Of a stretch of 64,000 nt of DNA, positions 1-64,000 are shown piece by piece (positions within the stretch are counted from its first letter, which is position 1; each line of letters opens with the position of its first letter). A program made the position numbers and the translations under genes. Under the pieces are notes generated by a model. It searched no databases, was not told the origin of the DNA, and saw nothing but the letters and a program-made list of their open reading frames with translations. The stretch lies in assembly GCA_964569045.1 (NCBI GenBank), contig CAZMSR010000003.1, positions 23,492 to 87,491 of the forward strand, given 5' to 3'. The stretch is from an uncultured Gammaproteobacteria bacterium. Lineage in GTDB: Bacteria > Patescibacteriota > Patescibacteriia > Patescibacteriales > BS150m-G62.

Positions 1-1703
1 AAATTTTTACAACAAGACCGGATACATTATTTGGTGCAACTTTTATGGTTGTATGTCCTGAGCATAGATTGATTAGTAAAAATAAATTAAAAATTAAGAA
101 TTACAATGAAGTTCTTGATTATATAAATAGTGCTAAAAATAAAAGTGATATTGATAGGACAGATTTAAATAAAGAAAAAACCGGGGTTATTATAGACGGA
201 GTGACGGCTATTAATCCTGTGAATAAAAAAAGAATTCCAGTTTTTATAGCAGATTATGTTTTGCCCGGTTATGGAACAGGAGCAATAATGGCTGTGCCTG
301 GGCATGATGAGCGAGATTTTGAATTTGCTAAAAAGTATAAGATAGATATTAAAGAAGTTGTAAGTTCAAGTGGTCGAAAGAGTGCTAAATTGTTAAATGC
401 TTATACAGAAGAAGGAATCTCCATTAATTCTGAGTTACTTAACGGATTAAAAACAAAAGATGCAAAAAATAAAATTATTGAATGTTTAGAAAAGAAAAAG
501 GTGGGAAGTAAAAAGATTAATTATAAGTTACGTGATTGGTGTGTTTCACGTCAACGTTATTGGGGGCCACCGATTCCAATGATAAAGTGCGAGTCTTGTG
601 GTTGGCTACCTGTTTTAAAGGAAAAATTGCCAATTATATTACCTGAGATGGATGATTTTTTGCCAGATGGAACAGGAAAAGGACCTTTAAATAAGATTGA
701 TGATTTTGTTTATGTTGATTGTTTTAAATGTGGTAGCAAAGCTTGTCGTGAAACTGATGTTTCTGACCCTTTTGTTGACTCTAGTTGGTATTTTTTAAGG
801 TATTTATCAGTAGAGTTTAATCGAAAGGCGCTTGATAAAGAAAGGTTGGAGCAATGGATGCCTGTCGATATGTATATTGGAGGAAAAGAACATTCAGTTT
901 TGCATTTACTTTATTCTAGATTTGTGACAATGGTTATGCATGATTTAGGTTATATAAAAAATGATGAGCCATTTGGGCAATTTAGGGCTCATGGTTTAGT
1001 AGTAAAAAACGGTGCTAAAATGAGTAAGTCAAAAGGCAATGTTGTTAATCCTGATGAGTATATAAATAAATTCGGTGCAGATACAGTTAGGATGTACTTA
1101 ATGTTTATGGGTGATATGCGACAAGGTGGAGATTGGAGAGATTTAGGTGTGTCTGGAATGCATCGTTTTTTAAAACGTGTTTATGCCTTACTTGATAAAA
1201 TAGCTCCATTAGACCAGCTTGCCGATAGAGGAGAAGACGATGATTTTAAGCGATTACTGCACAAGACAATAAAAGGAGTGAAGATTGATATGGAAAATTT
1301 AAAATATAATACAGCAATATCAAAATTAATGGTACTTGTTAATGCAATGTCAAAAACTGGATGCACTCGTGGTGAAATGGGGGATTTAGCAGTGATGCTT
1401 GCTTCATTTACCCCTCATCTATCTGAAGAAGTGTGGGGAAAATTAAAATTGGTAAAGGGTAGTATATTTGAGCAGGTATGGCCAGAATATGATGAGGCCT
1501 TAACTCAAGAAAAAATAATTGAGCTTGTTATTCAGGTGAATGGAAAAAACAGAGCAAAGCAAGAAGTTTTGCCAGATATTATGGAGCACGAGGCTAAAAA
1601 AATTGCTTTGGAGAATTCAAAAATTAAAGAATTGATTGGTGAAAAAAAAGTTTTGAAGATAATTTTTGTGCCTGGAAAATTAGTTAATATTGTTGTTAAA
1701 TAA
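1..1703 (+). CDS. leuS: leucyl-tRNA synthetase, C-terminal portion (5' end lies outside window)
   Basis: Translation shows class I aaRS features: CP1/editing-like region, a KMSKS-type motif (MSKSKGN) and a C-terminal anticodon-binding region. The ORF is open to the window start. Confidence 0.9.
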   Translation, partial: IFTTRPDTLFGATFMVVCPEHRLISKNKLKIKNYNEVLDYINSAKNKSDIDRTDLNKEKTGVIIDGVTAINPVNKKRIPVFIADYVLPGYGTGAIMAVPGHDERDFEFAKKYKIDIKEVVSSSGRKSAKLLNAYTEEGISINSELLNGLKTKDAKNKIIECLEKKKVGSKKINYKLRDWCVSRQRYWGPPIPMIKCESCGWLPVLKEKLPIILPEMDDFLPDGTGKGPLNKIDDFVYVDCFKCGSKACRETDVSDPFVDSSWYFLRYLSVEFNRKALDKERLEQWMPVDMYIGGKEHSVLHLLYSRFVTMVMHDLGYIKNDEPFGQFRAHGLVVKNGAKMSKSKGNVVNPDEYINKFGADTVRMYLMFMGDMRQGGDWRDLGVSGMHRFLKRVYALLDKIAPLDQLADRGEDDDFKRLLHKTIKGVKIDMENLKYNTAISKLMVLVNAMSKTGCTRGEMGDLAVMLASFTPHLSEEVWGKLKLVKGSIFEQVWPEYDEALTQEKIIELVIQVNGKNRAKQEVLPDIMEHEAKKIALENSKIKELIGEKKVLKIIFVPGKLVNIVVK

Positions 1704-1756
1704 TAGTATTAAATAATTTAGTGGTATGGTCCGTTATTGGGCCATTTTGGTTAAAT

Positions 1757-2326
1757 ATGGAGAATATTTTTTGTTTAGAGTATTTAGATAGAAGAGTTGA
1801 ATATGAATTAAGAAAAAGTAGCAAAGCTAGAAATATTAGAATTTCTATTGAGGGTTCCGGGTTGGTTAGTGTTACTTTACCCAAAATATTACCAGATATT
1901 TTTGCACATAGGTTTATAAAAGAAAAGGCTGACTGGATTTTAAAAAAAATTAATGAACTTGATTTAGAAAATAGATTTGTTTTGCCAAAAATAACAAGAA
2001 ATGAATATAAAAAATATAGATTACAAGCACATGAACTAGTATTAGGTAAAATAGAAAAATATAATAAATACTATAATTTTTTTTATAATAATATTTCTAT
2101 AAAAGATCAAAAAACTCGTTGGGGAAGTTGCTCTTCTAATAGAAATTTAAATTTTAATTATAAATTGTTGTTTTTAAAAGATTATTTAGTTGATTATGTG
2201 GTAGTGCATGAACTTTGTCACTTAAAAGAAATGAATCATTCTAAAGATTTTTGGAATTTAGTTAGTGAGTGCATTGGTGAGTATAAGAAGATTAGAAAAG
2301 AGTTAAAGGAGGTTAGAATTGAATAG
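1757..2326 (+). CDS. YgjP/DUF45-like zinc metallohydrolase (HExxH)
   Basis: HELCH (HExxH) motif followed by SKDFW, typical of the YgjP/DUF45 family. The ORF is open from 1721; the start was placed at the Met beginning MENIFCLEYLD by family length. Confidence 0.65.
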   Translation: MENIFCLEYLDRRVEYELRKSSKARNIRISIEGSGLVSVTLPKILPDIFAHRFIKEKADWILKKINELDLENRFVLPKITRNEYKKYRLQAHELVLGKIEKYNKYYNFFYNNISIKDQKTRWGSCSSNRNLNFNYKLLFLKDYLVDYVVVHELCHLKEMNHSKDFWNLVSECIGEYKKIRKELKEVRIE

Positions 2327-2411
2327 TTTTTGTTATAGAAAGTATTAACTGTAGAAGATGAAGTATACTGGATAAAGTGATATTGCGTTCAAGTGAGTAT
2401 GAGATTGTCTG

Positions 2412-2493
2412 TGCCGATGGTGGGAGTCGAACCCACATGTCTTGCGACACGCGATTTTGAATCGCGCGTGTATACCAATTCCACCACATCGGC
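2412..2493 (-). tRNA. tRNA-Leu (anticodon CAA)
   Basis: Reverse complement folds as a cloverleaf: acceptor GCCGATG/CATCGGC, anticodon arm CGCGA-TTCAAAA-TCGCG, long variable hairpin TGTCGCAAGACAT, T arm GTGGG-TTCGACT-CCCAC, discriminator A. CCA is not encoded. Confidence 0.85.
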
Positions 2494-2674
2494 TATTTTG
2501 CTGATTATAATTATATTATAATAAAAATGTATTAGATGTCAAAGTTGAAGGAGGGGAGTGTAAATGATATAATGTGTACAAAATATTAAAATAAAAAAAT
2601 TATTCAAAGAGCTTAATTGTTTAACTAATATAAGTGTACACTTAATTAATTTTAACAATTATTATTTTTTATAT

Positions 2675-5281
2675 ATGCCTATATTAAAGTCTTCTAGTAG
2701 AAGGGCTGCAAATAAACCAGCCTCCAGAAGAATAAATGCTTCATCATTTAAACAAGCAAGGGCTGGAGCAAGATTGAGAATGTCAGTAAAATCTAACTCT
2801 GCAAAAGGATTTAATGGAGTGTTGGATAAGTTGATATTTGGTTTAATATTGTTAAACGTTATTTTAACTCCTATTTTTATAACTGGGATTGTAACTCAAG
2901 GTTTGGGTTTTGAGAAAATGATACTTTTTTCAACTTTAACTATGATTGGAGTATTATTATGGATTATTAAAGGTTTTTTAAGTGGAAGTATGAAATTGAA
3001 ATGTACGCCACTGGATTGGTTTTTGGCAATATTCATGTTTTTTGTTTTTATCGCATCTATTTTTTCTGTTAGTGTAAAGGATAGTATTATTGGTCCTTAT
3101 GGATCTTTGTCAAAAGGCTTTGGCGCTCTTTTAGTCTATGTATTATTTTATTATTTAGTTGTAAATAATATTACGAAGGATAGAATGAAAGTGTTATTTT
3201 GGTCTTTGATTTCTTCTTTTGGGTTACTTTTATTCTATGCGTTGTTACAAATATTTGGAATTTTTTTGTTGCCATTTAATTTTACTCAATTAAATAGTTT
3301 TAATCCGGTTGGGTCTTTTTCAGCTTTAACTATGCTTTGCGGGGTTCTTTTGCCACTTATTGTAATTGTGATATCTAAAACTGATACTTTATTATCTAGT
3401 GGTAGTTTTTTAAAAGCCATAGTTGTAAGAGTTGGTTTTGGTTTGTTTTTACTGGTTGACTTGTTGCTTTTATTTATTTTGGATGGGTTTGCTTATTGGC
3501 CACTTATTATTATTTCAATGGTTGCGGTAATTGTTTTGTCATTTGTTAGAATTATTAGTATTGAAAAAAAGTATCTTGGGCTGCCTGTTGTAATTTTAAC
3601 ATGCGTTGTATTAATGAGTTCTTTTAATATTTATGTTGATAAACATAATCAAAAAATGGTTGAAAAATACAGTAATAATACGCAAGAATTACAAAAAAAT
3701 GTTAAAAAAAGATTGGATTTTGCTTCAGTATTTAATATTGATCAATTGCCAGCAGAAGTGAGTTTGAGTCGATCCGCATCTTGGCAGATAGCAAAAGAGA
3801 GTACTTTTGAAAATCCCATAATTGGATCTGGACCAGCTACTTATTATTATGCTTTTAATAAATACAAAGGAACAGATTTTAATCAGACAAATTTATGGAA
3901 TATTGAATTTGATAATGCTACAAGTTTGTATTTAGAGTTGTTCTCTACATTAGGAGTGCTTGGATTTTTATCCTTTGTTTTGTTGACTATATTTGCTGTT
4001 GTTTCTTTAGTGAAAAAAATACTTAAAGAAGAAGAGGCGTCTTTAAAAGTGATTTTAGTAGGGTTGACAATGAGTGTTATTATGATAATTCTCTATGCAT
4101 TATTATTTGGTTTTAATTCAATTTTAATTTTATTGTCAGTTTTAATTTCTGTTTTGTCTTGTGCATATGTTTATTGCACAAGTGATAATGATGTTGAGGT
4201 TAGCTTATTGTTTAATAAGTCGTCTAAGGTAAGTTCAAAAATCTTGGCCGGTGTTTTAGTTTTTGTTGGAATAATTTCATTTATTGTGTTGGTGAAAGGA
4301 GTTAAAATATATGTAGCAGATTGCTATGCAAAGAAATCCATGGCATCTTCCGATCTTGAGGAAAGAGTTCAGTTACTTGAAAAAGCTGCAAAATTAGCTC
4401 CATTTCAAGACAGTTATTATGTTGCTTTATCTAATTATTATGTTTCGTTAGCCAATCAAAGTGCATCAAGTGGTGACAAGAATAAAGCTAGTGCTTATTT
4501 AGAGAAAAGTATTGAATTAGGGAAAATGGCAGTTAAGTTAGCGCCAAATAAATCTAGTAATCATGAATCTTTAGCTCTTTTATATGAAAATGCATTTTAT
4601 TATGACCAAGGTGCTTTAGAATATGCTGAAAAAAGTTATCAAATAGTTATAGAACTGGAGCCAGATAGTCCAACACCTTATTTAAGATTAGGTTTAATAA
4701 ATATGACAAAAGCAAGAATGGAAAGTGCGGTAGATGAAAAGAAGTATTATGTAAATAAAGCAATAAAAATGTATGATGAGTCTATTAAAAGAAAATCTAA
4801 TTTGGCTTCTTCTCATTATGGCAAATCAATTGCTTATGAAACACTCGGTGATTTAAATATTGCTATACAAAGTTTAACTAATGCTACTATTCTTAACCAA
4901 AATGTAGGATTTATATTTGAGCTTGGTCGGTTGTATTTTAATAGAGGTGTGTTAGTGCCGGCATTAGTGCAAGGAAAAGATGCTGTTGAAGATTTAGTTG
5001 GTAAGGAAAATGGTGTTAATATGGAGCTTAGTGTTAAGCAAGTTCAGGTTGCAGAAGGTGTAATGAAAAAAAATTCAGATTTAGCATCAGCAGAGCAATT
5101 ATTTTTAAGTATACTGTTAAATAATCAAAATCATGCAAATGCAAGATATTCATTAGCTTTGTTGTATAATAAAGTTGGTGATACAGAAAAAGCAAGTATA
5201 ATGGTTAAATCACTTCTTAAAATTATAAAAGACGAAAATCAAAAAGAAGCAATCCGTAAACAGTTTCCTGGATTATATTAA
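2675..5281 (+). CDS. polytopic membrane protein (O-antigen ligase/Wzy-like) with C-terminal TPR-like repeat region
   Basis: About 12 hydrophobic helices in the first ~550 aa, then an Ala/Leu/Tyr-rich helical repeat region (TPR-like). The true start may be the internal Met (MSVKS...), which is preceded by GGAG. Confidence 0.5.
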   Translation: MPILKSSSRRAANKPASRRINASSFKQARAGARLRMSVKSNSAKGFNGVLDKLIFGLILLNVILTPIFITGIVTQGLGFEKMILFSTLTMIGVLLWIIKGFLSGSMKLKCTPLDWFLAIFMFFVFIASIFSVSVKDSIIGPYGSLSKGFGALLVYVLFYYLVVNNITKDRMKVLFWSLISSFGLLLFYALLQIFGIFLLPFNFTQLNSFNPVGSFSALTMLCGVLLPLIVIVISKTDTLLSSGSFLKAIVVRVGFGLFLLVDLLLLFILDGFAYWPLIIISMVAVIVLSFVRIISIEKKYLGLPVVILTCVVLMSSFNIYVDKHNQKMVEKYSNNTQELQKNVKKRLDFASVFNIDQLPAEVSLSRSASWQIAKESTFENPIIGSGPATYYYAFNKYKGTDFNQTNLWNIEFDNATSLYLELFSTLGVLGFLSFVLLTIFAVVSLVKKILKEEEASLKVILVGLTMSVIMIILYALLFGFNSILILLSVLISVLSCAYVYCTSDNDVEVSLLFNKSSKVSSKILAGVLVFVGIISFIVLVKGVKIYVADCYAKKSMASSDLEERVQLLEKAAKLAPFQDSYYVALSNYYVSLANQSASSGDKNKASAYLEKSIELGKMAVKLAPNKSSNHESLALLYENAFYYDQGALEYAEKSYQIVIELEPDSPTPYLRLGLINMTKARMESAVDEKKYYVNKAIKMYDESIKRKSNLASSHYGKSIAYETLGDLNIAIQSLTNATILNQNVGFIFELGRLYFNRGVLVPALVQGKDAVEDLVGKENGVNMELSVKQVQVAEGVMKKNSDLASAEQLFLSILLNNQNHANARYSLALLYNKVGDTEKASIMVKSLLKIIKDENQKEAIRKQFPGLY

Positions 5282-5343
5282 TTTTGTTGGTTTATTTACA
5301 AAGTCTTTAGGGTGCTGTATGCTCTAAAGGCTTTTATTTTATT

Positions 5344-6441
5344 ATGTTAAAAAAAAAGAAAATTATTATTGCAATGTCCGGTGGAGTTGATTCATCAGTA
5401 GCAGCTAAGTTGTTAGTGGATGATGGGTATGATGTCTTAGGTATTTTTTTGTCTTTTTGGAAAGACGCTAAAGCTATGAATGTTGAAAATAAATGTTGCT
5501 CAGCAAAAGCTTTAACAGATGCTAGAGCAGTTTGTACGCAGATTGGTATAAAGTTATATGTTCTTGATTTTTCTGAAGTTTTTAAAAAGGAGATTGTAGA
5601 TAATTTTTTGTCCGAATATGATATTGGCAACACTCCTAATCCATGTGTTAGATGTAATAAATTTGTTAAATTAGGCTTATTAATTAAAAAAGCTAAAACG
5701 TTAGGTTATGATAAAGTTGCAACAGGACATTATGCTAGAGTAATAAAAGAAAGGGTATTTTTAGAGAATAAAAAAAAGACTAAGTATAAGTTATTAAAAG
5801 GTGTTGATGAAAAAAAAGACCAATCATATTATTTGTATAAGTTTGGTCAAAAAGAGTTGTCGCATTTAGTTTTCCCATTAGGAGGATTTACAAAACAGGA
5901 AGTGAGGCGAATGGCCTTGAAATATAATTTGCCAGTAGCTACAAAAACTGAAAGCCAGGAAATTTGTTTTGTTCCTGATGATCATAATACATTTTTAAAA
6001 AATTATTTAAAGCTTGTGCCGGGTCAAATCAAAGATTTAAGTGAGAAGGTTCTTGGAGCTCATCAAGGATTACCTCTATATACTATTGGACAAAGAAAAG
6101 GAATTGAAATTGGCGGAGTTGGCCCTTTTTATGTTGTTCGAAAAGATGCAGTTCAAAATGTTTTATTTGTTACAAATAATCCACTTGATTCAGAATTATT
6201 TAAAAAAAATGTAGTTGTGTGTGATTTGAATTGGATTAAATATGGTTGTGATTCTTTTGTATTATGTGAAGCAGTAATTCGTTATGGTGCTAAGCCTGTG
6301 GTATGCAAAGTTAGTAATATTAAAAAAGAATTAAATAAATGTTTTGTGAGTTTTAGTAAACCTCAAAGAGCGATTACTTCTGGGCAGAGTATTGTTTTTT
6401 ATGAAAAAGATGAGCTTTTAGGAGGAGGAATTATCGAGTAG
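5344..6441 (+). CDS. mnmA: tRNA-specific 2-thiouridylase MnmA
   Basis: PP-loop SGGVDSS, CCSAKAL and NPCVRCN motifs; length about 365 aa. Confidence 0.9.
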   Translation: MLKKKKIIIAMSGGVDSSVAAKLLVDDGYDVLGIFLSFWKDAKAMNVENKCCSAKALTDARAVCTQIGIKLYVLDFSEVFKKEIVDNFLSEYDIGNTPNPCVRCNKFVKLGLLIKKAKTLGYDKVATGHYARVIKERVFLENKKKTKYKLLKGVDEKKDQSYYLYKFGQKELSHLVFPLGGFTKQEVRRMALKYNLPVATKTESQEICFVPDDHNTFLKNYLKLVPGQIKDLSEKVLGAHQGLPLYTIGQRKGIEIGGVGPFYVVRKDAVQNVLFVTNNPLDSELFKKNVVVCDLNWIKYGCDSFVLCEAVIRYGAKPVVCKVSNIKKELNKCFVSFSKPQRAITSGQSIVFYEKDELLGGGIIE

Positions 6442-6457
6442 ATATTTAATAATTTGT

Positions 6458-6826
6458 TTATCTGGTGTTAAGTATTTGCATAATTTCAGTTGGGAGTTCA
6501 TTTGAATTTATATTTTTTACATCAAGGTTATTAACCATATTTTGAAGCGCATTTTGCAAGATATCATTACTACCAGTTACTCCGCCGCCAATGCCAAACA
6601 AATTTTTATAATCTTCTAGTAAATTACTAATAATTGGTGGTAAATATAATATACCTAAAATAATTGGCACAATAATAATAATTAATTTAATTATACCCAT
6701 TACTTCAGATATTATTGTAAATCTTCTAATTTTTTTGGTAGTTTCATTTATCTCTTCTGTTAATTCGTGGATGTGTTTGGTTAATTTAGCGTTTTGACGT
6801 ATTATTTTTTTTATATCTTCGTCCAT
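6458..6826 (-). CDS. hypothetical small membrane protein
   Basis: 122-aa ORF with one strongly hydrophobic helix (IIKLIIIIVPIILGILYL). Co-oriented with and downstream of nrdG. Confidence 0.4.
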   Translation of the reverse strand: MDEDIKKIIRQNAKLTKHIHELTEEINETTKKIRRFTIISEVMGIIKLIIIIVPIILGILYLPPIISNLLEDYKNLFGIGGGVTGSNDILQNALQNMVNNLDVKNINSNELPTEIMQILNTR

Positions 6827-6838
6827 TGTTTTTTTAAA

Positions 6839-7555
6839 TTATCTTAATATGCAATTTTTTACATATAAATTACCAATTTTTATTAAATCTTGCAGTTTTT
6901 TTTCACTAAATTGTTTTTCATTTTTAAATTTTAAATTTATTAATTCAGTGTTATTTTTAAAATTTTGAATATACCATAATTTTGCACCTTTAATTAGTTT
7001 CCCCATTTCATGAAAATCATCTATGGTGTGCGCTTTTGGTAAAGTGGTAGTTCTGAATTCATATGGAATTTGTCCCTTTAATAATATTGTAATGCTTTTT
7101 TTGATTTCGTTCAAATTGTTTATTGAGTTAGTTGTGCAAGAGTATTTGCTAAGCGGTGCTTTAATATCCATTGCAATATAATCAATAAGATTTCTATTTA
7201 TTAGTTTATTGATCATAGTCGAATTGCTGCCATTTGAGTCAAGTTTTATTTTGAATCCAATTTGCTTTATTTTTTTTATAAAGCTTGGTAAGTCATTGTG
7301 GATTGTTGGCTCACCGCCTGATATTACAATTGCATCTATTTTTTTGGCCCTATTTTTAAGAAATTCAAAAAGATCACCCTCACTGATACTTTGAGGATGA
7401 TCTTTATTATTTGCCTTACCAAGAGTATTTGGCACGACAAGCATTGGATTGTAACAATGGTGGCATCTGAAATTGCATCCTTGTGTGAAAATAATAGCTG
7501 CAAGTTCTCCCGGGTAATCAATTAAAGTTAATTTATCAATTCCGCCAATAATCAT
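6839..7555 (-). CDS. nrdG: anaerobic ribonucleoside-triphosphate reductase activating protein (radical SAM)
   Basis: CNFRCHHCYNP radical-SAM cysteine motif near the N-terminus. Lies in the nrdD operon context. Confidence 0.85.
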   Translation of the reverse strand: MIIGGIDKLTLIDYPGELAAIIFTQGCNFRCHHCYNPMLVVPNTLGKANNKDHPQSISEGDLFEFLKNRAKKIDAIVISGGEPTIHNDLPSFIKKIKQIGFKIKLDSNGSNSTMINKLINRNLIDYIAMDIKAPLSKYSCTTNSINNLNEIKKSITILLKGQIPYEFRTTTLPKAHTIDDFHEMGKLIKGAKLWYIQNFKNNTELINLKFKNEKQFSEKKLQDLIKIGNLYVKNCILR

Positions 7556-7578
7556 AAAATTGATTTATTAGATAATAT

Positions 7579-7722
7579 TTAATCTCCAATTTGTTTGTCA
7601 TAGGTGCTTCTATCTTCAAATTCACTTTGTTTTCCTTTATTCCAGCATCTAGTTCCGGTATACCAGCCGCATACTCTTGAATAAACAGTGCATTCTTGAC
7701 GTTTTATTTTGATTGGTGACAT
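7579..7722 (-). CDS. stand-alone glycyl-radical domain of NrdD (47 aa), encoded separately from the NrdD body
   Basis: MSPIKIKRQECTVYSRVCGWYTGTRCWNKGKQSEFEDRSTYDKQIGD. By my recollection of the E. coli sequence, its RVCGW...NKGKQSEF matches the C-terminal glycyl-radical segment of E. coli NrdD (RVCGY...NAGKQEEV). AAGGAGG sits 5 nt upstream of the ATG. Confidence 0.6.
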   Translation of the reverse strand: MSPIKIKRQECTVYSRVCGWYTGTRCWNKGKQSEFEDRSTYDKQIGD

Positions 7723-7789
7723 TATTTCCTCCTTCTAGATATAGCTTTTATGAGCAAATTTGCTTTAAAAGATATGTCTAGTTATTTAT

Positions 7790-9841
7790 TTAATTAAAAT
7801 TATTAATTGATTGATTTGTATTTTCTGTATACCCGATTTCAATATCGCATTTTGGGCAATATTTATGTTCTCCGGCTAAGTATCCATGCTTAGGGCAGAT
7901 GCTGAATGTTGGTGTTATTGTGTAATATGGTAATCTGTAATTGTATGCGATTTTTTTTACTAGTTTTTTGCATGCGTCAGCATTAGTAACTCTTTCTCCA
8001 ATAAATCCATGTAATACAGTGCCGCCTGTGTATTTTGTTTGTAAATCATCCTGTAATTCAAGAGCGCTAAAAATATCATCTGTGTATCCAACTGGTAGAT
8101 GTGTGGAATTTGTGTAGTAGGGCGGTACTTGTTCTGTGTTTACTTTTTTTTCGTTTGCAACAACAATATCAGAAAAAAGTTCCTTGTCTTTTTTTGCAAA
8201 TCTGTATGTAGCGCCTTCTGCCGGCGAGGCCTCAAGATTGTATAAATTATCTGTATCGTTTTGAAAATCCATTAATTTTTCTCGCATAAATTCTAGTACT
8301 TTTGTTGCAAATTTTTTTCCTTCTTCTGTTGAAATATTTTTATCAATAAGATTAATTGCTCCTTCATTAACTCCGTTAATTCCAATTGTATTAAAATGAT
8401 TTTTCCAGTATGATCCAAATCTTTTTTTTATGTCAACTAAATAGTGTCTGGAGTAGGGATACAAACCTTCTTCTGTGTATCTTTCTATTACTTTTCTTTT
8501 TATTTCAAGGCTATCTTTGGCTGTTTTCATCAATAATTCGAGTTTTTCTAAGTATTCTTCTTGATTTTTAGATATGTAGCCTAATCTTGCCCCATTAATT
8601 GTTACAACACCTAGCGAACCGGTTAGTGGGTTTGCACCAAAAAGCCCACCGCCTCTTTTTTTTAATTCTCTGTTGTCTAATCTTAATCTGCAGCACATAC
8701 TTCTTGCATCATCTCTATCCATATCTGAATTAATAAAATTGGAAAAATAAGGAATCCCATATTTTGCTGTCATTTCCCATGCTGGCTTAAGAGCAGGTGA
8801 GTCCCAGTCAAAATTTTTATCAATATTATATGTTGGTATAGGAAAGGCAAAAATTCTTCCGGTTGAATCACCCTCTATCATCACTTCTGCTAAGCATTTA
8901 TTAAATAAATTCATTTCGTTTTGAAAATCTTTGTATTTCTCTGATTTTATTTCACCACCAATTATTATATTTTCTTCTCCGGTTTGTTTTGACGGTGTAA
9001 CATCAAGAGTTATATTAGTAAACGGTGTTTGAAATCCAACTCTTGTAGGTACGTTCATATTAAAAAGAAATTCTTGAAGAGCTTGCTTTACCTCTGTTTC
9101 ATTTAGATTGTCATACTGAATAAACGGTGCCAGGTATGTGTCAAAGTTTGAAAATGCTTGAGCGCCGGCTGCTTCGCCTTGCATTGTGTATAGAAAATTT
9201 ACAATTTGACCTAGTGCACTTCTAAAATGCTTTGGGGCTTTACTTTGTACTTTTTCTTTAACCCCACCAAATCCTTTGGTTAATAAATCTCGTAAATCCC
9301 ATCCGCAACAATATGGTGCTAATAAGCCAAGATCATGAATATGAAAATCACCGCAAATGTGAGAGTTCCTGATATTTTCCGGATAAAGCTTGTTAAGCCA
9401 GTATCGAGCTGAAATTGATGAGGCAACATAATTATTTAATCCTTGAACTGAAAAATTCATGTTTGAATTTTCCTGCAATCTCCAATCATTTTTGCCTAGA
9501 TAGTCCTGCATTAATTTTTCTTCTGTGCTTTGCAAATCACGTAGTTGTCTGTGTTGATCTCTGTAAAGAATATATGCTTTGGCTATTTTAATGGCTTTGT
9601 TTGAGATTAATACTTCTTCGACTATATCTTGAATTTCTTCAACTGCTGGAATTGAACGAGTATGAAATTTTAAATTTATTGCTTTTATTGCTTTATTACT
9701 AAGTTCTTTGGCTAATTTTTCGTTTGGTTTACCGGTGGCTTCGGCAGCTTTTTGAATAGCATTAGTAATTTTATCTTGATTAAAGTCAGCAATTTCATCA
9801 GAGCGTTTTCTTATTTTAGTAATTGTTTTTATTGTTGACAT
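7790..9841 (-). CDS. nrdD: anaerobic ribonucleoside-triphosphate reductase (class III), lacking the glycyl-radical tail
   Basis: N-terminal ATP-cone and a C-terminal Cys/His zinc-ribbon segment (CPKH...CPKC). Stops 67 nt before the small glycyl-radical ORF. Followed by nrdG. Confidence 0.9.
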   Translation of the reverse strand: MSTIKTITKIRKRSDEIADFNQDKITNAIQKAAEATGKPNEKLAKELSNKAIKAINLKFHTRSIPAVEEIQDIVEEVLISNKAIKIAKAYILYRDQHRQLRDLQSTEEKLMQDYLGKNDWRLQENSNMNFSVQGLNNYVASSISARYWLNKLYPENIRNSHICGDFHIHDLGLLAPYCCGWDLRDLLTKGFGGVKEKVQSKAPKHFRSALGQIVNFLYTMQGEAAGAQAFSNFDTYLAPFIQYDNLNETEVKQALQEFLFNMNVPTRVGFQTPFTNITLDVTPSKQTGEENIIIGGEIKSEKYKDFQNEMNLFNKCLAEVMIEGDSTGRIFAFPIPTYNIDKNFDWDSPALKPAWEMTAKYGIPYFSNFINSDMDRDDARSMCCRLRLDNRELKKRGGGLFGANPLTGSLGVVTINGARLGYISKNQEEYLEKLELLMKTAKDSLEIKRKVIERYTEEGLYPYSRHYLVDIKKRFGSYWKNHFNTIGINGVNEGAINLIDKNISTEEGKKFATKVLEFMREKLMDFQNDTDNLYNLEASPAEGATYRFAKKDKELFSDIVVANEKKVNTEQVPPYYTNSTHLPVGYTDDIFSALELQDDLQTKYTGGTVLHGFIGERVTNADACKKLVKKIAYNYRLPYYTITPTFSICPKHGYLAGEHKYCPKCDIEIGYTENTNQSINNFN

Positions 9842-9866
9842 TGATTGTTAATCTCAAAATATAAAT

Positions 9867-10346
9867 CTAAGTTTTTTTAGTAGGTGTATTTTTTTTGTTT
9901 TTTATTAGTTTGTCTAATTCTTGGGCAAATTCTTCTATGTCTTCAAATGATTGATAAACTGAAGCAAACCTAATGTATGCAACTTTATCAATTTTTTTTA
10001 GCTGGTTCATTATTATTTTTCCAATTTTTTCAGTTGAAACTTCATTTTTATTATTTGCTTGAATATCACGCTCTATTGAATTGATTAATTTTTTAAAATT
10101 ATTTTCTGTTATTGGTCGTTTTTCAAGAGCTTTTTTAAGACCTTTGATTAATTTGTCTCGTGAATAAGGCTCTTTTTTATTATTACTTTTTAATATTGTT
10201 AGATCTAAAATTTCCATTTCTTCGTAGGTCGAGTATCTAAAATTACATTTTAAACATTCTCTTCTTCTTCGAATAGAAAATCCATCACCTGCTGCGCGTG
10301 AATCCACTACTTTTGTGTCATTGTGATGACAAATTGGACAATTCAT
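9867..10346 (-). CDS. nrdR: transcriptional repressor NrdR
   Basis: N-terminal zinc ribbon (MNCPICHHND...CLKC) followed by an ATP-cone. Lies directly upstream of nrdD. Confidence 0.9.
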   Translation of the reverse strand: MNCPICHHNDTKVVDSRAAGDGFSIRRRRECLKCNFRYSTYEEMEILDLTILKSNNKKEPYSRDKLIKGLKKALEKRPITENNFKKLINSIERDIQANNKNEVSTEKIGKIIMNQLKKIDKVAYIRFASVYQSFEDIEEFAQELDKLIKNKKNTPTKKT

Positions 10347-10358
10347 GTATATTAGTTA

Positions 10359-10407
10359 GCACTATATCTTGTGTAGTATGAATAAACTTATCTACAACAT
10401 ATTGTGT
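10359..10407. promoter_or_regulatory. tandem NrdR-box-like palindromes upstream of nrdR-nrdD-nrdG
   Basis: GCACTATATCTTGTGT (10359-10374) and CTACAACATATTGTGT (10392-10407) match the acaCwAtATaTwGtgt consensus at 14/16 and 13/16 positions. Centre-to-centre spacing is 33 bp. Confidence 0.55.
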
Positions 10408-10949
10408 TAATAACTTAATTATATCATTCGTAAATTTAGTGTCAAACAATGAAAAATAATGCCTTATGATAGAGAAAAATAAGAGAAATATTTTGTTTTA
10501 AGTTTGAAAATTTAGTAAAGTTTGTGGATAAAAAATATAATATAATAGATGATGATTTTTTAAATAAATAAAAAATCGTAGTTATTTTAAAATTCTACAT
10601 AATTTAATTGATTTTTTATTGTATTCTATCTTAATATTCTATCCTAATATTCTGTATACTATATATTAAAAATAAACCTAATACAGAATTATAAATATTT
10701 ACATACTTAAAAGAAGATTTTGCTAAACGATTTAAAATTGAAGAATATATGACAGTATAAACCGAAGGGCAAGAGGTAAAAGAGAATTATTTAAGGCTCG
10801 AACCTCACGAAATAGGCATTATTAAAGCACAAAACAGGGCTATTAACCCTGCTTGTTCTAATGAGTAGGTCGAACTGGTTGATACTCGAACCTGTTTTGA
10901 GATGCTAGTTAAATTAATTAGTGAAATAAAACTCAATTTACATTAAAAA

Positions 10950-11810
10950 TCACAATAAGCCTCTTGACTGTAAATATAACTTCATTTCATTTTTAACCGC
11001 ATCGAAATATCTAAAATCATTTTCTCTCGCACCCCTATTAATTCGTCCGGCTGGTTTACTTTTACCAAAGTCAATTACTCTAGGATCACCAGTTTTCTTG
11101 TCAATCATAATATTGCCCATATGAAAGTCATTATGATAAAACTTTCCTTGTAAATGTATAGCAATTAAATATTCTTTTAATTTTTTAAAAAATATTTCAA
11201 AATCAAAATTCTCAGGTAATGTCGCTCCGTGATGCATAACATCACCTAGTGTAACAGCATCCAATCGCTCCATTTTAATAATATGATAGTCTCCCATATC
11301 AATAACGCCATCAACTTTTGGGCACTTAGCACCATCAATATTTAAATCTTGTAAAACACTTTGAATTTCAACTTCTCCTGTAACAGAATTCACATCTTCA
11401 TTTTCGTAATTTTTTAAATGATAAATTATTTTATAACATACATCGCTATTATTTTCAGCATAAACTACTCCAAAACTACCAGGAAAACCAATCATAGAGC
11501 CATTACTCTTGGCTTTTCTTGCACCATTGTAAATTTTAGATATGTATAAAAAATCTTCTCTTAATTTACCATCATTTTCTGAGTTAGATTTATTTTCTTC
11601 TAATGATTCCCTGACTTTATTTAACCAATCGTTAAGGTTAGTTAAAATTTGTTCAGAAATTTCATGATATTTTATCTCTAACTCAGGGACTTCAACTAAA
11701 GGGATACCTTCTTTATTTCTTAATCTTTGTTTAGCAGAGCTAGTTAATTTTTCTTCAACTGATTCTTTGCGCATCATTCTTGGCTTTATAGGTCGATTTT
11801 CAAAACTCAT
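10950..11810 (-). CDS. protein-kinase-like fold protein (HxDxxxxN catalytic loop, DFG)
   Basis: HNDFHMGN and IDFGKS motifs of the eukaryotic-like/APH kinase superfamily. Confidence 0.5.
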   Translation of the reverse strand: MSFENRPIKPRMMRKESVEEKLTSSAKQRLRNKEGIPLVEVPELEIKYHEISEQILTNLNDWLNKVRESLEENKSNSENDGKLREDFLYISKIYNGARKAKSNGSMIGFPGSFGVVYAENNSDVCYKIIYHLKNYENEDVNSVTGEVEIQSVLQDLNIDGAKCPKVDGVIDMGDYHIIKMERLDAVTLGDVMHHGATLPENFDFEIFFKKLKEYLIAIHLQGKFYHNDFHMGNIMIDKKTGDPRVIDFGKSKPAGRINRGARENDFRYFDAVKNEMKLYLQSRGLL

Positions 11811-11868
11811 ATCTTAAACTATATAAAAAGCCTTTCTGTTATTTTTCAAACAAAAAGGCAAAGATTAG

Positions 11869-12204
11869 TTAATGCATTTGTTTATCGCAAGTAATAAAAT
11901 TTTGACCTTTTATGGTAAAACGTCTCATTACCAAATATTCTTTTGGAACAAATTTAGGCATTTCTGCTTTACTTGATTCATTTATTAAAAAATAATTTTT
12001 ACCATAATAGCTATCTAATAACCACATAGCTTTCTTGCCGGATTTGATTAGATTTTCTGCTGTTTTTTTTGCATCAGCGTCTATACCTGGTGACTTCACC
12101 CCAAAGTCTTTTAAATCAATAATTCCGACTTTAGCAAAAAGCCCTTGTAAATCTTCTGATAAATAATTCATTCCTGACGTAGCTGTCATTTTTTTATCTT
12201 CCAT
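11869..12204 (-). CDS. hypothetical protein
   Basis: 111-aa ORF co-oriented with the kinase-like gene. No recognisable motifs. Confidence 0.35.
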   Translation of the reverse strand: MEDKKMTATSGMNYLSEDLQGLFAKVGIIDLKDFGVKSPGIDADAKKTAENLIKSGKKAMWLLDSYYGKNYFLINESSKAEMPKFVPKEYLVMRRFTIKGQNFITCDKQMH

Positions 12205-12423
12205 GATTATCGTACATTAACTAACTATATATAAATTATCATCAATTATATATTTAGTCAAATTTTATAATTATCTATATCTAATTACTATACTACCTTT
12301 AATGTAATAATATCATCTAGGCTTAGGATTGTGAAGTGGATGTTTGCTAAAAATTGATAAACAGGTTTGAACTTGTTTTACGGGTACTAAAACAACCCTG
12401 ATAAACACAGGGTTATTTCGATG

Positions 12424-12497
12424 TGGACGTAAGTGGACTCGAACCACTGACCTCTACGATGTCAACGTAGTGCTCTAACCAGCTGAGCTATACGTCC
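12424..12497 (-). tRNA. tRNA-Val (anticodon GAC)
   Basis: Reverse complement: GGACGTA acceptor, D arm GCTCAGCTGGTTAGAGC, anticodon loop TTGACAT, T arm AGTGG-TTCGAGT-CCACT, discriminator A. Confidence 0.85.
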
Positions 12498-12677
12498 AAT
12501 TTTTGAATGCTTAGACGTTTTTGGTAAATTTTTGCGTCAGATTTGCGATATTCGTTTAGCCTGTATTTAATTACGTCTTGTTTTATTTTCTAGTCTTCCT
12601 TGAATTTTTATTTAAACGTTTAAGTTTTAAATTATTTATAGATAAATGTGAAGAGTATGATTTTTGACTATTAAATG

Positions 12678-12750
12678 TAGGTGTAGATGGAATTGAACCA
12701 TCGACCCCCGCGTTATAAGCGCGGTGCTCTAACCCCTGAGCTATACACCC
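12678..12750 (-). tRNA. tRNA-Ile (anticodon TAT/UAU)
   Basis: Reverse complement: GGGTGTA-TA-GCTCAGGGGTTAGAGC-A-CCGCG-CTTATAA-CGCGG-GGGTC-GATGG-TTCAATT-CCATC-TACACCT-A. The anticodon loop gives UAU. The acceptor stem has a G1-U72 wobble pair. Confidence 0.7.
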
Positions 12751-13060
12751 CCTTAATTTTGATTAGTAAATCATTAATTCTTGATTTTGTCGATTGGATT
12801 TATAGTTAATGAATTGATGATTGATTTTATTTGTTATTGTTTCTCTTTGACCTGATTTTATTTAATCATCTTGTGTGTTTTTTTTCAATAGTTTGTATTG
12901 TACTGTCGTATTGCACTGTTCTTTTTGAAGTTTTTTTTGTTATGTAATTTTTATACATTCGTTTATGATTAGTAGTGTTTATTATTTGATTAATTTTGGT
13001 TATTTAGTTGAGTTGTAATATATTTTTATTGAATTTAGTTTATTTGTGAATTAATTAACA

Positions 13061-13561
13061 TTGTTTTATAATATGTATATGAGAATATTACTTGATAGAA
13101 TAATGAAGAATCAAATAAACAGACTAAATAGAGGTCATATTTTTGATGCTGAAAATGATGAGCTAGGTTTTAACAATACTTGGTCCGGTATGGTTGAGCA
13201 AATTGGGCAACTCGCTATTGATGTTTATGAAACAAGTGATGAATATGTTGTGGTATCTACTATAGCCGGTGTTAGTATTGAAAGTCTTGAGATTTCTATG
13301 AATAATGATATGTTGACAATAAAAGGAGAAAGAGTAAAACATATAGATGGTGATCATAAGGATGAAAGAAAAATTAAAAAAAGAATGGTTAATTATATTT
13401 ATCAGGAGTGTTTTTGGGGCAAATTTTCCCGTTCAATAATTTTGCCAAAAGATATAAAAATTGAAAAAATAAAAGCGAGTTTAGAAAATGGTATATTAAA
13501 GATTGTGTTGCCGATTAATAGAATGAAAAAACAAACAATAATAAAAGTAAAAGAAAAATAA
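13061..13561 (+). CDS. Hsp20/alpha-crystallin family small heat-shock protein
   Basis: Alpha-crystallin domain signature (AIDVYETSDEYVV...GILKIVLP). The start could be one of several nearby Met codons. Confidence 0.8.
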   Translation: MFYNMYMRILLDRIMKNQINRLNRGHIFDAENDELGFNNTWSGMVEQIGQLAIDVYETSDEYVVVSTIAGVSIESLEISMNNDMLTIKGERVKHIDGDHKDERKIKKRMVNYIYQECFWGKFSRSIILPKDIKIEKIKASLENGILKIVLPINRMKKQTIIKVKEK

Positions 13562-13570
13562 AATAATATT

Positions 13571-13786
13571 ATGTTAGTAAGGTTAACAGTTGATCGATTT
13601 TGTAAGGGTGCAGTTGTTTTAAAATCTGAAGATAATTTTACGTTTGTGTGGCCACAGGCAAAATTACCACAAAGTGCAAAAGTTGGATCAGTGTTGGTGT
13701 TTAATATTTTAGGAGATTGCGTTGATGACGATGATTCAAGATTTATTGCAAGAGAGATTTTGAATGAAATTTTAAATACGAGTTAG
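13571..13786 (+). CDS. hypothetical small protein
   Basis: 71-aa ORF tightly packed between hsp20 and the VanW-family gene. Confidence 0.4.
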   Translation: MLVRLTVDRFCKGAVVLKSEDNFTFVWPQAKLPQSAKVGSVLVFNILGDCVDDDDSRFIAREILNEILNTS

Positions 13787-13794
13787 AAGATGAA

Positions 13795-15741
13795 ATGAAT
13801 ATTTTTAGGAAAGACAAAAAAAATAATTTTTTGAATTTATTTTTAAACTCAATCATTGGAGTTCTTATTTTTTTTATAATAGTGGCAATATTTGCTACAA
13901 TTTTAATTTTCGCATATTTGGTTTTTGAAAAGAAGTATGAAGCTAGAATTTATCCTGGAGTTTATTTGAAGAATATGAATTTAAGCGGAATGACTTATGA
14001 AGAAGCTAGTGAGGAATTTAAAAAAGAAATTTCTTTAATTAATCAGGAGGGAATTTTGTTTTATTATTATGATTTTAATTCAAAAGCGAGTAATAGCTTA
14101 AGAAAAACAACTTTGTATCCGCTTGTTTCATCATTTTCTGGTGATATTGCTTATGAGATAATTGATTTTGATATAAATAAATCAATTGAGCAGGCATTTA
14201 AAATTGGACGTAATAATAGTTTTATTGAAAACGCTAAAGAAAAAATTAATGCGTATATGAATGGAATTGAGGTTGGTATTTATTCAGATGTGAATGAGTT
14301 AGAGGTCGAGAAGATTCTAAAAGCTCATTTTGGTAAATATGAAATACCGGCTGTTAATGCAAAGCTCCTTAAGGGAGTTGATGTTAATAAGAATATTGTA
14401 TTTTCAGTTACTAAAGAGAAAAATGGCTACATAATAAACTATAAAAATAGTATTGAAGAGTTGAAAGAAAATTTAGCAGTGTTAAGTACTGCGCCTATTG
14501 AACTTATTAGTGTGATTGATACACCTGTTGTTTATCAAGAAGATGGTTTAAAAGCAGCTAGTCGCGCTAATGAGATTTTGTCTTTTGCACCATTTTTATT
14601 ATCTTATTCCGGTAACTCGCAGTTAAATATTTTTCCAAAAGAATGGAAGATATCAAGAAATACATTAGCTGATTGGTTGATTATTAAAAAAGGGTTTAGC
14701 AGAGGAGCGCAAATTGGTTTTAATGGTGTTGTGCACGATTTTTTAGAAAAAGAAGTTGCACCCTTTATAAATGTGGAGCCACTTGATGCTAAATTGGAAG
14801 TGAAAAATGGTAAGGTTGTAGAATTTCAAACAGGAAAAGATGGTTTATTTTTAGACACTAATAAAACAGTAAAAAATTTAGAGGATAGGGTTATAAATAG
14901 AAAGCATAGCACGATAGTAAAAGAAACTAATGACGCAAAAAAAATAGAAGTAATTCATAAAGAGGTTATTGCAAAACACACGAATGATATAAATGATATG
15001 GGAATAAAAGAGGTTATCGGTATAGGGAAATCTGATTTTACCGGCTCTCCATTTAATAGGAGGCATAATATTAAAACAGGTATAAATGCGTTGAATGGAA
15101 TAATAATTGCGCCAAAAGAAGAATTTTCATTAATTGAGGCTTTAGGAGATATTGATGATGTTAATGGGTATTTACCGGAGTTAGTTATAAAAAGTGGAAA
15201 AACAATTCCTGAATTTGGTGGCGGTTTGTGTCAAGTAGGCACTACTCTTTTTAGGACAGTATTAGCGTCTGGTTTGCCTGTTACTCAACGTCGAAATCAT
15301 TCTTATCGCGTCGGGTATTATGAACCGGCAGGTACAGATGCCACTATTTATGACCCATGGCCTGATTTTAGATTTAAAAACGACACAGAAAAATATTTGC
15401 TATTACAGACTTATATGGAAGAAAATGAATTGCGTTTTGAATTATGGGGTACTCAAGATGGTAGAGTTGCATCAACAACTTATCCAGTGATTTATAATAT
15501 TGTTGAACCCGGGCCAAAAAAAATTATAGAAACTATAGATTTAGAGCCTGGGAAAGAAAAATGCACTGAAAGTGCTCATGCCGGGGCTGATGCTTATTTT
15601 GATTATTTTGTAAAGTATTTAGGCGGTGAGAAAAAAGAACGTAGATTTAAATCTCACTATGTGCCATGGCAGGAGGTTTGCCTAGTTGGAGTTGAGGAAT
15701 TATCTGCTTCTTCAACAAAAGAGGATGTTATGGCTAACTAA
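13795..15741 (+). CDS. VanW family protein with N-terminal membrane anchor
   Basis: N-terminal TM helix; C-terminal GGGLCQVGTTLFRTVLASGLPVTQRRNHSYRV matches the VanW core motif. Confidence 0.8.
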   Translation: MNIFRKDKKNNFLNLFLNSIIGVLIFFIIVAIFATILIFAYLVFEKKYEARIYPGVYLKNMNLSGMTYEEASEEFKKEISLINQEGILFYYYDFNSKASNSLRKTTLYPLVSSFSGDIAYEIIDFDINKSIEQAFKIGRNNSFIENAKEKINAYMNGIEVGIYSDVNELEVEKILKAHFGKYEIPAVNAKLLKGVDVNKNIVFSVTKEKNGYIINYKNSIEELKENLAVLSTAPIELISVIDTPVVYQEDGLKAASRANEILSFAPFLLSYSGNSQLNIFPKEWKISRNTLADWLIIKKGFSRGAQIGFNGVVHDFLEKEVAPFINVEPLDAKLEVKNGKVVEFQTGKDGLFLDTNKTVKNLEDRVINRKHSTIVKETNDAKKIEVIHKEVIAKHTNDINDMGIKEVIGIGKSDFTGSPFNRRHNIKTGINALNGIIIAPKEEFSLIEALGDIDDVNGYLPELVIKSGKTIPEFGGGLCQVGTTLFRTVLASGLPVTQRRNHSYRVGYYEPAGTDATIYDPWPDFRFKNDTEKYLLLQTYMEENELRFELWGTQDGRVASTTYPVIYNIVEPGPKKIIETIDLEPGKEKCTESAHAGADAYFDYFVKYLGGEKKERRFKSHYVPWQEVCLVGVEELSASSTKEDVMAN

Positions 15742-15750
15742 TAAAAAAAC

Positions 15751-15776
15751 CCACTTATGAAAAAGGTGGATTTTTT
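15751..15776 (+). terminator. weak rho-independent terminator after the VanW-family gene
   Basis: CCAC(T)...(G)GTGG short stem followed by TTTTTT. Confidence 0.4.
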
Positions 15777-15811
15777 AAGTTGTGAGTTTGGTGGTAGTTC
15801 CCAAGATCAGT

Positions 15812-15907
15812 TTAGGCGGGCAGGCAAGAAATTTTTGCCAGGAGTTGTTTAGCCGGAGCCATACAATCCAGGCAAGAAATCCCCATGCTTGTCGTGCCTG
15901 TCCCGCC
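15812..15907. other. GC-rich structured element (candidate small ncRNA or cis-regulatory RNA)
   Basis: GGCGGGCAGG at the 5' end pairs with CCTG-T-CCCGCC at the 3' end. Inside are a GGCAA/TTGCC hairpin and two copies of CAGGCAAGAAAT. GC content is far above the local background. Confidence 0.3.
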
Positions 15908-15981
15908 AAAAATGATCTTGAATTTTTGATCGTCTACTGTTAAACTAACTTGACATATTATCTTAACATCAATAAAAATAT

Positions 15982-17433
15982 ATGTCAAGACTTAAAGTTC
16001 AAAAATTACGTTTTTGGCTTTTTTGTATACTAATATTAGTTATTTTTGTATTATTTTATTTGGCAATAATTCCTTTTGGTTCAGTTTTATATGTTTACAA
16101 GCCATGGAATAATGGGTCATTTTGGGAAAAGCTTAGTCCTGACTCTAGGCTAGATAAATTAGTCGAAGGTTCACAAAGAATAATCGGTAATCCGGTATAT
16201 ATAAATTTAAGAACATCAAGACCATTTGATATAGCTAATATCAAGATAAAATACAGATTTTCAGATAAAGTAAAAATTTCTAATAGAATTATTGAAATTG
16301 GATCTTTAGTAGATTCTAATTTATGGCGTTATGATTTAAAGCCAATCCATAATGGAGTTTTAAATAAATTAAAAAATAAATGGAATGTTTTAGAGGATCA
16401 TGGTGTTATGTTGTTTTCTAGAAATGCAGAATTATTAAATTTAGAAGATTTTTTTCAAAATATGCCTAATTTGAGTGAGATTGCTTTGTATAATTATAAA
16501 CATGACTTTGATTTTAAAATTAAGAATCATAGACCATTGGAGAGCATCAAAACAATAAAAAATTCTTTAAAAGGTGATTATTCGTTTTATTTTTATGTTG
16601 GGGAAAAAGAGAACATATTTTTTGATTTTTTATTTACTGATTTGAATCAATCTAAAGGTATAGATCCGGTAGTTATTTATTTGTATTTTAAGGATCAGGT
16701 AATAGCTTATCAAAAACTTGATGATGATGGAGTAGATAATGATAGTGGAATAATTAAAACTGATCGATCATTAAAATTTGATCTAGCATTAATGCCAGGA
16801 GGGGTGTATAAAATAGAAGTTAGAGCACAAGAAGATATAATTTCTAAAAAGATATTAACAAAGCACAATAAACTTAGTTTTATTAATAAAATTTGGATAG
16901 TTGAAGGAGGATTAGAGGAAGGTATTCAAGTTTTTACAGACTCTAAAAGTATTAGTTTTAATACAGTTAATCCCGGGAGTTTACAAGTCTTTAAGTTAAA
17001 TGATGAAGAGTTTGCTATAAAAAAGACTTATAAACAATATAGCATGAGTGCAACTAATGATGTTTCTCGGATTTTTTTGAAAAAAGGAGATATAATATTG
17101 GCCGGTGACGGTGTGTTTAGTTTTAGTAAGAAAGCTTTAATGAATCCTAATTTAAGAAAGGTGAATGTTAACTTTAAAATTAATCATAATGTTAATTACG
17201 TCTTGGCTGATTACAGTATCCCAAAGTTTTTAGATGGTTGGTACGAGTCAAGTGCTAAATTTGATTTAAGAAGAAGTTATCGAGAAAATGGAAAATATAA
17301 TTTTTTAATATCAATCCCCGGGCTAAAAGCAGATGATGATATTGAAGATTGGGTGGAGATAAAAGAGATTGAAGTAGAATTGAGTGGAAAAAGTATATAT
17401 GATTGGTTTAGGGAAAAAATAAATTCAATATGA
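15982..17433 (+). CDS. hypothetical membrane-anchored protein of the glycan locus
   Basis: N-terminal TM helix and a 480-aa soluble region. The stop overlaps the downstream GT4 start (ATGA). Confidence 0.55.
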   Translation: MSRLKVQKLRFWLFCILILVIFVLFYLAIIPFGSVLYVYKPWNNGSFWEKLSPDSRLDKLVEGSQRIIGNPVYINLRTSRPFDIANIKIKYRFSDKVKISNRIIEIGSLVDSNLWRYDLKPIHNGVLNKLKNKWNVLEDHGVMLFSRNAELLNLEDFFQNMPNLSEIALYNYKHDFDFKIKNHRPLESIKTIKNSLKGDYSFYFYVGEKENIFFDFLFTDLNQSKGIDPVVIYLYFKDQVIAYQKLDDDGVDNDSGIIKTDRSLKFDLALMPGGVYKIEVRAQEDIISKKILTKHNKLSFINKIWIVEGGLEEGIQVFTDSKSISFNTVNPGSLQVFKLNDEEFAIKKTYKQYSMSATNDVSRIFLKKGDIILAGDGVFSFSKKALMNPNLRKVNVNFKINHNVNYVLADYSIPKFLDGWYESSAKFDLRRSYRENGKYNFLISIPGLKADDDIEDWVEIKEIEVELSGKSIYDWFREKINSI

Positions 17434-18515
17434 ATGTTTTATTATTTACATTAGAATATCCCCCTTTTTACGGTGGAGTTGCTAATTATTATGAGGCTTT
17501 GGTTAAGTATTGCCCAGCAAGACATAATATTTTTGTAATAAATAATAATAAGAAAAAGTTATTAAGCAATAAGTTACCTTTTTTAAAATGGTTGCCTGCT
17601 ATATTAATTTTATATAGAGAGATTAAAAAAAGAAAAATTGATTATATTATTGTGGGCCATCTTTTGCCACTTGGTGTAGTTGTTTATCTACTTTCTATTT
17701 TTTTTAAATTTAAATATGCAGTTGTTTTGCATGGTACTGATTTTTCTTTCGCCGTGCGAGAATCTAGAAAGAAAATTATTTCAATAATGATACTAAAAAA
17801 AGCATCAAATATAATATGTGCTAATAGTTATACCGCCTCTCTGGTAAAAGATTTTTTAAATAATAAAAACAAGGTTAGCGTAGTGAATCCTGGAATTAAT
17901 AGGCAATTTAGAAATATTGATGAATCTTTGGTTGTAAGTATTAAAAATAAATATAATTTACGCAATAAATATGTTTTACTATCAGTTGGTAGATTGGTAA
18001 GGAGAAAGGGGTTTGATAATGTGATTAAAGCTGTTAGTAAAATATTGAAGCAAATACCTGATTTAGTGTATGTAATTATTGGTAGTGGGGAAGATAGGAG
18101 TTATTTAGAGAATTTAATTAAGACTCATGAAGCACGAAAGAATGTAATAATATTAGATGCAGTTAATGATGATAAAAAATGGGCATGGTATAATATATGT
18201 GATTGTTTTATAATGACTTCGCGTAATATTGATGGGGATTATGAAGGTTTTGGAATTGTTTATTTAGAAGCAGGCTTATTTGGTAAGCCAATTGTGGCCG
18301 GTGATAGCGGAGGAGTGAGGGATATTATTCAAGACAGATTTAATGGAATATTAGTAAATTCTGAAGATGTGAGCAATATAAGTAGCGCAATACTTCGGTT
18401 ATATAAGGAAGAGGGATTAAGAAGTGAATTAGGAGAACAGGCAATGATAAATGTGCAAAGTGATTTTTTTTGGGAAAGGAGGGTAGAGGATTTTTATTCT
18501 GCTATTGAACGTTAA
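17430..18515 (+). CDS. glycosyltransferase family 4 (GT-B fold)
   Basis: GFGIVYLEAGLFGKPIVAGDSGG motif (E-x7-E region of GT4). Confidence 0.85.
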   Translation: MNVLLFTLEYPPFYGGVANYYEALVKYCPARHNIFVINNNKKKLLSNKLPFLKWLPAILILYREIKKRKIDYIIVGHLLPLGVVVYLLSIFFKFKYAVVLHGTDFSFAVRESRKKIISIMILKKASNIICANSYTASLVKDFLNNKNKVSVVNPGINRQFRNIDESLVVSIKNKYNLRNKYVLLSVGRLVRRKGFDNVIKAVSKILKQIPDLVYVIIGSGEDRSYLENLIKTHEARKNVIILDAVNDDKKWAWYNICDCFIMTSRNIDGDYEGFGIVYLEAGLFGKPIVAGDSGGVRDIIQDRFNGILVNSEDVSNISSAILRLYKEEGLRSELGEQAMINVQSDFFWERRVEDFYSAIER

Positions 18516-18599
18516 AGAATGTGGTTGAAAAAAAATAAAAAACTGCTCGAGCCGGTTGCTTGGCAGTAGTTATTTATTAAAAAGGGCGATGAGTAGAAT

Positions 18600-18920
18600 T
18601 TATGCGAGACACAATCCTTTGTCATTGAATATTGAATATTTTCTATTTTGTGTTAGTTCGTTGTTGCTATTTGCTGTTTTTTTAGCAAGTGCTTCACGCA
18701 GTGTTCTGTGTGTTGTATGTATGTTTGGATTGCTGTTACAGACTACTCTGTAATGTTCATGTGGTGCAACGATGATGTGAAGAAAATTTTTAAAATTTTC
18801 GTCAATATAGTGAGTTGTTATAGTGTTTTTTGCGTTAGATAATGGTGTAAACGGATAATGAGCTGGAATTTGGTTAGTTACAAGGGTGCTTTTTATTAGC
18901 TTGTTTGTAATGTTCGACAT
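18600..18920 (-). CDS. hypothetical protein (doubtful)
   Basis: 106-aa ORF in a 480-bp gap between glycosyltransferase genes. No motifs. An overlapping plus-strand ORF also exists. Confidence 0.2.
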   Translation of the reverse strand: MSNITNKLIKSTLVTNQIPAHYPFTPLSNAKNTITTHYIDENFKNFLHIIVAPHEHYRVVCNSNPNIHTTHRTLREALAKKTANSNNELTQNRKYSIFNDKGLCLA

Positions 18921-18998
18921 TTTTGACTCCAGGTTGAAGCATGCATGATTGATAAAGAAATAGAATCATAAAAATATTATACTGTATATTATTTTAAT

Positions 18999-19700
18999 AT
19001 GTCAATTATTTTAAATAATAAAATATCAATTATAATACCAGTATATAATCAGGCTAATAAAATAGGGGAGTGTCTTAAGAGTATTCTTGGTCAAACATAT
19101 ATTGATTACGAAGTGATTATTGTTAATGATGGTTCAGAAGATGAATTAGATTTAGAGATTAATAAGTATAGTGCAAGATTTAAAAAGTTTAAATACATTA
19201 CTCAAAATAATAAAGGTGCAAATGTTGCTCGTAATCGTGGTTTTAGAGATTCTAGTGGTGATTATTTATTGTTTTGTGATGCAGATATTGTGCTTGAAAG
19301 TGAAATGCTTGACGTAATGATAAAAAAAATAAAAGAAAATAAAGTAAATTATGTATATTCTTCATTTTATTGGGGGAGGAAGCTTTTTCGATTATTCGAA
19401 TTTAACAAGGAAAGACTTAAAGTAATGCCATATATTCACACTACTTCGCTTATTCGAAGAAAAGATTTTCCTGGATTTGATATAGAGATAAAACGGTTGC
19501 AAGATTGGGATTTATGGCTTACTATGCTTGCGAATAATAAAATTGGTATGTGGATTAATAAGCCTTTGTTTAAAGTTAAAATCGGAGGTTCTATGAGTAA
19601 TTGGCTTCCTAAAATTGCTTATAAAATGTTGCCTTTTTTGCCATTAGTTAAGAAATATAATGAATCAATAAGGATAATTAAAGAAAAGCATAAGTTATAA
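18999..19700 (+). CDS. glycosyltransferase family 2
   Basis: IIIPVYNQ...VIIVNDGSED, plus a DAD motif. Confidence 0.85.
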   Translation: MSIILNNKISIIIPVYNQANKIGECLKSILGQTYIDYEVIIVNDGSEDELDLEINKYSARFKKFKYITQNNKGANVARNRGFRDSSGDYLLFCDADIVLESEMLDVMIKKIKENKVNYVYSSFYWGRKLFRLFEFNKERLKVMPYIHTTSLIRRKDFPGFDIEIKRLQDWDLWLTMLANNKIGMWINKPLFKVKIGGSMSNWLPKIAYKMLPFLPLVKKYNESIRIIKEKHKL

Positions 19701-19732
19701 ATTTAGTATAAAATAATTAAATTAAGGTAATA

Positions 19733-21253
19733 ATGTTTAAATTAGTTAATATAATTAACAAAAAGGTGGTTGCAGTACTTGTGGCTATTTGTGCATTAGA
19801 ATTATTGTCTTTTTTGGTATTTATTGGTGGGAATTTTGGAGGTGTTACTTTTTTTTGTTTAAATTTGGTTTTTTTTGTAATTTGTTTATGGCGATTTGAA
19901 ATAGCTTTTTGGGTTTTAATGGTTGAGCTTGTGATTGGATCAAAAGGATATTTATTTTATTTTGAAGGCGATGGTTTGATTTTTCCAATAAGAATTTCTT
20001 TTTGGTTGATTTTAATGAGTGTTTGGATGGGAAAAATTTTGATAATTTTTAAAAATAATAAAAAAGAAGTTGTAAGTCAAGTCCCTTTTTTTAAATCTAT
20101 CTATTTTAATTATTATATAGCTCTTGGGGTTTTTGTGTTAATAGGTTTGTTTAATGGTTATTTAAATAAAAATGAGTTAAATAATGTTTTTTTTGATTTT
20201 AATGCTTGGTTGTATTTTCTTTTGATTTTTCCTGCTTCTTATGTGTTGCGTAATAAAAAAATGATTTATGATTTTAAAGACGTGTTTATTGGTGCAGTAA
20301 CTTGGCTCTTGGTTAAAACATTTTTAGTATTATATTTATTTTCACATAATTTTTCTTTCTTACCTGCTGTGTATAAGTGGATTCGAATTACCGGCGTTGG
20401 AGAGATAACTAGGGTGCAAGATGGTTTTTATAGGATTTTTTTTCAATCTCATGTATTTATTTTAATAGCTTTTTTTCTGGTTTTTTCGTTTATTGTTAAA
20501 AATGGATTTTTTTTAAAAAAAATAAAAAGTAAAAGAAGTATATTTTTTTTATTTGTGCTGAGTGGCCTGTTATCGATTGTAATTATTACTATGTCTAGAA
20601 GTTTTTGGGTTAGTATTGTGGCTGGATTATTTGCTATGTTTTTTTTGCAAATATTTGTTTTAAAGTTAGAATTTAGAAAGATAGTTTTTAGTCAAATTTA
20701 TTTATTAATTTCATTTATTATTGGTTTATTTTTTATTATATTGATTGTGAAGTTTCCTTTACCTAAATCGGTGGGGGATTATAGTACTACTAATTTGCTT
20801 GCTGAACGTGCCAAACTTGTAAAAAATGAGGCAGCAATATCTTCGCGTTGGTCATTATTGCCAGTGTTATGGCAGGAAATTAAAGTTGCGCCGTTTATTG
20901 GGAATGGTTTTGGTTCAACAGTTACTTATTTAAGTAGTGATCCAAGAGTACTAGAGACCTCAGTTAATGGTAAGTATACAACTTACGCTTTTGAATGGGC
21001 TTGGCTTGATATATGGCTCAAAATTGGTTTGCTTGGATTATTGTCTTATTTGGTTTTAGTTAGTAAGCTTTTGAAGGATGGGTTGAGGCGTGTCAAGAAC
21101 TGTGATAATTCTTTTTTGTTTTTAGGTTTAGGTTTGAGTTTATTTAGTGTTATTGTAGTTAATGTTTTTACTCCTTACTTAAATCATCCTTTGGGTATTG
21201 GGTTTTTGATTGTAATGATAGTATTGTTAGGTGATTCTGTATTGAAAAAATAA
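19733..21253 (+). CDS. polytopic membrane protein, O-antigen polymerase/ligase (Wzy)-like
   Basis: About 11-12 predicted TM helices across 506 aa. Located in a glycosyltransferase cluster. Confidence 0.55.
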   Translation: MFKLVNIINKKVVAVLVAICALELLSFLVFIGGNFGGVTFFCLNLVFFVICLWRFEIAFWVLMVELVIGSKGYLFYFEGDGLIFPIRISFWLILMSVWMGKILIIFKNNKKEVVSQVPFFKSIYFNYYIALGVFVLIGLFNGYLNKNELNNVFFDFNAWLYFLLIFPASYVLRNKKMIYDFKDVFIGAVTWLLVKTFLVLYLFSHNFSFLPAVYKWIRITGVGEITRVQDGFYRIFFQSHVFILIAFFLVFSFIVKNGFFLKKIKSKRSIFFLFVLSGLLSIVIITMSRSFWVSIVAGLFAMFFLQIFVLKLEFRKIVFSQIYLLISFIIGLFFIILIVKFPLPKSVGDYSTTNLLAERAKLVKNEAAISSRWSLLPVLWQEIKVAPFIGNGFGSTVTYLSSDPRVLETSVNGKYTTYAFEWAWLDIWLKIGLLGLLSYLVLVSKLLKDGLRRVKNCDNSFLFLGLGLSLFSVIVVNVFTPYLNHPLGIGFLIVMIVLLGDSVLKK

Positions 21254-21372
21254 AGCAGTTGTATAAATTTGATAATTGTTAATGTGAGTGATATTGTTAA
21301 TAGTTATTAAGATAATGAATATTTATTTTTTTGAAATAATTTAATTAGCTATATTTATACTAATGGGTTAGT

Positions 21373-21395
21373 AATGCTGTTAGCATTTTATTTAG
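21373..21395 (+). terminator. possible terminator hairpin
   Basis: AATGCT-GTT-AGCATT followed by a T-rich run, about 120 bp after the Wzy-like gene. Confidence 0.3.
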
Positions 21396-21531
21396 CTAAA
21401 AAATTTAAATATACTGCATATTTGTTTAGAAATGTATTGTGTAAATAGATATGCTGGATTAAGTTGATTTATTTATTATTTGTTCGTTGGTAAGTTTTGT
21501 TTAACATTCTTTCGGTTTAAGGAGAGTAGTT

Positions 21532-22569
21532 ATGAAAAGGATTAGAGATGAATTAGATGGTACTGTTACTTTTTTAAAAAAGGGTCAGTATGGTCTTGAG
21601 CAAAATTTAGTTTTTTTTTGGTGGATCTTTGATAATACAATAGGAGATGTTTTTGCAAGAATACGCGAAGAAAAGTCACTTTTTGTAATGTTGAATAGTT
21701 TGAGTAGTGATGAAAGAGATAGATGGTTTCAAGATTTAGTATGGAGAAAGAAAAAAATAGCCAAACTAAGAACTAATTTTGGTAGAGGCTTGCCAGAGTT
21801 ATTCCAAATTGAATCAGTTTTTCTTAACAGAAGTAACCCATTAATGATGGAGTTTTGTAAAAAAGTGGGCAATGCTGAAGCTCTTGATATAGTGTACAAC
21901 GCTCTATTGAGTTTTTTTCTTAATGAAAAAGTATTTACTCCAGAGCATTCAATGCCAAAGTTTTTAGATAGATTTCATTTTAGTTGTCCAAATGGTCAAT
22001 CAGTTCGAAATAGATATAGGATAGTAAAGGAAATATATAAAACTTGGATTCCAAGGTGTACTTTGTCAATTGCATGCGGTTCAGCTCAAGCATTAATTCA
22101 TGGTTTAGCTGAATTTTTTTCTGAAGATGAACGTGAAGATATGGTGCTATGTTTGAGCGATGAGAGTGAAAATGCAATAAATATTGCTAGAAAAAAGGCT
22201 AATTTTTTAGGGGTATCAAGTAAAGTAGAGTTTATTAAAAGTGCTCATGGGCATTTGTTTAATTTTGTTGGATCAAGGAAGTTTAATTGTGTTGAGGCTT
22301 GCGGAATTTTAGATTATTTACCAGACAGATATGCAATTCAATTAATAAGATTTGCTTTTAGTATTTTGGAAAGTAATGGTATATTAATACTTTCTAATAT
22401 GAGTGAAACAAGGGGCGCAGTGTGGTTAAGGAAAGTATATAATTGGGAAATAATTTATCGTACTTATGATGAGTTTATTGCTCTTATAGAAAAGGCCGGT
22501 GGTAAAAAAATTACGGTTTTTATAGAGCCGTGGGGTATTCATCCAGTAGCATTAGTTCGAAATGCTTAA
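21532..22569 (+). CDS. class I SAM-dependent methyltransferase-like protein
   Basis: Motif I-like LSIACGSAQAL and motif II-like MVLCLSDE. AGGAG precedes the ATG. Confidence 0.55.
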   Translation: MKRIRDELDGTVTFLKKGQYGLEQNLVFFWWIFDNTIGDVFARIREEKSLFVMLNSLSSDERDRWFQDLVWRKKKIAKLRTNFGRGLPELFQIESVFLNRSNPLMMEFCKKVGNAEALDIVYNALLSFFLNEKVFTPEHSMPKFLDRFHFSCPNGQSVRNRYRIVKEIYKTWIPRCTLSIACGSAQALIHGLAEFFSEDEREDMVLCLSDESENAINIARKKANFLGVSSKVEFIKSAHGHLFNFVGSRKFNCVEACGILDYLPDRYAIQLIRFAFSILESNGILILSNMSETRGAVWLRKVYNWEIIYRTYDEFIALIEKAGGKKITVFIEPWGIHPVALVRNA

Positions 22570-22638
22570 GAATTTGGGCTGTAAAGATATTTTTTGCAGT
22601 CTTTTTTTATTTGCTTAAAAAAATGATATAATAAATAT

Positions 22639-24810
22639 ATGACATATTATTCGATTTCAGCTTTAATTAATGCTTTAGTTAGTATATTGCTTGGGGCTTT
22701 TGTGTTGCATAGGAATTATATAAGAAAAATTAATAGGGCTGTATTTTTTTGGTGTTTTTCTGTATTTTTTTGGAGTTTTGCATATTTTGTGTGGCAGATG
22801 AAAGGTGATAAACAGAGTGCGTTATTATGGGTTAAAATATTAATGCTTGGTGCTGTATGGGTCCCTGTTGCTTATTTTAGGGTTGTGACTGTTTTTTTGG
22901 AAAAAGAGAAAGAAAAAAAGAATTTAACATTGTTTGTTAGTGCGCTTGCAGTAATTTTTAGCTTGTTGCTTTTAACACCATTAATGGTGTTAAAAGTAGA
23001 GCCTGTCAGTGGTTTTTCTTTTTGGCCAAAGCCTGGGATAGCTTATCATTTTTTTCTTTTTTATTTTGTTTGCTTGAGTTTATATAGTGTTTATTTGGCT
23101 GTTAAAGCACTTAAATCTAGACTGTCACCATTAAAAAAATTGCAGATTCGTTATATGATTCTTGGTATTGCAATTAGTATTATTGCCGGGTCAACAAATT
23201 ATTTTTTATGGTATGATATACCAATTAAGCCTTATGGAAATATTTTTGTTTCAACATATGTTCTTTTTACCTCGTATGCGATTATTCGTTATAGATTGCT
23301 AGGTATTAGAGTTATAGCTTCTAGAATTTATGTTTATGTGATGATTGGACTTGTGTCATATTGTTCTTTTTATTTTATTGTTTTTATTGATGAATATTTT
23401 TTTGGTGGAGCTTTTACGGCAAGAGCTATGAGTGTTGGGATTATTTTTGCATTAATCTATGGCTTGCTCTTTTTGGCGCTTTTGAATAAGATTCAAGAAT
23501 CTAGTGATATTTTATTTTTTCGTGGTCAAAACCCAAGAAAAATTTTTAAAGACCTGGGGTTAAGACTAAATAGTGTTGTGGATATTAAACAAATATTAAG
23601 GATTTTATCATTTGAGTTTAGGCGAATTTTGGCAGTAGATGATGTCAGTGTCGTGCTTATAGAAGAGAGAAAAAGCAATTATGCAAATAGTAAGGTGAGA
23701 ATTAAGTGTACGCCGATTTTTGGTAAATTAATAAAATTAAAAAAGGAAAGATACGCTTGTGTTTTTAAAAATATTATTAAAATAAAATCAGTATTTTTAA
23801 AAGAAGAGTTGGTGGAAAGTCGTGAAAGTAAAGATTTGGTGATAGCAAAGGAACTTGAAAAATATAAGTTTGAGGTTGTTGCTCCTCTTGTTGTACAATC
23901 AAAAGTGATTGGTTTAATACTGCTTGGGAAAAAAATATCTGATCAAGCTTATACAAAGGATGATATAGAGTTTCTGGAAGTAATTAGTTCGCAGGTTGCT
24001 GCATCAATATCTAACGCAATGCTTTATGAGAAAATTGAGAAGTTTAACAAGGATTTGCAGAAAAAAATTGAGTCTCAAACTAGAGATATTAAGAATAAAC
24101 AAGAAAGATTGCATACTTTATTAAATATGCGTTCTGAATTTTTAGATATTACTTCTCATCAATTGCGTACCCCTGTATCTGTTATTAAAGGAGTTTTAAG
24201 TATGCTTGAAGAAGGTTCTGTTCCAAAATCGAGGATTAAAGAGTTTATGAGTATGGCTTTTAATAAGTCCTTGAAGTTAGAACAAATTGTGGATGAGATA
24301 TTGCGCGCCTCTGAAATGGATTCAGAGAGATTTGAGCTTAACTTATCTCCGGTTGATATTTTGCCACTAATTCAAGAAATTTATTCAGAAAAATTGTCTA
24401 TTGCTAAAAGGAATGGTGTTGAGTTGATTCTTGAATTACCAAAAGTTGAATCATTAAAAGTTATGAGTGATTTGAAATATATAAAGCATGTGATTATTAA
24501 TCTAGTTAATAATGCTCTTCAGTATACGCCAAAAGGTAGTATTAAAATTCGAGTTAAAAGTTTAGGTGGGCGTGCAATGGTTGAAATTGAAGATACTGGA
24601 ATAGGAATTCCTAAAAAAGATATTAAAAAATTATACAAAAAATTTTCAAGAGTTAATAATGCTAAAGAAATATTTACAGATGGCTCAGGTCTTGGTCTCT
24701 ATATTATTAAAAAAATTATTGACGCACACAAAGGAGCTAAGGTTAAAATTAAAAAAACAGAGGTTAATAATGGCACAACAATGGTAGTGAGCTTGCCTAT
24801 AATTAAATAA
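22639..24810 (+). CDS. sensor histidine kinase (multi-TM sensor, GAF-like region, HisKA, HATPase_c)
   Basis: About 7 N-terminal TM helices; H-box ITSHQLRTPVSVIKG; N/G boxes NNALQYTP, DTGIGIP and GSGLGLYIIKKII. Confidence 0.85.
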   Translation: MTYYSISALINALVSILLGAFVLHRNYIRKINRAVFFWCFSVFFWSFAYFVWQMKGDKQSALLWVKILMLGAVWVPVAYFRVVTVFLEKEKEKKNLTLFVSALAVIFSLLLLTPLMVLKVEPVSGFSFWPKPGIAYHFFLFYFVCLSLYSVYLAVKALKSRLSPLKKLQIRYMILGIAISIIAGSTNYFLWYDIPIKPYGNIFVSTYVLFTSYAIIRYRLLGIRVIASRIYVYVMIGLVSYCSFYFIVFIDEYFFGGAFTARAMSVGIIFALIYGLLFLALLNKIQESSDILFFRGQNPRKIFKDLGLRLNSVVDIKQILRILSFEFRRILAVDDVSVVLIEERKSNYANSKVRIKCTPIFGKLIKLKKERYACVFKNIIKIKSVFLKEELVESRESKDLVIAKELEKYKFEVVAPLVVQSKVIGLILLGKKISDQAYTKDDIEFLEVISSQVAASISNAMLYEKIEKFNKDLQKKIESQTRDIKNKQERLHTLLNMRSEFLDITSHQLRTPVSVIKGVLSMLEEGSVPKSRIKEFMSMAFNKSLKLEQIVDEILRASEMDSERFELNLSPVDILPLIQEIYSEKLSIAKRNGVELILELPKVESLKVMSDLKYIKHVIINLVNNALQYTPKGSIKIRVKSLGGRAMVEIEDTGIGIPKKDIKKLYKKFSRVNNAKEIFTDGSGLGLYIIKKIIDAHKGAKVKIKKTEVNNGTTMVVSLPIIK

Positions 24811-24968
24811 TTATATTAAAAAATAAAACTAACTTTAGAAAAGAAATTTTTAATAAAGTGAATTTTATTTATAGAATAATTGTTAAAAGAATAAAATAGC
24901 TAGAAAAAGACGAGAATGCATAATTTTTTTATTTATGTTAAATTATAATTAAGGAGGGTAAAAGTAAT

Positions 24969-25346
24969 ATGCCAAGAAAAAAAACACAAATATTAATAGT
25001 AGAGGATGATCCAATGCAGGTTTTGATGTATTCTATTGAGTTTGAGCAATTTAATTATGAGGTTAGTATTGCTAAAAGTGGAAAAGAAGGGTTGCTTGTT
25101 ATTGAGTCATTAAAACCTAAATTGATATTATTAGACTTGCTTTTAAGTGATATGAAAGGAACAGATATTTTGCAGATTTTGCGAGATAATGGTAATATTA
25201 AAGATGTCAACATAGTAATAATGACAAATTTTACAAAAAAAGGTTTAGCTGAAGAATGTTTAGAGTTGGGGGCGCGAGATTTTTTATTAAAAAGTGAATA
25301 TACTCCAAGAGAGCTTGTGAAAAAAGTTACTAAAGAGTATTTATAA
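24969..25346 (+). CDS. single-domain response regulator (CheY-like receiver)
   Basis: ILIVEDDP...LDLLLSDMKGTDIL receiver motifs. No output domain. Confidence 0.85.
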   Translation: MPRKKTQILIVEDDPMQVLMYSIEFEQFNYEVSIAKSGKEGLLVIESLKPKLILLDLLLSDMKGTDILQILRDNGNIKDVNIVIMTNFTKKGLAEECLELGARDFLLKSEYTPRELVKKVTKEYL

Positions 25347-25347
25347 G

Positions 25348-26145
25348 GTGTCAATGCTAGATCAAATACAGAAGAAAGATAAAAAAATATACTCAAAAGG
25401 TAGAAATAAAAAAGCTGTTTTAATATTAAATGGTTTTGTTTCACCTTTATACGAAACTAATTTTATTTTTAATTATTTTAAGAGAAAAGGATTTAGCGTA
25501 GCTAGACCAAAGTTTCATGTAGTATGCAAGAAAGGTGAGCATAAAAACAAATGTAATTCAGATGAATGGCTAGTTGAATCTAAGGCTTGGCTAAAGGAAC
25601 TTCAACGAGAAGCTGATGATATTTATATAATCGGAACTTCTTTTGGATCTAATTTGGGAATTTCTTTGCTTGTTAGTAATAATAAAAAGGTTCGCGGGTT
25701 TGTAGGAATAGAAATTCCTGTTATGTTTAATTGTAAGTTTTGGGTTTTGTCTAGAGTTGTGCAGCCGATATTTAGATTATTTTGTGTAAATAAAGTAAAA
25801 AAAAGCAATATATATTGTAGAGGTAATAAAGTAGCACATGAATTAAAAAGAGGAGATTATTCGTTTGTTTCTGTGCGGTTGGCAGGAATGATAAGAGAAT
25901 ATGTGTCTAAAAGAACTAAGAGTGAATTATTTAAAGTTAAAACTCCTTTTTTAATAATTCAAGCCGTTAAGAGTGATATTTTAAGTAAGAATAACGCAAG
26001 ATATATTTTTAATAATATAAAATCAAAACAAAAAGATGTGTATTATGCACCGGTTGAAAATTATGATTTTAATTTATTAGATGATGAAGGAAAGATAAAG
26101 ATGCTTGAGAAGATTTTTAAATTTATTAAAAATATTAAGAAGTAA
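25348..26145 (+). CDS. alpha/beta-hydrolase-like protein
   Basis: GTSFGS nucleophile-elbow motif (GxSxG). Confidence 0.45.
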   Translation: MSMLDQIQKKDKKIYSKGRNKKAVLILNGFVSPLYETNFIFNYFKRKGFSVARPKFHVVCKKGEHKNKCNSDEWLVESKAWLKELQREADDIYIIGTSFGSNLGISLLVSNNKKVRGFVGIEIPVMFNCKFWVLSRVVQPIFRLFCVNKVKKSNIYCRGNKVAHELKRGDYSFVSVRLAGMIREYVSKRTKSELFKVKTPFLIIQAVKSDILSKNNARYIFNNIKSKQKDVYYAPVENYDFNLLDDEGKIKMLEKIFKFIKNIKK

Positions 26146-26230
26146 TAACAGTTGATATATATAAAAAAATAGAGTATATTAAAAGATATTAATTATTTAA
26201 CATCCTCGAATAAGAGGTTGATGTTTTTTT

Positions 26231-26686
26231 ATGTCAGATCATGTAATAACAAAAGATGCTCTTTTGAAGTTAAAAGAAGAGCTTAAAGTTTTAACCACAA
26301 TAAAAAGGCGAGAAATTGCAGATCGTATACAGCGTGCTAAAGATTTGGGTGATTTAAGTGAGAATGCTGAATATTCAGAAGCAAAGGAAGCTCATGCTTT
26401 TAATGAAGGTAGAATATCAGAAATTCAAGTGTTAATAAAAAATGCAACTGTTGTAGAAGGAGCAACTGGAAATAAGATCGGACTTGGATCTATTGTGCAA
26501 GTACAAGTAAAGAATAAAAAAAAGGAGTATGAAATAGTGAGTTTTAATGAAGCAGATCCAATTAATAATAAAATATCTAATGAATCACCAATTGGGCAAG
26601 CTTTAGTTGGTAAAAAAAGAGGTGACGTAGTAACAGTTAATACCCCAAAAGGAGATTTGGAGTATACAATACTTGAGGTTAAATAA
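26231..26686 (+). CDS. greA: transcription elongation factor GreA
   Basis: N-terminal coiled-coil with DLSENAEY; C-terminal FKBP-like domain. Confidence 0.9.
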   Translation: MSDHVITKDALLKLKEELKVLTTIKRREIADRIQRAKDLGDLSENAEYSEAKEAHAFNEGRISEIQVLIKNATVVEGATGNKIGLGSIVQVQVKNKKKEYEIVSFNEADPINNKISNESPIGQALVGKKRGDVVTVNTPKGDLEYTILEVK

Positions 26687-26702
26687 AGTGTAATTATATT
26701 TT

Positions 26703-28175
26703 ATGAGTGAAGTAAAAAGTGAGCGCGAAGATAGAATAAAAAAACTTGATGAGCTTAAAAAATTAAATATTAATCCATTTCCCGCTAAGGTAAATAGAAC
26801 TCATACTATTAGAAATATTCTTAAGTCTTTTGTTGATTTTGAAAAAACTAAGGAAGATGTGACTATTGCCGGACGTTTAAGGAGTAATAGAGCTCATGGT
26901 AATTTAAGTTTTGCGCAAATTGATGATGGGTCTGGTAAAATTCAAATAGCTATTTCAAAAAAAGAAGTTGGCGTTGAACAATATAAGCAGTTTATTAAAT
27001 TAATAGATACGGCTGATTTTATTGAAGTAAAAGGTGAGTGTTTTGTAACGCATAAAGGTGAAAATAGTATTTTAGTTAAAAAATTGCAAATATTAACAAA
27101 AGCAATTCGTCCATTGCCAGATAAATTTCATGGATTAGTGGATGAGGAAGAAAGGTATAGAAAAAGATATTTAGATATTTTAATTAACCCTGAGGTGCGT
27201 GAAATAATAGAAAAAAAAGCAAAGTTTTGGAATTCTGTTAGAAATTTTTTGACTAATAAAGGTTTTTTGGAAGTGGAAACGCCTGTTTTAGAAACTACAA
27301 CAGGTGGTGCCGATGCTAGGCCATTTATTACTCATCATAATGCATTAGATATAGATGTGTATTTGCGTATTTCAGCTGGAGAACTATGGCAAAAAAAATT
27401 AATGGTGGCTGGATTTGAAAAAACTTTTGAAATAGCTAGAATTTTTAGAAATGAAGGCATGAGTGCTGAACATTTGCAAGATTATACTCAGATGGAGTTT
27501 TCTTGGGCGTATGCTGATTATAAGATGGGCATGGAATTAACCGAGGAACTTTATAAATATATTGCTAAAGAGACTTTTGGCACGCTTAAATTTAAAATAG
27601 GTAAACATAATGTTGATTTAAGTAAGAAGTGGGAGACTTATGATTACATAAGCACTATTAAAAAATTTACTAAAGTAGATGTATCTACCGCTAGTTTGGT
27701 GGATATTGAAAGCAAATTAAAGGAGTTAAGAGTTGGTTATGATAAAAAAGGCTTTAATATAACACGCGCTATTGATAATTTATGGAAGTATTGTCGAAAA
27801 CAAATAAGTGGACCTGGTTTTTTAGTAGGTGTGCCGGTTGAAATTTCACCGCTTGCTAAATTAGATGAAAATAATCCTCGAATTACTCAAAGATTTCAGC
27901 CTATAATAGCTGGGTCAGAATTAGGAAATGGCTATTCAGAGCTTAATGATCCAATTGATCAAGAAAAGAGATTTTGCGAACAAGATAAATTACGTAAAGA
28001 AGGTGATGATGAGGCTCAAATGCATGCTTATGATTTTGTAGAAGCTTTGGAATATGGGATGCCTCCAACATGTGGCTTTGGCATGAGTGAACGCGTATTT
28101 GCGTTTTTAGCAAACAAAACAGTTCGTGAATGCCAAATTTTTCCATTGATGCGACCAAGGCGATATGATGATTAA
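26703..28175 (+). CDS. lysS: lysyl-tRNA synthetase (class II)
   Basis: OB-fold N-terminus and class II motifs (FLEVETPVL, IARIFRNEG, GFGMSER). Confidence 0.95.
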   Translation: MSEVKSEREDRIKKLDELKKLNINPFPAKVNRTHTIRNILKSFVDFEKTKEDVTIAGRLRSNRAHGNLSFAQIDDGSGKIQIAISKKEVGVEQYKQFIKLIDTADFIEVKGECFVTHKGENSILVKKLQILTKAIRPLPDKFHGLVDEEERYRKRYLDILINPEVREIIEKKAKFWNSVRNFLTNKGFLEVETPVLETTTGGADARPFITHHNALDIDVYLRISAGELWQKKLMVAGFEKTFEIARIFRNEGMSAEHLQDYTQMEFSWAYADYKMGMELTEELYKYIAKETFGTLKFKIGKHNVDLSKKWETYDYISTIKKFTKVDVSTASLVDIESKLKELRVGYDKKGFNITRAIDNLWKYCRKQISGPGFLVGVPVEISPLAKLDENNPRITQRFQPIIAGSELGNGYSELNDPIDQEKRFCEQDKLRKEGDDEAQMHAYDFVEALEYGMPPTCGFGMSERVFAFLANKTVRECQIFPLMRPRRYDD

Positions 28176-28207
28176 GAAAATTGATAAATAAAATGAAATA
28201 AGATTAT

Positions 28208-29515
28208 ATGTTGGATATAAAGTTTATCCGCGAAAATGCGGAACTAGTTAAAAAGTCAATAAACGATAAAAATATTAAACTAAATCTTGATGATTTATTA
28301 TTACTTGATAACAAAAGGCGAGGAATATTAGGAGAATTAGATAAGTTAAATTCTCAGAAAAATGAAATAGCAAATAAATCTAAAGGTGGGATACCAACTC
28401 AAGAAGATATTGAAAATGGTAAGAAAATAAAAAATGAGATTAGTGCTTTGAATGAAGAATTAAAAAAAATAGATAATAATTATGTTGAGTTATTATTTCA
28501 AGTTCCGAATATAACATCAAATGATACACCGGTTGGTAAAGATGAGTCTGAAAATAAAATATTGCGAATATGTGGAGATATTCCTAAATTTGATTTTAAG
28601 GCACTTGACCATATGGATCTCGGAGAATTACATGGAATTATCGACACTGAAAAGTCTGCAAAAATATCAGGCTCTCGCTTTAATTATCTCTTTAAAGAAG
28701 CTGTTTTAATACAATTTGCGCTATTGCAATTTTGTTTTGATGTTCTTACAAATAAAAATATAATTAGCAATATTGCAAAAAAAACTAATAATCCTTTTGA
28801 TAAGCCGTTTATTCCTGTTATTACTCCGGTTATTGCAAAAACAGAGATAATGAAAAAAATGGATCGATTTGATCCAATAGAAGATAGATATTATTTGGAA
28901 AAGGATGATTCTTTGCTTATAGGTTCTACTGAGCACACATTAGGTCCTTTGCATATGAATGAAATAATTTCTGAAAAAGATTTACCAATTAGATATGTTG
29001 GTTATTCTTCTGCTTTTAGACGAGAGGCTGGTTCATATGGGAAGGATGTGTCAGGGATATTAAGACGTCATCAATTTGAACAATCAGAGATTGAAACATT
29101 TGTGCAGCCTGAATATGGATTAGTGGAGCAGGAATTTATAGTAGCTGTACAAGAATATCTTATGAGTCAATTAAAATTACCTTATCAATTAGTTTTAAAA
29201 TGCACGGGAGATATGGGTGGTAAAGCAGATTTTAGAGCTATGGATATAGAGTGCTGGATGCCCGGTCAAAATAAGTACCGTGAAACTCATACATCTGATT
29301 ACATGACAGATTTTCAAGCTAGGCGTTTAAATACTCGTTATAGAAAAAGTGACGGCAGTATTGAATTTGTTCATATGAATGATGCAACAGGTTTTGCAAT
29401 GGGGCGTATTTTAATAGCAATTATTGAAAATTATCAACAAGCTGATGGTTCTATTCTGATTCCGGAAGTGCTACATAAATACATGTCTGAAGCTAAAATT
29501 GAAGTTAAGAAATAA
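28208..29515 (+). CDS. serS: seryl-tRNA synthetase
   Basis: N-terminal coiled-coil arm and class II core (FRREAGS...RRHQFE). Confidence 0.95.
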   Translation: MLDIKFIRENAELVKKSINDKNIKLNLDDLLLLDNKRRGILGELDKLNSQKNEIANKSKGGIPTQEDIENGKKIKNEISALNEELKKIDNNYVELLFQVPNITSNDTPVGKDESENKILRICGDIPKFDFKALDHMDLGELHGIIDTEKSAKISGSRFNYLFKEAVLIQFALLQFCFDVLTNKNIISNIAKKTNNPFDKPFIPVITPVIAKTEIMKKMDRFDPIEDRYYLEKDDSLLIGSTEHTLGPLHMNEIISEKDLPIRYVGYSSAFRREAGSYGKDVSGILRRHQFEQSEIETFVQPEYGLVEQEFIVAVQEYLMSQLKLPYQLVLKCTGDMGGKADFRAMDIECWMPGQNKYRETHTSDYMTDFQARRLNTRYRKSDGSIEFVHMNDATGFAMGRILIAIIENYQQADGSILIPEVLHKYMSEAKIEVKK

Positions 29516-29517
29516 TT

Positions 29518-29751
29518 ATGGAGCAAATAACATTAAATTCAACATTAATAACTGTAATTATTGCTATTTCTGTTTGGAGTATCCCGTGGAAAGGTTTGGC
29601 TTTATGGAGAGCTGCTAGACTAGAGAGAAAATGGTGGTTTATAACGCTTTTAATAATAAATACTGCAGGAATTTTAGATATAATATATTATTTTGTAATT
29701 AGTAAAAAATGTAAAAACAAGGATGGTGAAAATAAAAATGTGCAAGAATGA
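29518..29751 (+). CDS. hypothetical small membrane protein
   Basis: 77 aa with two hydrophobic helices. Immediately follows serS. Confidence 0.4.
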   Translation: MEQITLNSTLITVIIAISVWSIPWKGLALWRAARLERKWWFITLLIINTAGILDIIYYFVISKKCKNKDGENKNVQE

Positions 29752-29938
29752 TAATAGACAGGGTGTTTATTTAATAACTCGTGAATTTTTTTATACATTA
29801 ACAATGGCGTTAGTGTGTTTTTTTATAATGGAGTTAATTTGGCCTAGAATTGTTTTATCATATATTAATATTAATATAGTATTGATTTTTTGGGTTATTA
29901 ATGCTAGTGTTATGTTTATTGTAAATGATAAATTTTGA
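29723..29938 (+). CDS. hypothetical small membrane protein
   Basis: 71 aa with hydrophobic helices. Precedes the SPFH gene and could be an NfeD-like partner. Confidence 0.3.
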   Translation: MVKIKMCKNDNRQGVYLITREFFYTLTMALVCFFIMELIWPRIVLSYININIVLIFWVINASVMFIVNDKF

Positions 29939-29941
29939 TTT

Positions 29942-31036
29942 ATGAATAATTTACCAAAAAATATAAATTGGCCTTTGGTGGTGTTTGCGGTATTTTTTTT
30001 AGGACCGCTTTTTGGAAAGTTGCTTATACCTTTATTGATTGCGGGAGGAGTAGTGTGGGGTTTTAAAAGATTTTCACAGACTAATTGGAAAGCAAAAATG
30101 CCTGACAATATAATAAATATCGAAAATATAAATAATTCAACTAATAACAAAAAAGATAATATGAATACACAAAACATGAGCGGAGGAAATCCAATTGATC
30201 CAATGCTTGAAAATATAAAAAAGAAGTTTAGTTTTTTTGTAATTTTTGTAATAATTTTACTGGTATTAATTTCATCAATTAGAGTGGTTGATGCCGGTGT
30301 TACAGGGGTATATTCACTTTTTGGAAAAGTGAGCGAAAAAGAGTTAGCAAGTGGCTTTCATTTAGTTAACCCGCTTGGACGCGTTACCCCTATGTCTGTT
30401 CGAACAGAAGAATACACAATGAGTATTTTGCAAGGTGAAGGTAAGAAAGCAGGAGCAGACGCAATTTCAGCATTAACTAAAGAAGGTTTGAATGTTGATT
30501 TGGATATTACGGTGTTGTACCATTTAAGTGAGGTTGATGCGGCGCAAGTATATAAGACAATTGGCTTGAATTACGAAGAAAAGTTAATTAGACCAGAAAT
30601 ACGTTCTGCAATAAGAGAAGTTATAGCTCGCTATGAAGCAAAAGATATTTACTCTGAAAAACGCGAGGAAGCAGCTAGTAATATTTTAGAGAATTTAGCA
30701 GCAAAATTAGTTAAACGTGGTATAATTATTGAAGATGTATTGCTTAGAAATGTTCAGCTTCCGTCTGGTTTGGCAGAATCCATTCAGCAAAAGCTTCAAG
30801 CTGAGCAAGAAGCTCAAAGATATGACTTTTTGTTAGCAAAAGAAGAAAAAGAAAAAGAGCGTAAAATAATAGAAGCCGAAGGTCAGAAAGAATCTCAGAA
30901 TATTATTAATAAAAGTTTAACAACTAATTATCTTTATTACTTGTATATTAATCAGTTAAAAGATCGTGAAGGAACAATTTATGTACCAACTAGTGCTGAA
31001 ACCGGCATGCCGTTATTTAAGGATGTTAGTAGGTAG
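29942..31036 (+). CDS. SPFH/band-7 (prohibitin/HflKC-like) membrane protein
   Basis: N-terminal TM helix, SPFH domain and a C-terminal coiled-coil (QQKLQAEQEAQR). Confidence 0.8.
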   Translation: MNNLPKNINWPLVVFAVFFLGPLFGKLLIPLLIAGGVVWGFKRFSQTNWKAKMPDNIINIENINNSTNNKKDNMNTQNMSGGNPIDPMLENIKKKFSFFVIFVIILLVLISSIRVVDAGVTGVYSLFGKVSEKELASGFHLVNPLGRVTPMSVRTEEYTMSILQGEGKKAGADAISALTKEGLNVDLDITVLYHLSEVDAAQVYKTIGLNYEEKLIRPEIRSAIREVIARYEAKDIYSEKREEAASNILENLAAKLVKRGIIIEDVLLRNVQLPSGLAESIQQKLQAEQEAQRYDFLLAKEEKEKERKIIEAEGQKESQNIINKSLTTNYLYYLYINQLKDREGTIYVPTSAETGMPLFKDVSR

Positions 31037-31065
31037 TGGAGATAAATATTTTTTTGTAGAATAAG

Positions 31066-31632
31066 ATGCGAAATATTATTTTTGTAACAACAAATCTTAA
31101 AAAAGTAGAAGAAGTAAATGCGCTTTTAAGTCAATATGAGGTAAAAGTAGAGCAACTTGCAATTGATTATCCGGAGGGTAAAGAAGACTCTATTGAAGAG
31201 GTGTGTTATAAAGCTGCTTTTGAGCTTTCGCATAAGTATAACAGAGAATTAATTGTGGAAGATACCGGATTATTTTTTAAAGCTTATAATAATTTTCCAG
31301 GAGCAATGCCTAAGTTTGTGTATAATTCTATTGGTTTTGAAGGTATATTTAGATTACTTAAAGGTAAAGATAGAGGTGCTTATTTTAAATCGGTTTTTGG
31401 GTACTGTAAGCCGGGTTTTGAGCCAAGATTGTTTAGTGCTGTGGTAGATGGTAGAATTACAGGAATGGTTGAGGATAGTGAATTATATGGTGAATTTATG
31501 CCATATGATAAGATATTTATTCCAGATGGAATGGATAGAGTTGTTGCTAAGATGTCACTAGATGAGAAGAATAGTGTTTCTCAGCGTGGGAAATTGTCTC
31601 ATGAATTAGGTAAGTTTTTAATTAATAATTAA
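31066..31632 (+). CDS. rdgB: non-canonical purine NTP pyrophosphatase (Ham1/RdgB)
   Basis: N-terminal FVTTNLKKVEE and internal FxxDTGL motifs. Confidence 0.85.
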   Translation: MRNIIFVTTNLKKVEEVNALLSQYEVKVEQLAIDYPEGKEDSIEEVCYKAAFELSHKYNRELIVEDTGLFFKAYNNFPGAMPKFVYNSIGFEGIFRLLKGKDRGAYFKSVFGYCKPGFEPRLFSAVVDGRITGMVEDSELYGEFMPYDKIFIPDGMDRVVAKMSLDEKNSVSQRGKLSHELGKFLINN

Positions 31633-31682
31633 ATGAGGACTAGCTAATTAATATTGTATTGTTAGTGAATGGTACGTTTTAT

Positions 31683-32090
31683 ATGATTGAGTGTATTTTT
31701 TGTAAAATAATAAAAGGTGAGATACCTTGTGATAAAATTTATGAGGATAGTAAATTTTTAGCTTTTTTAGATATTAGACCATTAGCAGTTGGGCATACTT
31801 TAGTAATACCAAAAAGTCATGAAAGATGGGTATGGGATATTTCTGATATTGGTGGGTATTTTGAGGTGGTTGCTCAAATGGCAAATGCTCAAAAAAAAGT
31901 TTTGAAGCTAGACATGATTAAATCAATAATTGTTGGGGATGAAGTGCCTCATGCGCATGTGCATTTAGTACCTTATAAGCCTAATGGTGAAGTTAGAAGT
32001 GTTAATTTTAGCAAGTTTATTAATGTTAGTAAAGAAATTAATCTAGAGTTTATTAAAAAAATTATAAGTGAATTAAATAGATTGGATTAA
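31683..32090 (+). CDS. HIT family hydrolase
   Basis: CIFCKII...HxHxHLVP histidine triad. The ORF is open from a TTG at 31659. Confidence 0.85.
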   Translation: MIECIFCKIIKGEIPCDKIYEDSKFLAFLDIRPLAVGHTLVIPKSHERWVWDISDIGGYFEVVAQMANAQKKVLKLDMIKSIIVGDEVPHAHVHLVPYKPNGEVRSVNFSKFINVSKEINLEFIKKIISELNRLD

Positions 32091-32117
32091 ATTTGTTTTA
32101 GTGAAAAATATTTTATA

Positions 32118-32651
32118 ATGACTTGGAAAACATTAAATTCAAAAATAGTTCATAAAAATCCTTGGTGGCAAGTTAAGCATAATAAAGTTATAAATCTAAG
32201 TGGTAAGCCGGATGACTATTTTATTGTAGATAAAGGAATAGGAGTATTAGTTGTGGCTGAATATAGTGATAAGGAAATTGTTTTAGTTGGTCAAACACGC
32301 TATCCAATTGGGAATATTTATTCTTGGGAAGTAATTGGTGGCGGAGCAAAGAGTGATCAAACTCCGTTAGCGGCTGCCAAAGCAGAGCTTACTGAAGAAG
32401 CTGGATTTAAAGCAAAGAAATGGATTAAAATTGGATATTCTTATTCAAATAATAGCATTAGTTCTGAAAAAATTTATATGTTTTTAGCTAGAGATTTAAA
32501 AAAAGTACAAGTTGATCCAGAGGACTCTGAAGATATAACGGTTAGAATAGAAAGTGTGGAAAATGTTAAAGAAATGATAAAAAAAAATGTGATAACGGAT
32601 GGTAGAACAATAACAGTGATGTATAAATATCTAGAATATATTAATAGGTAA
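32118..32651 (+). CDS. NUDIX hydrolase
   Basis: Nudix box GGGAKSDQTPLAAAKAELTEEAGF. Confidence 0.85.
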   Translation: MTWKTLNSKIVHKNPWWQVKHNKVINLSGKPDDYFIVDKGIGVLVVAEYSDKEIVLVGQTRYPIGNIYSWEVIGGGAKSDQTPLAAAKAELTEEAGFKAKKWIKIGYSYSNNSISSEKIYMFLARDLKKVQVDPEDSEDITVRIESVENVKEMIKKNVITDGRTITVMYKYLEYINR

Positions 32652-32703
32652 AAGATAATTAAAATGTAATTCCCCACTAACTTTTTATGCATTTTCACTG
32701 AGT

Positions 32704-32737
32704 GCAATTTTTGAACAATTTTACACTCAAAAATTGC
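32704..32737. promoter_or_regulatory. perfect 11-bp inverted repeat GCAATTTTTGA-N12-TCAAAAATTGC upstream of the rml operon
   Basis: Read directly from the sequence. Candidate operator or RNA hairpin. Confidence 0.4.
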
Positions 32738-32778
32738 TACAAAGTTACATATTCGTTCAAAAAATATAAAGGGTTAGT

Positions 32779-32786
32779 AGGGGGGG
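32779..32786. repeat. G8 homopolymer tract in the rml operon promoter region
   Basis: GGGGGGGG in a roughly 30% GC genome, about 155 bp upstream of the rmlC-rmlB start. Confidence 0.9.
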
Positions 32787-32818
32787 GCGCATTAAAATTT
32801 TGTGCACGCTTTTAGAGG

Positions 32819-32834
32819 ATTGTCAATATTGACG
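32819..32834. promoter_or_regulatory. 16-bp near-perfect palindrome TTGTCAATATTGACGA
   Basis: Operator-like dyad about 105 bp upstream of the rmlCB start. Confidence 0.35.
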
Positions 32835-32940
32835 ATCTTTTTTTGTTTGATAAGATAAATTATTAAATATTTTGAAAAATTTAATATAGTGTATTTTTGT
32901 AAGAAACAAAACGTTTTTGTATAAAATCTTTAAAGTGAAT

Positions 32941-34632
32941 ATGAAAGTAATTAAAACAAAATTAGAAGGTTTGCTTATTTTGGAGCCACAAGTATTTGGT
33001 GATGAACGTGGATTTTTTTTAGAATCTCATAATGAGATTAAATATTTAGATATTGGGATAAAGGATAAATTTGTTCAAGATAATCTTTCAAAGTCTACAA
33101 AAGGAGTTTTAAGAGGATTGCATTTTCAAGAACCTCCATACGCCCAAGGTAAACTTGTTCAAGTAATAAGTGGTAGTGTGTTAGATGTTGCTGTTGATAT
33201 TCGCTATAATTCTCCAACTTATGGTGAGTATCTATTAGTTGAATTAAACGAAGGAAATAAAAAACAACTTTGGATTCCTCCTGGATTTGCGCATGGTTTT
33301 TTAACACTTAGTGAAGAGGCTATTTTTCATTATAAATGTACGGCGCCGTACAATAAAGAGTCAGAAGGTGGAATAATGTGGAATGATCCGGATTTAGGGA
33401 TTAAATGGGGAATTAGTGACCCTAGTTTATCAGATAAAGATAAGCTTTACCCTGAATTTAAGAAAGTAAAAAAAGTATTTACTTACAATAGTGATAAAAA
33501 GTTTACGCGACCTTTGAAAAAAGTTTTAGTAACCGGAGGAGCAGGGTTTATTGGCTCAAATTTTATTAAATATTGGTTAAATAAATATAGTGATGATAAA
33601 ATTGTTAATTTAGATGATTTAACTTATGCGGGGAATTTAGAGAATTTGCGTGATGTTGAAAATAATCCTAATTATAGATTTGTGAAGGGGAGTATAGTTG
33701 ATGAAAAGTTAGTGAATACTATAGTATCGCAAGTTGATCTTGTGGTACATTTTGCTGCTGAATCTCATGTTGATAGATCAATATATAGTAGCTCTGAATT
33801 TATTAAAACAAATATTGGTGGAACAAGGGTGATTCTTGATGCTGTAAAGAAAAATAAAGGAGTGCATTTTCATCATGTTTCAACAGATGAGGTTTTTGGA
33901 CATTTAGGACCTTATGATGAGGCTTTTAATGAAAATACTAATTATAGCCCTCGTTCACCATATAGCGCTTCTAAAGCAGCAGCAGATCATCTTGTTAGAT
34001 CATATTTTAATACTTTTAATCTTCCAATTACTATTTCTAATTGTTCGAATAATTATGGTCCTTATCAATTTCCTGAAAAATTACATTCATTGTTTATTAC
34101 TAATTTAATAGAAGGGAAAAAAGTGCCGCTTTATGGTGATGGTAAACAAACTAGAGATTGGCTTTATGTTGAAGATCATTGTAATGCGATTGATGTAATA
34201 ATTCATAAAGGAAAATTAGGTGAGACGTATTTAATTGGTGGTGAGTGTGAAAAAACAAATATTGAAATTGCTCAATCTATTATTTTATTAATATTTAATG
34301 AGTATTTAGTGATGTTTGATGAATTATTGTTAAGGAATGAGATTACTGGCGGTAATGCGGGGAAAAATTTGCATGATCTTAAAAATATTGTAAAATTAAT
34401 TAGTAAAAGTAATGCTATGATTAGCTATGTTCCAGATAGATTGGGGCATGATCGACGATATGCTGTAAATATTGAAAAAATAAAGAATGAGTTAGGGTGG
34501 GTACCAAAGGTTAATTTTGAGCAAGGAATGAAAAAAACAGTTAAATGGTATCAAGAAAACCAGGATTGGTGGAGAAGAGTAAAAAGTGGAGAGTATAGTG
34601 ATTATTATAAAAAGCAATATAAAGAAAAATAA
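32941..34632 (+). CDS. bifunctional dTDP-4-dehydrorhamnose 3,5-epimerase (RmlC) / dTDP-glucose 4,6-dehydratase (RmlB) fusion
   Basis: N-terminal ~185 aa RmlC cupin (FGDERGFF...HGF) fused through a short linker to an RmlB SDR domain (VTGGAGFIGSNF...YSASK). The ORF is open from 32917; the start is placed at MKVIKTK. Confidence 0.85.
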   Translation: MKVIKTKLEGLLILEPQVFGDERGFFLESHNEIKYLDIGIKDKFVQDNLSKSTKGVLRGLHFQEPPYAQGKLVQVISGSVLDVAVDIRYNSPTYGEYLLVELNEGNKKQLWIPPGFAHGFLTLSEEAIFHYKCTAPYNKESEGGIMWNDPDLGIKWGISDPSLSDKDKLYPEFKKVKKVFTYNSDKKFTRPLKKVLVTGGAGFIGSNFIKYWLNKYSDDKIVNLDDLTYAGNLENLRDVENNPNYRFVKGSIVDEKLVNTIVSQVDLVVHFAAESHVDRSIYSSSEFIKTNIGGTRVILDAVKKNKGVHFHHVSTDEVFGHLGPYDEAFNENTNYSPRSPYSASKAAADHLVRSYFNTFNLPITISNCSNNYGPYQFPEKLHSLFITNLIEGKKVPLYGDGKQTRDWLYVEDHCNAIDVIIHKGKLGETYLIGGECEKTNIEIAQSIILLIFNEYLVMFDELLLRNEITGGNAGKNLHDLKNIVKLISKSNAMISYVPDRLGHDRRYAVNIEKIKNELGWVPKVNFEQGMKKTVKWYQENQDWWRRVKSGEYSDYYKKQYKEK

Positions 34633-34635
34633 AAA

Positions 34636-35511
34636 ATGTTTAATAAAAGATCTAAAGTATTAATTCTAGGGGCAAAGGGAAATTTAGGACAGCAATTAAT
34701 AAATGTTTTTAATAATGAAGTTAATGTAATCGGTTTAGATAAAGAGCAAATTGATATTACAAATGAAGAGCTAATAAAAAATAAAATTATTAATATAAGG
34801 CCTGATTTGATTGTGAATGCAGCTGCGTATAATGCAGTTGATAAATGTGAAGAAAATCCAGAAGAATATCAATTAGCTAAAAATATTAATGGTTTAGCTC
34901 CCGGGTATATAACAAAAGCAGCACTGGACGTTGGTGCTGCTTTAGTGCACTATTCAAGCGATTATGTTTTTGATGGCTTGAATAGTAAGGGTTATTTAGA
35001 AAAGGATGTTCCAAAACCGATTAATAAATATGGTGAATCTAAATTATTAGGAGAGAAAGAGATTTTAAAACAAGTTAATAGTGGTTTAAAGTGGTATATT
35101 ATAAGGACATCAAAACTGTTTGGACCAAAAGGTGAGTCAGATCAAGCTAAAGATAGTTTTTTTGATATTATGTTAAAATTAGGTAAAGAGAAAGACGAAT
35201 TAAGATTGGTTGATGAAGAAATGAGTTGTTTTACGTATACTCCGGATTTAGCTAAAGCAACCAAGGAGTTGGTGAATGGAAAATTAGGTTGTGGAATATA
35301 TCATTTGTCAAATTTAATTCCTTGTACCTGGTATGAGGCAACTGTGGAGCTATTTAAGCAGTCTAAGATTGATATAAAATTAGTCCCAATATTAAGTGAG
35401 CAATACCCCAGACCGGCAAAAAGACCAAATTCTTCTATTCTTTTGAATAATAAATTTCCTCAATTAAGGAGTTATAAAGAGGCTTTAAAAGATTATTTAA
35501 GAGAAATATAA
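34636..35511 (+). CDS. rmlD: dTDP-4-dehydrorhamnose reductase
   Basis: LILGAKGNLG Rossmann motif and RmlD-like length. Follows rmlCB. Confidence 0.85.
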   Translation: MFNKRSKVLILGAKGNLGQQLINVFNNEVNVIGLDKEQIDITNEELIKNKIINIRPDLIVNAAAYNAVDKCEENPEEYQLAKNINGLAPGYITKAALDVGAALVHYSSDYVFDGLNSKGYLEKDVPKPINKYGESKLLGEKEILKQVNSGLKWYIIRTSKLFGPKGESDQAKDSFFDIMLKLGKEKDELRLVDEEMSCFTYTPDLAKATKELVNGKLGCGIYHLSNLIPCTWYEATVELFKQSKIDIKLVPILSEQYPRPAKRPNSSILLNNKFPQLRSYKEALKDYLREI

Positions 35512-35666
35512 ATTTTTATTATATGTTTCGCCACAAGATAGTCTTCGGTAGCTTTAATTAGCTTAGGGGGTTTTTTTGTTATTTTTTTTGTGTTACTCTT
35601 TACATGAAAAATTAAATATATTAAACTAGTATTTTATATTGATCATTTTAAAAAGTGGAGGAAGTC

Positions 35667-36317
35667 ATGAAAAAACGTATACTAGTGACAGACGTTGATG
35701 GGACTTTGTTTGATTCTATGTCTCTTTACTTAGAGGCATTTAAATATACTCTAAGGCATATGGGTTTTAATATGGAGTATGTAAAGAGATTTTATTATGG
35801 TTCAGCAGGTACAACATTGATTAATCAGTATAGTATTTTGCTTAAAGAGTGTGATATGCAATATTCGGATATTATGGTACGTTGTTTGGTAAATGATTTT
35901 TATGAATTTTTGAGTGAGCATAAATCAGAGGTGAATATTTTTTTTGGTGTACAGGAAATTATAATGACTCTAGGTGAGCAAAATTTACCTATTTTTGTGA
36001 CTAGTGGTGCGACTACCGCAAAGATTGAGAAGTGGTTTAAGAAGTATGGTTTACCATATACAATGTTGCTCGGGTCAGATGATATTGTGAAAAGTAAAGT
36101 TCATATTAAAATGTTTGCTGATTGTTTAGAGATGCCATTTGATGATTTTTGCCAACAAGCTATTTTTGTTGGAGATGGACCAAATGATATGAGAATTGCA
36201 AAAGAATGTGGAATTTTAGCAGTTGGGATTCCAAATACTGTGTCAGCTGATGATTTGCTAATAGCCGGGGCAAACAAAATAATTCAAAATTTTAATGAAG
36301 TGCAAAATTTTTTTTAG
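35667..36317 (+). CDS. HAD-superfamily hydrolase (phosphatase/beta-PGM-like)
   Basis: DVDGTLFDS motif I; GGAGG precedes the ATG at 35667. Confidence 0.8.
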   Translation: MKKRILVTDVDGTLFDSMSLYLEAFKYTLRHMGFNMEYVKRFYYGSAGTTLINQYSILLKECDMQYSDIMVRCLVNDFYEFLSEHKSEVNIFFGVQEIIMTLGEQNLPIFVTSGATTAKIEKWFKKYGLPYTMLLGSDDIVKSKVHIKMFADCLEMPFDDFCQQAIFVGDGPNDMRIAKECGILAVGIPNTVSADDLLIAGANKIIQNFNEVQNFF

Positions 36318-36333
36318 TATATAATATTATCTC

Positions 36334-38217
36334 TTGTCTATGGCAAGAGTTTTTTCTTTACAAAATGACCTTTATTGGCTAAATTTATTACACAATTATT
36401 TTTATAAAAAATATGGAAAAAAAAATGAAAGGAGTGATTTTGGCGGGGGGGGTGGAACAAGGCTTTATCCTAATACTAAAGTAACTAATAAGCATCTTTT
36501 ACCGGTTTATAATCAGCCAATGATTTATTACCCAATTAATACTTTAATGCGAGCCGGTATTGAAGATATTTTAATATTACCAGGCAAAGATCATGCTGGT
36601 GATTTTGCAAAATTGTTAGGGTCTGGTATAGATTTTAATGTAAATTTTAGTTTTAAAGTTCAGGATCATGCCGGAGGTTTAGCTTATGCAGTGGGATTAG
36701 CTAAGGAGTTTGTTGGAAATGATAATTTTGTAGTAATTTTAGGGGATAATATTTTAGGGGATAATATTTTAGGGGATGTGCAGGATTTTGCGGGTGGAGC
36801 TAAGATTTTTTTAAAAAAAGTGTCTGACCCTGAACGTTTTGGTGTGGCAGAGCTTGATGGTAATAAAGTACTCTCTATAGAGGAAAAGCCAATTAAGCCA
36901 AAAAGTTCTTGGGCGGCAATAGGGGTTTATATATATGATTCAAAAGCTTTTAGTTATATTAAAGATTTAAAGCCATCTGATAGAGGTGAACTAGAAATAA
37001 CTGATTTAAATAATGTTTATATGAAAAATGGTAAGTTAGAGGCTGGATTTATTAAAGGTTATTGGTTTGATACAGGGACTCATGAGAGCTTAGTTGAGGC
37101 AGCTCATTCTTTAAAGATTGTTGAGCGTCCAATTGAGCAATTGCGACTTGAACAAAAAAATGCACCAAAAGTAATTATTGGAAGTATACTTTATAATGAT
37201 AAAGATAATTTTTATAGAACTGATCATTATTTGCCTTATTATGTAAAAAGTATAAAATCTCAGAATTATAATAATGTTGAGCTTATTTTTATTGATAATT
37301 CAGGCTTGGAAGATAATCCTAATACAGTTTATTTGAAAAATAATTATCCGAAAATAAAAGTAATATATAATAAAGAAAACTCTGGTTTTGCTAAGGCGAA
37401 TAATAAGATGATAGATGAGGCGCGAAAAATGGGTGCGGATTATTTTATAGCTAGTAACGTTGATATGGTGTATGAAGTTAATGTAGTTTCTGAGTTAGTA
37501 AGTACTGCAATGAAAACTCCGCAAATAGCAAGTGCAACTTGTAAGATAAAGCGTTGGGATTATAATAAAGTTAAAGAAGGTGGAGATGGTAAGACAAATT
37601 ATATTGATACTGCAGGATTAGCTATTACTCGTGAACATAGGTTTATCAATAGGGGTGAAGCAGAAGTAGACTATGGTCAATTTGATCAAGAGGAGGAAGT
37701 ATTTGGAGCCTCAGGAGCTGCTGTTATTTATAGAATCTCAGCGCTTGAAGATGTTGCTTTTAAAAATGAGGATGGTCACAAGGAATATTATGATGAATTA
37801 ATGTTTATGTACAAGGAAGATGTTGATTTATCTTATAGGCTTCAGTTGGCTGGTTATAAATGTAATTATACTCCAAATGCTACTATATATCACGATAGAA
37901 CAGTGCATATTAAGCCAAGGGGTATTATTAATATTATTAGGTCGCGTATTGGTCGAAATAAAAAGTATAAAGAATGGTCTTGGCTTAATCATCATATAAT
38001 TTTACAAAAAATGCTTAGAGGTAATTCTCTGGATGTAAAATTGTCAACATTTTGGTATGAAATTAAAACTTTAATTTATATTTTAATTTTTGAACCTTAT
38101 TTGTTAAAACAAATTTGGGAATTATATAGGTTGCGTGATAAAATAAATAAGCGTAGAGAGCAAATTAAAAAAAGAGTAAAAATTAAAACACATATTGAGA
38201 GGATAATGATTGAGTGA
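36334..38217 (+). CDS. glucose-1-phosphate thymidylyltransferase (RmlA) fused to a GT2 glycosyltransferase; N-terminus out of frame at a G8 tract
   Basis: GGGGTRLYP...LLPVYNQPMIYYP RmlA motifs, then a GT2 domain (DNSGLED, GASGAAVIYR, EDVDLSYRLQLAGYK). The natural-looking ATG at 36435 (MKGVILAGG) is in a different frame and joins the main frame only if the tract at 36455-36462 is 9 G. The listed start is a TTG without an RBS. Confidence 0.7.
   Translation: MSMARVFSLQNDLYWLNLLHNYFYKKYGKKNERSDFGGGGGTRLYPNTKVTNKHLLPVYNQPMIYYPINTLMRAGIEDILILPGKDHAGDFAKLLGSGIDFNVNFSFKVQDHAGGLAYAVGLAKEFVGNDNFVVILGDNILGDNILGDVQDFAGGAKIFLKKVSDPERFGVAELDGNKVLSIEEKPIKPKSSWAAIGVYIYDSKAFSYIKDLKPSDRGELEITDLNNVYMKNGKLEAGFIKGYWFDTGTHESLVEAAHSLKIVERPIEQLRLEQKNAPKVIIGSILYNDKDNFYRTDHYLPYYVKSIKSQNYNNVELIFIDNSGLEDNPNTVYLKNNYPKIKVIYNKENSGFAKANNKMIDEARKMGADYFIASNVDMVYEVNVVSELVSTAMKTPQIASATCKIKRWDYNKVKEGGDGKTNYIDTAGLAITREHRFINRGEAEVDYGQFDQEEEVFGASGAAVIYRISALEDVAFKNEDGHKEYYDELMFMYKEDVDLSYRLQLAGYKCNYTPNATIYHDRTVHIKPRGIINIIRSRIGRNKKYKEWSWLNHHIILQKMLRGNSLDVKLSTFWYEIKTLIYILIFEPYLLKQIWELYRLRDKINKRREQIKKRVKIKTHIERIMIE
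36455..36462. repeat. G8 homopolymer tract at the 5' end of the rmlA-GT2 coding region
   Basis: Sits between the candidate ATG start and the conserved G-loop. Its length sets the reading frame. Confidence 0.9.
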
Positions 38218-38277
38218 ATGTAATTTTAAGTAAAAAAATAACCTCTATATTTTATATTTGAGGTTTATGTTTTTGTG

Positions 38278-38652
38278 TTATTTTGATTTTTTATGTATTT
38301 GTAGTGTTACTCCAATTTCTTTATTATATCCTATTAGGATAGCGTGGTTAGTTGAAATATTGACATAATTCATGTGTCTATCAATAATTCCTTCTACGTT
38401 TGGAATGCATCTGTCAATATTTGTATGAAGCATTTTTTCTTTCCCTTTTGCTATTATTAGCACAACTGCGTATGTGCTATTGATTTCTGGAGAGCTTTTC
38501 TTTATATTTTTAATATCAGAAAAAAGTATTAGAATTTGTGTATCATCTATGATGATTGTGTATACTGTTCCTTTTTCTAATATTGTTGCCTTTGAGATTT
38601 CATTTGAGTTAAGTATAAGCACTGGTCCCAATCCAATAGTTTTGCTTGCCAT
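38278..38652 (-). CDS. hypothetical protein
   Basis: 124-aa ORF, opposite in orientation to the glycan genes. No motifs recognised. Confidence 0.4.
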   Translation of the reverse strand: MASKTIGLGPVLILNSNEISKATILEKGTVYTIIIDDTQILILFSDIKNIKKSSPEINSTYAVVLIIAKGKEKMLHTNIDRCIPNVEGIIDRHMNYVNISTNHAILIGYNKEIGVTLQIHKKSK

Positions 38653-38712
38653 GTTTTTTCCCTTTTGAAAGGTTCGAATTGATAAATTTTACGTTAGCAT
38701 TATTAAAAAAAT

Positions 38713-39555
38713 ATGTCAATAGATTTAAGTATAGTAATAGTATCTTGGAATGTGAAAGATAAATTGCGTGAAAATTTAAATGCAATTTATGAGCATACTC
38801 AAAATATAAATTTTGAGGTTTTTGTTGTTGATAATAATTCGGCTGATGAGTCAGGTGATATGGTAAAAAAGGAATTTACGCAAGTGAAACTAATTGCAAA
38901 TGTAGAAAATTTAGGTTTTGCTAAAGCTAATAATCAAGCTATTAAAAAAAGTGTTGGTAAATACGTATTACTTTTGAATCCAGATATGCGTGCTCAGAAA
39001 GACACATTTAAAAAAATGGTTAATTGGATGGATGAGCGCAAAGAGGCCGGAGTAGCGGGGTGCCACCTTATAAGTCAAGATGGGAAAACCGTACCGCATG
39101 TTAGGAGATTTCCATCTTTATTTGATCAGCTTATGGTTGTATTAAAAGTGCCTCATGTGTTTCCTGGAGTAGTGAATAAATATTTGATGCGAGATTTTGA
39201 TTATGAGAAAGAGGCGAGCGTAGATTCAATAAGAGGTAGTTTTTTTATGATTAGACGTGAGGTTATTGATAAAATCGGAATGCTTGATGAGCGTTATTTT
39301 ATTTGGTTTGAAGAAGTGGATTATTGCCAACAAGTAATCAATGCTGGTTATAAAGTAAAATACACTCCGGTTGCTAAATGTGTTGATTATATTGGGCAAA
39401 GTTTTTCTTTAGTTGGTAGAGGCAAAAAACAAAGAATGTTTCGTGATAGTATGTTAAAATATTTTAAGAAGTGGCATAGTAGACTAGAGTATTTTGTATT
39501 AAAAATCGCTTGGATTTTTAGTTTTTTTTATAACATATTTATTTCAAGAAAATGA
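38713..39555 (+). CDS. glycosyltransferase family 2
   Basis: LSIVIVSWN...VFVVDNNSADES and ED-containing motifs. Confidence 0.85.
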   Translation: MSIDLSIVIVSWNVKDKLRENLNAIYEHTQNINFEVFVVDNNSADESGDMVKKEFTQVKLIANVENLGFAKANNQAIKKSVGKYVLLLNPDMRAQKDTFKKMVNWMDERKEAGVAGCHLISQDGKTVPHVRRFPSLFDQLMVVLKVPHVFPGVVNKYLMRDFDYEKEASVDSIRGSFFMIRREVIDKIGMLDERYFIWFEEVDYCQQVINAGYKVKYTPVAKCVDYIGQSFSLVGRGKKQRMFRDSMLKYFKKWHSRLEYFVLKIAWIFSFFYNIFISRK

Positions 39556-39625
39556 TTAAAAAAATAGTATCCATTTAACACCTTAGTACGAAATAATTAG
39601 TGGATACAATTTAAAGTAAAAAACA

Positions 39626-40762
39626 ATGGATAATAAAAAAATAGCCGTTATTTTGGTTAATTATAAAGATTACGCTAAAAAGTTTTTAAGTGAGTGTCGT
39701 GATAGTTTGCGTAATCAAAATTATCCCAAAGAATTATTCCAAGTTTATATTATAGATAATGCAACTAGTAGTGAAACAAGAAAATATTTAAAAAAGATGT
39801 ATCCAGAAGTCAAAGTTGTGCCTCGTGATGATGGGAATTATGCTGCTGCCAATAATGCCGGCATTAAAGCGGGTCTAGATGATGGTTGTGCGTACTTTGT
39901 AATAGCTAATATGGATACAAGATTTGATGTGAATTGGCTTTCTGAATTAATTATAGCATTGGAAAAGTATGATAATAATGGAATAGTGCAATCAAAATTA
40001 TTGCTATATCCAAAAGCTGGTTTTTCTAAAAAGGAGTTAGTGGATGTTAAAGCTAGAAGTTTTGGATTTGGATATAAGAGTGAAGAGCCTAAAGATTTAA
40101 AAATTAATTCAGTTGGAAATATTTTGCATTTTTTAGGTTTTGGGTTTACAGATGGCTATGGAGAGAATGATCGAAAAATTGAAGGGACTCCAGAAATTAA
40201 GGGTTATGCCAGTGGGTGTTCATTTATTATTAAGAAAGAAGTATTGGATGTTATTGGTGGTTATAATGAAGAGTATTATATGTATCATGATGACATTGAA
40301 ATGAGTTTAAAGACTCGGTTAGCTGGATACAGAATAGTTTTAGCACCTAGATCTGTAATGTATCATAAATACGAGTTTTCAAGATCAGTTAGAATGATAT
40401 ATCAAATGGAGCGAAATAGGTATTTGTTAATGTTTCATTTTTATAAAATACCTACTATTTTAGTTTTATTGCCAGCAATATTAATAATGGATGTAGGTAT
40501 GTTGTTTTACTCATTGATTAATGGATGGATTGGGGTAAAGTTAAATGTTTATAAATATTTTTTAAAGGTAGATTCTTGGAAGAAAATAATAAAAACAAGA
40601 AAAGAAATAAAAAAGTTACGTAAAATTAATGATTCTCAAATTGTTAAAAATGTTGTTGGTAAGGTTGAGTTTCAAGAAATAAATAATCCAGTTTTAAAAT
40701 ATATTGCTAACCCTATTTTGAATGCTTATTGGGTGTTAGTAAGAAAATTAATAAAATGGTAG
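39626..40762 (+). CDS. glycosyltransferase family 2 with C-terminal membrane region
   Basis: IAVILVNYKD...YIIDNAT, with C-terminal hydrophobic helices. Confidence 0.8.
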   Translation: MDNKKIAVILVNYKDYAKKFLSECRDSLRNQNYPKELFQVYIIDNATSSETRKYLKKMYPEVKVVPRDDGNYAAANNAGIKAGLDDGCAYFVIANMDTRFDVNWLSELIIALEKYDNNGIVQSKLLLYPKAGFSKKELVDVKARSFGFGYKSEEPKDLKINSVGNILHFLGFGFTDGYGENDRKIEGTPEIKGYASGCSFIIKKEVLDVIGGYNEEYYMYHDDIEMSLKTRLAGYRIVLAPRSVMYHKYEFSRSVRMIYQMERNRYLLMFHFYKIPTILVLLPAILIMDVGMLFYSLINGWIGVKLNVYKYFLKVDSWKKIIKTRKEIKKLRKINDSQIVKNVVGKVEFQEINNPVLKYIANPILNAYWVLVRKLIKW

Positions 40763-41547
40763 ATGTAAGTGTAGTTATAGTAAATTACAAACTTAAGGAA
40801 AAAGCTATAAATTGTTTGAAATCAATTTATGAAGCTGATTATGGTAATTATCAATTTGAAGTTATTTTAGTTGATAATGATTCTAATGATGGAATTAAAA
40901 AAGAAGTAAAAGATAGGTTTCCTCAAGTTAATTTTATTCAAACCGGTGCTAATTTAGGGATGGGAAAAGGTAATAATATTGGTTTAAAAAAAGCAAGTGG
41001 TGAATATTTACTTATTTTAAACCCAGATATAATAGTGCAAAAAGATTCAATAAAAAAAATGTGTGATAGGTTTAAGCGAGATAAGAATGTTGGCATGCTT
41101 GGCCCTAAATTATTATATCCTGATGGTGATCACCAGGATTCGTGTTTTAGATTTCCAGAGATATTAACCCCGGTTTATAGAAGAACGCCTTTGGGAAAAT
41201 TTTTTTTAAATAATATTGACAAATTTTTAATGAGAGAGTATAATATGAACACTGAGGTTGAAGCTGATTGGTTAATGGGATCTTGTTTGTTGACCAGTAG
41301 AAGTGTGTTAGATGAAGTGGGGATGTTTGATGATAGATTTTTTATGTATTTTGAGGATACGGATTTGTGTAGAAGAATTAAGGAGGTTGGTTTAAAAGTT
41401 TTGTATTATCCGGATGTTTCAATATATCATTATCATGGAAGAGGGAGCGCTGAGAATTCTTGGTATTTAGCTCCATTTAATAATAAATTAGCTAGAATTC
41501 ATATTGAAAGTTGGGCAAAATATTTTTGGAAATGGAAATTTAAATAA
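40729..41547 (+). CDS. glycosyltransferase family 2
   Basis: VSVVIVNYK...VILVDNDSNDG...YFEDTDLC. Overlaps the previous gene by 34 nt; an alternative start at MVDVSV reduces the overlap. Confidence 0.85.
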   Translation: MGVSKKINKMVDVSVVIVNYKLKEKAINCLKSIYEADYGNYQFEVILVDNDSNDGIKKEVKDRFPQVNFIQTGANLGMGKGNNIGLKKASGEYLLILNPDIIVQKDSIKKMCDRFKRDKNVGMLGPKLLYPDGDHQDSCFRFPEILTPVYRRTPLGKFFLNNIDKFLMREYNMNTEVEADWLMGSCLLTSRSVLDEVGMFDDRFFMYFEDTDLCRRIKEVGLKVLYYPDVSIYHYHGRGSAENSWYLAPFNNKLARIHIESWAKYFWKWKFK

Positions 41548-41557
41548 TTTAAAAAAA

Positions 41558-42427
41558 ATGTATAATACTAAAATTAAAAAAGCAATATTGCCAGTAGCTG
41601 GATTTGGCACTAGACTTTTACCTGCTACAAAAGCACAACCAAAGGAGATGCTCCCAGTTGTTGATAAGCCAGCTATTCAATATTTGGTTGAAGAAGCAGT
41701 AGAGGCTGGCGTGGAGGAGATTATTTTTGTAACCGGGAGAGGTAAAAGATCAATTGAAGATCATTTTGATCATTCTTTTGAGCTTGAGCATAATTTAGTG
41801 GAAAAAGAAAAGCATGATTTTTTGCGAGAGGTACAGAAGATTTCATCTTTGGCTAAGTTTTCTTATGTTAGGCAGAAAGAGCCATTAGGTGATGGGCATG
41901 CAATAAGCTGTGCTAGCCATATAGTGGGTGATGAACCGGTATTAGTTATGTTTGGAGATTGTTTGTATGATGCAAAAGTGCCTCCTGCTAAGCAGTTGAT
42001 GGATATTTATAGTAAATATAATAGACCTGTAATTGGTTTATCAAGAATTGATAAGAAAAGGGTAAATAAATTTGGGGTTATTGATGGTAGGGAAATAGAA
42101 AATGGAAATTATGAAATTAAAAATATAATTGAAAAGCCAAAACCAGAAGACGCTCCAAGTGATTTAGTTGCAGTTGGAAAGTATATTATTACAGCTGATG
42201 TTTTGGATACATTGAATGGTATGTATAATGGATTGTCTGGCGAAATTAGATTAGCTGACGCTTTTGATGTTATGCTTAAGAATGGAAGTGTTATGTATGG
42301 AAAAGAATTGGAAGGGGAGTGGCTTGATACGGGAGATAAGTTGAGTTTCATTAAGGCTACTATTAAATTGGGTTTAAAAAATAAAGAAATTGGTGAAGAT
42401 TTAAGAAATTTTATGAAATCACTTTAG
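41558..42427 (+). CDS. galU: UTP--glucose-1-phosphate uridylyltransferase
   Basis: KAILPVAGFGTRLLPATKAQPKEMLPVVDKP. The ORF is open from 41504; the start is placed at MYNTKIKK. Confidence 0.9.
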   Translation: MYNTKIKKAILPVAGFGTRLLPATKAQPKEMLPVVDKPAIQYLVEEAVEAGVEEIIFVTGRGKRSIEDHFDHSFELEHNLVEKEKHDFLREVQKISSLAKFSYVRQKEPLGDGHAISCASHIVGDEPVLVMFGDCLYDAKVPPAKQLMDIYSKYNRPVIGLSRIDKKRVNKFGVIDGREIENGNYEIKNIIEKPKPEDAPSDLVAVGKYIITADVLDTLNGMYNGLSGEIRLADAFDVMLKNGSVMYGKELEGEWLDTGDKLSFIKATIKLGLKNKEIGEDLRNFMKSL

Positions 42428-42430
42428 AAT

Positions 42431-43423
42431 TTATATTTTTAATTTATAATATCCTGTTTTGCTTCCCAAGGTTCCTGAAAAATATAATGTTTTTTTAGGA
42501 TAATTAAAATAAATATTGCTAATATTTTTTAAATTTGCTAATAAGTAGCCATTCATATCTCTTGGATTGTAAGCGTTAATATAATTTTTTGTGGCATATA
42601 TTATATAATGTTCTTTTGGCATTATTTCAGTGAATAGTATTTGATCTCTTGAATTTGTTAGTAGTTTTATTGAATTGTTTTTTTGGCTAAATTCCCATAA
42701 TTTTTGATTATTATCCACTATAGATGTATTGTTGTTTAATTTTTTATTAAATGTTATATTGTTCTTTTTAATAAAATCGTTTAAATATGTGTTTTTAATC
42801 GAATTTGCTTTGTTTTTTGATTTTGGATGATTATTTTCTTTTTCTAGCCAGTTTTTATCAGTGATAAAGTTAATAGTTTTGTTTGCTACGTTTGTTAGTT
42901 TATATGTTGTTACTTCTTCTATGATTTCGTTTTTTATGTTTAGTGTATAAAAGCCTTCTTTCGCTTGAATTAAAATATGATTAAAATTTGAAGTTATGTT
43001 AGTGTGAGTAATATTTAAATTTGCTAATAATTCTGGTAGATTTTTTTCAAGAAGATATATATTTTTTAAATTTATTGCATTATTTGGTTTAAGTGTTACA
43101 TTTTTTTGCCAGCTCCAAAAGCCTTCTTTTTTTAGTGTTATTGAGTAATTGTTCGGCAATAAATTTATTATATTAGCCGGTGTTTTTATTGGATCTTCTT
43201 TTTTAAATAGTAGTTTTTTTAAAAGATGGTATTGTTCTTGGTTGTTGAGTAATACTGTGGCTTTATTTGGTGTACTTTTGATATTTATTAATCCTGTTTT
43301 TTGAATTATACCTTCTTCGAAATTGTATTTATATCCAGATGCAAAAAATACAATAGTGGGTGATATTGTGAAAAATAAGAATGAAAAAAAAATGAATAAA
43401 ATTTTTCTGGTTTTGTGAGTCAT
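42431..43423 (-). CDS. hypothetical membrane-anchored Asn-rich protein
   Basis: N-terminal TM helix; low-complexity N/K-rich extracellular region. Confidence 0.45.
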   Translation of the reverse strand: MTHKTRKILFIFFSFLFFTISPTIVFFASGYKYNFEEGIIQKTGLINIKSTPNKATVLLNNQEQYHLLKKLLFKKEDPIKTPANIINLLPNNYSITLKKEGFWSWQKNVTLKPNNAINLKNIYLLEKNLPELLANLNITHTNITSNFNHILIQAKEGFYTLNIKNEIIEEVTTYKLTNVANKTINFITDKNWLEKENNHPKSKNKANSIKNTYLNDFIKKNNITFNKKLNNNTSIVDNNQKLWEFSQKNNSIKLLTNSRDQILFTEIMPKEHYIIYATKNYINAYNPRDMNGYLLANLKNISNIYFNYPKKTLYFSGTLGSKTGYYKLKI

Positions 43424-43446
43424 TGATTTTTTATTTTGATGTTGAT

Positions 43447-44706
43447 TTAAGGTATTCTCAAAATTTGAGCTCCTATTGCTTTCAATCTTTGGTCAATATT
43501 TTCATAGCCTCTGTCTACTTGATAAATATTATCGATCTCTGTTGTTCCTTTTGCTATGAGTCCTGCTAAAATTAAAGTTATTCCAGCTCTTAAATCCGGG
43601 CTTATTAGTTTGTGACCATATAGCTTTGTTGGGCCTGCTACTTGTACTCTGTGAGGGTCAAATGTAATGATGTTTGCGCCCATGTGTTTTAGCATGTCGG
43701 TAAATAATAGTCGTTGGTCATATATTGTTTCGTGAATTAATGTAGTGCCTTGTGCTTGAGTTGCCAGTAAGGTATAAGGTGGTTGTAAGTCAGTTGGGAA
43801 TCCTGGGTATTCATGAGTTTTAATGCTGTAAGGTGTTATTTTTTTGGTTGGGAATATTTCTAATGTTGAAGCGTCTTTTTTGAAATTTATGCCTTGTTTT
43901 TTAAATATATTTAGCAATATTTCTATATGGTTAGGATCGCAGTTTAGTATTTTAATATTGGATTTTGTAAGAGCAGCCATGATAGCAAAAGTGCCAGTTT
44001 CTATTCTGTCAGGAATAACCTTGAAAGTGTCTGCATTTATACTTTCTTTGCCTATTATGGTCATGGTGGGAGAGCCAATACCGATAATATTTGCACCAAC
44101 TTTATTCAGGTAGTTAGCCAACGCTATTATCTCTGGTTCCATGGCACAGTTTTTTAAGGTGGTTTTACCTTTTGCAAGAATAGCGCACATTAACATGCTT
44201 TCTGTTGCTGTAACGCTTATTTTATTAAAAAAATATTCGCAACCTGTAAGTTTTTTTGTTTTTATAATGTAACTTCTTTCATTTTCTTTTACCTCAGCGC
44301 CAAAGGCTTTAAAACCATCTAAAAATAAATCTATAGGTCTTCCGGCAGCACCTAAAACGCAGCCACCTGGATGAGGGAATTCAATCTCGCCAAAACGTGC
44401 TAGAAGGGGGGCTGCGAACATTATTGAAGCTCTAAATTGACTTGCTAATTTTTTATGTAATTTAGCACTGTTTATGTTTGCGGTATTGATAGTGCATTTA
44501 TTTTTACTTTTTTTTACTTCTCCTCCAAGTGATTCAATTAGTTTGAGGGATTTTTTTACATCTTCGATATTTGGTAAGTTTGTTATGGTGATGGGTTCTT
44601 TAGAAAGTATTGACGCAGGAATAATTTTAATTGCTAAATTTTTAGCACCTTTAACTTCTATTGCTCCACTTAGCTCTGCTTTACCGTTTATGATAAATTT
44701 TGCCAT
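43447..44706 (-). CDS. murA: UDP-N-acetylglucosamine 1-carboxyvinyltransferase
   Basis: MAKFIINGKAELSGAIEVKGAKN N-terminus and EPSP-synthase fold length. The ORF extends to 44748. Confidence 0.9.
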   Translation of the reverse strand: MAKFIINGKAELSGAIEVKGAKNLAIKIIPASILSKEPITITNLPNIEDVKKSLKLIESLGGEVKKSKNKCTINTANINSAKLHKKLASQFRASIMFAAPLLARFGEIEFPHPGGCVLGAAGRPIDLFLDGFKAFGAEVKENERSYIIKTKKLTGCEYFFNKISVTATESMLMCAILAKGKTTLKNCAMEPEIIALANYLNKVGANIIGIGSPTMTIIGKESINADTFKVIPDRIETGTFAIMAALTKSNIKILNCDPNHIEILLNIFKKQGINFKKDASTLEIFPTKKITPYSIKTHEYPGFPTDLQPPYTLLATQAQGTTLIHETIYDQRLLFTDMLKHMGANIITFDPHRVQVAGPTKLYGHKLISPDLRAGITLILAGLIAKGTTEIDNIYQVDRGYENIDQRLKAIGAQILRIP

Positions 44707-45073
44707 ATAATTTATTATAAATTTAAAAATTCCACTAAATATTATCATTTTTATGTAAATTTAGCAATAATTGATTTAGTGAATGCTATTTAAAATTAAG
44801 TAATTCATCTATTAATATTGTGTGTAATTTTGTGTAAGCTTATAAATTAAATTAGTGTATAAACTCCAATAAGAGCAAAGAATGAAACGATATTTTCTAC
44901 AACAATAATATTATTAACTACAAGCTAATTGGTAGTTTTTTATTTTTTTTTAGTTTGTGGTATGAATGTAAAATTATTGAAAAAAAGTTGTTTATATTAA
45001 TGGAATGAATAAAATAAGTTTGTTTATTTTGAGAATTTAAAGGAAGTGAAGTTATTTTATATTTATTTTAAGA

Positions 45074-46489
45074 TTAGTGGATTTTCCAGGTTGTTGTTTC
45101 TTTTTTATCTTCTATGTTTATTCCTAGTTTATTTAATTTATTTCTTATATTATCAGCTTCTTTCCAGTCTTTTTCTTTTCTAGCTTTGTTTCTTTTATTT
45201 ATTAGTTCTTGAATTTTTTTTTGAAGATTTTTATCTATGTTTGCTTGATTGCAATATTTTAGATTTAAACCAAGGATTTTGTCAAAATCAATAATTGTTG
45301 CGTGTTTAGTGCTATCAGTTAAATCACTTTTTAATAAATCTTGCGCAACAGCAAAAGCTTCCGGAGTATTAAAGTCATCTAATATGGCTTTAGTAAACCT
45401 AGTTTTAAAATTGTTATCAATATTACCTTTATTGTTGTTTGTTAGTTTTATTATTTTTTCGCACAAATGATTATATCCATTCTGAGCAGCTTTTAAGGAT
45501 TCCCATGTAAAGTTTAATTTAGAGCGGTAATGTGCTTGCAAGAATAAGTACCGTAAAGCTAGGGGTTGAAAGCCTTTATTTTTTATTTTACTTAAAGAGT
45601 AGCTAGTTCCTTCGGATTTTGCCATTTTTTTATTATCTACTAATAAGTGTTCATTGTGCATCCAATAATTAACAAATTTAACGTTGTTTGCGTTTTCGCT
45701 TTGGGCTATTTCATTAGTGTGGTGAATCGGTATATGCTCTATTCCACCTAAATGAATATCTATGGTATTCCCAAGGTGTTTGCGACTCATAGCTGAGCAT
45801 TCAATATGCCAACCCGGAAAACCTTCACCATTATTAACTAGCTTTGATTTAAACGGACTAGACCAATATTGAAGTGCATTTTTATGAGAGCCTGCTTTAA
45901 AGAACCAAAGGGCAAAATCATGCGCTGATTTTTTTTGATGGTCAGTGATATCTCCAGCACCTTCTCCTTTGATGTTTTCTTTAAGTACTTGTCCTGATAA
46001 GCGAGTATAGTCTTTAGCTTTGGAAATATCAAAATATACTGCTAAATCAGTTAAGTAAGCAAATCCTTTATTTAATAAAATTTCAATCATTTCAATCATT
46101 TCATTTATATGTTTGGTTGCAAGTGGTTTTACATCCGGTTCTGATAGATTTAGTTCATGAGTGTCTTTTTCATAAATTTTTATGTATTTATTTGCAATTT
46201 TTATAGGGTCAAGTGCTTCTCTTTTTGCTGCTTTTTCCATTTTGTCAATGCCAATATCGGCATCGCTTGTTAAGTGACCAACATCAGTATAATTTCGAAC
46301 ATATTTAACTTTGTATTTAAGATATTCTAATGTTCGAACCACAAAATCAACACATGATGCTCCTCTTAGGTTCCCAATGTGTTGAGTCCAATAAACAGTA
46401 GGACCACAATAATAAAGGCTAATTTTATTTTTATTAATCGGCTTAAAGTTTTCTTTTTGTTTTGTTTGAGTATTGTAGATTTGTAGCAT
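45074..46489 (-). CDS. cysS: cysteinyl-tRNA synthetase
   Basis: CGPTVY, HIGN (HIGH-type) and KMAKSEG (KMSKS) motifs. Confidence 0.95.
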
Positions 46490-46567
46490 TTATATAAGTA
46501 TAGATTCTATTTTGTTCCGGTGTCAATTTTTCTTTACTAAAAACCTTAAAAAGACTATTATATATAC

Positions 46568-48169
46568 ATGGTTAAAAAATTAATTAATGCTCAAATTAAT
46601 AATATTACATTGGCAGCCGCACTCGTGGCTGTTTCCTCTTTAATTAGTCGAATATTGGGTATTTTTCGTGATAGAATTTTGGCAGGTGAATTTGGGGCGG
46701 GAGATACTTTAGATGTATATTTTGCAGCCTTTAGAGTGCCTGATTTAGTGTATAATTTAATTGTTTTAGGGGCGCTTTCAGCTGGGTTTATTCCAATTTT
46801 TACAGAGTTATTGCAAAAGAAAGATGGGAAAACTTGTGATATTATTCAAAAAGGTTCGCATAAAGTTGCCTGGGAGTTTACTAATAACCTTATTAATATT
46901 TTATTGCTGGCTTTAATCGGGTTATCTGTTCTTGGTGTAATTTTAGCGCCTTTTTTAATGAAGTTAGTTGCGCCCGGGTTTAGTGGTGCCAAGTTTGAAG
47001 AAACAGTGTTTTTAACTAGGATAATGTTTTTTTCTCCTATAATTTTGGGTTTATCCGGAGTGGTGGGAGGAGTGCTGCAATCTTTTAAGAGATTTTTTGT
47101 TTATTCGCTTAGTCCAATAATGTATAATGTTGGGATAATAATCGGTGCTTTGTTTTTTGTACCGATTTGGGGTATTTATGGCTTAGCATACGGTGTTGTT
47201 TTCGGGGCTTTCTTGCATTTGTTGATTCAGGCGCCAACTTTATTTACACTTGGTTTTCGTTATAGATTTTTTATAAATTTAAAAAGTAATAAATTAAGGA
47301 AAATTGGTCGTTTAATGGTGCCAAGACTGATGAGTTTAGGAATACTCCAAATTAATCTTCTTGTTATTACTATTATTGCATCAACTCTTGAAAGCGGATC
47401 GTTAAGTGTGTTTAATCTAGCTAATAATTTAGCATTTTTTCCTATAGGGATTTTTGGAATATCGTTTGCTGTAGCTGCTTTTCCTGCTCTTTCTGTGCAT
47501 GTTAAAAATAGCGAGCTTTTTATTAAAACATTTTCAAAGACTTTTCGTAATATTCTTTTTTTTATAGTACCTTCTACAGTAATATTAATGACGTTAAAAG
47601 CCCAAATTATACGTGTTATATTTGGGACGGGAAGATTTGACTGGAATGATACTATCATGACTTTACAGACTCTTGAGTATTTTGCTATCTCTCTATTTGC
47701 TCAAGCTACTATTCCATTGCTGTCAAGAATGTTTTTTGCACAAGAAGATTCAAAGACGCCTTTTATGCTAGGTTTGGCTAGTGCTATTTTAAATATTGTA
47801 TTATCTTATTATCTTTCTATTAAAATGGGAGTTGGTGGTCTTGCATTAGCTTTTTCAATTGCAAGTATTTTTAATTTTATTTTGCTTTGGATTTTTTTAA
47901 AGGCAAGGATGGGGAATTTAGACGAGGTGCGGATTATTAGTTCGGTGATTAAGTTTAGTGCTGCTGCTGTTGGTTGTGGTGTAGTGATTCAGTTTTCAAA
48001 AGAATTATTGGTTTGGTATGTGAACATGGAAAAGTTATGGGGCGTATTTATGCAGGGTTTTATAGCGGCAATTTTTGGGCTAACTGCTTATATTTTGTTG
48101 TGTATTATTTTTAGGAGTGGAGAGTTGTTTCATTTTTTTAAAATGTTAAGTTTTAGATTTAAAAAATAA
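46568..48169 (+). CDS. murJ: lipid II flippase MurJ (MviN)
   Basis: 14-TM profile and N-terminal ISRILGIFRDRILAGEFGAG signature. Confidence 0.9.
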   Translation: MVKKLINAQINNITLAAALVAVSSLISRILGIFRDRILAGEFGAGDTLDVYFAAFRVPDLVYNLIVLGALSAGFIPIFTELLQKKDGKTCDIIQKGSHKVAWEFTNNLINILLLALIGLSVLGVILAPFLMKLVAPGFSGAKFEETVFLTRIMFFSPIILGLSGVVGGVLQSFKRFFVYSLSPIMYNVGIIIGALFFVPIWGIYGLAYGVVFGAFLHLLIQAPTLFTLGFRYRFFINLKSNKLRKIGRLMVPRLMSLGILQINLLVITIIASTLESGSLSVFNLANNLAFFPIGIFGISFAVAAFPALSVHVKNSELFIKTFSKTFRNILFFIVPSTVILMTLKAQIIRVIFGTGRFDWNDTIMTLQTLEYFAISLFAQATIPLLSRMFFAQEDSKTPFMLGLASAILNIVLSYYLSIKMGVGGLALAFSIASIFNFILLWIFLKARMGNLDEVRIISSVIKFSAAAVGCGVVIQFSKELLVWYVNMEKLWGVFMQGFIAAIFGLTAYILLCIIFRSGELFHFFKMLSFRFKK

Positions 48170-48192
48170 TTTAATATTGTTAGTTGCTTTTT

Positions 48193-50136
48193 TTATTTTT
48201 CCATTTTTTTGTATGTTTTTAAAAATTCAATAGTTTTTTTTCGTTCATCTAGGGCTAATTGTGAAGCATTTTGAGTTTTAAATAAAAAGTTATTAAATAA
48301 AGTGTAATCATTGATAATTTTAATTTTTTGAATATAGGTTTTGGCTTTTTCTGTGTGTGATATTGTTTTTTTACATATTTCTTCTATACAATCATACCAA
48401 AATATTTTTTGTAAATTATGTAAGTCTTTTTCTAAATTTATTTTGTTTTTTTTATATTTTTTTAGAATTTTTATTACAACATATGTTATTTGTCCATTTT
48501 TTAAATCTTTTTCCCAATCGTGTGCATCGTCATTTAATTGTCTGGCAATAATGTAGTGTTTAAAAAATAGTAATAAATGTTTTACTTCTTTTGAATCGGT
48601 TGAATACCCAAGAAGCATTAGTATTGCTATTGGTCCAATAGCATGTCCCATGGATTTTTGAGCTAATATAGACAAGTCTTTAAAATCAGGAAATATATAA
48701 TTTTTAGTATCTATTGTATTTTTTTTAATGGCTATTCTGCAATTGTTAATTTCCCACGAATTTGCTGAATCTATTTTACTTAGAATATCTTCAAAAAAGT
48801 TTTTAAAATCTGGGTTGTTTTGGCTAATATAGAGAATATTTTTATATACTTTTCGTGATAAAATATTTGCTATTGGTAATAGTTTCTCATCTCCTTCATA
48901 GTCTATAATGTTGTCATAAATTGTATAAGCTATCCAGCCTTGTAAGTTAATTTCTCCTAAGCAAATATTATGATTGATGTTTATCTGCTTATTTGCATTG
49001 TTAAGCATTTGAGTAAAAAAGTATGCAAGTAGTATTATTGGTTGCTCTTTGTCGGTTTTTAGGTTTTTTTCTAGGATTTGGTTAATTTCTTTTTGTGAGC
49101 TTTGGTCTAGTTTTTTAAATACTGTTTTTGTGTTTTTTATAACTTCATGTTTTATAAAATTTTTGTTTTCAGAGTTATTTATGTTTCTTTTTTGTTTGTT
49201 ATTTTTGTGTTTGGATAATGCTTCTAAGCAAAATGCCGTTGTTAAGGCCTTTGAACCCGCATGATACTTATTATTATCACCTTTTGGATTAATTCCTAAA
49301 TAAAAAGATTGTGCTGGCCATGCGCCATTCTTACAATTTTTTATTATATAATCAATGCTTTCTTCTTGATTGTTGTGGTGGTGAATATTGTTTAATGTGG
49401 TTAAACTTAGAGCAGTGAATAATGGGTTATTCCAATTGTTGTTTTTATTTTTTGCGTTATTTAAAAAGTCTGCTATATTTTTTTTATTTATGCCATTATA
49501 TGACCTTGATATAAAATAGATTATTGGAAATGGAGAAGTGTAGTATGGAGAAGTATAACTTTCTCTTGTTATTGCTTTATCTATAAAATTGTTTAATCCT
49601 TCAAGATTTACTTCGTGTAAAGATAAAAAGTATGCAATATTGCTGTTAACGGCTAAGTCTGTATCATGCCAAACTTTATCAGCTTCCGGATTAGTGATCC
49701 ATGATTTATAAGGTCCTCCTTCTTTTATTTCTAAATGAGTTAAAAGTGTTACAAATTTTGCCATCACATCGCCGTCAATTAGTTTGTTGTTATATTCATA
49801 AAGCGCAGATAAAGCGCAGCTTGTGTCATCTAAATCATCGGGATATGGCATTTTTAAATAATCTTTTGAGCGTCGATCCCAATAATTAAATGTCCAATGA
49901 TTGGTTTTTTGATTTAAAAGAAAGTAGGCAGCTTTGCGTTTTATTATTTTTATTTCAGGTGTTTCAGCTAATTTACATAGAGCTGATAATATTAAGGTTG
50001 TTGAAAATACAGATTCACATTTATATGCATTGTTAAAATTATTTTCATGGAGTGATGTGTAGCTTGGAAAGCTTCCGTTTCTTTCTTGTTCTGCTAATAG
50101 AAATTTAATTGATTTTTTAATAGTTTCTTTGATCAT
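48193..50136 (-). CDS. two-domain terpenoid-enzyme-like protein (alpha/alpha-toroid prenyltransferase/cyclase-like N-half with DxDDTS; polyprenyl-synthase-like C-half)
   Basis: N-half: NGSFPSY and PDDLDDTSCALSAL (class II cyclase DxDDTA-like). C-half: YDNIIDYEGD and QLNDDAHDWEKDLKNGQIT about 125 aa apart, resembling FARM/SARM spacing in trans-prenyl diphosphate synthases. Confidence 0.45.
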   Translation of the reverse strand: MIKETIKKSIKFLLAEQERNGSFPSYTSLHENNFNNAYKCESVFSTTLILSALCKLAETPEIKIIKRKAAYFLLNQKTNHWTFNYWDRRSKDYLKMPYPDDLDDTSCALSALYEYNNKLIDGDVMAKFVTLLTHLEIKEGGPYKSWITNPEADKVWHDTDLAVNSNIAYFLSLHEVNLEGLNNFIDKAITRESYTSPYYTSPFPIIYFISRSYNGINKKNIADFLNNAKNKNNNWNNPLFTALSLTTLNNIHHHNNQEESIDYIIKNCKNGAWPAQSFYLGINPKGDNNKYHAGSKALTTAFCLEALSKHKNNKQKRNINNSENKNFIKHEVIKNTKTVFKKLDQSSQKEINQILEKNLKTDKEQPIILLAYFFTQMLNNANKQININHNICLGEINLQGWIAYTIYDNIIDYEGDEKLLPIANILSRKVYKNILYISQNNPDFKNFFEDILSKIDSANSWEINNCRIAIKKNTIDTKNYIFPDFKDLSILAQKSMGHAIGPIAILMLLGYSTDSKEVKHLLLFFKHYIIARQLNDDAHDWEKDLKNGQITYVVIKILKKYKKNKINLEKDLHNLQKIFWYDCIEEICKKTISHTEKAKTYIQKIKIINDYTLFNNFLFKTQNASQLALDERKKTIEFLKTYKKMEK

Positions 50137-50169
50137 ATTTATTGGGTTTGTTTGAACTGACGTTCAAGT

Positions 50170-50892
50170 TTATTTAAGAGTTAAAATAAAATATTTTTCT
50201 TTGCCTGTCTTTATTGTGGTTGAATTATATCCACATGAGTCAAAATCTGTAAAAAAACCAAAGGAGAAAGTAAAGCCTAAGTTATTTTTAAGTATATTGT
50301 TAGCATTTAATCGTTTTTTCCCTATTGGTTTATCTGTATATGAGCCAATAAATATTTTTACACTTGTGGATATGCATTTTTTTAATGATATTAAGAGATT
50401 AATAGACGATTCTTTATCTATCATTCCCCAAAAATTATTCATAATAACATTTTTAATATGATCTAATTTTGTAAAATTAAAATTTTCGATTTTTTCCGGA
50501 AATAATTTGATATTTGTATAACTTTCTAGTCTGTATTTTGCTTCATTTAGCATTATTTTAGATCTGTCTATGCCATAAATAGGATTGTATCCTGCATCTG
50601 CACAGCGCATAAGCAGATCTCCTCGACCACACCCAATTTGAAGCACTGATCCTTCGTTGAAGTGTGGTTTTAGTATATCTAATAACCAAGAGTAATCTGC
50701 ATCCTGTAAACTGGCATGCTCTTCGTTAATAAAGTCATACACTTCTGCTCCAGTTTTGATTTTGCCTGAAAGAATATTCTTATAAGCTCCTTCTTCTTTG
50801 ATTTGCTCTAGGATTGATTTGGGGATGAAATTGAATATTTCATCTAATGCTTCTTCGTTTGTCATATGTTTTTTATTAAAAAACTCGGTCAC
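50170..50892 (-). CDS. class I SAM-dependent methyltransferase
   Basis: VLQIGCGRGDL motif I and acidic motif II. Confidence 0.75.
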   Translation of the reverse strand: MTEFFNKKHMTNEEALDEIFNFIPKSILEQIKEEGAYKNILSGKIKTGAEVYDFINEEHASLQDADYSWLLDILKPHFNEGSVLQIGCGRGDLLMRCADAGYNPIYGIDRSKIMLNEAKYRLESYTNIKLFPEKIENFNFTKLDHIKNVIMNNFWGMIDKESSINLLISLKKCISTSVKIFIGSYTDKPIGKKRLNANNILKNNLGFTFSFGFFTDFDSCGYNSTTIKTGKEKYFILTLK

Positions 50893-50926
50893 TAACCGAG
50901 TTTTAAAAAAAGATTAGTATTAAAAT

Positions 50927-52324
50927 TTATTTATATGTGATTGGAATTACAAGTTTGACTATTGTGCCTTTTCCATATTCGCTTTTAATGTCAATTAAGC
51001 CTTTAAAATCTTTTTTAATAATTTTTTGCGTGGTATATAAGCCAAGACCCATTGTTTGTTTTGTTGTGAAAAATGGTTTAAAAATATTATTTATTACTCC
51101 TTTTTTTATTCCAGGGCCGGTGTCTTTTATTGTGATAATAATTTTTTTGTTTTTTTGAATTAATTCAATAAATATAGAGCAAGGTGTTTTATTATTTTTT
51201 GTTTTAGCACAAGCATCAGTAGCATTGCTTAATATATTAGTTAATACTTGGTTTAGTTTAAATTTATTGCCATATGTTATAATTTTTGTACTCGGCTTAT
51301 TGAAAAAAATTTTAGCTCTACTTTTTTTGGTTTTATAATCAAGTACTGATATGCAATCATCGATTTCGTCTATGACTGAGAAGTAAGTGTCAGTATTACT
51401 TTGTTTGATTTGTTTTTGAGCTGCATTTAAATATTTTTTTACATTTTCGAGATTATTATTTGCTTCGTCTACTGTTTTTTGTATATTAGGTGGTAATTTT
51501 ACGTTTTGCCTTTTGTCGGTTTTTAATTCTTCGATATTTAAATAAACTGTTTGTAAGTGATTTACTAAATCATGAAAAATACCTCCAGATAACTGGCCAA
51601 ATTCATAAAAATGATATAATTGTCCAATTCGTTTTTTTTGCTCTTTTGCTAAATCTTTTGTGCGTTTTTCTACTTTTTCCTCAAGTAAATCACGTTCTTT
51701 TTTAAGTGCTTTTTCTGATTTTCTTGCACGTTTTAATGATTTGTCGAGCTCTCTATTGTATAGCCAGGTTATTGATACTATAATCATTAAAGTGAATCCG
51801 GCAATTGATGCATCACCTAGATTTGTTGGGGTATTTTTCCATGTTGATATTGGGTTTAGAATATGTAATTGTTGTAAGTATGTTAATAGAATTAGTGAAG
51901 CAAAACATATGAGTGTAGTTATTATTGCGATTCTAGTACTAATTAATATAGCTGCCATTGTTATTATTAGTGCATACATTAGTCTTCCTGCTGGCATGTC
52001 AGCTCCCCATGAAATAAAAGAGGATAGTGTAATTAAAAATAAAAAACTTACTAAAATATATGATGAAAAAATAACTTTTTTCTTTTTTGTTAGGATAAAT
52101 AATGTTATGAAGAAAATTGTAATTGCTGTTAATATTAATGGATTGATTTGTTGCTCGGAATACTGTGCTGTATTTAACGTACTTAATATAACTCTTAAAG
52201 TTCCAACGGCTGATAATATTATTGAACCTAATAAAAGTATATATAATATGAATTCTTTACGAGCTAGATCTTCGTTAGTCGAGTTTGGCTGAATAAGTCT
52301 TTTTGTTAGTTTTAATAGTTTCAT
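50927..52324 (-). CDS. membrane sensor histidine kinase with 6-TM N-terminal domain and AgrC/ComD-like H-box
   Basis: Six predicted TM helices; H-box IFHDLVNHL; HATPase_c boxes (SNATDAC, DTGPGI, FKPFFTTK, GLGLYTTQKII). Confidence 0.8.
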   Translation of the reverse strand: MKLLKLTKRLIQPNSTNEDLARKEFILYILLLGSIILSAVGTLRVILSTLNTAQYSEQQINPLILTAITIFFITLFILTKKKKVIFSSYILVSFLFLITLSSFISWGADMPAGRLMYALIITMAAILISTRIAIITTLICFASLILLTYLQQLHILNPISTWKNTPTNLGDASIAGFTLMIIVSITWLYNRELDKSLKRARKSEKALKKERDLLEEKVEKRTKDLAKEQKKRIGQLYHFYEFGQLSGGIFHDLVNHLQTVYLNIEELKTDKRQNVKLPPNIQKTVDEANNNLENVKKYLNAAQKQIKQSNTDTYFSVIDEIDDCISVLDYKTKKSRAKIFFNKPSTKIITYGNKFKLNQVLTNILSNATDACAKTKNNKTPCSIFIELIQKNKKIIITIKDTGPGIKKGVINNIFKPFFTTKQTMGLGLYTTQKIIKKDFKGLIDIKSEYGKGTIVKLVIPITYK

Positions 52325-52337
52325 GTTAAATTATTCT

Positions 52338-52374
52338 AAAAACTAGCTGGATGATATTATGAACATCCAGCTAG
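52338..52374 (-). terminator. strong rho-independent terminator or attenuator between the peptide gene and the kinase gene
   Basis: Perfect 11-bp stem CTAGCTGGATG/CATCCAGCTAG with a 10-nt loop, followed by TTTTT on the minus strand. Confidence 0.6.
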
Positions 52375-52384
52375 ATGGGTGTAT

Positions 52385-52498
52385 TTATTCTCCTCCCCAA
52401 GGATTGCCACCACCAGCAACAGTAACAACAAATGCAGCTAGGCTTGCAGAATTTCTTCCAGCTTTAGTTGATAAAGCTTTTTCGATTAAATTTTTCAT
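52385..52498 (-). CDS. candidate 37-aa peptide (possible signalling or precursor peptide)
   Basis: MKNLIEKALSTKAGRNSASLAAFVVTVAGGGNPWGGE. Locally GC-rich coding stretch ending just before the terminator. The longer 120-aa version of this ORF looks like translated AT-rich spacer. Confidence 0.35.
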   Translation of the reverse strand: MKNLIEKALSTKAGRNSASLAAFVVTVAGGGNPWGGE

Positions 52499-52768
52499 TG
52501 TAATATTGTATTTTAGCAGAAAATATTCTTTTATTGAATCGCGCAATTTAACAAAAGAGTGATTTGCTAAAAAAATGTTTGTAAAAGTGCTCTTTCGACC
52601 TTTTTCAAAATTAATTATATTAATTTTAATAAAGAGCCTTATATGTTGATAATTATATATATAGACAGTTGAAATAAATTTAATAAAAAAATAAAATAAA
52701 AATAAAATCGAAATAAAAAAAAGAGCATTGCATTGCGCTTTGCTCAATTATAAAGAACGATTTTTTGT

Positions 52769-53698
52769 TTAATTTTTTTGTTGTACAGTAACTGTTACTT
52801 GATTGCCCAGTTGGTTATATTCAAGAGTATCAAAGCTTATTTTTTTGGCCATGGCAATGCCTCGTCCGTGTAAATGTGTTACTCGGAGTGGGTCAATTTC
52901 TAGATATTTTTGCCAGTTAAATCCATGACCATCATCTCTGATGGTAAAGACAAGATTATTGTTTGAGTCTTCATGGTAGTGAACTATCACTAATTTTTTT
53001 CTGTATTCTGCTTTTTTAAGACGTCTTTTGATTTCCTCTTCCCACATACCTTCGCTTATTAGCATTGTTTTTTCTTCGTAGGTAATGCCTAAGTTACCAT
53101 GCTCCACGGCATTTATTAATAGCTCTAGAAAACCAACGCCTACAGAGCCTGGGTTATGGCAAAGAGCTGCAAGTATTTTGGCTAAATTATGAGTTTCTTC
53201 AAGGCTTCTTATAGTAAATCTTTTGGTAGGTGGTTTTTTATCTCTATTTGAAGATATTTGTTGTAGTGTGAGATAGTTATTACGGTCTATTAATGCAGTT
53301 TTTATTAATGCAAGTAGCGTTTCTCTTTTAAATGGTTTTGTTAAATAGAAATAGGCTCCAGCATTAATCCCTTTTTGAATTTCTCTTGGGTTAGCGCGCG
53401 CTGTTTGCATTATAATTTGATTTGAATGAAGTCTATTTGAATGTTGAATTTTTTCAAGTATCTCAAGACCACTCATTTTTGGCATCATCCAGTCAAGTAA
53501 TACGAGGTCATAATTTGTATCTGCTTTTAGTATCTTATTCCAAGCTTCTTCTCCGTTAGTTGCTGTCTCAACTTGATATTCGGTTTCATCCAAGAATTCT
53601 TTTATGATCATAAGCATGTAAGGTTCGTCGTCGACTGCAAGAATTCTTGGTTGTTTTTTTGGTTTATCAGATAAGATTGGAATTTGTGAGTTAAGCAT
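52769..53698 (-). CDS. response-regulator receiver fused to a GHKL ATPase (RsbW/SpoIIAB-like serine-kinase domain)
   Basis: REC motifs (ILAVDDEP...LVLLDWMMPKMSG); C-terminal ELLINAVEHG, IRDDGHGF and HGRGIAMAKKI boxes. The ORF extends to 53773; the start is placed at MLNSQIP to avoid an 83-nt overlap. Confidence 0.7.
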   Translation of the reverse strand: MLNSQIPILSDKPKKQPRILAVDDEPYMLMIIKEFLDETEYQVETATNGEEAWNKILKADTNYDLVLLDWMMPKMSGLEILEKIQHSNRLHSNQIIMQTARANPREIQKGINAGAYFYLTKPFKRETLLALIKTALIDRNNYLTLQQISSNRDKKPPTKRFTIRSLEETHNLAKILAALCHNPGSVGVGFLELLINAVEHGNLGITYEEKTMLISEGMWEEEIKRRLKKAEYRKKLVIVHYHEDSNNNLVFTIRDDGHGFNWQKYLEIDPLRVTHLHGRGIAMAKKISFDTLEYNQLGNQVTVTVQQKN

Positions 53699-54863
53699 GG
53701 TTTTCTCCACTTTTAAGCTCCTGGTAGGATTTTTTAATATCATGGATTTGAGGTAGAATTCTGAAAAAAGCATTAACTAACTCAGGGTCGAATTGTTCGC
53801 CTCTTTCTTTTTTTATAAGGTCAAGTGCTTGCTCTTCTTTCCATGCAGATTTATAAGGTCTTTTTGAGGTTAGGGCATCATAAACATCGGCGACTGCAAC
53901 TATTCGACCCGGAAGTGGTATATTTTTGCCTTTTAATCCATTTGGGTATCCATTACCATTCCATTTTTCATGGTGAGTTAGAGCTATGATTCGACCCATT
54001 TCAACTAATTTTGAAGTTGGATTAGCAAGTATTTTGGCACCAATAATTGTGTGTGCATTCATTATTTGACGTTCTTCTGCAGTAAATTTACCTGGCTTAA
54101 GTAAGATGTCATCTCTAATTCCGACTTTTCCGATATCATGCATGGGGGCTGCATAAATATAAGCATCTGCCTGGTAGTTGCTTAGATTGATTGCTAAAGC
54201 CAATTGTTTAGAATACTGACTAACCCGCTTAACATGCATTCCGGTTTCATCGTCACGTATTTCTCCTGTCATACCAAGTCTATGCATTAAATCAATTTGA
54301 GTGGCAAGAATTAATTTGTGTTGTTTTTGACTTTTTTCATATTGATTCTTTAGTCGTATCTTTTGGTCTTTTAGTCTTATTGTACTTTCTTGTAATAATT
54401 GGTTAAGGTTTGAATTTTGTTGCTTTAGTTCTATTTGAGTTAAGTGCAGTTCAAGCAGATTTTTTACCCGTAATAAAAGCTCTTGTCGCTTAAAGGGCTT
54501 AATGAGAAAGTCTCTGACTAAAGAGGTTTTTAGAGCTTTATTGCGTGTGTTTTCATCATTTTTTGCTGATAGGATTATGATCGGTCCATGATGTGATTTA
54601 TCTTGAATCGCTTTAAGTAAGTCAAAACCATTCAAGATAGGCATTACAATATCTAAGAGAATTAAATCAAAGGTTTCTCGAGTTAAAAGGTTTAGTCCTG
54701 TAACTGGTATTGTTGTGGATTGCACGTTTGTGTAGCCCTCCATTTCGAGAAATTCTCGCAAAATTACATTATTTTGCTCTTCATCGTCAATGATGAGAAT
54801 CCTTGCATTCATTGCTGTTTTAGGTTGTATCATTATTTTATTCCTTTGATTGTTTGTCCTCAT
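53691..54863 (-). CDS. response regulator with HD-GYP phosphodiesterase output domain
   Basis: REC domain, then HDIGKVGI and HHEKWNGNGYP motifs. Confidence 0.85.
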   Translation of the reverse strand: MRTNNQRNKIMIQPKTAMNARILIIDDEEQNNVILREFLEMEGYTNVQSTTIPVTGLNLLTRETFDLILLDIVMPILNGFDLLKAIQDKSHHGPIIILSAKNDENTRNKALKTSLVRDFLIKPFKRQELLLRVKNLLELHLTQIELKQQNSNLNQLLQESTIRLKDQKIRLKNQYEKSQKQHKLILATQIDLMHRLGMTGEIRDDETGMHVKRVSQYSKQLALAINLSNYQADAYIYAAPMHDIGKVGIRDDILLKPGKFTAEERQIMNAHTIIGAKILANPTSKLVEMGRIIALTHHEKWNGNGYPNGLKGKNIPLPGRIVAVADVYDALTSKRPYKSAWKEEQALDLIKKERGEQFDPELVNAFFRILPQIHDIKKSYQELKSGENHA

Positions 54864-55003
54864 TTTTAAAAACGTAAATGCAGCGAATTGGTTTTTTCTT
54901 GAAACGAGCTTGCTATTTAACCTAATTTTCTAAGTGGCTAAAGAGAATATGCTTTGAATGTTGCTGTTATCGTCAATAATTAAAATTGTCTTTGTTTTTT
55001 TGT

Positions 55004-56155
55004 CTATTTTGTGTTTTCTTTTTCATTGCAAATTGGGAGGGTGATCTCAAAGCTGGCGCCGACTTTGCTGTTATTTTTACAAGTTATATTGCCATTATGA
55101 GCTAGTATAATTTCTTTGCATATTGCTAGTCCGAGTCCTGTGCCTCCGGTCTTTTGGTTGTTATTATGACTTTGAGTGAATTTATTGAATATATTTTTTA
55201 GCTCTGTCTCCGGAATTCCACAGCCTTGGTCTCTGATTATAATTCTAAATGAGTTATTTTTATCTTTTGAGATAATTATTTTTATTAGCCCACCTTGGTT
55301 AGAAAATTTTATGGCATTGCTCAAGATATTCTGAATTACACGTAATATTTTAATTTTGTCAGCGGTTATTTGAAGATGTTGCTCTTTGGATTCAAAATGT
55401 AAGTGTAATTTTTTTTCTTTAATTAATAGTTTTACTGAATCTAATTCTTTGTTTATAGCGCTTATTAGATCAAAATTTTCTTTATTGAGATCCACTAACC
55501 CTGATTCAAGTTTAGCTAAATCAAGTAAGTCATTTATTAAGGATAATTGCTTTGCTTGACTTTCTTGAATTCCTTCTAAAAATAATGTTATTTTGTCCAA
55601 GTCTTCTTTGATTTCACTTGAAGTTGCCAGAGAATTGATTGAGGTTAGTTCTGTAAGACGTTTTGCTTTTATTTTGGCAAGATAAGCTAAATTCTTAATT
55701 ATGTGCAAAGGTGTTCTAAGATCATGGCTTATATTGGAAAGGAATTCGGTTTTAGCACGATTTGCATTTTCTGCTGCTTGTTTTGCCTCTATCAAACCTT
55801 TTTCAAAAGTTTTTCTAACCGTTAAGTCGCGGATAACACCAATAAATAGCTCTTTCCCAAGAAAATTAAATTCGCAAAGATTTAATTCTAGGTAAAAAGT
55901 GGAACCATTTTTATGTAGTCCAAACATTTCTTTTTCATATTCGTTTTTAGAGAAATAGTCTTGAATACCTTTAAAATGAAATGAAGTAGGAATAATGGTT
56001 TTTAAATTACATCCCATTAATTCATATGAACTGTAGCCAAACATTTTTTTTGTAGCAGGATTTGCAAAAACTATCTCACCATATGTGTTTATGGCAAGTA
56101 CCCCATCATTTGTATTGTTTGCGTTTTTTGTTGTTGAATGCGCGTAATGGTCCAT
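55004..56155 (-). CDS. cytoplasmic PAS-domain sensor histidine kinase
   Basis: PAS (GEIVFANPATKKMFGYSSYEL), H-box NISHDLRTPL, HATPase_c (DQGCGIP, GGTGLGLAICKEII). Confidence 0.85.
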   Translation of the reverse strand: MDHYAHSTTKNANNTNDGVLAINTYGEIVFANPATKKMFGYSSYELMGCNLKTIIPTSFHFKGIQDYFSKNEYEKEMFGLHKNGSTFYLELNLCEFNFLGKELFIGVIRDLTVRKTFEKGLIEAKQAAENANRAKTEFLSNISHDLRTPLHIIKNLAYLAKIKAKRLTELTSINSLATSSEIKEDLDKITLFLEGIQESQAKQLSLINDLLDLAKLESGLVDLNKENFDLISAINKELDSVKLLIKEKKLHLHFESKEQHLQITADKIKILRVIQNILSNAIKFSNQGGLIKIIISKDKNNSFRIIIRDQGCGIPETELKNIFNKFTQSHNNNQKTGGTGLGLAICKEIILAHNGNITCKNNSKVGASFEITLPICNEKENTK

Positions 56156-56344
56156 TGCTTTTCCTCTATGTTATTAATTTTTAATGATCATGGCACAAGT
56201 TTGAGCCTAAGTAATTTATGCATTATTCCTGATGAAAATTATTTAATAAAAAAATGACAAATTTATGACATTTTTTTGCTAATATTGCAATTTTTATTTT
56301 AATATGTTAATTTGAAAAATTATTTATTATTAAATTATAGATAA

Positions 56345-57013
56345 ATGAAAATTTTATTAATAGAGGATGATGCAAAATTGGCAAAAGAATTGAAAAAAAA
56401 ATTGGAGCATGATTTTTTTGTTGTTGATATTGCTGATAATGGAGAGCGTGGATCTTTTTTGGCAAGAACTAGTAGTTATGATTTAATAATACTAGATAAT
56501 ATTTTGCCAAAAAAAGAAGGCAAGGATGTTCTTCATGAGATACGAGATGATAAAAAAAATACATTAATTTTAGTATTAAGCATTAAATTTGAGCCTGGTT
56601 TAAAAACAGAGTTGTTAAATGCCGGAGCAGATGATTATATGCAAAAACCTTATTCTTATCAGGAATTAAAGGCACGAATTAATGCACTTCTAAGAAGAGC
56701 GACGCAAATAAATAATGTTGTTATGAAAATTGGCGCTTTAGAAATAGATACAGGATCTTATAGTGTAAAATATTTAAATAAAAATATTACACTCACTCGT
56801 AAAGAATTTTTATTTTTAGAGTATTTGGGAAGAAATAAAAATAGGGTGGTAAGCAGAGGGGGAATTATAGAGAATGTGTGGGATGTGAATGCAGATTTAT
56901 TTTCCAATGCTATAGAAGCCACTGTTTTAAGGCTTAGAAAAAAATTCAAAAAAATAACAAAAGTTAATATTATTGAAACTATTAATGGTGTGGGGTATAG
57001 AATTAAATGTTAA
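56345..57013 (+). CDS. OmpR-family response regulator
   Basis: REC plus winged-helix Trans_reg_C (LTRKEFLFLEYL...GVGYRI). Confidence 0.9.
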   Translation: MKILLIEDDAKLAKELKKKLEHDFFVVDIADNGERGSFLARTSSYDLIILDNILPKKEGKDVLHEIRDDKKNTLILVLSIKFEPGLKTELLNAGADDYMQKPYSYQELKARINALLRRATQINNVVMKIGALEIDTGSYSVKYLNKNITLTRKEFLFLEYLGRNKNRVVSRGGIIENVWDVNADLFSNAIEATVLRLRKKFKKITKVNIIETINGVGYRIKC

Positions 57014-57017
57014 ATAA

Positions 57018-57290
57018 ATGGAATTGATTAAATTTATTAAAATTAAAAAAATTGTACGAAGTGAAATTGACAAATATATAAATGAAAATAAGCATTTATT
57101 GTCAACTGATGATGCTTATAATATTAATTGTGGTTTAAAGCCTAGGATTGTTGTTAATTCTATAGCTAAGGCGTGCCGCGAATGCAAAAAAGGAGGTTAT
57201 GTAAAACATGAAAATACAAATGATTGTTATTTGAGGATATTTGAGTATGGTACAAAATATGCTACAAAATATTTGTCTAAACTAAAATAG
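57018..57290 (+). CDS. hypothetical small protein
   Basis: 90 aa with a CRECKKGGY motif. Confidence 0.35.
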   Translation: MELIKFIKIKKIVRSEIDKYINENKHLLSTDDAYNINCGLKPRIVVNSIAKACRECKKGGYVKHENTNDCYLRIFEYGTKYATKYLSKLK

Positions 57291-57292
57291 TA

Positions 57293-57964
57293 TTATTTTT
57301 CGTTTATTATGTAACCTCTGCCAGGAACTGTAATAATAATTTTTGTGTTTGTAATTTTTTTGAATTTTTTTCTAAGATTTAAGATGTGGCTTTCAATTGT
57401 ATTTGAAAAAGCATCAGCATTGATATCCCATACTTTTTCCATTAACTCAGCTCTTGATATTATATTTCCTCTATTCTCAGCTAAGTATTTTAATATTAAA
57501 AATTCTTTGCGTCTTAAATATACATCATTATTATTGTACCTTACTTGATTTTTATTGGTATTTATTACAAGCATATTAATATTAATTATGTTTGATTTTA
57601 TTGTAGGTTTTCTTCTTAGTAGTGCTTTTATTCTTGCTTTTAATTCTTGATATGAATAGGGCTTTACTAAATAATCGTCAACACCAGAATTAAATAAATC
57701 AACTTTATCATTAATGTCAAATTTTATTGTAAGCATTATTATTGGAGTATCTATATTTTCATTTCTGATTTCGGTACAAATTTTTTTCCCATTTTTTTCA
57801 GGTAGCACATAGTCGAGGATTATTAGGTCATAGTTATTGGTGCGAGCCCAGAAAGATCCTTTTGTTCCATTTTTTGTCCAATCAACTACATAACAATCTT
57901 GCTCTAAATATTTTTTTAACAAAAAGCCTGTTTTTTGATCATCTTCAATTAAGAGTATTTTCAT
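57293..57964 (-). CDS. OmpR-family response regulator
   Basis: REC plus Trans_reg_C (LRRKEFLILKYL...GRGYII). Confidence 0.9.
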   Translation of the reverse strand: MKILLIEDDQKTGFLLKKYLEQDCYVVDWTKNGTKGSFWARTNNYDLIILDYVLPEKNGKKICTEIRNENIDTPIIMLTIKFDINDKVDLFNSGVDDYLVKPYSYQELKARIKALLRRKPTIKSNIININMLVINTNKNQVRYNNNDVYLRRKEFLILKYLAENRGNIISRAELMEKVWDINADAFSNTIESHILNLRKKFKKITNTKIIITVPGRGYIINEK

Positions 57965-58079
57965 TTATCCACAGTTAAATTTTTTATTACTTATAATGAT
58001 ACTATAGTTTTTTTATTTTTTTAACTAATCCTGGCAAATTTGATGCAAATTTTTCTTGTGATATAATAAGAAAGCATTG

Positions 58080-58128
58080 AATCTATATATAGTGGTTTGT
58101 TCAGTGTTTACAGTACTATATATTGTGT
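58080..58128. promoter_or_regulatory. tandem NrdR-box-like palindromes upstream of nrdA
   Basis: AATCTATATATAGTGG (58080-58095) and GTACTATATATTGTGT (58113-58128). The second matches the consensus at 14/16. Spacing is 33 bp, the same as at the nrdR locus. Confidence 0.55.
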
Positions 58129-58235
58129 ATGAATGATTTTAGTGAATTTTGTCATATTAGATAAACATACTTCTATTATGCACTTGTATAATAAATTATA
58201 TTTTTTATAAAAAGTGTAAGTTTAGAAGTTTTAAA

Positions 58236-60983
58236 TTGATGTCAATTTTAAATATTAGAAAAAGATCAGGTAATATTGTGAGCTTTGATCCTAATAGGAT
58301 AGAGGTTGCAATTAATAAGGCTCTTGAAGCTAGTAAGCAAAAGGTTGTTAATGATTTTCCAGTTATTATTAAGGAGCAGGTAGTTATGGCAATTGAAAAA
58401 GACTACAATGGAATAGATTTAATTCCAAATGTTGAGGATATCCAGGATTTAGTAGAGAGGAAACTCGTAGAATCTGATAACTTTGAAGTTGCAAAAATAT
58501 ATATTTTATATCGTTCTGAAAGAGCAAAAATGCGTGCAGAGTCAAGGTTGAATGAGCTAAAGAGAATGGAAAAGAATTTGCTCAAAGTTTTAAAAAGAAG
58601 CGGAGTTAGTGATGTATTTGATATCCATAAACTAGAATATATATTAGACCGCGCCGCATTTGATTTAAAAGGGGTTGATAAAAATAATATTTTAAATGAG
58701 TTTAAAAAGAATATATTTGATGGAATTAGCACAAATGATATTAGTAAGGCTTTAGTAATGGCAGCAAAAAGTTATATTGAAAGAGACCCCGATTATTCAT
58801 TTTTAGCAGCAAGATTACTTTTAACATCAGTTTATAAGGAAGTTTTTCAAGTGAAGATAAGTTCAGATAATTTTAATAAAATATATTTAGAAAAGTTTGA
58901 GGAGTATGTACGAAAAGGTGTAGAAGCAAAAAGATTGTCTTCTGTATTACTTGATTATGATTTTAAAAAGATTAGTAATGCTTTAAAGGTTGATAGAGAT
59001 AATCTATTGAATTATTTGAGTGCTCAGACTTTATATGATAGATATTTTGTGCATATAAATGAAAAAAGAATAGAAGTGCCTCAGTATTTTTGGATGCGAG
59101 TAGCAATGGGCTTGGCTCAAAAAGAGGAAAATAAAGAAGATCGTGCCATTGAGTTTTATGAGATTCTTTCAACTCTTCGATTCGTAAGTTCTACTCCTAC
59201 TTTATTTAATTCCGGGACTACACATGAGCAAATGTCTTCATGCTATTTATCAATAATTAATGATGATTTGGAACATATATTTAAAGTGATAAAAGATAAT
59301 GCCTTGCTCTCAAAATGGGCCGGAGGCATTGGAAATGATTGGACAAAAGTAAGAGCAACCGGAGCTCATATAGAAGGTACAAATGGTAAGTCTCAAGGTG
59401 TAATTCCTTTTATGAAAATAGTTAATGATACAGCAGTTGCGGTTAATCAAGGTGGAAAACGGAAAGGTGCAGTATGTGCATATTTAGAAACTTGGCATTT
59501 AGATATTGTAGATTTTTTAGAACTTAGAAAAAATACAGGAGATGAAAGAAGAAGAACTCATGATATGAGTATTGCTAATTGGATTCCTGATTTATTTATG
59601 CAGCGCGTAATAAATGATCAAGAGTGGACGCTTTTTTCTCCAGATGAAGTACCTGATTTACATGATTTGTACGGCATGAAATTTAAGAAAAAATATGAGG
59701 AATATGAAAAATTAGTTGATGCGAATAAAATAACAATATTTAAGCGCATAAAAGCTACTGATTTGTGGAAAAAGATGATAACAATGTTATTTGAAACAGG
59801 ACATCCTTGGATTACCTTTAAAGACCCATGCAATGTTCGGTCACCTCAGGATCATGTCGGAGTAGTGCATAGTTCAAATTTGTGTACTGAAATTACTCTT
59901 AATAGCACTAGTGATGAAACTGCTGTATGTAATCTTGGTTCTATTAATTTAGCTAAACATTATGACCAAAATTTAGGTGATATTAATAAGGAAAAGTTAG
60001 CCTATACAGTAAAAATTGCTATGCGAATGCTAGATAATGTAATTGATGTAAATTATTATCCTATTCCAGAAACAAAAAATGCTAATGCAATACATCGTCC
60101 AGTTGGACTAGGAATAATGGGATTCCAGGATATTTTGTATGCTAAGAATTTAGATTTTGATTCTGAAATTGCAGTGAAATATTCTGATGAATTAATGGAG
60201 TTAGTGTCATATAATGCAATTTTGGCAAGTTCAGAATTAGCTAAAGAGAGAGGTGTTTATCATAGTTATCCTGGGTCTAAATGGGATAGGGGGATTTTAC
60301 CGATTGATACTTTAGAATTATTAGAGAAAGAAAGAGGCGAAATTTTGCGTATTAATAAAGAAGGAAAGATGGATTGGATGCCTGTAAGAGAGTCTATAAA
60401 GAAACATGGTATGCGAAATTCTAATTGTTTGTCTATAGCCCCAACGGCAACAATTTCAAATATATCAGGCTGTATTCCTTGTATAGAGCCAATTTATAAA
60501 AATTTGTATGTTAAGTCTAATATGGGAGGTGAGTTTACTGTAATTAATACAAGTTTGGTACATGAATTAAAAAGGCTGAATCTGTGGTATGCAGATATTT
60601 TTAAAAAAATAAAAGTTAAAGATGGATCAATACAAGATATTGCAGAAATACCAATTTCAATTCGCGATAAATACAAGGAAGCTTTTGAAATCAGTCCGAT
60701 TTGGTTTGTTAAGCATGCAGGAGCAAGGTCAAAATGGCTTGATCAATCTCAATCAGTAAATATTTTTTACAGAGGGCAATCTGGTAAAGAAATTGCAGAA
60801 ATTTATATTAATGCTTGGTTGATGGGACTGAAGACAACCTATTATTTAAGAACATTAGGCGCAACTCAAGTTGAAAAGTCAACTGTTGGTGATAAAGGTA
60901 CCCATGTTAGAAGTGGTAAAATTAAAGCTGATGATATAACTTGCTCTGCTAAAGATGGTGAGAGTTGTGAGTCTTGCCAATAA
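58236..60983 (+). CDS. nrdA: class I ribonucleoside-diphosphate reductase alpha subunit
   Basis: N-terminal ATP-cone, NLCTEI active-site motif and C-terminal Cys pair (CESC). Followed by nrdB. Confidence 0.9.
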   Translation: MMSILNIRKRSGNIVSFDPNRIEVAINKALEASKQKVVNDFPVIIKEQVVMAIEKDYNGIDLIPNVEDIQDLVERKLVESDNFEVAKIYILYRSERAKMRAESRLNELKRMEKNLLKVLKRSGVSDVFDIHKLEYILDRAAFDLKGVDKNNILNEFKKNIFDGISTNDISKALVMAAKSYIERDPDYSFLAARLLLTSVYKEVFQVKISSDNFNKIYLEKFEEYVRKGVEAKRLSSVLLDYDFKKISNALKVDRDNLLNYLSAQTLYDRYFVHINEKRIEVPQYFWMRVAMGLAQKEENKEDRAIEFYEILSTLRFVSSTPTLFNSGTTHEQMSSCYLSIINDDLEHIFKVIKDNALLSKWAGGIGNDWTKVRATGAHIEGTNGKSQGVIPFMKIVNDTAVAVNQGGKRKGAVCAYLETWHLDIVDFLELRKNTGDERRRTHDMSIANWIPDLFMQRVINDQEWTLFSPDEVPDLHDLYGMKFKKKYEEYEKLVDANKITIFKRIKATDLWKKMITMLFETGHPWITFKDPCNVRSPQDHVGVVHSSNLCTEITLNSTSDETAVCNLGSINLAKHYDQNLGDINKEKLAYTVKIAMRMLDNVIDVNYYPIPETKNANAIHRPVGLGIMGFQDILYAKNLDFDSEIAVKYSDELMELVSYNAILASSELAKERGVYHSYPGSKWDRGILPIDTLELLEKERGEILRINKEGKMDWMPVRESIKKHGMRNSNCLSIAPTATISNISGCIPCIEPIYKNLYVKSNMGGEFTVINTSLVHELKRLNLWYADIFKKIKVKDGSIQDIAEIPISIRDKYKEAFEISPIWFVKHAGARSKWLDQSQSVNIFYRGQSGKEIAEIYINAWLMGLKTTYYLRTLGATQVEKSTVGDKGTHVRSGKIKADDITCSAKDGESCESCQ

Positions 60984-61074
60984 AAAAATAAAAAAGACAT
61001 AGTAAATAATCATAAAAAAATAAAAAAAATTAATTTATCTCATATTGCCTCTCTCTTACTTTGGCCTGGGATTG

Positions 61075-61138
61075 CTAGGGTAAGACCAATTGAAAGAAAC
61101 CTTTCAGCCTAGTAAAACGAGGTTCTCGCTTGAGGGGG
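61075..61138. repeat. copy 1 of a structured motif of about 62-64 nt (CTAGGGTA...AATTGAAAGAAACCTTTCAGCCTAGTA...GTTCT...GGGGG)
   Basis: Contains the TGAAAG-AAAC-CTTTCA hairpin flanked by CTAGG/CCTAG. Duplicated at 61375-61436. Confidence 0.5.
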
Positions 61139-61374
61139 CGGCAATACGAGATAAATTAATATATACTTAATTCCTAAACTAATTCCGATAATTTCCTTAA
61201 ATTTCGGCTGTGGCTTTGAGAAAAAATTTGGCCTATGCTATGGCATGAGCAAGATTTTTTCTTTTTGCCTCGTTCAAAATTAAAAAAAATTATTTTTTGA
61301 ATTAGTTTAAGAATTAAGTATATAAATAATCTTCTCTTTCGTTTAGTCCATCTCCTGTTTCTGGCTCTCTTGTT

Positions 61375-61436
61375 CTAGGGTATACAAATTGAAAGAAACC
61401 TTTCAGCCTAGTATTAGTAAAGTTCTAATCGGGGGA
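61375..61436. repeat. copy 2 of the same structured motif, just upstream of the nrdB start
   Basis: A 27-nt core is identical to copy 1, and the flanks are about 80% similar. Confidence 0.5.
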
Positions 61437-61469
61437 CTGACTAAAAGAAAGAGAAGTGAATATTTTAAA

Positions 61470-62522
61470 ATGGTCGAAAGTTTTATACAACCAATAAAAA
61501 GATCAAAATCGAGAGTTAATGTAAATGATCGTAAAATAATCAATGGAGAAGAAGCTGATGTTGTTCAGCTTTCTCCAATGAAGCATAAATGGGCTTGGCA
61601 AGCGTATTTAGATGCAAATGCTAATCATTGGTTGCCAACAGAGATACAAATGCAGCGTGATATTGAATTATGGAAAGATCCTAATGGTTTAACTGAGGAT
61701 GAACGTCTTGCTTTTAAGAGAGTGATGGGATTTTTTACTACCGGTGATTCTATTGTTGCTAATAATTTAGTTTTGGCAATATATAAGCATATTACATCAC
61801 CAGAGTGTAGAATGTATTTACTTAGGCAGTCATATGAAGAGGCTATACATACCCACGCGTATCAATATATTGTTGATAGTTTAGAGCTTGATGAGGGTGA
61901 GATTTTTAACATGTATAGAGAGCAAGAATCGATTTTTAATAAAGATCAGATGTTAATTAATTTTAGTTTGGGTGTGCTTGATTCAAAATTTTCAACGCTA
62001 GGAGAGAAAAATATTCAAAGTTTTTTAGAGAATTTAATTGGATTTTATTTGATTTGTGAAGGATTATTTTTTTATACTAGTTTTGCGGTTATTTTAAGTT
62101 TTCAAAGACAAAATAAATTAGTCGGATCGGCTGAACAGATTCAATATATAATGAGAGATGAGTCAATGCATATGAATTTTGGGATTGATTTAATTAATAC
62201 AATTAAAGATGAAAATCCCGGAGTGTGGTCAAATTATATAATTCAAAAAATATATAAAGCGGTGGATCAAGCAGTGTGTTTAGAGGTGGCTTTTGCTAAA
62301 GATTGTTTTCCAAGAGGAATACTTGGTATTAATTCAAATTTATTTGAAGGATATATGCGGCATATTGCTGGGCGCAGATTAGAGCGTATTGGACTTGAAG
62401 ATAAATATAAAGCAACTAATCCTTTTCCATGGATGAGTGAAGCTATTGATTTAAGCAAAGAAAAGAATTTTTTTGAAAGTAGAGTTACTGAGTATCAAAC
62501 CGGAGGAACATTGGAGTGGTAA
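61470..62522 (+). CDS. nrdB: class I ribonucleotide reductase beta subunit
   Basis: Di-iron ligand motifs (EEAIHTHAY, RDESMHMNF). The ORF is open from 61389; the start is placed at MVESFIQ, which is preceded by a purine-rich RBS. Confidence 0.9.
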   Translation: MVESFIQPIKRSKSRVNVNDRKIINGEEADVVQLSPMKHKWAWQAYLDANANHWLPTEIQMQRDIELWKDPNGLTEDERLAFKRVMGFFTTGDSIVANNLVLAIYKHITSPECRMYLLRQSYEEAIHTHAYQYIVDSLELDEGEIFNMYREQESIFNKDQMLINFSLGVLDSKFSTLGEKNIQSFLENLIGFYLICEGLFFYTSFAVILSFQRQNKLVGSAEQIQYIMRDESMHMNFGIDLINTIKDENPGVWSNYIIQKIYKAVDQAVCLEVAFAKDCFPRGILGINSNLFEGYMRHIAGRRLERIGLEDKYKATNPFPWMSEAIDLSKEKNFFESRVTEYQTGGTLEW

Positions 62523-62646
62523 ATAAGTTTGGTAATTTGGTGAAGTTTAAAAAAGTCAAAATAAAATAATTTTGACTTTTTTATATGTATGTTAATTTAG
62601 TTAATAATCGTTTGTATTTTGCTGAATTATGCGTTAGTATGCAATT

Positions 62647-64000
62647 ATGAATAGTGAACTGCGTTATAATAATATTCGTAATTTTTGTATCATTGCTCAT
62701 ATTGATCATGGTAAATCAACATTAGCTGATAGGATGCTTGAAATTACTCAGACAGTTGATGTGCGAAATATGCATGCACAACTTTTAGATACAATGGAGC
62801 TTGAACAAGAAAGAGGGATTACAATTAAGCTGCAGCCGGTAACAATGGATTATGTTTTTAGCGGTTCTAATTATGTGCTTAATTTAATTGATACTCCAGG
62901 GCATGTTGATTTTAGTTATGAAGTTTCTAGATCGCTTGCTGCTGTTGAGGGGGCAATATTGCTTGTTGATGCTACTCAGGGGATACAGGCTCAGACTTTG
63001 GCAAATTTATATTTAGCCTTAGAGCAGGATTTAGTAATAATACCTGTTATTAATAAAATTGATTTGCCGGCTGCTGACATTTCAAAAACAACAAAAGAAG
63101 TCGTTAGTTTACTTGGTTGTAAAGAATTTGAAATTATACACGCATCAGGAAAAACTGGTCATGGGGTTGAAAAAATTCTTAATGAAGTTGTTGCTCGTAT
63201 TCCTGCGCCTTTTTTAAATTCTGAAAAATTAATTACGCGTGCTTTGATTTTTGATTCTAATTATGATGAATATAAAGGTGTTGTAGCACATGTGCGAATA
63301 ATTGATGGTGAGATTAAAAAAGGGGATAAGATATATTTAATGGCCACGCAAACAAAAAGTGAAGCAACAGAAGTTGGAATTTTTAAGCCAAAATATTTGC
63401 CGCAAAAACAATTGTCAGTCGGAGATATAGGCTATATTGTCACCGGTTTTAAAGAGGTCGGAGAGTGCAAAGTTGGTGACACTATTACAATTTTTCAATC
63501 AACGATTAATAATAAAAAGGTGGTTCCTCTCGATGGTTATCAAGAAGTTAAGCCTTTTGTTTTTGCTGGAATATTTACAAAAGAAGGGGATGATTATGAA
63601 AGATTGCGTGAGGCAATAGCTAAATTAAAACTAAACGATGCTGCTTTGATGTATGAAGTTGAACGATCTCATGCATTAGGATTTGGTTTTAGGTGCGGTT
63701 TTTTGGGTCTTCTTCATCTGGAGATTTTTCAAGAAAGGCTTCGAAGAGAGTATGATCTAGAGTTGATAGTTACTGTGCCAAGCGTGGCGTATAGGGTTTA
63801 TCAAAATGATGGCAGAGAATATGTAATTCATACTCCACAGGAAATGCCAGAGGTTGGTAAGATAAATAAAATTAAAGAACCTTGGGTTAAGTTAGATATT
63901 ATTACGCCAAAAGAGTATATTGGTGGGGTAATGAATTTAGCACAGGGCAAGCGTGGTATTTACCTCAATACTGAGTATATTGATAAAAATAGAGCTATTT
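62647..64000 (+). CDS. lepA: elongation factor 4 (LepA), N-terminal portion (3' end lies outside window)
   Basis: IAHIDHGKSTLADR G1 motif, DTPGHVDF, NKIDLP. Confidence 0.95.
   Translation, partial: MNSELRYNNIRNFCIIAHIDHGKSTLADRMLEITQTVDVRNMHAQLLDTMELEQERGITIKLQPVTMDYVFSGSNYVLNLIDTPGHVDFSYEVSRSLAAVEGAILLVDATQGIQAQTLANLYLALEQDLVIIPVINKIDLPAADISKTTKEVVSLLGCKEFEIIHASGKTGHGVEKILNEVVARIPAPFLNSEKLITRALIFDSNYDEYKGVVAHVRIIDGEIKKGDKIYLMATQTKSEATEVGIFKPKYLPQKQLSVGDIGYIVTGFKEVGECKVGDTITIFQSTINNKKVVPLDGYQEVKPFVFAGIFTKEGDDYERLREAIAKLKLNDAALMYEVERSHALGFGFRCGFLGLLHLEIFQERLRREYDLELIVTVPSVAYRVYQNDGREYVIHTPQEMPEVGKINKIKEPWVKLDIITPKEYIGGVMNLAQGKRGIYLNTEYIDKNRAI

Follow-up and report, generated by a model that had tools for sequence, protein, structure and literature searches.

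Glycyl radical enzymes are generally viewed as single chains, with the radical loop tethered to the barrel. The locus analysed here raised the question of whether a class III ribonucleotide reductase (RNR), NrdD, may be encoded in two pieces, a large body and a separate small peptide bearing the radical site. The first-pass annotation, made from the sequence alone, had claimed that the nrdD ORF ends soon after its Zn ribbon without a radical motif, and that an AT-rich spacer of 67 nt is followed by a 47-aa ORF corresponding to the glycyl-radical segment of NrdD. Both claims held, the former at the coordinates listed below and the latter by Pfam, NCBIfam NF006126 and a profile search against PDB. 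In the window, which is the whole 64-kb stretch of DNA that was analysed, the genes were arranged as a minus-strand operon in the order nrdR, nrdD body, 67-nt spacer, 47-aa ORF, nrdG and 122-aa ORF, with the following features.

10418..10445, minus strand: putative sigma-70-type promoter 5' of nrdR (TTGACA, 16 nt, TG-TATAAT; 12/12 matches)
10359..10407, minus strand: two NrdR-box-like palindromes, directly 3' of the -10 box, read from the sequence
9867..10346, minus strand: nrdR, 159 aa, transcriptional repressor of RNR operons (TIGR00244, E 2.4e-59; Zn_ribbon_NrdR and ATP-cone)
7790..9841, minus strand: nrdD body, 683 aa (Pfam NRDD and ATP-cone; NF006126, 1015 bits)
7723..7789, minus strand: AT-rich spacer, 67 nt, with stops in the relevant frames and a hairpin inside
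7579..7722, minus strand: 47-aa ORF, detached NrdD glycyl-radical segment (Pfam NRDD, 531-562 of 562)
6839..7555, minus strand: nrdG, 238 aa, radical-SAM activase (TIGR02495 NrdG2, E 5e-57; cluster motif CNFRCHHC)
6458..6826, minus strand: 122-aa ORF containing a hydrophobic segment; it closes the conserved cluster and has homologues after nrdG

The promoter function upstream of nrdR was inferred from the consensus match only. The two NrdR-box-like palindromes, ACACAATATGTTGTAG (10407..10392) and ACACAAGATATAGTGC (10374..10359), were separated by a linker of 17 nt, near the spacing of 15-16 bp described for NrdR boxes (PMC13584703). The nrdG gene started 23 nt 3' of the small ORF, and the two genes adjoined each other in almost all related loci. 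Of the 25 Patescibacteria-type loci tested, 16 had a homologue of the 122-aa ORF (27-57% identity) 3' of nrdG, and no Pfam match was on record for this ORF.

The nrdD body ended with ...CPKHGYLAGEHKYCPKCDIEIGYTENTNQSINNFN and a TAA stop, 18 residues past the Zn ribbon. It matched positions 1-528 of the 562 in the Pfam NRDD profile (E 1e-178), the Pfam ATP-cone (E 7e-18), and positions 2-652 of the 684 in NF006126, with 1015 bits against a cut-off of 548. The recognizable parts were the ATP-cone, the alpha/beta barrel, the NxN flap (ENSNMN), the finger loop SMCCR (C383/C384) and the Zn ribbon composed of C649, H652, C662 and C665. No glycyl-radical motif was found in the 683 residues by regular expression, and the profile match stopped at 528 of 562. 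The finger loop with its two cysteines, C649, C662 and C665 were invariant across 40 fused and 20 split NrdDs, with H652 nearly so, and the NxN flap was invariant in the split bodies together with the fused NrdDs. The body thus appears catalytically intact, as inferred from these invariant residues with their roles assigned from the literature; catalysis itself is an inference. The criteria for class III NrdD were fulfilled as regards family profiles, finger-loop cysteines, Zn ribbon and adjoining NrdG, but not as regards a C-terminal RVxG(Y/F) motif carried on one and the same chain. The tail of the body past the Zn ribbon was variable in both length (0-66 residues) and sequence across lineages, and some C-terminal motifs were kept across the split lineages. 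An intein was present in the L093 body.

The 47-aa ORF (7722..7579) was translated as MSPIKIKRQECTVYSRVCGWYTGTRCWNKGKQSEFEDRSTYDKQIGD. G19 (codon 7668..7666), within YSRVCGW and followed by WNKGKQSEFEDR, is predicted to be the radical glycine; the residue after this glycine is Trp in this lineage versus the usual Tyr. The ORF matched positions 531-562 of the 562 in Pfam NRDD (E 1.8e-8) and positions 649-683 of the 684 in NF006126. NRDD was the only Pfam family matched at E <= 0.1, and the PFL-type Gly_radical family (PF01228) was not matched. The body and the peptide together span the full NrdD profile exactly, and the profile match of the two ORFs is far past chance. When a profile of 50 such peptides was searched against PDB, G19 aligned with Gly621, the radical residue of T. 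maritima NrdD, and also with the RITGYL loop of P. copri NrdD; phmmer with the single peptide gave no match in PDB, and the 50-sequence profile was needed. With 47 residues, its own ATG and YSRVCGW...WNKGK, the product meets the description of a small stand-alone protein with a glycyl-radical loop, and no other glycyl-radical motif was found in the 64-kb window. The ATG was followed by a conserved 8-residue leader (MSPIKxKRQ). Such peptides are at present annotated as hypothetical proteins or under the name of the full enzyme.

AF2 modelling of the concatenated body and peptide gave a pLDDT of 86 and a pTM of 0.81. The peptide was modelled as a helix and a beta-hairpin, the tip of which was formed by G19 (pLDDT 71-85), and the top Foldseek matches of the model were all NrdD structures, with the overall fold being that of NrdD. 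In a first run without an alignment over the peptide, the pLDDT of the peptide was below 50. As the model was built as a forced single chain with a peptide alignment derived from fused homologues, it is not independent evidence of docking.

The same split was found in approximately 24 diverged Patescibacteria lineages, namely four metagenomic lineages and 20 GTDB species genomes, and the nrdR-body-peptide-nrdG cluster was conserved among the Patescibacteria loci. All of the 120 nearest NrdD homologues (72-100% identity) lacked the radical motif. The divergence within the split set was deep, as the identity of the peptides went down to 50%. The distant relatives from Firmicutes and Bathyarchaeia (~48-61% identity) were fused, reading CPxCG-xx-C-EVYSRVVGY, and the junction in 120 fused relatives was CPxCG-xx-C-EVYSRVVGYYRPV. 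The split therefore corresponds to an insertion of the tail, stop, spacer, ATG and MSPIKxKRQ, at a site that follows the Zn ribbon and precedes the Gly loop. The first-pass annotation had proposed a search for the same arrangement in other genomes of the lineage; the arrangement found there was split, not a single fused gene.

It had also named an indel fusing both ORFs as the observation that would refute the split, and this was excluded. Within the spacer (7789..7723, 67 nt), the nrdD frame was interrupted by three stops and the small-ORF frame by a TAG 15 nt 5' of the ATG. Because stops are present in both relevant frames, no single indel can fuse the two ORFs. Four independent assemblies covered the junction and were identical to the window across it: L011 and L014 aligned without a mismatch or gap along the entire operon, as did L015 and L016 from mid-nrdD onward. 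The same-species scaffolds L012 and L013 had N-runs and gaps elsewhere in nrdD.

The Shine-Dalgarno sequence AAGGAGG (7734..7728), lying 5 nt before the ATG at 7722, had been put forward in the first-pass annotation as an argument for independent translation rather than a frameshift. Its presence and spacing held here, and such a sequence was present for only ~4 of the 37 genes in the window. As an argument it is lineage-specific, since most relatives have no Shine-Dalgarno sequence before the small ORF. Independent translation was supported by other evidence, namely the split in every close relative, the invariant ATG, the variable spacer and frame, and the substitution pattern. The spacer varied across lineages from 13 to 216 nt with a relative frame of 0, 1 or 2, and in-frame stops were located 1-40 codons 5' of the small-ORF ATG depending on the lineage. 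In L025, the two ORFs were in frame and parted by a single stop. Apart from an AT-rich block, the spacers of different lineages were not alignable. The spacer in the window held no ORF and a hairpin (7781..7735, -13.6 kcal/mol, z -2.1) that ended just 5' of AAGGAGG, a hairpin being located just 5' of the small ORF in most lineages; no Rfam family was detected in the spacer region at E <= 1. The ATG of the small ORF was invariant in 25 of 25 lineages. The dN/dS of the small ORF was 0-0.13, and some lineage pairs showed 8-15 synonymous versus 0 non-synonymous changes. These results demonstrated that the frame of the peptide and its ATG are under strong purifying selection at the protein level. 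Across the 25 lineages, both AGY and TCN codons were used for Ser2 and all six Arg codons were used for Arg16 and Arg38. Conservation of the 5' end of the peptide at the RNA level was ruled out by this free variation at synonymous sites. The varying spacer and frame, invariant ATG, purifying selection and fused distant relatives together argue for separate translation of the peptide.

We thus consider it likely that the locus encodes an obligate two-gene class III RNR, composed of the 683-aa body and the separately translated 47-aa radical peptide, while the mechanism is inferred and no experiment was carried out. Only 64 kb of the genome was visible, and a second, fused nrdD elsewhere is not strictly excluded. 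The dependence of NTP reduction on a glycyl radical, the location of that radical on the peptide, and complementation in trans are all inferred. In the proposed mechanism, NrdG would abstract a hydrogen atom from G19 while the peptide is free or while it is docked, and the peptide hairpin would then enter the barrel opposite the SMCCR finger loop, as does the tethered loop in fused NrdDs. The peptide would accordingly act in trans as an exchangeable, radical-bearing micro-subunit. The radical glycine is known to be buried, and activation requires an outward swing of the C-terminal domain (PMC4493059); high mobility, up to complete disorder, has been described for the glycyl radical domain (PMC11226230). 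That an autonomous radical domain can be activated and complement a glycyl radical enzyme in trans is known from YfiD (PMC13450708). In enzymes of this kind, the radical glycine is the site of cleavage by oxygen. One may speculate that upon oxygen damage only the 5-kDa peptide would be sacrificed and the large body re-armed, an adaptive rationale that remains untested.

The closest system for comparison is the single-chain NrdD (T. maritima 4COI/4U3E, P. copri 8P23 and phage T4 1H7A; NrdDh-type, SCCR finger loop). It shares with the split enzyme the ATP-cone, barrel, NxN flap, SMCCR, CPxH...CPxC Zn ribbon and RVxG(Y/W)...WNxGK motif, as well as the adjoining NrdG activase and NrdR control. In contrast, the radical loop here is on a separate polypeptide with the break exactly between the Zn ribbon and the Gly loop, and the new C-terminal tail of the body and the conserved 8-residue leader of the peptide are additional differences.

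The first-pass annotation had likened the peptide to GrcA/YfiD, and this analogy held in part. GrcA/YfiD and T4 Y06I are likewise small stand-alone proteins with a glycyl-radical loop, presumably activated by the activase of the parent enzyme and completing the barrel in trans (PMC13450708). The autonomy is alike, but neither the homology to the PFL-type domain nor the spare role held: GrcA shares homology with the radical domain of PFL (Pfam Gly_radical), whereas the present peptide matches NRDD only, and GrcA is a spare for an enzyme with its own radical domain, whereas the body here has none and the peptide would therefore be obligatory. GrcA is approximately 14 kDa, compared with approximately 5 kDa for the peptide.

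Other split RNRs differ in what is detached. The class II RNR NrdJa/NrdJb of Pseudomonas aeruginosa is likewise encoded by two adjacent genes whose products must associate (PMC4520616; PMC9669993); however, it is B12-dependent, and its large C-terminal piece carries redox and Zn-finger functions without a radical site. NrdA of the Aeromonas phage Aeh1 is reported to be functional as two ORFs with a mobile homing endonuclease gene between them (Friedrich et al., PNAS 2007), whereas the spacer here is a non-coding stretch of 13-216 nt. The likeness to the alpha/beta arrangement of class I RNR is conceptual, in that a stable radical resides on a subunit apart from the catalytic barrel. The class I radical carrier is unrelated, being the ferritin-like NrdB with a Tyr or metal radical and not a 47-aa glycyl peptide, and it relies on long-range radical transfer, whereas the peptide here would insert directly into the barrel.

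Similar orphan peptides were common in viral contigs, without nrdD or nrdG within 4 kb, and it is possible that the peptide acts as a portable module there. Only three GenBank phage records matched the peptide, with PhiF1 being fused, and phiCTP1, found via a search with the body, also had a fused NrdD.

Among the alternative explanations, the one that survived best is that the split, although the peptide does work in trans, is a neutral scar, left for example by a lost mobile element, and kept by constructive neutral evolution without any advantage in repair or regulation. In its favour, split RNRs that merely reassemble are known, such as NrdJa/NrdJb (PMC4520616), and exchange or repair is nowhere demonstrated by sequence. 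Against it, the split has persisted over very deep divergence (to 50% peptide identity), the leader MSPIKxKRQ and some C-terminal motifs of the body are conserved, and the orphan viral peptides suggest a portable module. None of these points is decisive, and we regard the neutral explanation as unlikely.

The three explanations that follow were judged very unlikely. In the first, the peptide is a true spare for a full-length NrdD encoded elsewhere, and the body has another or a radical-independent role. Only 64 kb of the genome being visible leaves room for this reading. However, the window has one glycyl-radical motif, in almost all related loci the peptide gene has the body on one side and nrdG on the other, all of the 120 nearest NrdDs are truncated, and the residues that are invariant in fused NrdDs are retained in the body.

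In the second, programmed recoding by read-through, frameshifting or ribosomal bypass of the T4 gene 60 type yields a fused NrdD. The hairpin just 5' of the small ORF in most lineages and the single stop between the in-frame ORFs of L025 are compatible with recoding. Against it stand the gap of 13-216 nt in any of the three relative frames with in-frame stops 1-40 codons 5' of the ATG, the invariant ATG and eight following residues conserved at the protein level, the body tails varying in length and sequence, and the lack of an evident conserved pair of take-off and landing sites.

In the third, the two pieces are rejoined at the RNA level, by a self-splicing spacer intron, or at the protein level, by a split intein. 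The nrdD genes often host introns and inteins, as the L093 body does an intein, and the peptide profile gave weak, non-significant matches to the Npu DnaE N-intein (E 0.16-0.3). However, no Rfam match was obtained in the region, and the spacers of 13-216 nt are not alignable except for the AT-rich block. Neither the tail of 0-66 residues nor the 8-residue leader is long enough for a HINT fold, and the logic of a terminal HN plus nucleophile is absent. A split intein was rejected, as the flanking segments are too short and the DnaE-intein matches look like chance.

Finally, a sequencing or assembly artefact or a recent pseudogene, in which a frameshift or nonsense mutation interrupts a normal fused nrdD, is all but excluded: split ORFs are a common artefact of metagenome assemblies and L012 and L013 have N-runs and gaps elsewhere in nrdD, but several spacer stops occupy both relevant frames, four independent assemblies agree with the window at the junction, ~24 diverged lineages and 120/120 nearest homologues are split, and the dN/dS of the small ORF is 0-0.13.

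The first-pass annotation had put this arrangement forward as seemingly undescribed for class III RNRs, in agreement with the searchable literature: no description of a split or spare-part class III RNR was found in the literature searched. According to a 2026 review, no spare-part glycyl-radical proteins are known outside the formate lyases (pyruvate formate-lyase), and whether other glycyl radical enzymes have spare parts is an open question (PMC13450708). A split NrdD across a very large bacterial radiation would offer a direct and testable answer to that question. The peptide would represent a minimal natural substrate of NrdG, useful for the study of activation and radical transfer. The finding also calls for a correction of annotation, since thousands of NrdD entries lack a part without this being indicated. 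The orphan peptides of viral contigs may point to a new, very small kind of phage auxiliary gene.

Beyond the two-gene enzyme itself, a bolder reading is that the class III RNRs of Patescibacteria and some phages use the radical loop as an exchangeable, consumable micro-subunit, which NrdG would charge and which would be swapped into the body after oxygen damage, while phages would carry the ~150-nt peptide gene alone to re-arm or boost the host reductase. We put this forward tentatively, as slightly less likely than not. The split suggests a cheap way for ultra-small anaerobes to cope with oxygen damage to an essential enzyme, and if the bolder reading is true, this would be the first spare-part or two-subunit glycyl radical enzyme system beyond pyruvate formate-lyase.

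The nrd genes of the window formed a compact cluster on the minus strand, in which the glycyl-radical segment was encoded apart from the rest of NrdD.

10346..9867, minus strand: nrdR, the first gene of the cluster
9841..7790, minus strand: nrdD body, 683 aa, ending with a TAA stop
between the nrdD body and the small ORF, minus strand: AT-rich spacer of 67 nt
7722..7579, minus strand: small ORF, 47 aa
7555..6839, minus strand: nrdG
6826..6458, minus strand: 122-aa ORF 3' of nrdG; hydrophobic segment present, known domains absent

The Pfam profile NRDD (562 positions) was covered at 1-528 by the body and at 531-562 by the small ORF (E 1.8e-8), and NCBIfam NF006126 (684 positions) at 2-652 and 649-683, respectively, indicating that the two ORFs were exactly complementary parts of one NrdD. 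The small ORF carried the only glycyl-radical motif in the window. With a profile of 50 such peptides, its predicted radical glycine, G19, was aligned with the radical Gly621 loop (YMRIVGYL) of T. maritima NrdD and with its counterpart in the P. copri enzyme (RITGYL). G19 was followed by Trp (GWY; codons G19-W20 at 7668-7663), as in the closest relatives; the usual residue here is Tyr, described in P. copri NrdD as highly conserved and hydrogen-bonded to the active-site network.

Of the 25 Patescibacteria-type loci tested, 16 had a homologue of the 122-aa ORF (27-57% identity) in this place after nrdG, and the ORF may therefore be a member of the operon. Upstream of nrdR, a perfect extended sigma-70 promoter was followed by two NrdR-box-like palindromes (10359-10445, minus strand), raising the possibility, from sequence alone, that NrdR autoregulates the whole cluster. 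A tRNA-Ile gene with anticodon TAT (UAU) was also found (12677-12750, minus strand); most bacteria read AUA by a lysidine-modified CAU tRNA instead.

An assembly artefact as the cause of the split was rejected. In the nrdD frame the spacer was closed by three stops, and a TAG lay 15 nt 5' of the small-ORF ATG, so that no single indel can fuse the ORFs. L011 and L014, assemblies of the same species, showed no base difference from the window over the entire 3.9-kb operon, and two others (L015 and L016) were identical from mid-nrdD on; all four, among sources comprising JGI, ENA and Logan, covered the junction. The only differences in two ENA scaffolds of the same species (L012 and L013) were N-runs in other parts of the operon. 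These N-runs and gaps of 24-87 nt, inside nrdD and nrdG, broke the called genes and are scaffolding artefacts without relation to the junction. The view of the first-pass annotation that the split was not an assembly frameshift was thus upheld, and the 1- or 2-nt indel that would have refuted it failed to appear in these assemblies.

The split was conserved. When the peptide served as query in a word-indexed search, four clusters of 44-47 aa were recovered, and their contigs all carried nrdR, a 683-708-aa nrdD body, the small ORF, nrdG and a ~120-aa ORF. Scanning one genome per GTDB species gave 20 loci, all from Patescibacteria, Parcubacteria or Falkowbacteria MAGs (some with "Gammaproteobacteria" in the record title), and the same split in every one, as the first-pass annotation had proposed to check. 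The scan pattern, PIK[IT]KRQE, was biased toward the MSPIK-type leader. Independently of it, every one of the body's 120 nearest homologues (72-100% identity) stopped after the Zn ribbon without a radical motif, by which the alternative outcome, fusion in all homologous genomes, was not met; the split was also present in L039, a lineage of higher GC content that lacks the MSPIK leader. All 120 relatives of a fused NrdD were fused, with the junction CPxCG-xx-C-EVYSRVVGYYRPV; these shared 48-61% identity with the window body and came from Moorellales, Ammonifex, Desulforudis and Bathyarchaeia. Compared with them, the split locus had gained, precisely where the Zn ribbon would otherwise run on toward the Gly loop, a C-terminal tail on the body with its stop, then a non-coding spacer, and then the ATG and leader MSPIKxKRQ of the peptide.

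Conservation of the small ORF merely at the RNA level was excluded, since its synonymous sites varied freely (Ser2 by AGY and TCN, Pro3 by four codons, Arg16 and Arg38 by all six). A pseudogene was excluded by this variation, by an ATG unchanged in 25/25 lineages and by an overall dN/dS of 0-0.13, several pairs showing 8-15 synonymous against 0 non-synonymous differences in Nei-Gojobori counts. A conserved recoding device joining the two ORFs was incompatible with the invariant ATG, with spacers of 13-216 nt, with a relative frame of 0, 1 or 2 depending on lineage, and with in-frame stops 1-40 codons 5' of the ATG. Together these comparisons argue strongly that the small ORF is translated as a stand-alone peptide, in agreement with the earlier claim of independent translation. 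The Shine-Dalgarno sequence invoked for that claim was present (AAGGAGG at 7734..7728, 5 nt ahead of the ATG) and stood out, as only ~4 of the 37 window genes had an SD core of any kind; as evidence it held only in part, because it was peculiar to the window lineage and most relatives lacked one.

No Rfam family matched this region. A hairpin ending a few nucleotides 5' of the small-ORF start was seen in most lineages (window 7735-7781, minus strand; the loci L023, L027, L031, L035 and others), with negative z-scores in 12/12 spacers tested, down to -6.3. An AT-rich block resembling AAATAAATAAAAATTAATA..AAATTTAG was common to many spacers; such elements are perhaps an internal promoter or stabilise the mRNA. 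At one locus (L025 3965-4000), body and peptide lay in one frame separated by a single stop and 11 sense codons, where read-through, if any, would yield a fused protein.

The body appeared competent in its conserved residues. The NxN flap and the SMCCR finger-loop cysteines (C383/C384) were shared with 40 fused enzymes, in comparison with which the Zn ligands C649, C662 and C665 were invariant and H652 nearly so, and nrdG encoded a normal NrdG2-type activase. An AF2 model of concatenated body and peptide (pLDDT 86, pTM 0.81) predicted for the peptide, at pLDDT 71-85, a beta-hairpin of residues 695-700 and 703-706 that has G19 (residue 702) as its tip and leads into a helix; every top Foldseek match was an NrdD structure. 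As the chain was artificially fused and the alignment, which included fused homologues, had only these as its source over the peptide, the model indicates compatibility only.

Among the 120 nearest truncated bodies, ~25 (including P0166, P0169, P0171-P0175, P0178, P0188, P0189, P0230 and P0263) carried a terminal Cys pair, CxxC, CC or CxC, reminiscent of the redox-shuttle tails in RNRs of classes I and II. Such a tail may have been able to evolve because the C-terminus is free. Many long-tailed bodies carried ER(D/S/N)(I/L)I(Q/E)A(I/M)A after a variable linker, as the last 9 residues before the stop (loci L005, L009, L019-L024, L027-L036 and L038), conceivably a site where the peptide or NrdG docks. 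The window body had neither feature. Unusually long bodies and fused relatives also occurred, namely that of the viral contig L093, P0324 (1121 aa) and P0291 (1029 aa). An intein-associated endonuclease domain of the LAGLIDADG type (PF14528) was present in P0324, and an intein with an HNT-type end in the L093 body (257-3937), showing that nrdD in these groups is often targeted by mobile elements; P0291 was assessed on length alone.

When the peptide profile was searched exhaustively with HMMER, 2795 cluster representatives were obtained at E <= 1e-3, and 149 of the best 150 were proteins of 43-149 aa starting with M, V or L. In IMG/VR, the motif lay within an open frame of <200 codons in 77 of the 80 best loci (L041-L120), and nrdD and nrdG were both absent within ~4 kb in 74 of the 80, only the flanks being covered. 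NrdD-type glycyl-radical peptides were thus common on viral contigs (e.g. L042 4001-4138, L047 4001-4123 and L063 4001-4138), near genes including those for portal, Mu-F and lysozyme. Several carried a leader like that of Patescibacteria, M(S/A)PIKxERQEC, and some of these contigs may accordingly belong to phages of Patescibacteria. Two large viral contigs (L089 and L093) had a split nrdD in other gene orders. A second architecture comprised stand-alone proteins of 90-150 aa with their own CxxC...CxxC Zn ribbon and glycyl-radical loop: P0077, P0089, P0094, P0154, L040 389-736 (no adjacent nrdD on this 1-kb contig) and L121 3686-4120 of ANMV-1 virus (KP703175), whose protein AJP62049.1 is annotated under the full enzyme's name.

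By analogy, the split system would work like NrdD with a GrcA-like autonomous cofactor, yet neither comparison fits fully: the single-chain criterion of NrdD is not satisfied, and the peptide, without Gly_radical homology, is no member of the GrcA family and would be obligatory, whereas GrcA is a spare. The GrcA/YfiD likeness drawn in the first-pass annotation held for the autonomy of the peptide but not for homology or the role as a spare. With the split class II NrdJa/NrdJb, the only likeness is the two genes. No split class III RNR was described in the searchable literature, in line with the earlier statement; subscription-only papers lay outside, and a prior description is not fully excluded. 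A 2026 review knows spare parts only for formate lyases (PMC13450708).

The window locus likely encodes a genuine class III RNR in two pieces, conserved and apparently not described before, its action in trans being inferred. In NrdD the radical Gly lies buried in the barrel, at a loop tip, and the entire C-terminal domain has to move to give NrdG access (PMC4493059); the glycyl radical domain of P. copri NrdD is highly dynamic and sometimes entirely disordered (PMC11226230), and the free radical domain YfiD/GrcA can be activated and complements pyruvate formate-lyase in trans (PMC13450708). These observations make a detached loop plausible. NrdG would charge G19 on the 47-aa peptide, the charged peptide would dock in the barrel of the body, and the pair would then behave as class III RNRs normally do. 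One conceivable gain, which remains speculation, is that oxygen-induced backbone scission would cost the peptide alone.

Follow-up and report, generated by a model that had tools for sequence, protein, structure and literature searches.

A 647-aa protein encoded on the minus strand of the analysed DNA, a 64-kb stretch hereafter called the window, is probably a bifunctional peptide maturase. It would prenylate the tryptophan of a short precursor peptide and cyclise the attached chain by class II chemistry, yielding a lipopeptide signal for the histidine kinase encoded beside it. This reading is preferred because of the folds of the two domains, the missing class I features, the missing diphosphate-binding arginines and the presence of a Trp-containing peptide and a kinase in the same cassette. 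The cassette comprises four genes, which encode a response regulator, the precursor peptide, a membrane histidine kinase and the enzyme. With clearly less confidence, it is also possible that this cassette constitutes a hitherto undescribed system of lipopeptide signalling used across the Patescibacteria (CPR), in which a peptide of 34–40 aa, prenylated on its single Trp and carrying the chain cyclised to a polycyclic terpene, is sensed by the kinase and an OmpR-type regulator.

The fusion enzyme and its family

The enzyme gene (48193..50136, minus strand) starts with ATG and encodes an N-terminal TCβ domain followed by a C-terminal trans-isoprenyl diphosphate synthase (trans-IDS)-like prenyltransferase domain. 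The open reading frame is real and lies exactly where the original prediction placed it, and translation of the sub-coordinates returned the Asp-rich motifs named there, YPDDLDDT, DNIIDYEGD and QLNDDAHDWEKD. These are not chance runs of aspartate, as they are near-invariant across 105 non-identical family members sharing 31–100% identity. In the cyclase motif, P99 is found in all 105 sequences, D101 and D103 in 104 each, T105 in 103 and D104 in 100. In the C-terminal motifs, D408, D412, Q533, D536, D540 and D544 are present in 105 of 105.

At least 541 full-length homologues were found, and 2,025 clusters at 50% identity. Members were found in at least 258 species genomes of Patescibacteria, to which the family appears to be restricted, and the cassette is spread over Microgenomates, Parcubacteria, Saccharibacteria, Doudnabacteria and CPR2. 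When plasmids and phages were searched by tblastn, the phages gave no match and the sole hit was a TPR protein of Nostoc that contains a TCβ-like segment. Current annotation calls the enzyme 'hypothetical' or 'terpene cyclase/mutase family'.

Profiles were needed for the fold calls, as single-sequence searches of Pfam, NCBIfam and the PDB (phmmer) gave sub-threshold matches only. Both halves of the protein could be modelled, and they adopt a cyclase fold and a trans-IDS fold rather than one unrelated fold. The AF2 model of the whole enzyme has a mean pLDDT of 90.1. Its pTM is 0.72, versus 0.89 for the C-terminal domain alone, so the inter-domain geometry is moderately confident. The two domains are joined by a Lys/Asn-rich linker of variable length (residues ~319–344; 49105..49182, minus strand), which coincides with the gap-rich alignment columns 350–375; pLDDT falls to about 70 close by, at residues 311–320.

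The N-terminal class II cyclase domain

Residues 1–318 (49183..50136, minus strand) form a TCβ class II cyclase domain. The alpha/alpha-barrel originally predicted for this half was borne out by two lines of evidence. The family profile HMM matched the cyclase domain of AsDMS with E=5e-11, and Foldseek aligned the N-terminal half with AsDMS over 325 columns (E=2e-10, rmsd 3.7) and with the monodomain cyclases 8pak and 8paj (E~1e-8, TMt 0.64–0.67). Identity to AsDMS and the monodomain cyclases in the structural alignment is 20–22%. With the single sequence, sub-threshold TED_complement and SQHop_cyclase_C matches were obtained, and phmmer gave no PDB match. A TED/α2-macroglobulin domain was considered and rejected: the thioester motif is absent, the match spans only 80 residues, and both profile and fold are those of a terpene cyclase. 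The HAD phosphatase domain that accompanies the AsDMS cyclase is absent as well, its place as partner being taken by the trans-IDS fold.

The DxDD(T) general-acid motif, YPDDLDDT (49822..49845, minus strand), lies at the active-site position that the original prediction implied. PDDLDDT aligns residue for residue with PDDLDTT of AsDMS, which holds its catalytic DxDTT; D101 and D103 correspond to AsDMS D331 and D333, the latter being the general acid. In the inactive AsDMS mutant chain 9m7d, the position aligned with D103 is Asn. Y199 (49540..49542, minus strand; conserved in 105/105) is the counterpart of AsDMS Y427, the hydrogen-bond partner of the catalytic Asp, and mutation of the catalytic residues equivalent to D101, D103 and Y199 abolished AsDMS activity (PMC12365925). 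The fold and these three conserved residues point to a putative protonation-initiated cyclisation by the N-terminal domain.

The domain and AsDMS differ in their substrate-binding residues. The diphosphate ligands R378, R380 and R425 are replaced by W156 (104/105), D158 (102/105) and P197 (91/105) respectively, and the position aligned with the diphosphate-binding Y373 is variable in the family. Because the arginines are replaced, it is unlikely, judging from the alignment, that the cyclase substrate carries a diphosphate. The same replacements, together with the moderate inter-domain confidence, would also fit a protein in which the C-terminal domain prenylates Trp and the barrel is a non-catalytic module that binds the prenyl group or the peptide, or acts as a chaperone. 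Such a role is quite improbable: the D103/Y199 dyad and D101 are kept in at least 104 of 105 sequences over very deep divergence, which is hard to explain without catalysis, and AsDMS is dead when the equivalent residues are mutated (PMC12365925). A catalytic barrel acting within a peptide maturase is the reading followed below.

The C-terminal prenyltransferase-like domain

Residues ~345–647 (48196..49104, minus strand) were assigned to a trans-IDS-like prenyltransferase domain by AF2 and Foldseek. The domain-only model of this half has a pLDDT of 92.5, and its best 50 Foldseek matches in the PDB are all trans-IDS structures (HexPPS 3aqb, GGPPS, FPPS and OPPS) with TM 0.6–0.7. The Trp farnesyltransferase Ord1 is also among the matches. 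The Asp-rich motifs are carried by the helices on which FARM and SARM would be expected, in keeping with the original prediction. The FARM-like motif DNIIDYEGD (48889..48915, minus strand; family consensus DDFLDxEGD) is located at the C-terminal end of helix 387–411 in the AF2 model and contains the invariant D408 and D412; position 409 is Asn here (DNIID), and canonical DDxxD is found in 90 of 105 relatives. The SARM-like motif is QLNDDAHDWEKD (48505..48540, minus strand), in which Q533, D536, D537, H539, D540 and D544 are each conserved in at least 102 of 105 sequences.

In sequence, the domain is remote from known families. Searches against NCBIfam, Pfam and PDB sequences gave nothing significant for it, ComQ included, and its link to Trp prenyltransferases is drawn from fold, motifs and context. 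A conserved Gln immediately upstream of SARM is a feature of peptide Trp prenyltransferases (PMC13290415). Q533 occupies that position, and since canonical synthases likewise have an invariant FQ, this residue is not discriminating. With hhalign, the comparison with canonical synthases from the same operons was not significant (E=0.013, probability 3%); the SARM was nonetheless aligned correctly with the 'FQxxDD' SARM of the canonical enzymes, and an 11-residue deletion removes the invariant GK. Two other candidate assignments were rejected. A squalene/phytoene synthase, suggested by the spacing QLxxxxxDxxxDxxxG, has no SQS or PSY among the best 50 structural matches. A UbiA-type prenyltransferase (NCBIfam PRK13592, E=0.002–0.008) scored far under the 443-bit cutoff, and the domain is soluble with a trans-IDS fold. 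The C-terminal profile searched against PDB sequences gave only spurious Mdm2/p14 matches, and octaprenyl-diphosphate synthase at E=0.59.

No conserved alignment column of the C-terminal domain corresponds to the motifs GKxxR, RR(G) after FARM, KT or GK...K, whereas GKxxR, RR, KT and GK are invariant in the canonical synthases from the same operons (n=12). As these IPP/diphosphate-binding motifs are missing, the domain has presumably lost IPP elongation. Chain-elongating synthases are its best structural matches and FARM and SARM are both intact, as would be expected of a domain that elongates a chain and feeds it to the fused cyclase in the manner of fusicoccadiene synthase. This arrangement is very improbable, since in addition to the missing motifs the query domain has no Pfam or NCBIfam match above threshold, Pfam polyprenyl_synt (PF00348) was matched by only 1 of 36 members (E=0.03), the separate canonical synthase in about 20% of operons would be redundant, and the cyclase domain has no diphosphate site.

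The original prediction went on to suggest a combined class II and class I terpene synthase. Such an enzyme would release a free cyclic terpenoid, for example a membrane lipid or volatile, the peptide and kinase having no link to it or at most a regulatory one. The presence of both terpenoid folds with conserved catalytic motifs is in its favour, as are the prenyl diphosphate synthases of some operons and sub-threshold Pfam matches to Terpene_synth_C or Terpene_syn_C_2 in one member each. A free terpenoid product is nevertheless improbable. No class I terpene cyclase occurs among the best 50 Foldseek matches of the C-terminal model, and the sole match of that kind, abietadiene synthase, came from the whole-protein search with TM 0.26. 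The class I NSE/DTE motif, (N/D)Dxx(S/T)xxxE, is absent, QLNDDAHDWEKD having no S/T or E in register and being of the DDxxD SARM type. The diphosphate-binding arginines of AsDMS, the closest characterised relative, are missing, and later class I ionisation would be chemically unfavourable because class II cyclisation leaves a non-allylic product, for instance drimenyl diphosphate. Finally, a free terpenoid leaves unexplained the near-universal linkage of the enzyme to a peptide whose Trp is invariant, a linkage that survives rearrangement.

The probable precursor peptide

A precursor peptide gene of 37 aa, MKNLIEKALSTKAGRNSASLAAFVVTVAGGGNPWGGE, was found at 52385..52498 (minus strand), and a homologous ORF of 34–40 aa occupies the same position in 65 of 72 loci. 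The peptide gene is upstream of the kinase gene in those 65 loci, and in 67 of 72 when divergent arrangements are included. Public gene calls miss the precursor or call it wrongly, placing a 120-aa ORF or an antisense ORF at this locus. The peptides have a conserved leader, MxxLIKKxLTDKxxRN, a variable core and an invariant Trp near the end. Mean pairwise identity is 38% in the leader, which is as conserved as the enzyme, and 20% in the eight residues before Trp. A single Trp is present in 64 of the 66 unique peptides, always 1–6 residues from the C-terminus, and is preceded by Pro ('PW') in 56 of them.

A terminator- or attenuator-like hairpin lies between the peptide and kinase genes (52338..52374, minus strand), with an 11-bp perfect stem, a 10-nt loop and UUUUU. 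Its MFE is -17.8 kcal/mol (z=-4.8), and none of 200 shuffled sequences folded as well. A similar hairpin with a U-run was found in about 31 of 69 loci. A terminator-like hairpin after a precursor gene is the usual arrangement.

The small ORF could instead be a micro-protein that modulates the kinase, the signal itself being a non-peptide isoprenoid or lipid such as prenylated and cyclised free Trp. Ord1, whose fold is among the structural matches, farnesylates free Trp; the purely membrane-embedded sensor of the kinase would suit a lipophilic ligand; many lineages have a hydrophobic middle segment in the small protein; and in two lineages (L004/L005 and L023) the kinase and enzyme are present with no peptide detected. 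Against this, the middle is polar in 23 of 66 sequences, so no TM helix is conserved. The features that are conserved, an amphipathic leader and one Trp placed at a constant distance from the C-terminus, correspond to the layout of a leader–core precursor. The hairpin that follows the gene, as with precursor genes, also argues for a precursor. A non-peptide signal is unlikely, and a modified peptide is the preferred product.

The kinase, the regulator and other genes of the cassette

The membrane histidine kinase (465 aa; 50927..52324, minus strand; Pfam HATPase_c, 2.8e-18) consists of a multi-TM N-terminus of ~200 aa, a coiled coil, an H-box (FHDLVNHL) and a HATPase_c domain. Its orthologue is directly upstream of the enzyme gene on the same strand in 69 of 72 loci and divergently adjacent in two more. 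In loci L069 and L079 the peptide–kinase pair is inverted and the linkage to the enzyme is still kept. Directly upstream of the peptide gene is a response-regulator gene (52769..53773, minus strand), which here encodes REC and HATPase_c_2 domains (Pfam Response_reg, 3.9e-28). A same-strand REC gene is upstream of the peptide in at least 45 loci, and the regulators of relatives are mostly OmpR-type (REC plus winged helix), nine examples being ~222 aa long.

The co-orientation of the enzyme gene with a SAM methyltransferase and a peptide/kinase module was part of the original prediction. All of these genes are real and the peptide/kinase linkage is conserved; the methyltransferase linkage is not. 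The class I SAM methyltransferase gene (50170..50892, minus strand; Pfam Methyltransf_25/31/23) lies between the kinase and enzyme genes and was found in only 3 of 83 loci, namely at this position here and in L006, the closest relative, and at another place in the locus in L053. It is a lineage-specific accessory gene, perhaps with a tailoring function. The peptide/kinase module proved to be the key clue to the role of the enzyme.

A canonical prenyl diphosphate synthase is encoded within the operon in 16–18 of 83 loci (about 20%). Neither an exporter nor a leader peptidase is a conserved member of the cassette, ABC transporters being found in only eight loci. A motif scan of the window found no MEP, MVA, UppS or IPPS genes, a result that says nothing about the genome as a whole. 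The idea that peptide core and kinase sensor diversify together, as in the pherotypes of Bacillus, was also considered and rejected. The correlation is weak (Spearman 0.16), and the variability of the sensor domain does not exceed that of the catalytic core (34% versus 35%), unlike the Bacillus pattern. Among the papers searched, none describes a peptide–kinase–enzyme–regulator cassette in CPR.

Proposed mechanism

The C-terminal domain is proposed to bind a C15–C20 allylic prenyl diphosphate via Mg2+ at the FARM-like DDxxD, the donor being supplied in about one-fifth of operons by the canonical synthase encoded there. It would ionise the donor and move the prenyl group onto the invariant Trp of the peptide, as do ComQ, PalQ and the P domain of ChrPC, and the leader MxxLIKKxLTDKxxRN is the likely recognition element for the enzyme. 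D103, the DxDD residue that Y199 holds in place, would then protonate the distal double bond of the peptide-bound chain, which the N-terminal domain would cyclise like the C domain of ChrPC/NctPC and MstE. The lipopeptide probably signals to the multi-TM histidine kinase and its OmpR-type regulator, which would make this a ComQXPA-like cassette. Before that it may lose its leader and be exported, and in the present lineage it may also be methylated.

Implications for Patescibacteria

A large part of bacterial diversity belongs to the CPR/Patescibacteria. Their genomes are reduced, with little lipid or secondary metabolism, and most of them live attached to a host. To our knowledge, essentially nothing is known of how they sense their partners or one another. 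The function of the cassette is likely to be important because its parts are tightly linked and kept across many CPR lineages. If the proposal holds, this would be the first cell–cell or symbiont–host signalling chemistry assigned to ultra-small episymbiotic bacteria, and the first terpene-cyclised peptide modification used for signalling instead of secondary metabolism. It would also provide a large and diverse pool of compact prenyltransferase–cyclase maturases with very short substrates, useful for peptide lipidation.

Comparison with known systems

The C-terminal domain shares with canonical trans-IDS enzymes (FPPS, GGPPS, HexPPS and OPPS) the fold and the positions of FARM and of the FQ/RQ-xx-DDxxD SARM. 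It differs in the lack of IPP-binding motifs, the 11-residue deletion after SARM and the failure to match PF00348. For the N-terminal domain, the closest solved relatives are AsDMS (HAD-TCβ; PDB 9mhs, 9m7d), MstE, 8pak and 8paj, which similarly have a single β-barrel and a DxD(D/T)T acid with a Tyr partner. However, AsDMS works on free FPP, which it binds through Arg residues missing from the present enzyme, and it is fused to a HAD phosphatase, not to a prenyltransferase.

ComQXPA of Bacillus has the same four roles: a trans-IDS-fold transferase, a short precursor whose Trp lies close to the C-terminus, a multi-TM kinase and a response regulator. In both, the prenylated Trp is internal, as known for Bacillus ComX and proposed here. 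The gene order is A-X-P-Q in the present cassette and Q-X-P-A in Bacillus, and the regulator is OmpR-type whereas ComA of Bacillus is a NarL-type regulator; the sensor here is also not hypervariable. ComQ has no cyclase domain and no detectable sequence similarity to the present enzyme, which keeps a SARM, whereas ComQ has no true SARM (PMC10853753). ComQ/ComX/ComP and PalQ/PalX/PalP are both kinase-linked cassettes (PMC10853753). The latter, from Paenibacillus alvei, likewise has a Trp prenyltransferase of the trans-IDS superfamily and a precursor with Trp at its end (PMC10853753). PalQ, however, requires a strictly C-terminal Trp, whereas 1–6 residues follow Trp here; PalX has an NHLP leader, to which the present leader is unrelated; and PalQ has no cyclase domain.

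A close parallel in architecture is offered by ChrPC (Chryseobacterium) and NctPC (Nostoc), reportedly described by Hubrich et al. in Chem in 2024 as fused prenyltransferase–terpene cyclase RiPP maturases. All characterised trans-IDS-like peptide prenyltransferases act on Trp, and ChrPC couples a trans-IDS-like P domain to an MstE-like cyclase, an internal Trp being prenylated and the peptide-bound chain then cyclised (PMC13290415). As described there, ChrPC and NctPC resemble the maturase proposed here in joining a peptide Trp prenyltransferase and a monodomain MstE-like cyclase in one polypeptide, and the order of steps proposed here, prenylation before cyclisation, is that of ChrPC. In contrast, the present enzyme begins with the cyclase and ends with the transferase, the name 'PC' suggesting the opposite order, and the cyclase–transferase fusion may be independent of ChrPC. 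The precursor is also very short (34–40 aa), with a leader type of its own, and a kinase and a response regulator are tied into the cassette, which points to signalling rather than secondary metabolism.

The enzyme and its family

The open reading frame at 48193..50136 on the minus strand starts with ATG and encodes 647 residues, as originally predicted, and the three motifs quoted for it lie at the positions assigned to them. The window has a G+C content of about 30% and is matched by metagenomic Patescibacteria contigs of 81–83 kb. GC skew over 1-64000 is positive in nearly all 2-kb bins and its cumulative curve climbs monotonically, so that the window shows no sign of a replication origin or terminus.

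More than 500 full-length homologues of the enzyme, at 40–67% identity, were found, and the family comprises 2,025 clusters (50% identity, E ≤ 1e-3), 1,054 of them at E ≤ 1e-30. Conservation was scored over 105 non-identical members (31–100% identity), and P99, D101, D103, D104, T105, Y199, D408, D412, Q533, D536, D537, D540 and D544 are each kept in 100–105 of them. Judged from these sequences, the numbers of homologues and the conservation of key residues, the motifs are no compositional accidents. Precomputed annotation of several members (P0014, P0018 and P0025-P0029) gives the accession PF28380.1; part of the enzyme may fall within a family defined in a newer Pfam release.

The N-terminal cyclase domain

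Single-sequence searches with the N-terminal half returned sub-threshold matches only. A profile built on 36 homologues of the enzyme matched AsDMS, a bacterial drimenol synthase (9mhs, 9m7d), in its C-terminal cyclase domain; the match spans residues 14–311 (E = 5e-11). AsDMS was also the top Foldseek match (E = 2e-10, 325 columns, rmsd 3.7) of the AlphaFold model of the enzyme (mean pLDDT 90.1), followed by 345-residue monodomain 'squalene-hopene cyclases' (8pak, 8paj), a Streptomyces drimenyl-diphosphate synthase, SHC and OSC.

In the profile alignment, YPDDLDDT of the enzyme pairs with FPDDLDTT of AsDMS. D103 falls on the position where the inactive D333N crystal form has Asn, while D331 and Y427 of AsDMS align with D101 and Y199. 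D331, D333 and Y427 are essential in AsDMS, where the terminal double bond receives its proton from D333, which Y427 holds (PMC12365925). From the pairing with these essential residues, the class II catalytic machinery is evidently present and conserved in the N-terminal domain (residues 1–318). It is quite improbable that the barrel is non-catalytic, given that the acid dyad is invariant.

The diphosphate of FPP is held in AsDMS by R378, R380, R425 and Y373, and mutation of R378 leads to a 96% loss of activity (PMC12365925). These residues are not kept in the enzyme, which has W156 (104/105 members), D158 (102/105), P197 (91/105) and one variable position in their place; a prenyl diphosphate is therefore an unlikely ligand of its cyclase domain. 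By fold and motif the domain belongs with the monodomain class II cyclases, and the enzyme falls outside the drimenyl-diphosphate synthases. A cyclase-like (TCβ-like) domain also occurs in a different setting: a 1,218-residue 'tetratricopeptide repeat protein' on plasmid pC052_D of Nostoc sp. C052 (NZ_CP040276.1, 60107-63763; L086) has a segment sharing 27% identity with the cyclase domain (E = 3e-10), and its neighbours are glycosyltransferase, sulfotransferase and ABC-transporter genes.

The putative C-terminal transferase domain

For the C-terminal half (residues ~345–647), searches of Pfam, NCBIfam and PDB gave no significant match by sequence. Modelled alone (pLDDT 92.5, pTM 0.89), this half matched trans-isoprenyl diphosphate synthases throughout the top 50 structures at TM 0.6–0.7, including hexaprenyl-, geranylgeranyl-, farnesyl-, octaprenyl- and solanesyl-PP synthases, with the free-Trp farnesyltransferase Ord1 at rank 49; these 50 included neither class I terpene cyclases nor squalene synthases. 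DDFLDxEGD (DNIIDYEGD in the window) occupies the position of the first Asp-rich motif (FARM) at the end of helix 387–411, and RQLNDDAHDWExDL that of the second (SARM) inside helix 516–546.

Comparing the profile of the domain with one of 12 canonical synthases from related operons gave a statistically weak alignment (E = 0.013); in it, ARQLNDDAHD...DLKNGQIT faces AFQIxDD...DIxEGKxT, and an 11-residue deletion removes the invariant GK. Nothing in the conserved columns of the domain corresponds to three motifs that do not vary in the synthases, GKxxR, RR after the FARM, and KT. The enzyme groups by fold and motif with trans-IDS-like transferases, and with neither the chain-elongating synthases nor the class I cyclases. 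We infer that the C-terminal domain is able to bind an allylic diphosphate and ionise it, but not to condense it with IPP; the domain would then transfer the prenyl group to an acceptor other than IPP.

Genetic organization of the cassette

The genomic context changed the interpretation of the enzyme. On three unrelated contigs, a multi-TM protein with a HATPase_c domain is encoded directly upstream of the enzyme gene on the same strand, with a 4-nt overlap in one. The window has the co-oriented neighbours that had been noted from its sequence: the cassette kinase gene (50927-52324, minus strand) is parted from the enzyme gene only by a class I SAM methyltransferase gene (50170-50892, minus strand).

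A survey of 80 further loci, drawn from 258 matching species genomes, was scored by phmmer and an iterated peptide HMM, and linkage was counted over the 72 loci whose upstream sequence extends for at least 2.2 kb. The kinase gene is directly upstream of the enzyme gene in 69/72 loci (gap 8–300 nt), and in 65/72 a peptide ORF is directly upstream of the kinase gene as well. Among the apparent exceptions, L069 and L079 have an adjacent, divergently transcribed peptide-kinase pair, L078 contains a masked stretch and L006 is truncated by the contig end. ABC transporters occur in 8 loci and methyltransferases in 3; no other neighbours recur, apart from the response regulator described below and a canonical polyprenyl diphosphate synthase encoded within the operon, before the peptide gene or right after the enzyme gene, in 16–18 of 83 loci. 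These separate synthases, together with the missing IPP motifs, contradict the view that the enzyme joins a cyclase to a chain-elongating synthase, which is highly improbable.

The original prediction, a combined class II and class I synthase making a free terpenoid, also appears improbable. It leaves the peptide linkage unexplained, class I cyclase features are missing from the enzyme, and the chemistry would be awkward, since class II cyclisation yields products, drimenyl diphosphate for one, that have lost their allylic character. The observation was confirmed and its interpretation only partly supported: the class II cyclase call stood (AsDMS profile match, Foldseek, acid motif), as did the trans-isoprenyl-synthase-like call as a fold (top 50 matches, FARM and SARM positions), and the combined synthase did not.

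The family looks CPR-restricted, because the MAG titles naming other phyla are probably mis-assigned. Cassette loci under such titles have 36–43% G+C and CPR-type neighbours. Records titled 'uncultured Gammaproteobacteria', 'Vitreimonas', 'Sulfotelmatobacter' and 'Methylomirabilota' (L009, L015, L021, L025, L048, L055, L061 and others) probably owe their names to wrong taxonomic labels or wrong binning in the TPA assemblies concerned.

The putative precursor peptide

Immediately upstream of the kinase gene in the window lies the putative precursor ORF (52385-52498, minus strand), which reads MKNLIEKALSTKAGRNSASLAAFVVTVAGGGNPWGGE. A small ORF of the same architecture was found right upstream of the kinase gene in each locus first examined. 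The 66 unique peptides are 34–57 residues long (median 37) and share the leader MxxLIKKxLTDKxxRN. A single Trp is present in 64 of them, always 1–6 residues from the C-terminus, and Pro precedes Trp in 56/66. Between leader and Trp, the sequence is polar in 23/66 and hydrophobic in some lineages; it is therefore not a conserved membrane helix. Mean pairwise identity is 38% for the leader, the same as for the enzyme, and 20% for the eight residues before Trp.

Between the peptide and kinase genes of the window is a perfect 11-bp hairpin followed by UUUUU (-17.8 kcal/mol, z = -4.8), and a crude search found similar hairpin and U-run elements in about 31 of 69 loci. Public gene calls for 52385-52747 (minus strand) and for L087-L089 give a 120-residue hypothetical protein, through an upstream TTG extension, or a 67-residue antisense ORF; the conserved product at 52385-52747 is the last 37 codons only. 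Since public calls extend or miscall the precursor region, the peptide family is invisible in protein databases.

The HMM detected no peptide ORF at L004/L005 and L023, though kinase and enzyme genes are present; the precursor gene could have been lost, diverged or relocated. The L004/L005 enzyme is 51% identical to that of the window, and these loci are syntenic with it (MurJ, MurA). The L004 kinase is N-terminally shorter (388 residues) and is preceded by an 80-residue REC-only protein and a large CHASE-PAS hybrid kinase. The two lineages lacking a detectable peptide would fit a small-molecule product, such as the prenyl-Trp made by Ord1, with the small ORF encoding a kinase-modulating micro-protein; this is unlikely.

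Regulators, kinase sensor and methyltransferase

In at least 45 loci the peptide gene is closely preceded, on its own strand, by a response-regulator gene, which usually encodes an OmpR-type protein of about 222 residues. In the window this position is taken by a REC-HATPase_c_2 protein (52769-53773), and OmpR-type regulators are encoded a few kb away (56345-57013, plus strand; 57293-57964, minus strand). Two-component genes are unusually dense for a small genome over 50927-57964, where a REC-HD(-GYP-like) protein (53691-54863) and a PAS-HisKA kinase (55004-56155) are also encoded.

Among kinase orthologues from 63 loci, mean identity is 34% in the membrane sensor domain versus 35% in the catalytic core, though the peptide core is highly variable; the kinase may recognise a conserved modified Trp-terpene moiety and not the peptide sequence. 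The methyltransferase gene is inserted between kinase and enzyme genes only in the lineage of the window, which includes its closest relative L006; in L053 it lies elsewhere in the locus. Its product matched RiPP methyltransferases in NCBIfam weakly and below threshold (daptide-type, E = 0.0016), and possibly performs a tailoring step on the predicted lipopeptide.

Proposed mechanism and comparison with known systems

ComQ of Bacillus, PalQ of Paenibacillus and the P domain of ChrPC are trans-IDS-like, and all prenylate a Trp of a ribosomal peptide; a histidine kinase is linked to ComQ/ComX/ComP and to PalQ/PalX/PalP (PMC10853753, PMC13290415). ChrPC and NctPC each join the transferase, on one polypeptide, to a monodomain class II cyclase resembling MstE, which cyclises the peptide-bound prenyl chain (PMC10853753, PMC13290415). 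Homology of the enzyme to ComQ was not detectable in NCBIfam and Pfam searches. No description of the cassette in Patescibacteria was found in the searchable literature, and the bioinformatic survey of Hubrich et al. 2024 might list it.

The similar anatomy of enzyme, peptide and kinase suggests Trp prenylation followed by chain cyclisation. From the fold, the motif conservation and the gene linkage established here, we infer the catalytic and signalling steps as follows. The C-terminal domain would prenylate the invariant Trp of the adjacent peptide, and the N-terminal domain would next cyclise the Trp-attached prenyl chain, an order consistent with the diphosphate site missing from the cyclase domain. 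The modified peptide would then be the ligand of the co-encoded kinase. Interest in the cassette rests on the breadth of its conservation across a poorly understood bacterial radiation and on its signalling context. Overall, the enzyme would work like a ChrPC-type maturase set in a ComQXPA-type cassette.

Follow-up and report, generated by a model that had tools for sequence, protein, structure and literature searches.

What does a 37-amino-acid (aa) open reading frame (ORF) encode when it ends just before a hairpin and is followed by the gene for a membrane-bound histidine kinase? This arrangement occurs in the stretch of Patescibacteria DNA analyzed here, which is 64,000 nucleotides (nt) long and is referred to as the window. 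The original prediction took the pair of genes for a possible peptide-based signaling module of the AgrC/ComD kind. The ORF is a real gene that is tightly coupled to the kinase with six transmembrane (TM) helices, and a peptide-based signaling module remains the best reading of the pair. A large enzyme encoded downstream, however, points to a ComX-like, isoprenoid-modified Trp peptide rather than an Agr-like one.

The ORF was read directly on the minus strand, from an ATG at 52498 to a TAA stop codon at 52387-52385, and its product is MKNLIEKALSTKAGRNSASLAAFVVTVAGGGNPWGGE. Only two called copies of this peptide are present in the protein database, since ORFs of such size are rarely called. Related loci were fetched via the ~650-aa downstream enzyme and then searched in six frames with a profile of the peptide family, which retrieved a homologous ORF at the same position in 64 loci, representing 57 distinct sequences of 33 to 41 aa. 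There is one precursor copy per locus. The gene lies directly upstream of the kinase wherever a related locus has enough upstream DNA, with the exception of L087 and L088, where a Y1 transposase fragment occupies the expected position. Neither Pfam, even at an E value of ≤10 and including the ComX family (PF05952), nor NCBIfam gave a match to the peptide, and a metagenome scan with peptide-derived patterns confirmed nothing.

The alignment of the 57 distinct peptides is nearly gapless. All share the N-terminal motif MKxLIKKxLTDKxxR, with conservation strongest in the N-terminal 15 residues, and a Trp at approximately residue 34 is invariant (57/57). The distance from the N terminus to this Trp is near-constant; it is directly preceded by Pro in 46 of the peptides and followed by 0 to 7 residues. 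Cys is absent from 53 sequences. By hydropathy, the middle segment is strongly hydrophobic (TM-like) in 24 peptides and hydrophilic in 11, and a small membrane toxin or anchor was ruled out because hydrophobicity is not conserved. The dN/dS ratio of the gene is 0.29 in comparison with locus L089 and 0.03 to 0.12 in other close pairs, a mark of purifying selection; only close pairs were used, as the pooled distant-pair value (0.73) is meaningless with synonymous sites saturated. Conservation in relatives, which the original prediction had proposed as a check, is thus clearly borne out by homologues at the same position and low dN/dS, and these data rule out a spurious ORF.

Apart from one distance, the region between the ORF and the kinase gene is as first described. 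On the minus strand, the stop codon is followed by a spacer of exactly 10 nt (52384-52375), a perfect 11-bp stem (CTAGCTGGATG, 52374-52364, paired with CATCCAGCTAG, 52353-52343) closing a 10-nt loop, and TTTTT at 52342-52338. Six of the stem pairs are G-C, and the predicted RNA fold has an energy of -22.3 kcal/mol (z = -3.4), equaled by 0 of 200 shuffled sequences. A GC-containing stem-loop followed by a U-tract, the form of an intrinsic terminator, is therefore present after the peptide gene; a consensus terminator scan overlooked it because the loop limit of the scan is 8 nt. The kinase does begin close to the hairpin, although the distance had been put at 14 nt: its ATG is 18 nt past the stem and 13 nt past the T-run. 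A hairpin with a T-run also recurs after the peptide gene in about half of the relatives (31 of 58 distinct loci, versus 5% of shuffled controls). L089 and L090 have one whose sequence is different from that in the window. The hairpin is missing from the other 27 loci, and the ORF overlaps the kinase start in several related loci. Rfam gave no match in 52250-52850.

The region preceding the peptide gene carries three TTTAT repeats with a period of 11 nt (52717, 52706, and 52695) and a GGTCGA motif (52600-52595), a putative regulator-binding site; both elements also precede the peptide gene in relatives without a Shine-Dalgarno sequence. A second hairpin, terminator-like and with an equivalent in L089, follows the gene upstream of this region and appears to separate upstream transcription from the peptide gene. 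The positions of all features are collected in Table 1.

Table 1. Features of the window at and around the peptide gene
Feature	Position	Strand	Remarks
Fusion enzyme	48193..50136	-	647 aa; N-terminal class II terpene cyclase and C-terminal trans-IPPS-fold domain
SAM-dependent methyltransferase	50170..50892	-	Between kinase and enzyme; Methyltransf_25/31/23
Sensor histidine kinase	50927..52324	-	Six TM, HisKA-type DHp (H251), HATPase_c; Pfam, NCBIfam, PDB, AlphaFold2
Intercistronic hairpin and T5	52338..52374	-	Terminator/attenuator-like; fold and recurrence in relatives
Putative precursor peptide gene	52385..52498	-	37 aa; Trp34 invariant, then GGE; ORF and family profile
Promoter/5' region of peptide gene	52499..52722	-	TTTAT repeats and GGTCGA, direct reading
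Terminator-like hairpin and T8	52715..52745	-	After upstream REC-HATPase_c_2 gene; -14.6 kcal/mol, z = -2.6
OmpR-type response regulator	57293..57964	-	~4.8 kb upstream; 40.5% identical to the L093 regulator adjoining the peptide

The kinase (ATG at 52324; 465 aa, including GGIFHDLVNHL) has the six N-terminal TM helices originally proposed. In an AlphaFold2 model (pLDDT, 80.7), these helices (residues 18-51, 62-80, 84-106, 111-127, 130-152, and 169-190) are directly continuous with the DHp helix and leave no extracytoplasmic domain; hydropathy agrees, with five strong segments and one moderate one. Homologues (n = 593) are conserved over their full length, membrane domain included, and those with source names are all from Patescibacteria. 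The proposed resemblance to AgrC/ComD (HPK10) did not survive. Pfam HisKA (PF00512) matches 18 of 26 family members, the window kinase scores 66.8 bits against HATPase_c versus 25.1 bits against HATPase_c_5, the closest curated models and solved structures (NCBIfam and PDB) are AtoS, VirA, PrsK, and CckA, and the H-box aligns to GQLAGGVAHDFNNLL of CckA. Nor is this a HisKA_3 kinase, the other family against which a comparison had been suggested: PF07730 matches 0 of the 26 members, and the core is of the HisKA type. Among the matches listed in a contig scan with whole-kinase alignment patterns, there were only generic kinases from other phyla, since the patterns were derived from the conserved catalytic core.

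The peptide and kinase genes belong to a larger cassette that is conserved across Patescibacteria and usually consists of an OmpR-type regulator, the peptide, the 6-TM kinase, and the ~650-aa enzyme. It is found in hundreds of reduced genomes, with source labels that include Microgenomates, Parcubacteria, Pacebacteria, and Levybacteria. Dozens of distantly related loci have peptide, kinase, and enzyme in the same order, which puts the arrangement far beyond chance. The enzyme had been listed by the original prediction as a terpenoid-enzyme-like protein farther downstream on the same strand; its identity and location hold, and it is no bystander: no other partner is linked as tightly to the kinase and peptide. 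In all related loci but one, the enzyme gene follows the kinase end within tens of nucleotides. In the exception, L154, the kinase is absent and the peptide directly precedes the enzyme, and the link between peptide and enzyme is therefore independent of the kinase. In 48 of 56 related loci, all four genes adjoin one another on the same strand, with the regulator (Response_reg and Trans_reg_C) ending 134 to 359 nt before the peptide stop codon. In the window, a block of other signaling genes lies between the peptide gene and the OmpR-type regulator of Table 1, which is a candidate cognate regulator of the kinase.

The enzyme is modeled by AlphaFold2 as two domains (pLDDT, 91.3) and contains the motifs PYPDDLDDT (DxDD), YDNIID, and QLNDDAHD. 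Across 35 sequences, D101, D103, D408, D412, Q533, D536, and D540 are invariant, and D100, D104, and T105 are conserved at ≥90%. The N-terminal domain combines the alpha/alpha-barrel with the catalytic DxDD(T) motif of class II cyclases: Foldseek retrieves drimenol/drimenyl diphosphate synthases and squalene-hopene cyclases (E = 1e-10), and a search of the family profile against the PDB finds drimenol synthase (E = 1.6e-11) with the DxDD aligned to its catalytic DxDTT motif (PDDLDDT with PDDLDTT of AsDMS). For the C-terminal domain, Foldseek retrieves hexaprenyl, FPP, and GGPP synthases as well as the Trp farnesyltransferase Ord1. The first Asp-rich motif (family consensus YDDFLD) matches the FARM in its place in the domain, and the second (Q533-L-N535-D536-D537-A-H-D540) may be read either as NDxxx or, by canonical Q-x-x-D-D spacing, as DDxxD. 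Canonical trans-isoprenyl diphosphate synthases bind IPP through an RRG motif and a GK...KT motif; by inspection, the family consensus has neither RRG after motif 1 nor GK...KT after motif 2. Similarity of the C-terminal domain to polyprenyl synthases is absent at the sequence level, which counts against a role in prenylation: PF00348 (polyprenyl_synt) matches neither the window enzyme nor its 35 relatives, no PDB sequence match was obtained at an E value of ≤10, and hhalign gave a nonsignificant probability of 0.7% against Escherichia coli IspA.

Together, these components resemble a version of the Bacillus ComQXPA pheromone system assembled from other parts; the relationship would be one of analogy, not homology. 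Both encode together an isoprenoid-fold enzyme, a short precursor, a polytopic membrane kinase, and a response regulator (PMC4008528, PMC5331326), and both lack a dedicated exporter. The comQXPA genes are four adjacent genes on one strand (PMC4008528), as in the 48 contiguous loci here (the window being different in its distant regulator). In both, the only conserved core residue of the precursor is a Trp a few residues from the C terminus, which in ComX lies within 5 to 10 residues of the end (PMC4008528). The first Asp-rich motif is also common to both, with D408 and D412 its invariant residues here. At the second motif, ComQ requires an NDxxx pseudo-SARM in place of DDxxD (PMC5331326), one of the two possible readings of the motif here. 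On the other hand, no homology is detectable between any of the four proteins and its counterpart. The enzyme here is ~650 aa long, has an extra class II cyclase domain, and lacks a PF00348 match; the peptide is shorter than ComX (33 to 41 versus 52 to 73 aa) and lacks a PF05952 match; the kinase is HisKA with 6 TM helices, whereas ComP, likewise multi-TM, is HisKA_3; the regulator belongs to the OmpR type and not to the NarL type; the genes run in the order regulator, peptide, kinase, enzyme; and the host phylum is Patescibacteria.

Closer parallels to the enzyme itself are found elsewhere. ComQ, PalQ, and ChrPC are trans-IDS-like enzymes, and all characterized members target Trp (PMC13290415). 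As outlined in that source, the maturases ChrPC and NctPC (Hubrich et al. 2024) each join a prenyltransferase to a cyclase; Trp is prenylated first, and cyclization follows (PMC13290415). By that outline, they share with the enzyme here the union, in one polypeptide, of a class II terpene cyclase domain with a prenyltransferase domain, which in ChrPC is trans-IDS-like, and they act on the Trp of a ribosomal peptide encoded nearby, much as a Trp peptide is encoded in the same cluster here. The cyclase domain here is N-terminal, whereas the name ChrPC suggests that the prenyltransferase comes first, and it resembles the beta-domain of drimenol synthase most closely rather than MstE. The precursor here is also very short and forms a family of its own, and the cassette is wired to a two-component system. 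The PalP/PalX/PalQ cluster of Paenibacillus alvei encodes a histidine kinase, a Trp precursor, and its prenyltransferase (PMC10853753). Like StheQ/StheX of Sphaerobacter, it places a ComQ-like, trans-IDS-fold Trp prenyltransferase beside a precursor with a conserved C-terminal Trp (PMC10853753; bioRxiv 10.64898/2026.08.29.745113), and such modules therefore exist outside Bacillus. PalX is different in being longer, with an NHLP-type leader and reported cleavage between T72 and D73; StheX is 69 aa long; and PalQ and StheQ are single-domain enzymes with an NDxxx pseudo-SARM and without a cyclase domain. Over its N-terminal 310 residues, the enzyme here has the alpha/alpha-barrel class II fold of bacterial drimenol/drimenyl diphosphate synthases (AsDMS, 9mhs; SsDMS, 7xq4) and of squalene-hopene cyclases. 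Those enzymes differ in acting on free FPP or squalene, in pairing the barrel with a HAD phosphatase or a second barrel rather than a trans-IPPS fold, and in being unlinked to a peptide gene or kinase.

Based on these comparisons, we give about an even chance to the reading that the product of the 37-aa ORF is the precursor of a signaling peptide that is ribosomally made and posttranslationally modified: the enzyme prenylates its Trp and cyclizes the isoprenoid, and the kinase senses the resulting lipopeptide. The basic N-terminal segment MKxLIKKxLTDKxxR would dock the precursor on the enzyme. The C-terminal trans-IPPS-fold domain would then alkylate the invariant Trp at about position 34 with a prenyl diphosphate held by the two Asp-rich motifs, and the N-terminal class II cyclase domain, with its DxDD acid, would protonate and cyclize the Trp-attached isoprenoid; in the clade of the window, the methyltransferase may add a further modification. 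The lipophilic product would be processed, exported, and then sensed within the membrane by the 6-TM kinase. Phosphorylation of the OmpR-type regulator by the kinase could act on the repeat-bearing peptide promoter, giving autoinduction. The hairpin after the peptide gene would end most transcripts, leaving the kinase and enzyme to be reached by read-through, and the precursor would therefore be in large excess over both. Several points speak against this model: the second Asp-rich motif can be read as that of a canonical synthase, the enzyme could make a free terpenoid instead of modifying a peptide, the near-constant distance from the N terminus to the Trp would also fit a structural or regulatory protein, no processing protease or exporter was found among the gene calls near the kinase, and the window's own cognate regulator is not adjacent to the peptide gene.

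The rival that survives best retains the proposed modification and has the product serve as an effector (an antimicrobial or a factor directed at the host bacterium) and not as a population signal. The two-component system would then only control production or, like lantibiotic systems such as NisRK, sense the product. We consider this unlikely, with a real minority chance. Known fused prenyltransferase-cyclase maturases do come from RiPP natural-product clusters, as far as PMC13290415 describes them, the 24 peptides with a strongly hydrophobic middle resemble membrane-active peptides, and Patescibacteria live attached to host cells (PMC11665869). Against an effector, the Pfam domains of genes called up to 10 kb from the kinase reveal neither an ABC exporter nor a peptidase, and an immunity gene, an ABC exporter, and a leader peptidase are all absent from this region and from the conserved cassette. 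Moreover, a dedicated membrane kinase and regulator are always part of the cassette, as in pheromone systems, and the precursor gene is present as a single copy.

An improbable rival separates peptide from enzyme: the peptide would act without modification, as a small connector or accessory protein like MgrB or SafA that binds to the kinase and modulates it, while the enzyme makes a cyclic terpenoid lipid or signal that the kinase monitors. Both Asp-rich motifs can be read as canonical in form. In particular, QLNDDAHD may be read as FQxxDDxxD-like rather than as the pseudo-SARM of ComQ, and the enzyme could therefore ionize or condense prenyl diphosphates without touching a peptide; its product could be a free cyclic terpenoid that is itself the signal for the kinase. 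The relationship of the cyclase domain to enzymes acting on free FPP agrees with this, as does the linkage of kinase to enzyme, which is even tighter than that of peptide to kinase. Conservation of the peptide over its whole length and the near-constant distance to the Trp would also fit a small protein with a structural or regulatory role. However, membrane anchoring is not conserved, given the division between TM-like and hydrophilic middle segments; L154 retains peptide and enzyme without the kinase; and the C-terminal domain lacks both IPP-binding motifs. An invariant Trp beside a trans-IPPS-fold enzyme also has its precedent in ComQ, PalQ, and ChrPC (PMC13290415).

Quite improbable, in our view, is attenuation of the TnaC or trp-leader type, with the ORF serving as a regulatory leader or an arrest peptide and a ribosome at Pro-Trp controlling the terminator and hence the expression of the kinase and enzyme. 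Arrest peptides typically have a conserved Trp and Pro, both lie near the ORF end here, and the terminator-like hairpin 10 nt past it recurs in relatives. Nevertheless, the loci without a hairpin, those in which the ORF overlaps the kinase start, and L154, where the ORF directly precedes the enzyme, do not suit attenuation. The Trp-to-stop distance also varies from 0 to 7 residues, as opposed to the fixed geometry of arrest peptides, and conservation is strongest at the other end of the peptide.

An Agr/Com-type module, in which an HPK10 kinase would sense an unmodified or thiolactone peptide, does share with this cassette a sensor made of only about six membrane helices (functionally a similar kind of receptor), an adjoining small peptide gene upstream of the kinase, and a weak HATPase_c_5 match, but it is largely refuted by the family assignments and is extremely improbable: the DHp and catalytic core are HisKA/HATPase_c with AtoS, VirA, PrsK, and CckA as best models, the partner regulator is OmpR-type rather than LytTR, nearly all of the peptides lack Cys, and a processing gene resembling AgrB or ComAB is absent from the genes called up to 10 kb away from the kinase.

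A large part of bacterial diversity falls within the Patescibacteria, whose genomes are tiny and which live mostly on other cells. As the cassette is kept in hundreds of reduced genomes across lineages, it is likely important to this lifestyle. The literature searched describes no cell-to-cell signaling system in Patescibacteria, and the cassette is a testable candidate for peptide signaling in ultra-small bacteria, compact in needing one peptide and one enzyme. If the Trp is indeed prenylated and cyclized, ComX-type pheromone chemistry extends to a distant phylum, a new class of terpenoid-modified ribosomal peptides is tied to signaling, and the question arises of where Patescibacteria obtain the prenyl diphosphate. 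A broader proposal is possible but doubtful: Patescibacteria would widely use a ~36-aa precursor on whose Trp one cyclase-prenyltransferase fusion builds a polycyclic terpenoid, to be read in an autoinducing circuit by the 6-TM kinase and OmpR-type regulator. This would be the first quorum-sensing or kin-recognition system of the phylum and a new class of terpenoid-peptide pheromones, independent of ComQXPA.

Several genes of the window lie outside the conserved core. The SAM methyltransferase, correctly placed by the original prediction downstream of the kinase on the same strand, is present in the window, L087, and L090 and thus restricted to the clade of the window; it is missing from loci farther away in relationship, in which the kinase and enzyme genes directly adjoin. 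PADLOC matched neither the kinase nor the 647-aa enzyme. It likened the methyltransferase to mad2 (E = 7.2e-07) and the REC-HATPase_c_2 protein to SduA (E = 0.00026); both matches are weak, partial, and at the domain level, and the two were not taken for defense genes. A second OmpR-type gene is encoded on the plus strand at 56345-57013.

The gene arrangement in the window agrees almost to the nucleotide with the original prediction, which described a small ORF, a 10-nt gap, an 11-bp hairpin, and genes for a kinase, a methyltransferase, and a terpenoid-type protein. The hairpin, which starts ten nucleotides past the peptide stop codon, combines a perfect 11-bp stem with a 10-nt loop (fold energy, -22.3 kcal/mol; z = -3.4 in the window). 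On its other side, the peptide gene is preceded by a 220-nt AT-rich region and by a REC-HATPase_c_2 gene that has its own hairpin and T8 run; the peptide gene is therefore flanked by two terminator-like elements.

Positions of cassette features and neighboring elements in the window and in related loci (L numbers)
Feature	Sequence	Position	Strand	Basis or remark
Peptide gene (37-aa ORF)	Window	ATG at 52498 to TAA at 52387-52385	minus	Read from sequence
Hairpin 3' of peptide gene	Window	Stem 52374-52364/52353-52343; TTTTT 52342-52338	minus	Sequence and RNA fold
Kinase start	Window	ATG 52324	minus	Read from sequence; 13 nt past T-run
SAM methyltransferase	Window	50170-50892	minus	Pfam; downstream of kinase
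647-aa enzyme	Window	48193-50136	minus	ORF and Pfam search; downstream of methyltransferase
Hairpin and T8	Window	52745-52715	minus	End of REC-HATPase_c_2 gene, upstream of peptide gene
GGTCGR motif	Window	52600-52595	minus	
GGTCGR motif	L089	About 7762		Also at 16 other loci (e.g., L116, L117, L122, L125, L145)
Three repeats	Window	52717-52691	minus	TTTAT
Three repeats	L116-L125 clade	About 106 nt upstream of peptide ATG (L116, L119, L124)		CTTTAC
Extra signaling block	Window	52769-56155	minus	
REC-HD-GYP ORF	Window	53691-54863		
Next ORF, longest reading	Window	52769-53773		
Two OmpR-type regulators	Window	56345-57964	opposite	222 and 223 aa
90-aa ORF	Window	57018-57290		Between the regulators
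Transposase fragment	L087	6660-6884		
Transposase fragment	L088	1-151		
Peptide-enzyme pair	L154	4713-7076		
Post-peptide hairpin	L089	7980-8060		

The sequence data searched contained the source contig of the window and five copies. L089, the closest relative with upstream DNA (kinase, 51% identical), encodes MKKLIEKALSTKAGRNSASLGAFVIAVAGAGVPWDN at the peptide position, and the peptide is also present in relatives whose kinases are just 38 to 41% identical. Eighty metagenomic loci were gathered via the 650-aa enzyme, and their six-frame translations were then searched with a peptide profile. Where upstream DNA sufficed, each locus gave one match (E values of 1e-6 to 1e-18), with the exception of L087 and L088, which belong to a single genome. 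The 57 distinct peptides (33 to 41 aa) align nearly without gaps. They have MKxLIKKxLTDKxxR in common at the N terminus, vary in the middle, and without exception carry a Trp at about residue 34, which is directly preceded by Pro in 46 peptides and followed by 0 to 7 residues. Close pairs have dN/dS values of 0.03 to 0.3, and a GGAGG-type ribosome-binding site is found at 34/57 peptide genes. Such conservation in relatives argues clearly that the small ORF is a real gene, as originally supposed. The distance from the initiator Met to the Trp is almost fixed despite the highly variable middle, as if a ruler-like constraint linked a docking motif to the Trp, for which we propose modification. 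Among the variants, L146 ends in PWCC and L092 in PWGWKK, while L103 and L109 contain GWPW.

In all loci but one, the kinase gene ends within tens of nucleotides of the ∼650-aa enzyme gene, and an OmpR-type regulator ends 134 to 359 nt ahead of the peptide stop codon in 48 of 56 loci; the canonical unit therefore consists of regulator, peptide, kinase, and enzyme. L154 has an orphan pair, in which 112 nt separate the peptide gene (MQKLLQEVLTDKTTRDKDALSLLALNVDNYLPWQD) from the downstream gene for a 698-aa enzyme homologue, and neither a family kinase nor an OmpR-type regulator is present within 5 kb upstream. This arrangement ties the peptide to the enzyme and not to the kinase alone. In L087 and L088, part of a transposase gene of the Y1 (IS200-like) type occupies the exact site of the peptide gene, and no peptide homologue was found across 16 kb of that genome, which holds the closest enzyme homologue among the matches listed (67% identical). 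Since kinase, methyltransferase, and enzyme are intact there, the peptide was lost naturally or relocated. The methyltransferase is confined to the clade of the window and absent from more distant loci. In NCBIfam it comes closest to the model for a corrinoid-protein-associated methyltransferase (E = 1.9e-8 across 45 residues), and its similarity there to RiPP methyltransferases is weak and subthreshold (daptide type, E = 0.0016; ApyS, E = 0.055).

The enzyme family comprises >500 proteins, mostly annotated as hypothetical, and the confident AlphaFold2 model (pLDDT 91.3) has two all-helical domains. In the N-terminal domain (residues 1 to 315), a profile of the family hits the drimenol synthase cyclase domain (E = 1.6e-11), and PYPDDLDDT aligns with the catalytic PDDLDTT of that enzyme; the DxDD residues are invariant or near-invariant in the family. 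Foldseek retrieved drimenol and drimenyl diphosphate synthases and squalene-hopene cyclases for this domain. The C-terminal domain (about 320 to 647) has a trans-isoprenyl diphosphate synthase fold, with Foldseek matches to hexaprenyl, farnesyl, and geranylgeranyl diphosphate synthases and to the Trp farnesyltransferase Ord1 (E values of 1e-4 to 1e-3). Asp-rich motifs, both conserved, occupy the FARM and SARM positions (YDDFLD, which is YDNIID in the window, and QLNDDAHD). By sequence search the domain does not belong to PF00348, its hhalign comparison with IspA was not significant, and by inspection the family consensus lacks the basic IPP-binding motifs of canonical synthases.

In comQXPA, a set of four neighboring genes on one strand, the trans-IPPS-like enzyme ComQ prenylates a Trp of ComX, which is variable save for this residue within 5 to 10 positions of the C terminus (PMC4008528, PMC5331326). 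PalQ/PalX/PalP of Paenibacillus and StheQ/StheX of Sphaerobacter extend the pattern (PMC10853753; bioRxiv 10.64898/2026.08.29.745113). A 2026 review states that every characterized trans-IDS-like prenyltransferase targets Trp and, in its account of Hubrich et al. 2024, describes two maturases, ChrPC and NctPC, in which a prenyltransferase is fused to a cyclase and which cyclize the isoprenoid after prenylating Trp (PMC13290415). The cassette resembles ComQXPA in logic and ChrPC in enzyme concept and would work like them, yet it appears not to be a member: family tests assigned none of its proteins to ComQ, ComX, ComP, or ComA. In the best explanation, to which we give about an even chance, it is a ComQXPA-like pheromone module that occurs widely in Patescibacteria and centers on a Trp peptide and a fused cyclase-prenyltransferase. 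No description of this cassette was found in the literature searched, and the genome mining of Hubrich et al. 2024 may cover the enzyme family. The peptide may be an effector rather than a signal. Alternatively, it could be an unmodified small partner protein, with a free terpenoid as the signal, a reading weakened by the lack of conserved peptide hydrophobicity and by the retention of peptide and enzyme in L154 without the kinase.

A stable hairpin with a T-run separates peptide stop and kinase start in 31/58 distinct loci, versus 5% of shuffled controls. The hairpin sequences are unrelated among loci, and the remaining loci have a short gap or overlapping ORFs; the hairpin is thus common yet optional. 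Such an element would fit a need for far more precursor than kinase or enzyme, an excess that many RiPP operons demand. A leader or arrest peptide would offer another explanation, weakened because some loci lack hairpins and because the Trp-to-stop distance varies. In L089, hairpin arms of 12 to 13 nt enclose a loop of ∼55 nt that holds the annotated kinase start codon, and hairpin formation could therefore alter kinase translation besides termination.

The kinase family has 593 detected members, conserved along their full length, membrane domain included; all those with a named source are Patescibacteria. Pfam matched the kinase of the window to HATPase_c (2.8e-18) and only weakly to HATPase_c_5, and the top NCBIfam models were AtoS, VirA-like, PrsK, and CckA. 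In the CckA structure alignment, GQLSGGIFHDLVNHL is paired with GQLAGGVAHDFNNLL. HisKA was matched in 18/26 family members and HisKA_3 in 0/26. The AlphaFold2 model (pLDDT 80.7) has six membrane helices, the last of which continues directly into the DHp helix, with no HAMP and no periplasmic domain. Together, these data point to a HisKA-type enzyme with a predicted purely membrane-embedded sensor. The original prediction is partly supported: its small gene is real and a peptide-based module is the favored reading, while its HPK10/AgrC kinase type is unsupported. An Agr-type reading of the module fails on these family assignments.

A conserved GGTCGR motif (mostly AGGTCGA) precedes the peptide ATG by 33 to 50 nt; in the window and L089 the distance is about 100 nt. 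The motif is present in 18 of 23 loci without a Shine-Dalgarno sequence versus 4 of 34 with one (shuffle rate, 4%) and could mark the 5' end of the transcript, a binding site, or a site of processing. Farther upstream, in 13 loci, three direct TTTAY repeats with an 11-nt period precede a -10 box that resembles TGATATAAT. These repeats look like a candidate OmpR-type binding site ahead of the peptide gene, which would close an autoinduction loop; those of the window lie in AT-rich DNA and are weak evidence. Only in the window and L089 are OmpR-type regulators parted from the peptide gene by an extra signaling block, with genes for a PAS-HisKA kinase, for REC-HD-GYP, and for a fusion, REC-HATPase_c_2, that resembles anti-sigma kinases. 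In the window, the REC-HD-GYP ORF runs at its 3' end into the next ORF when the latter is read at its longest. Two paralogous OmpR-type regulators flank a 90-aa ORF with no recorded Pfam match, and this trio also occurs in L089.
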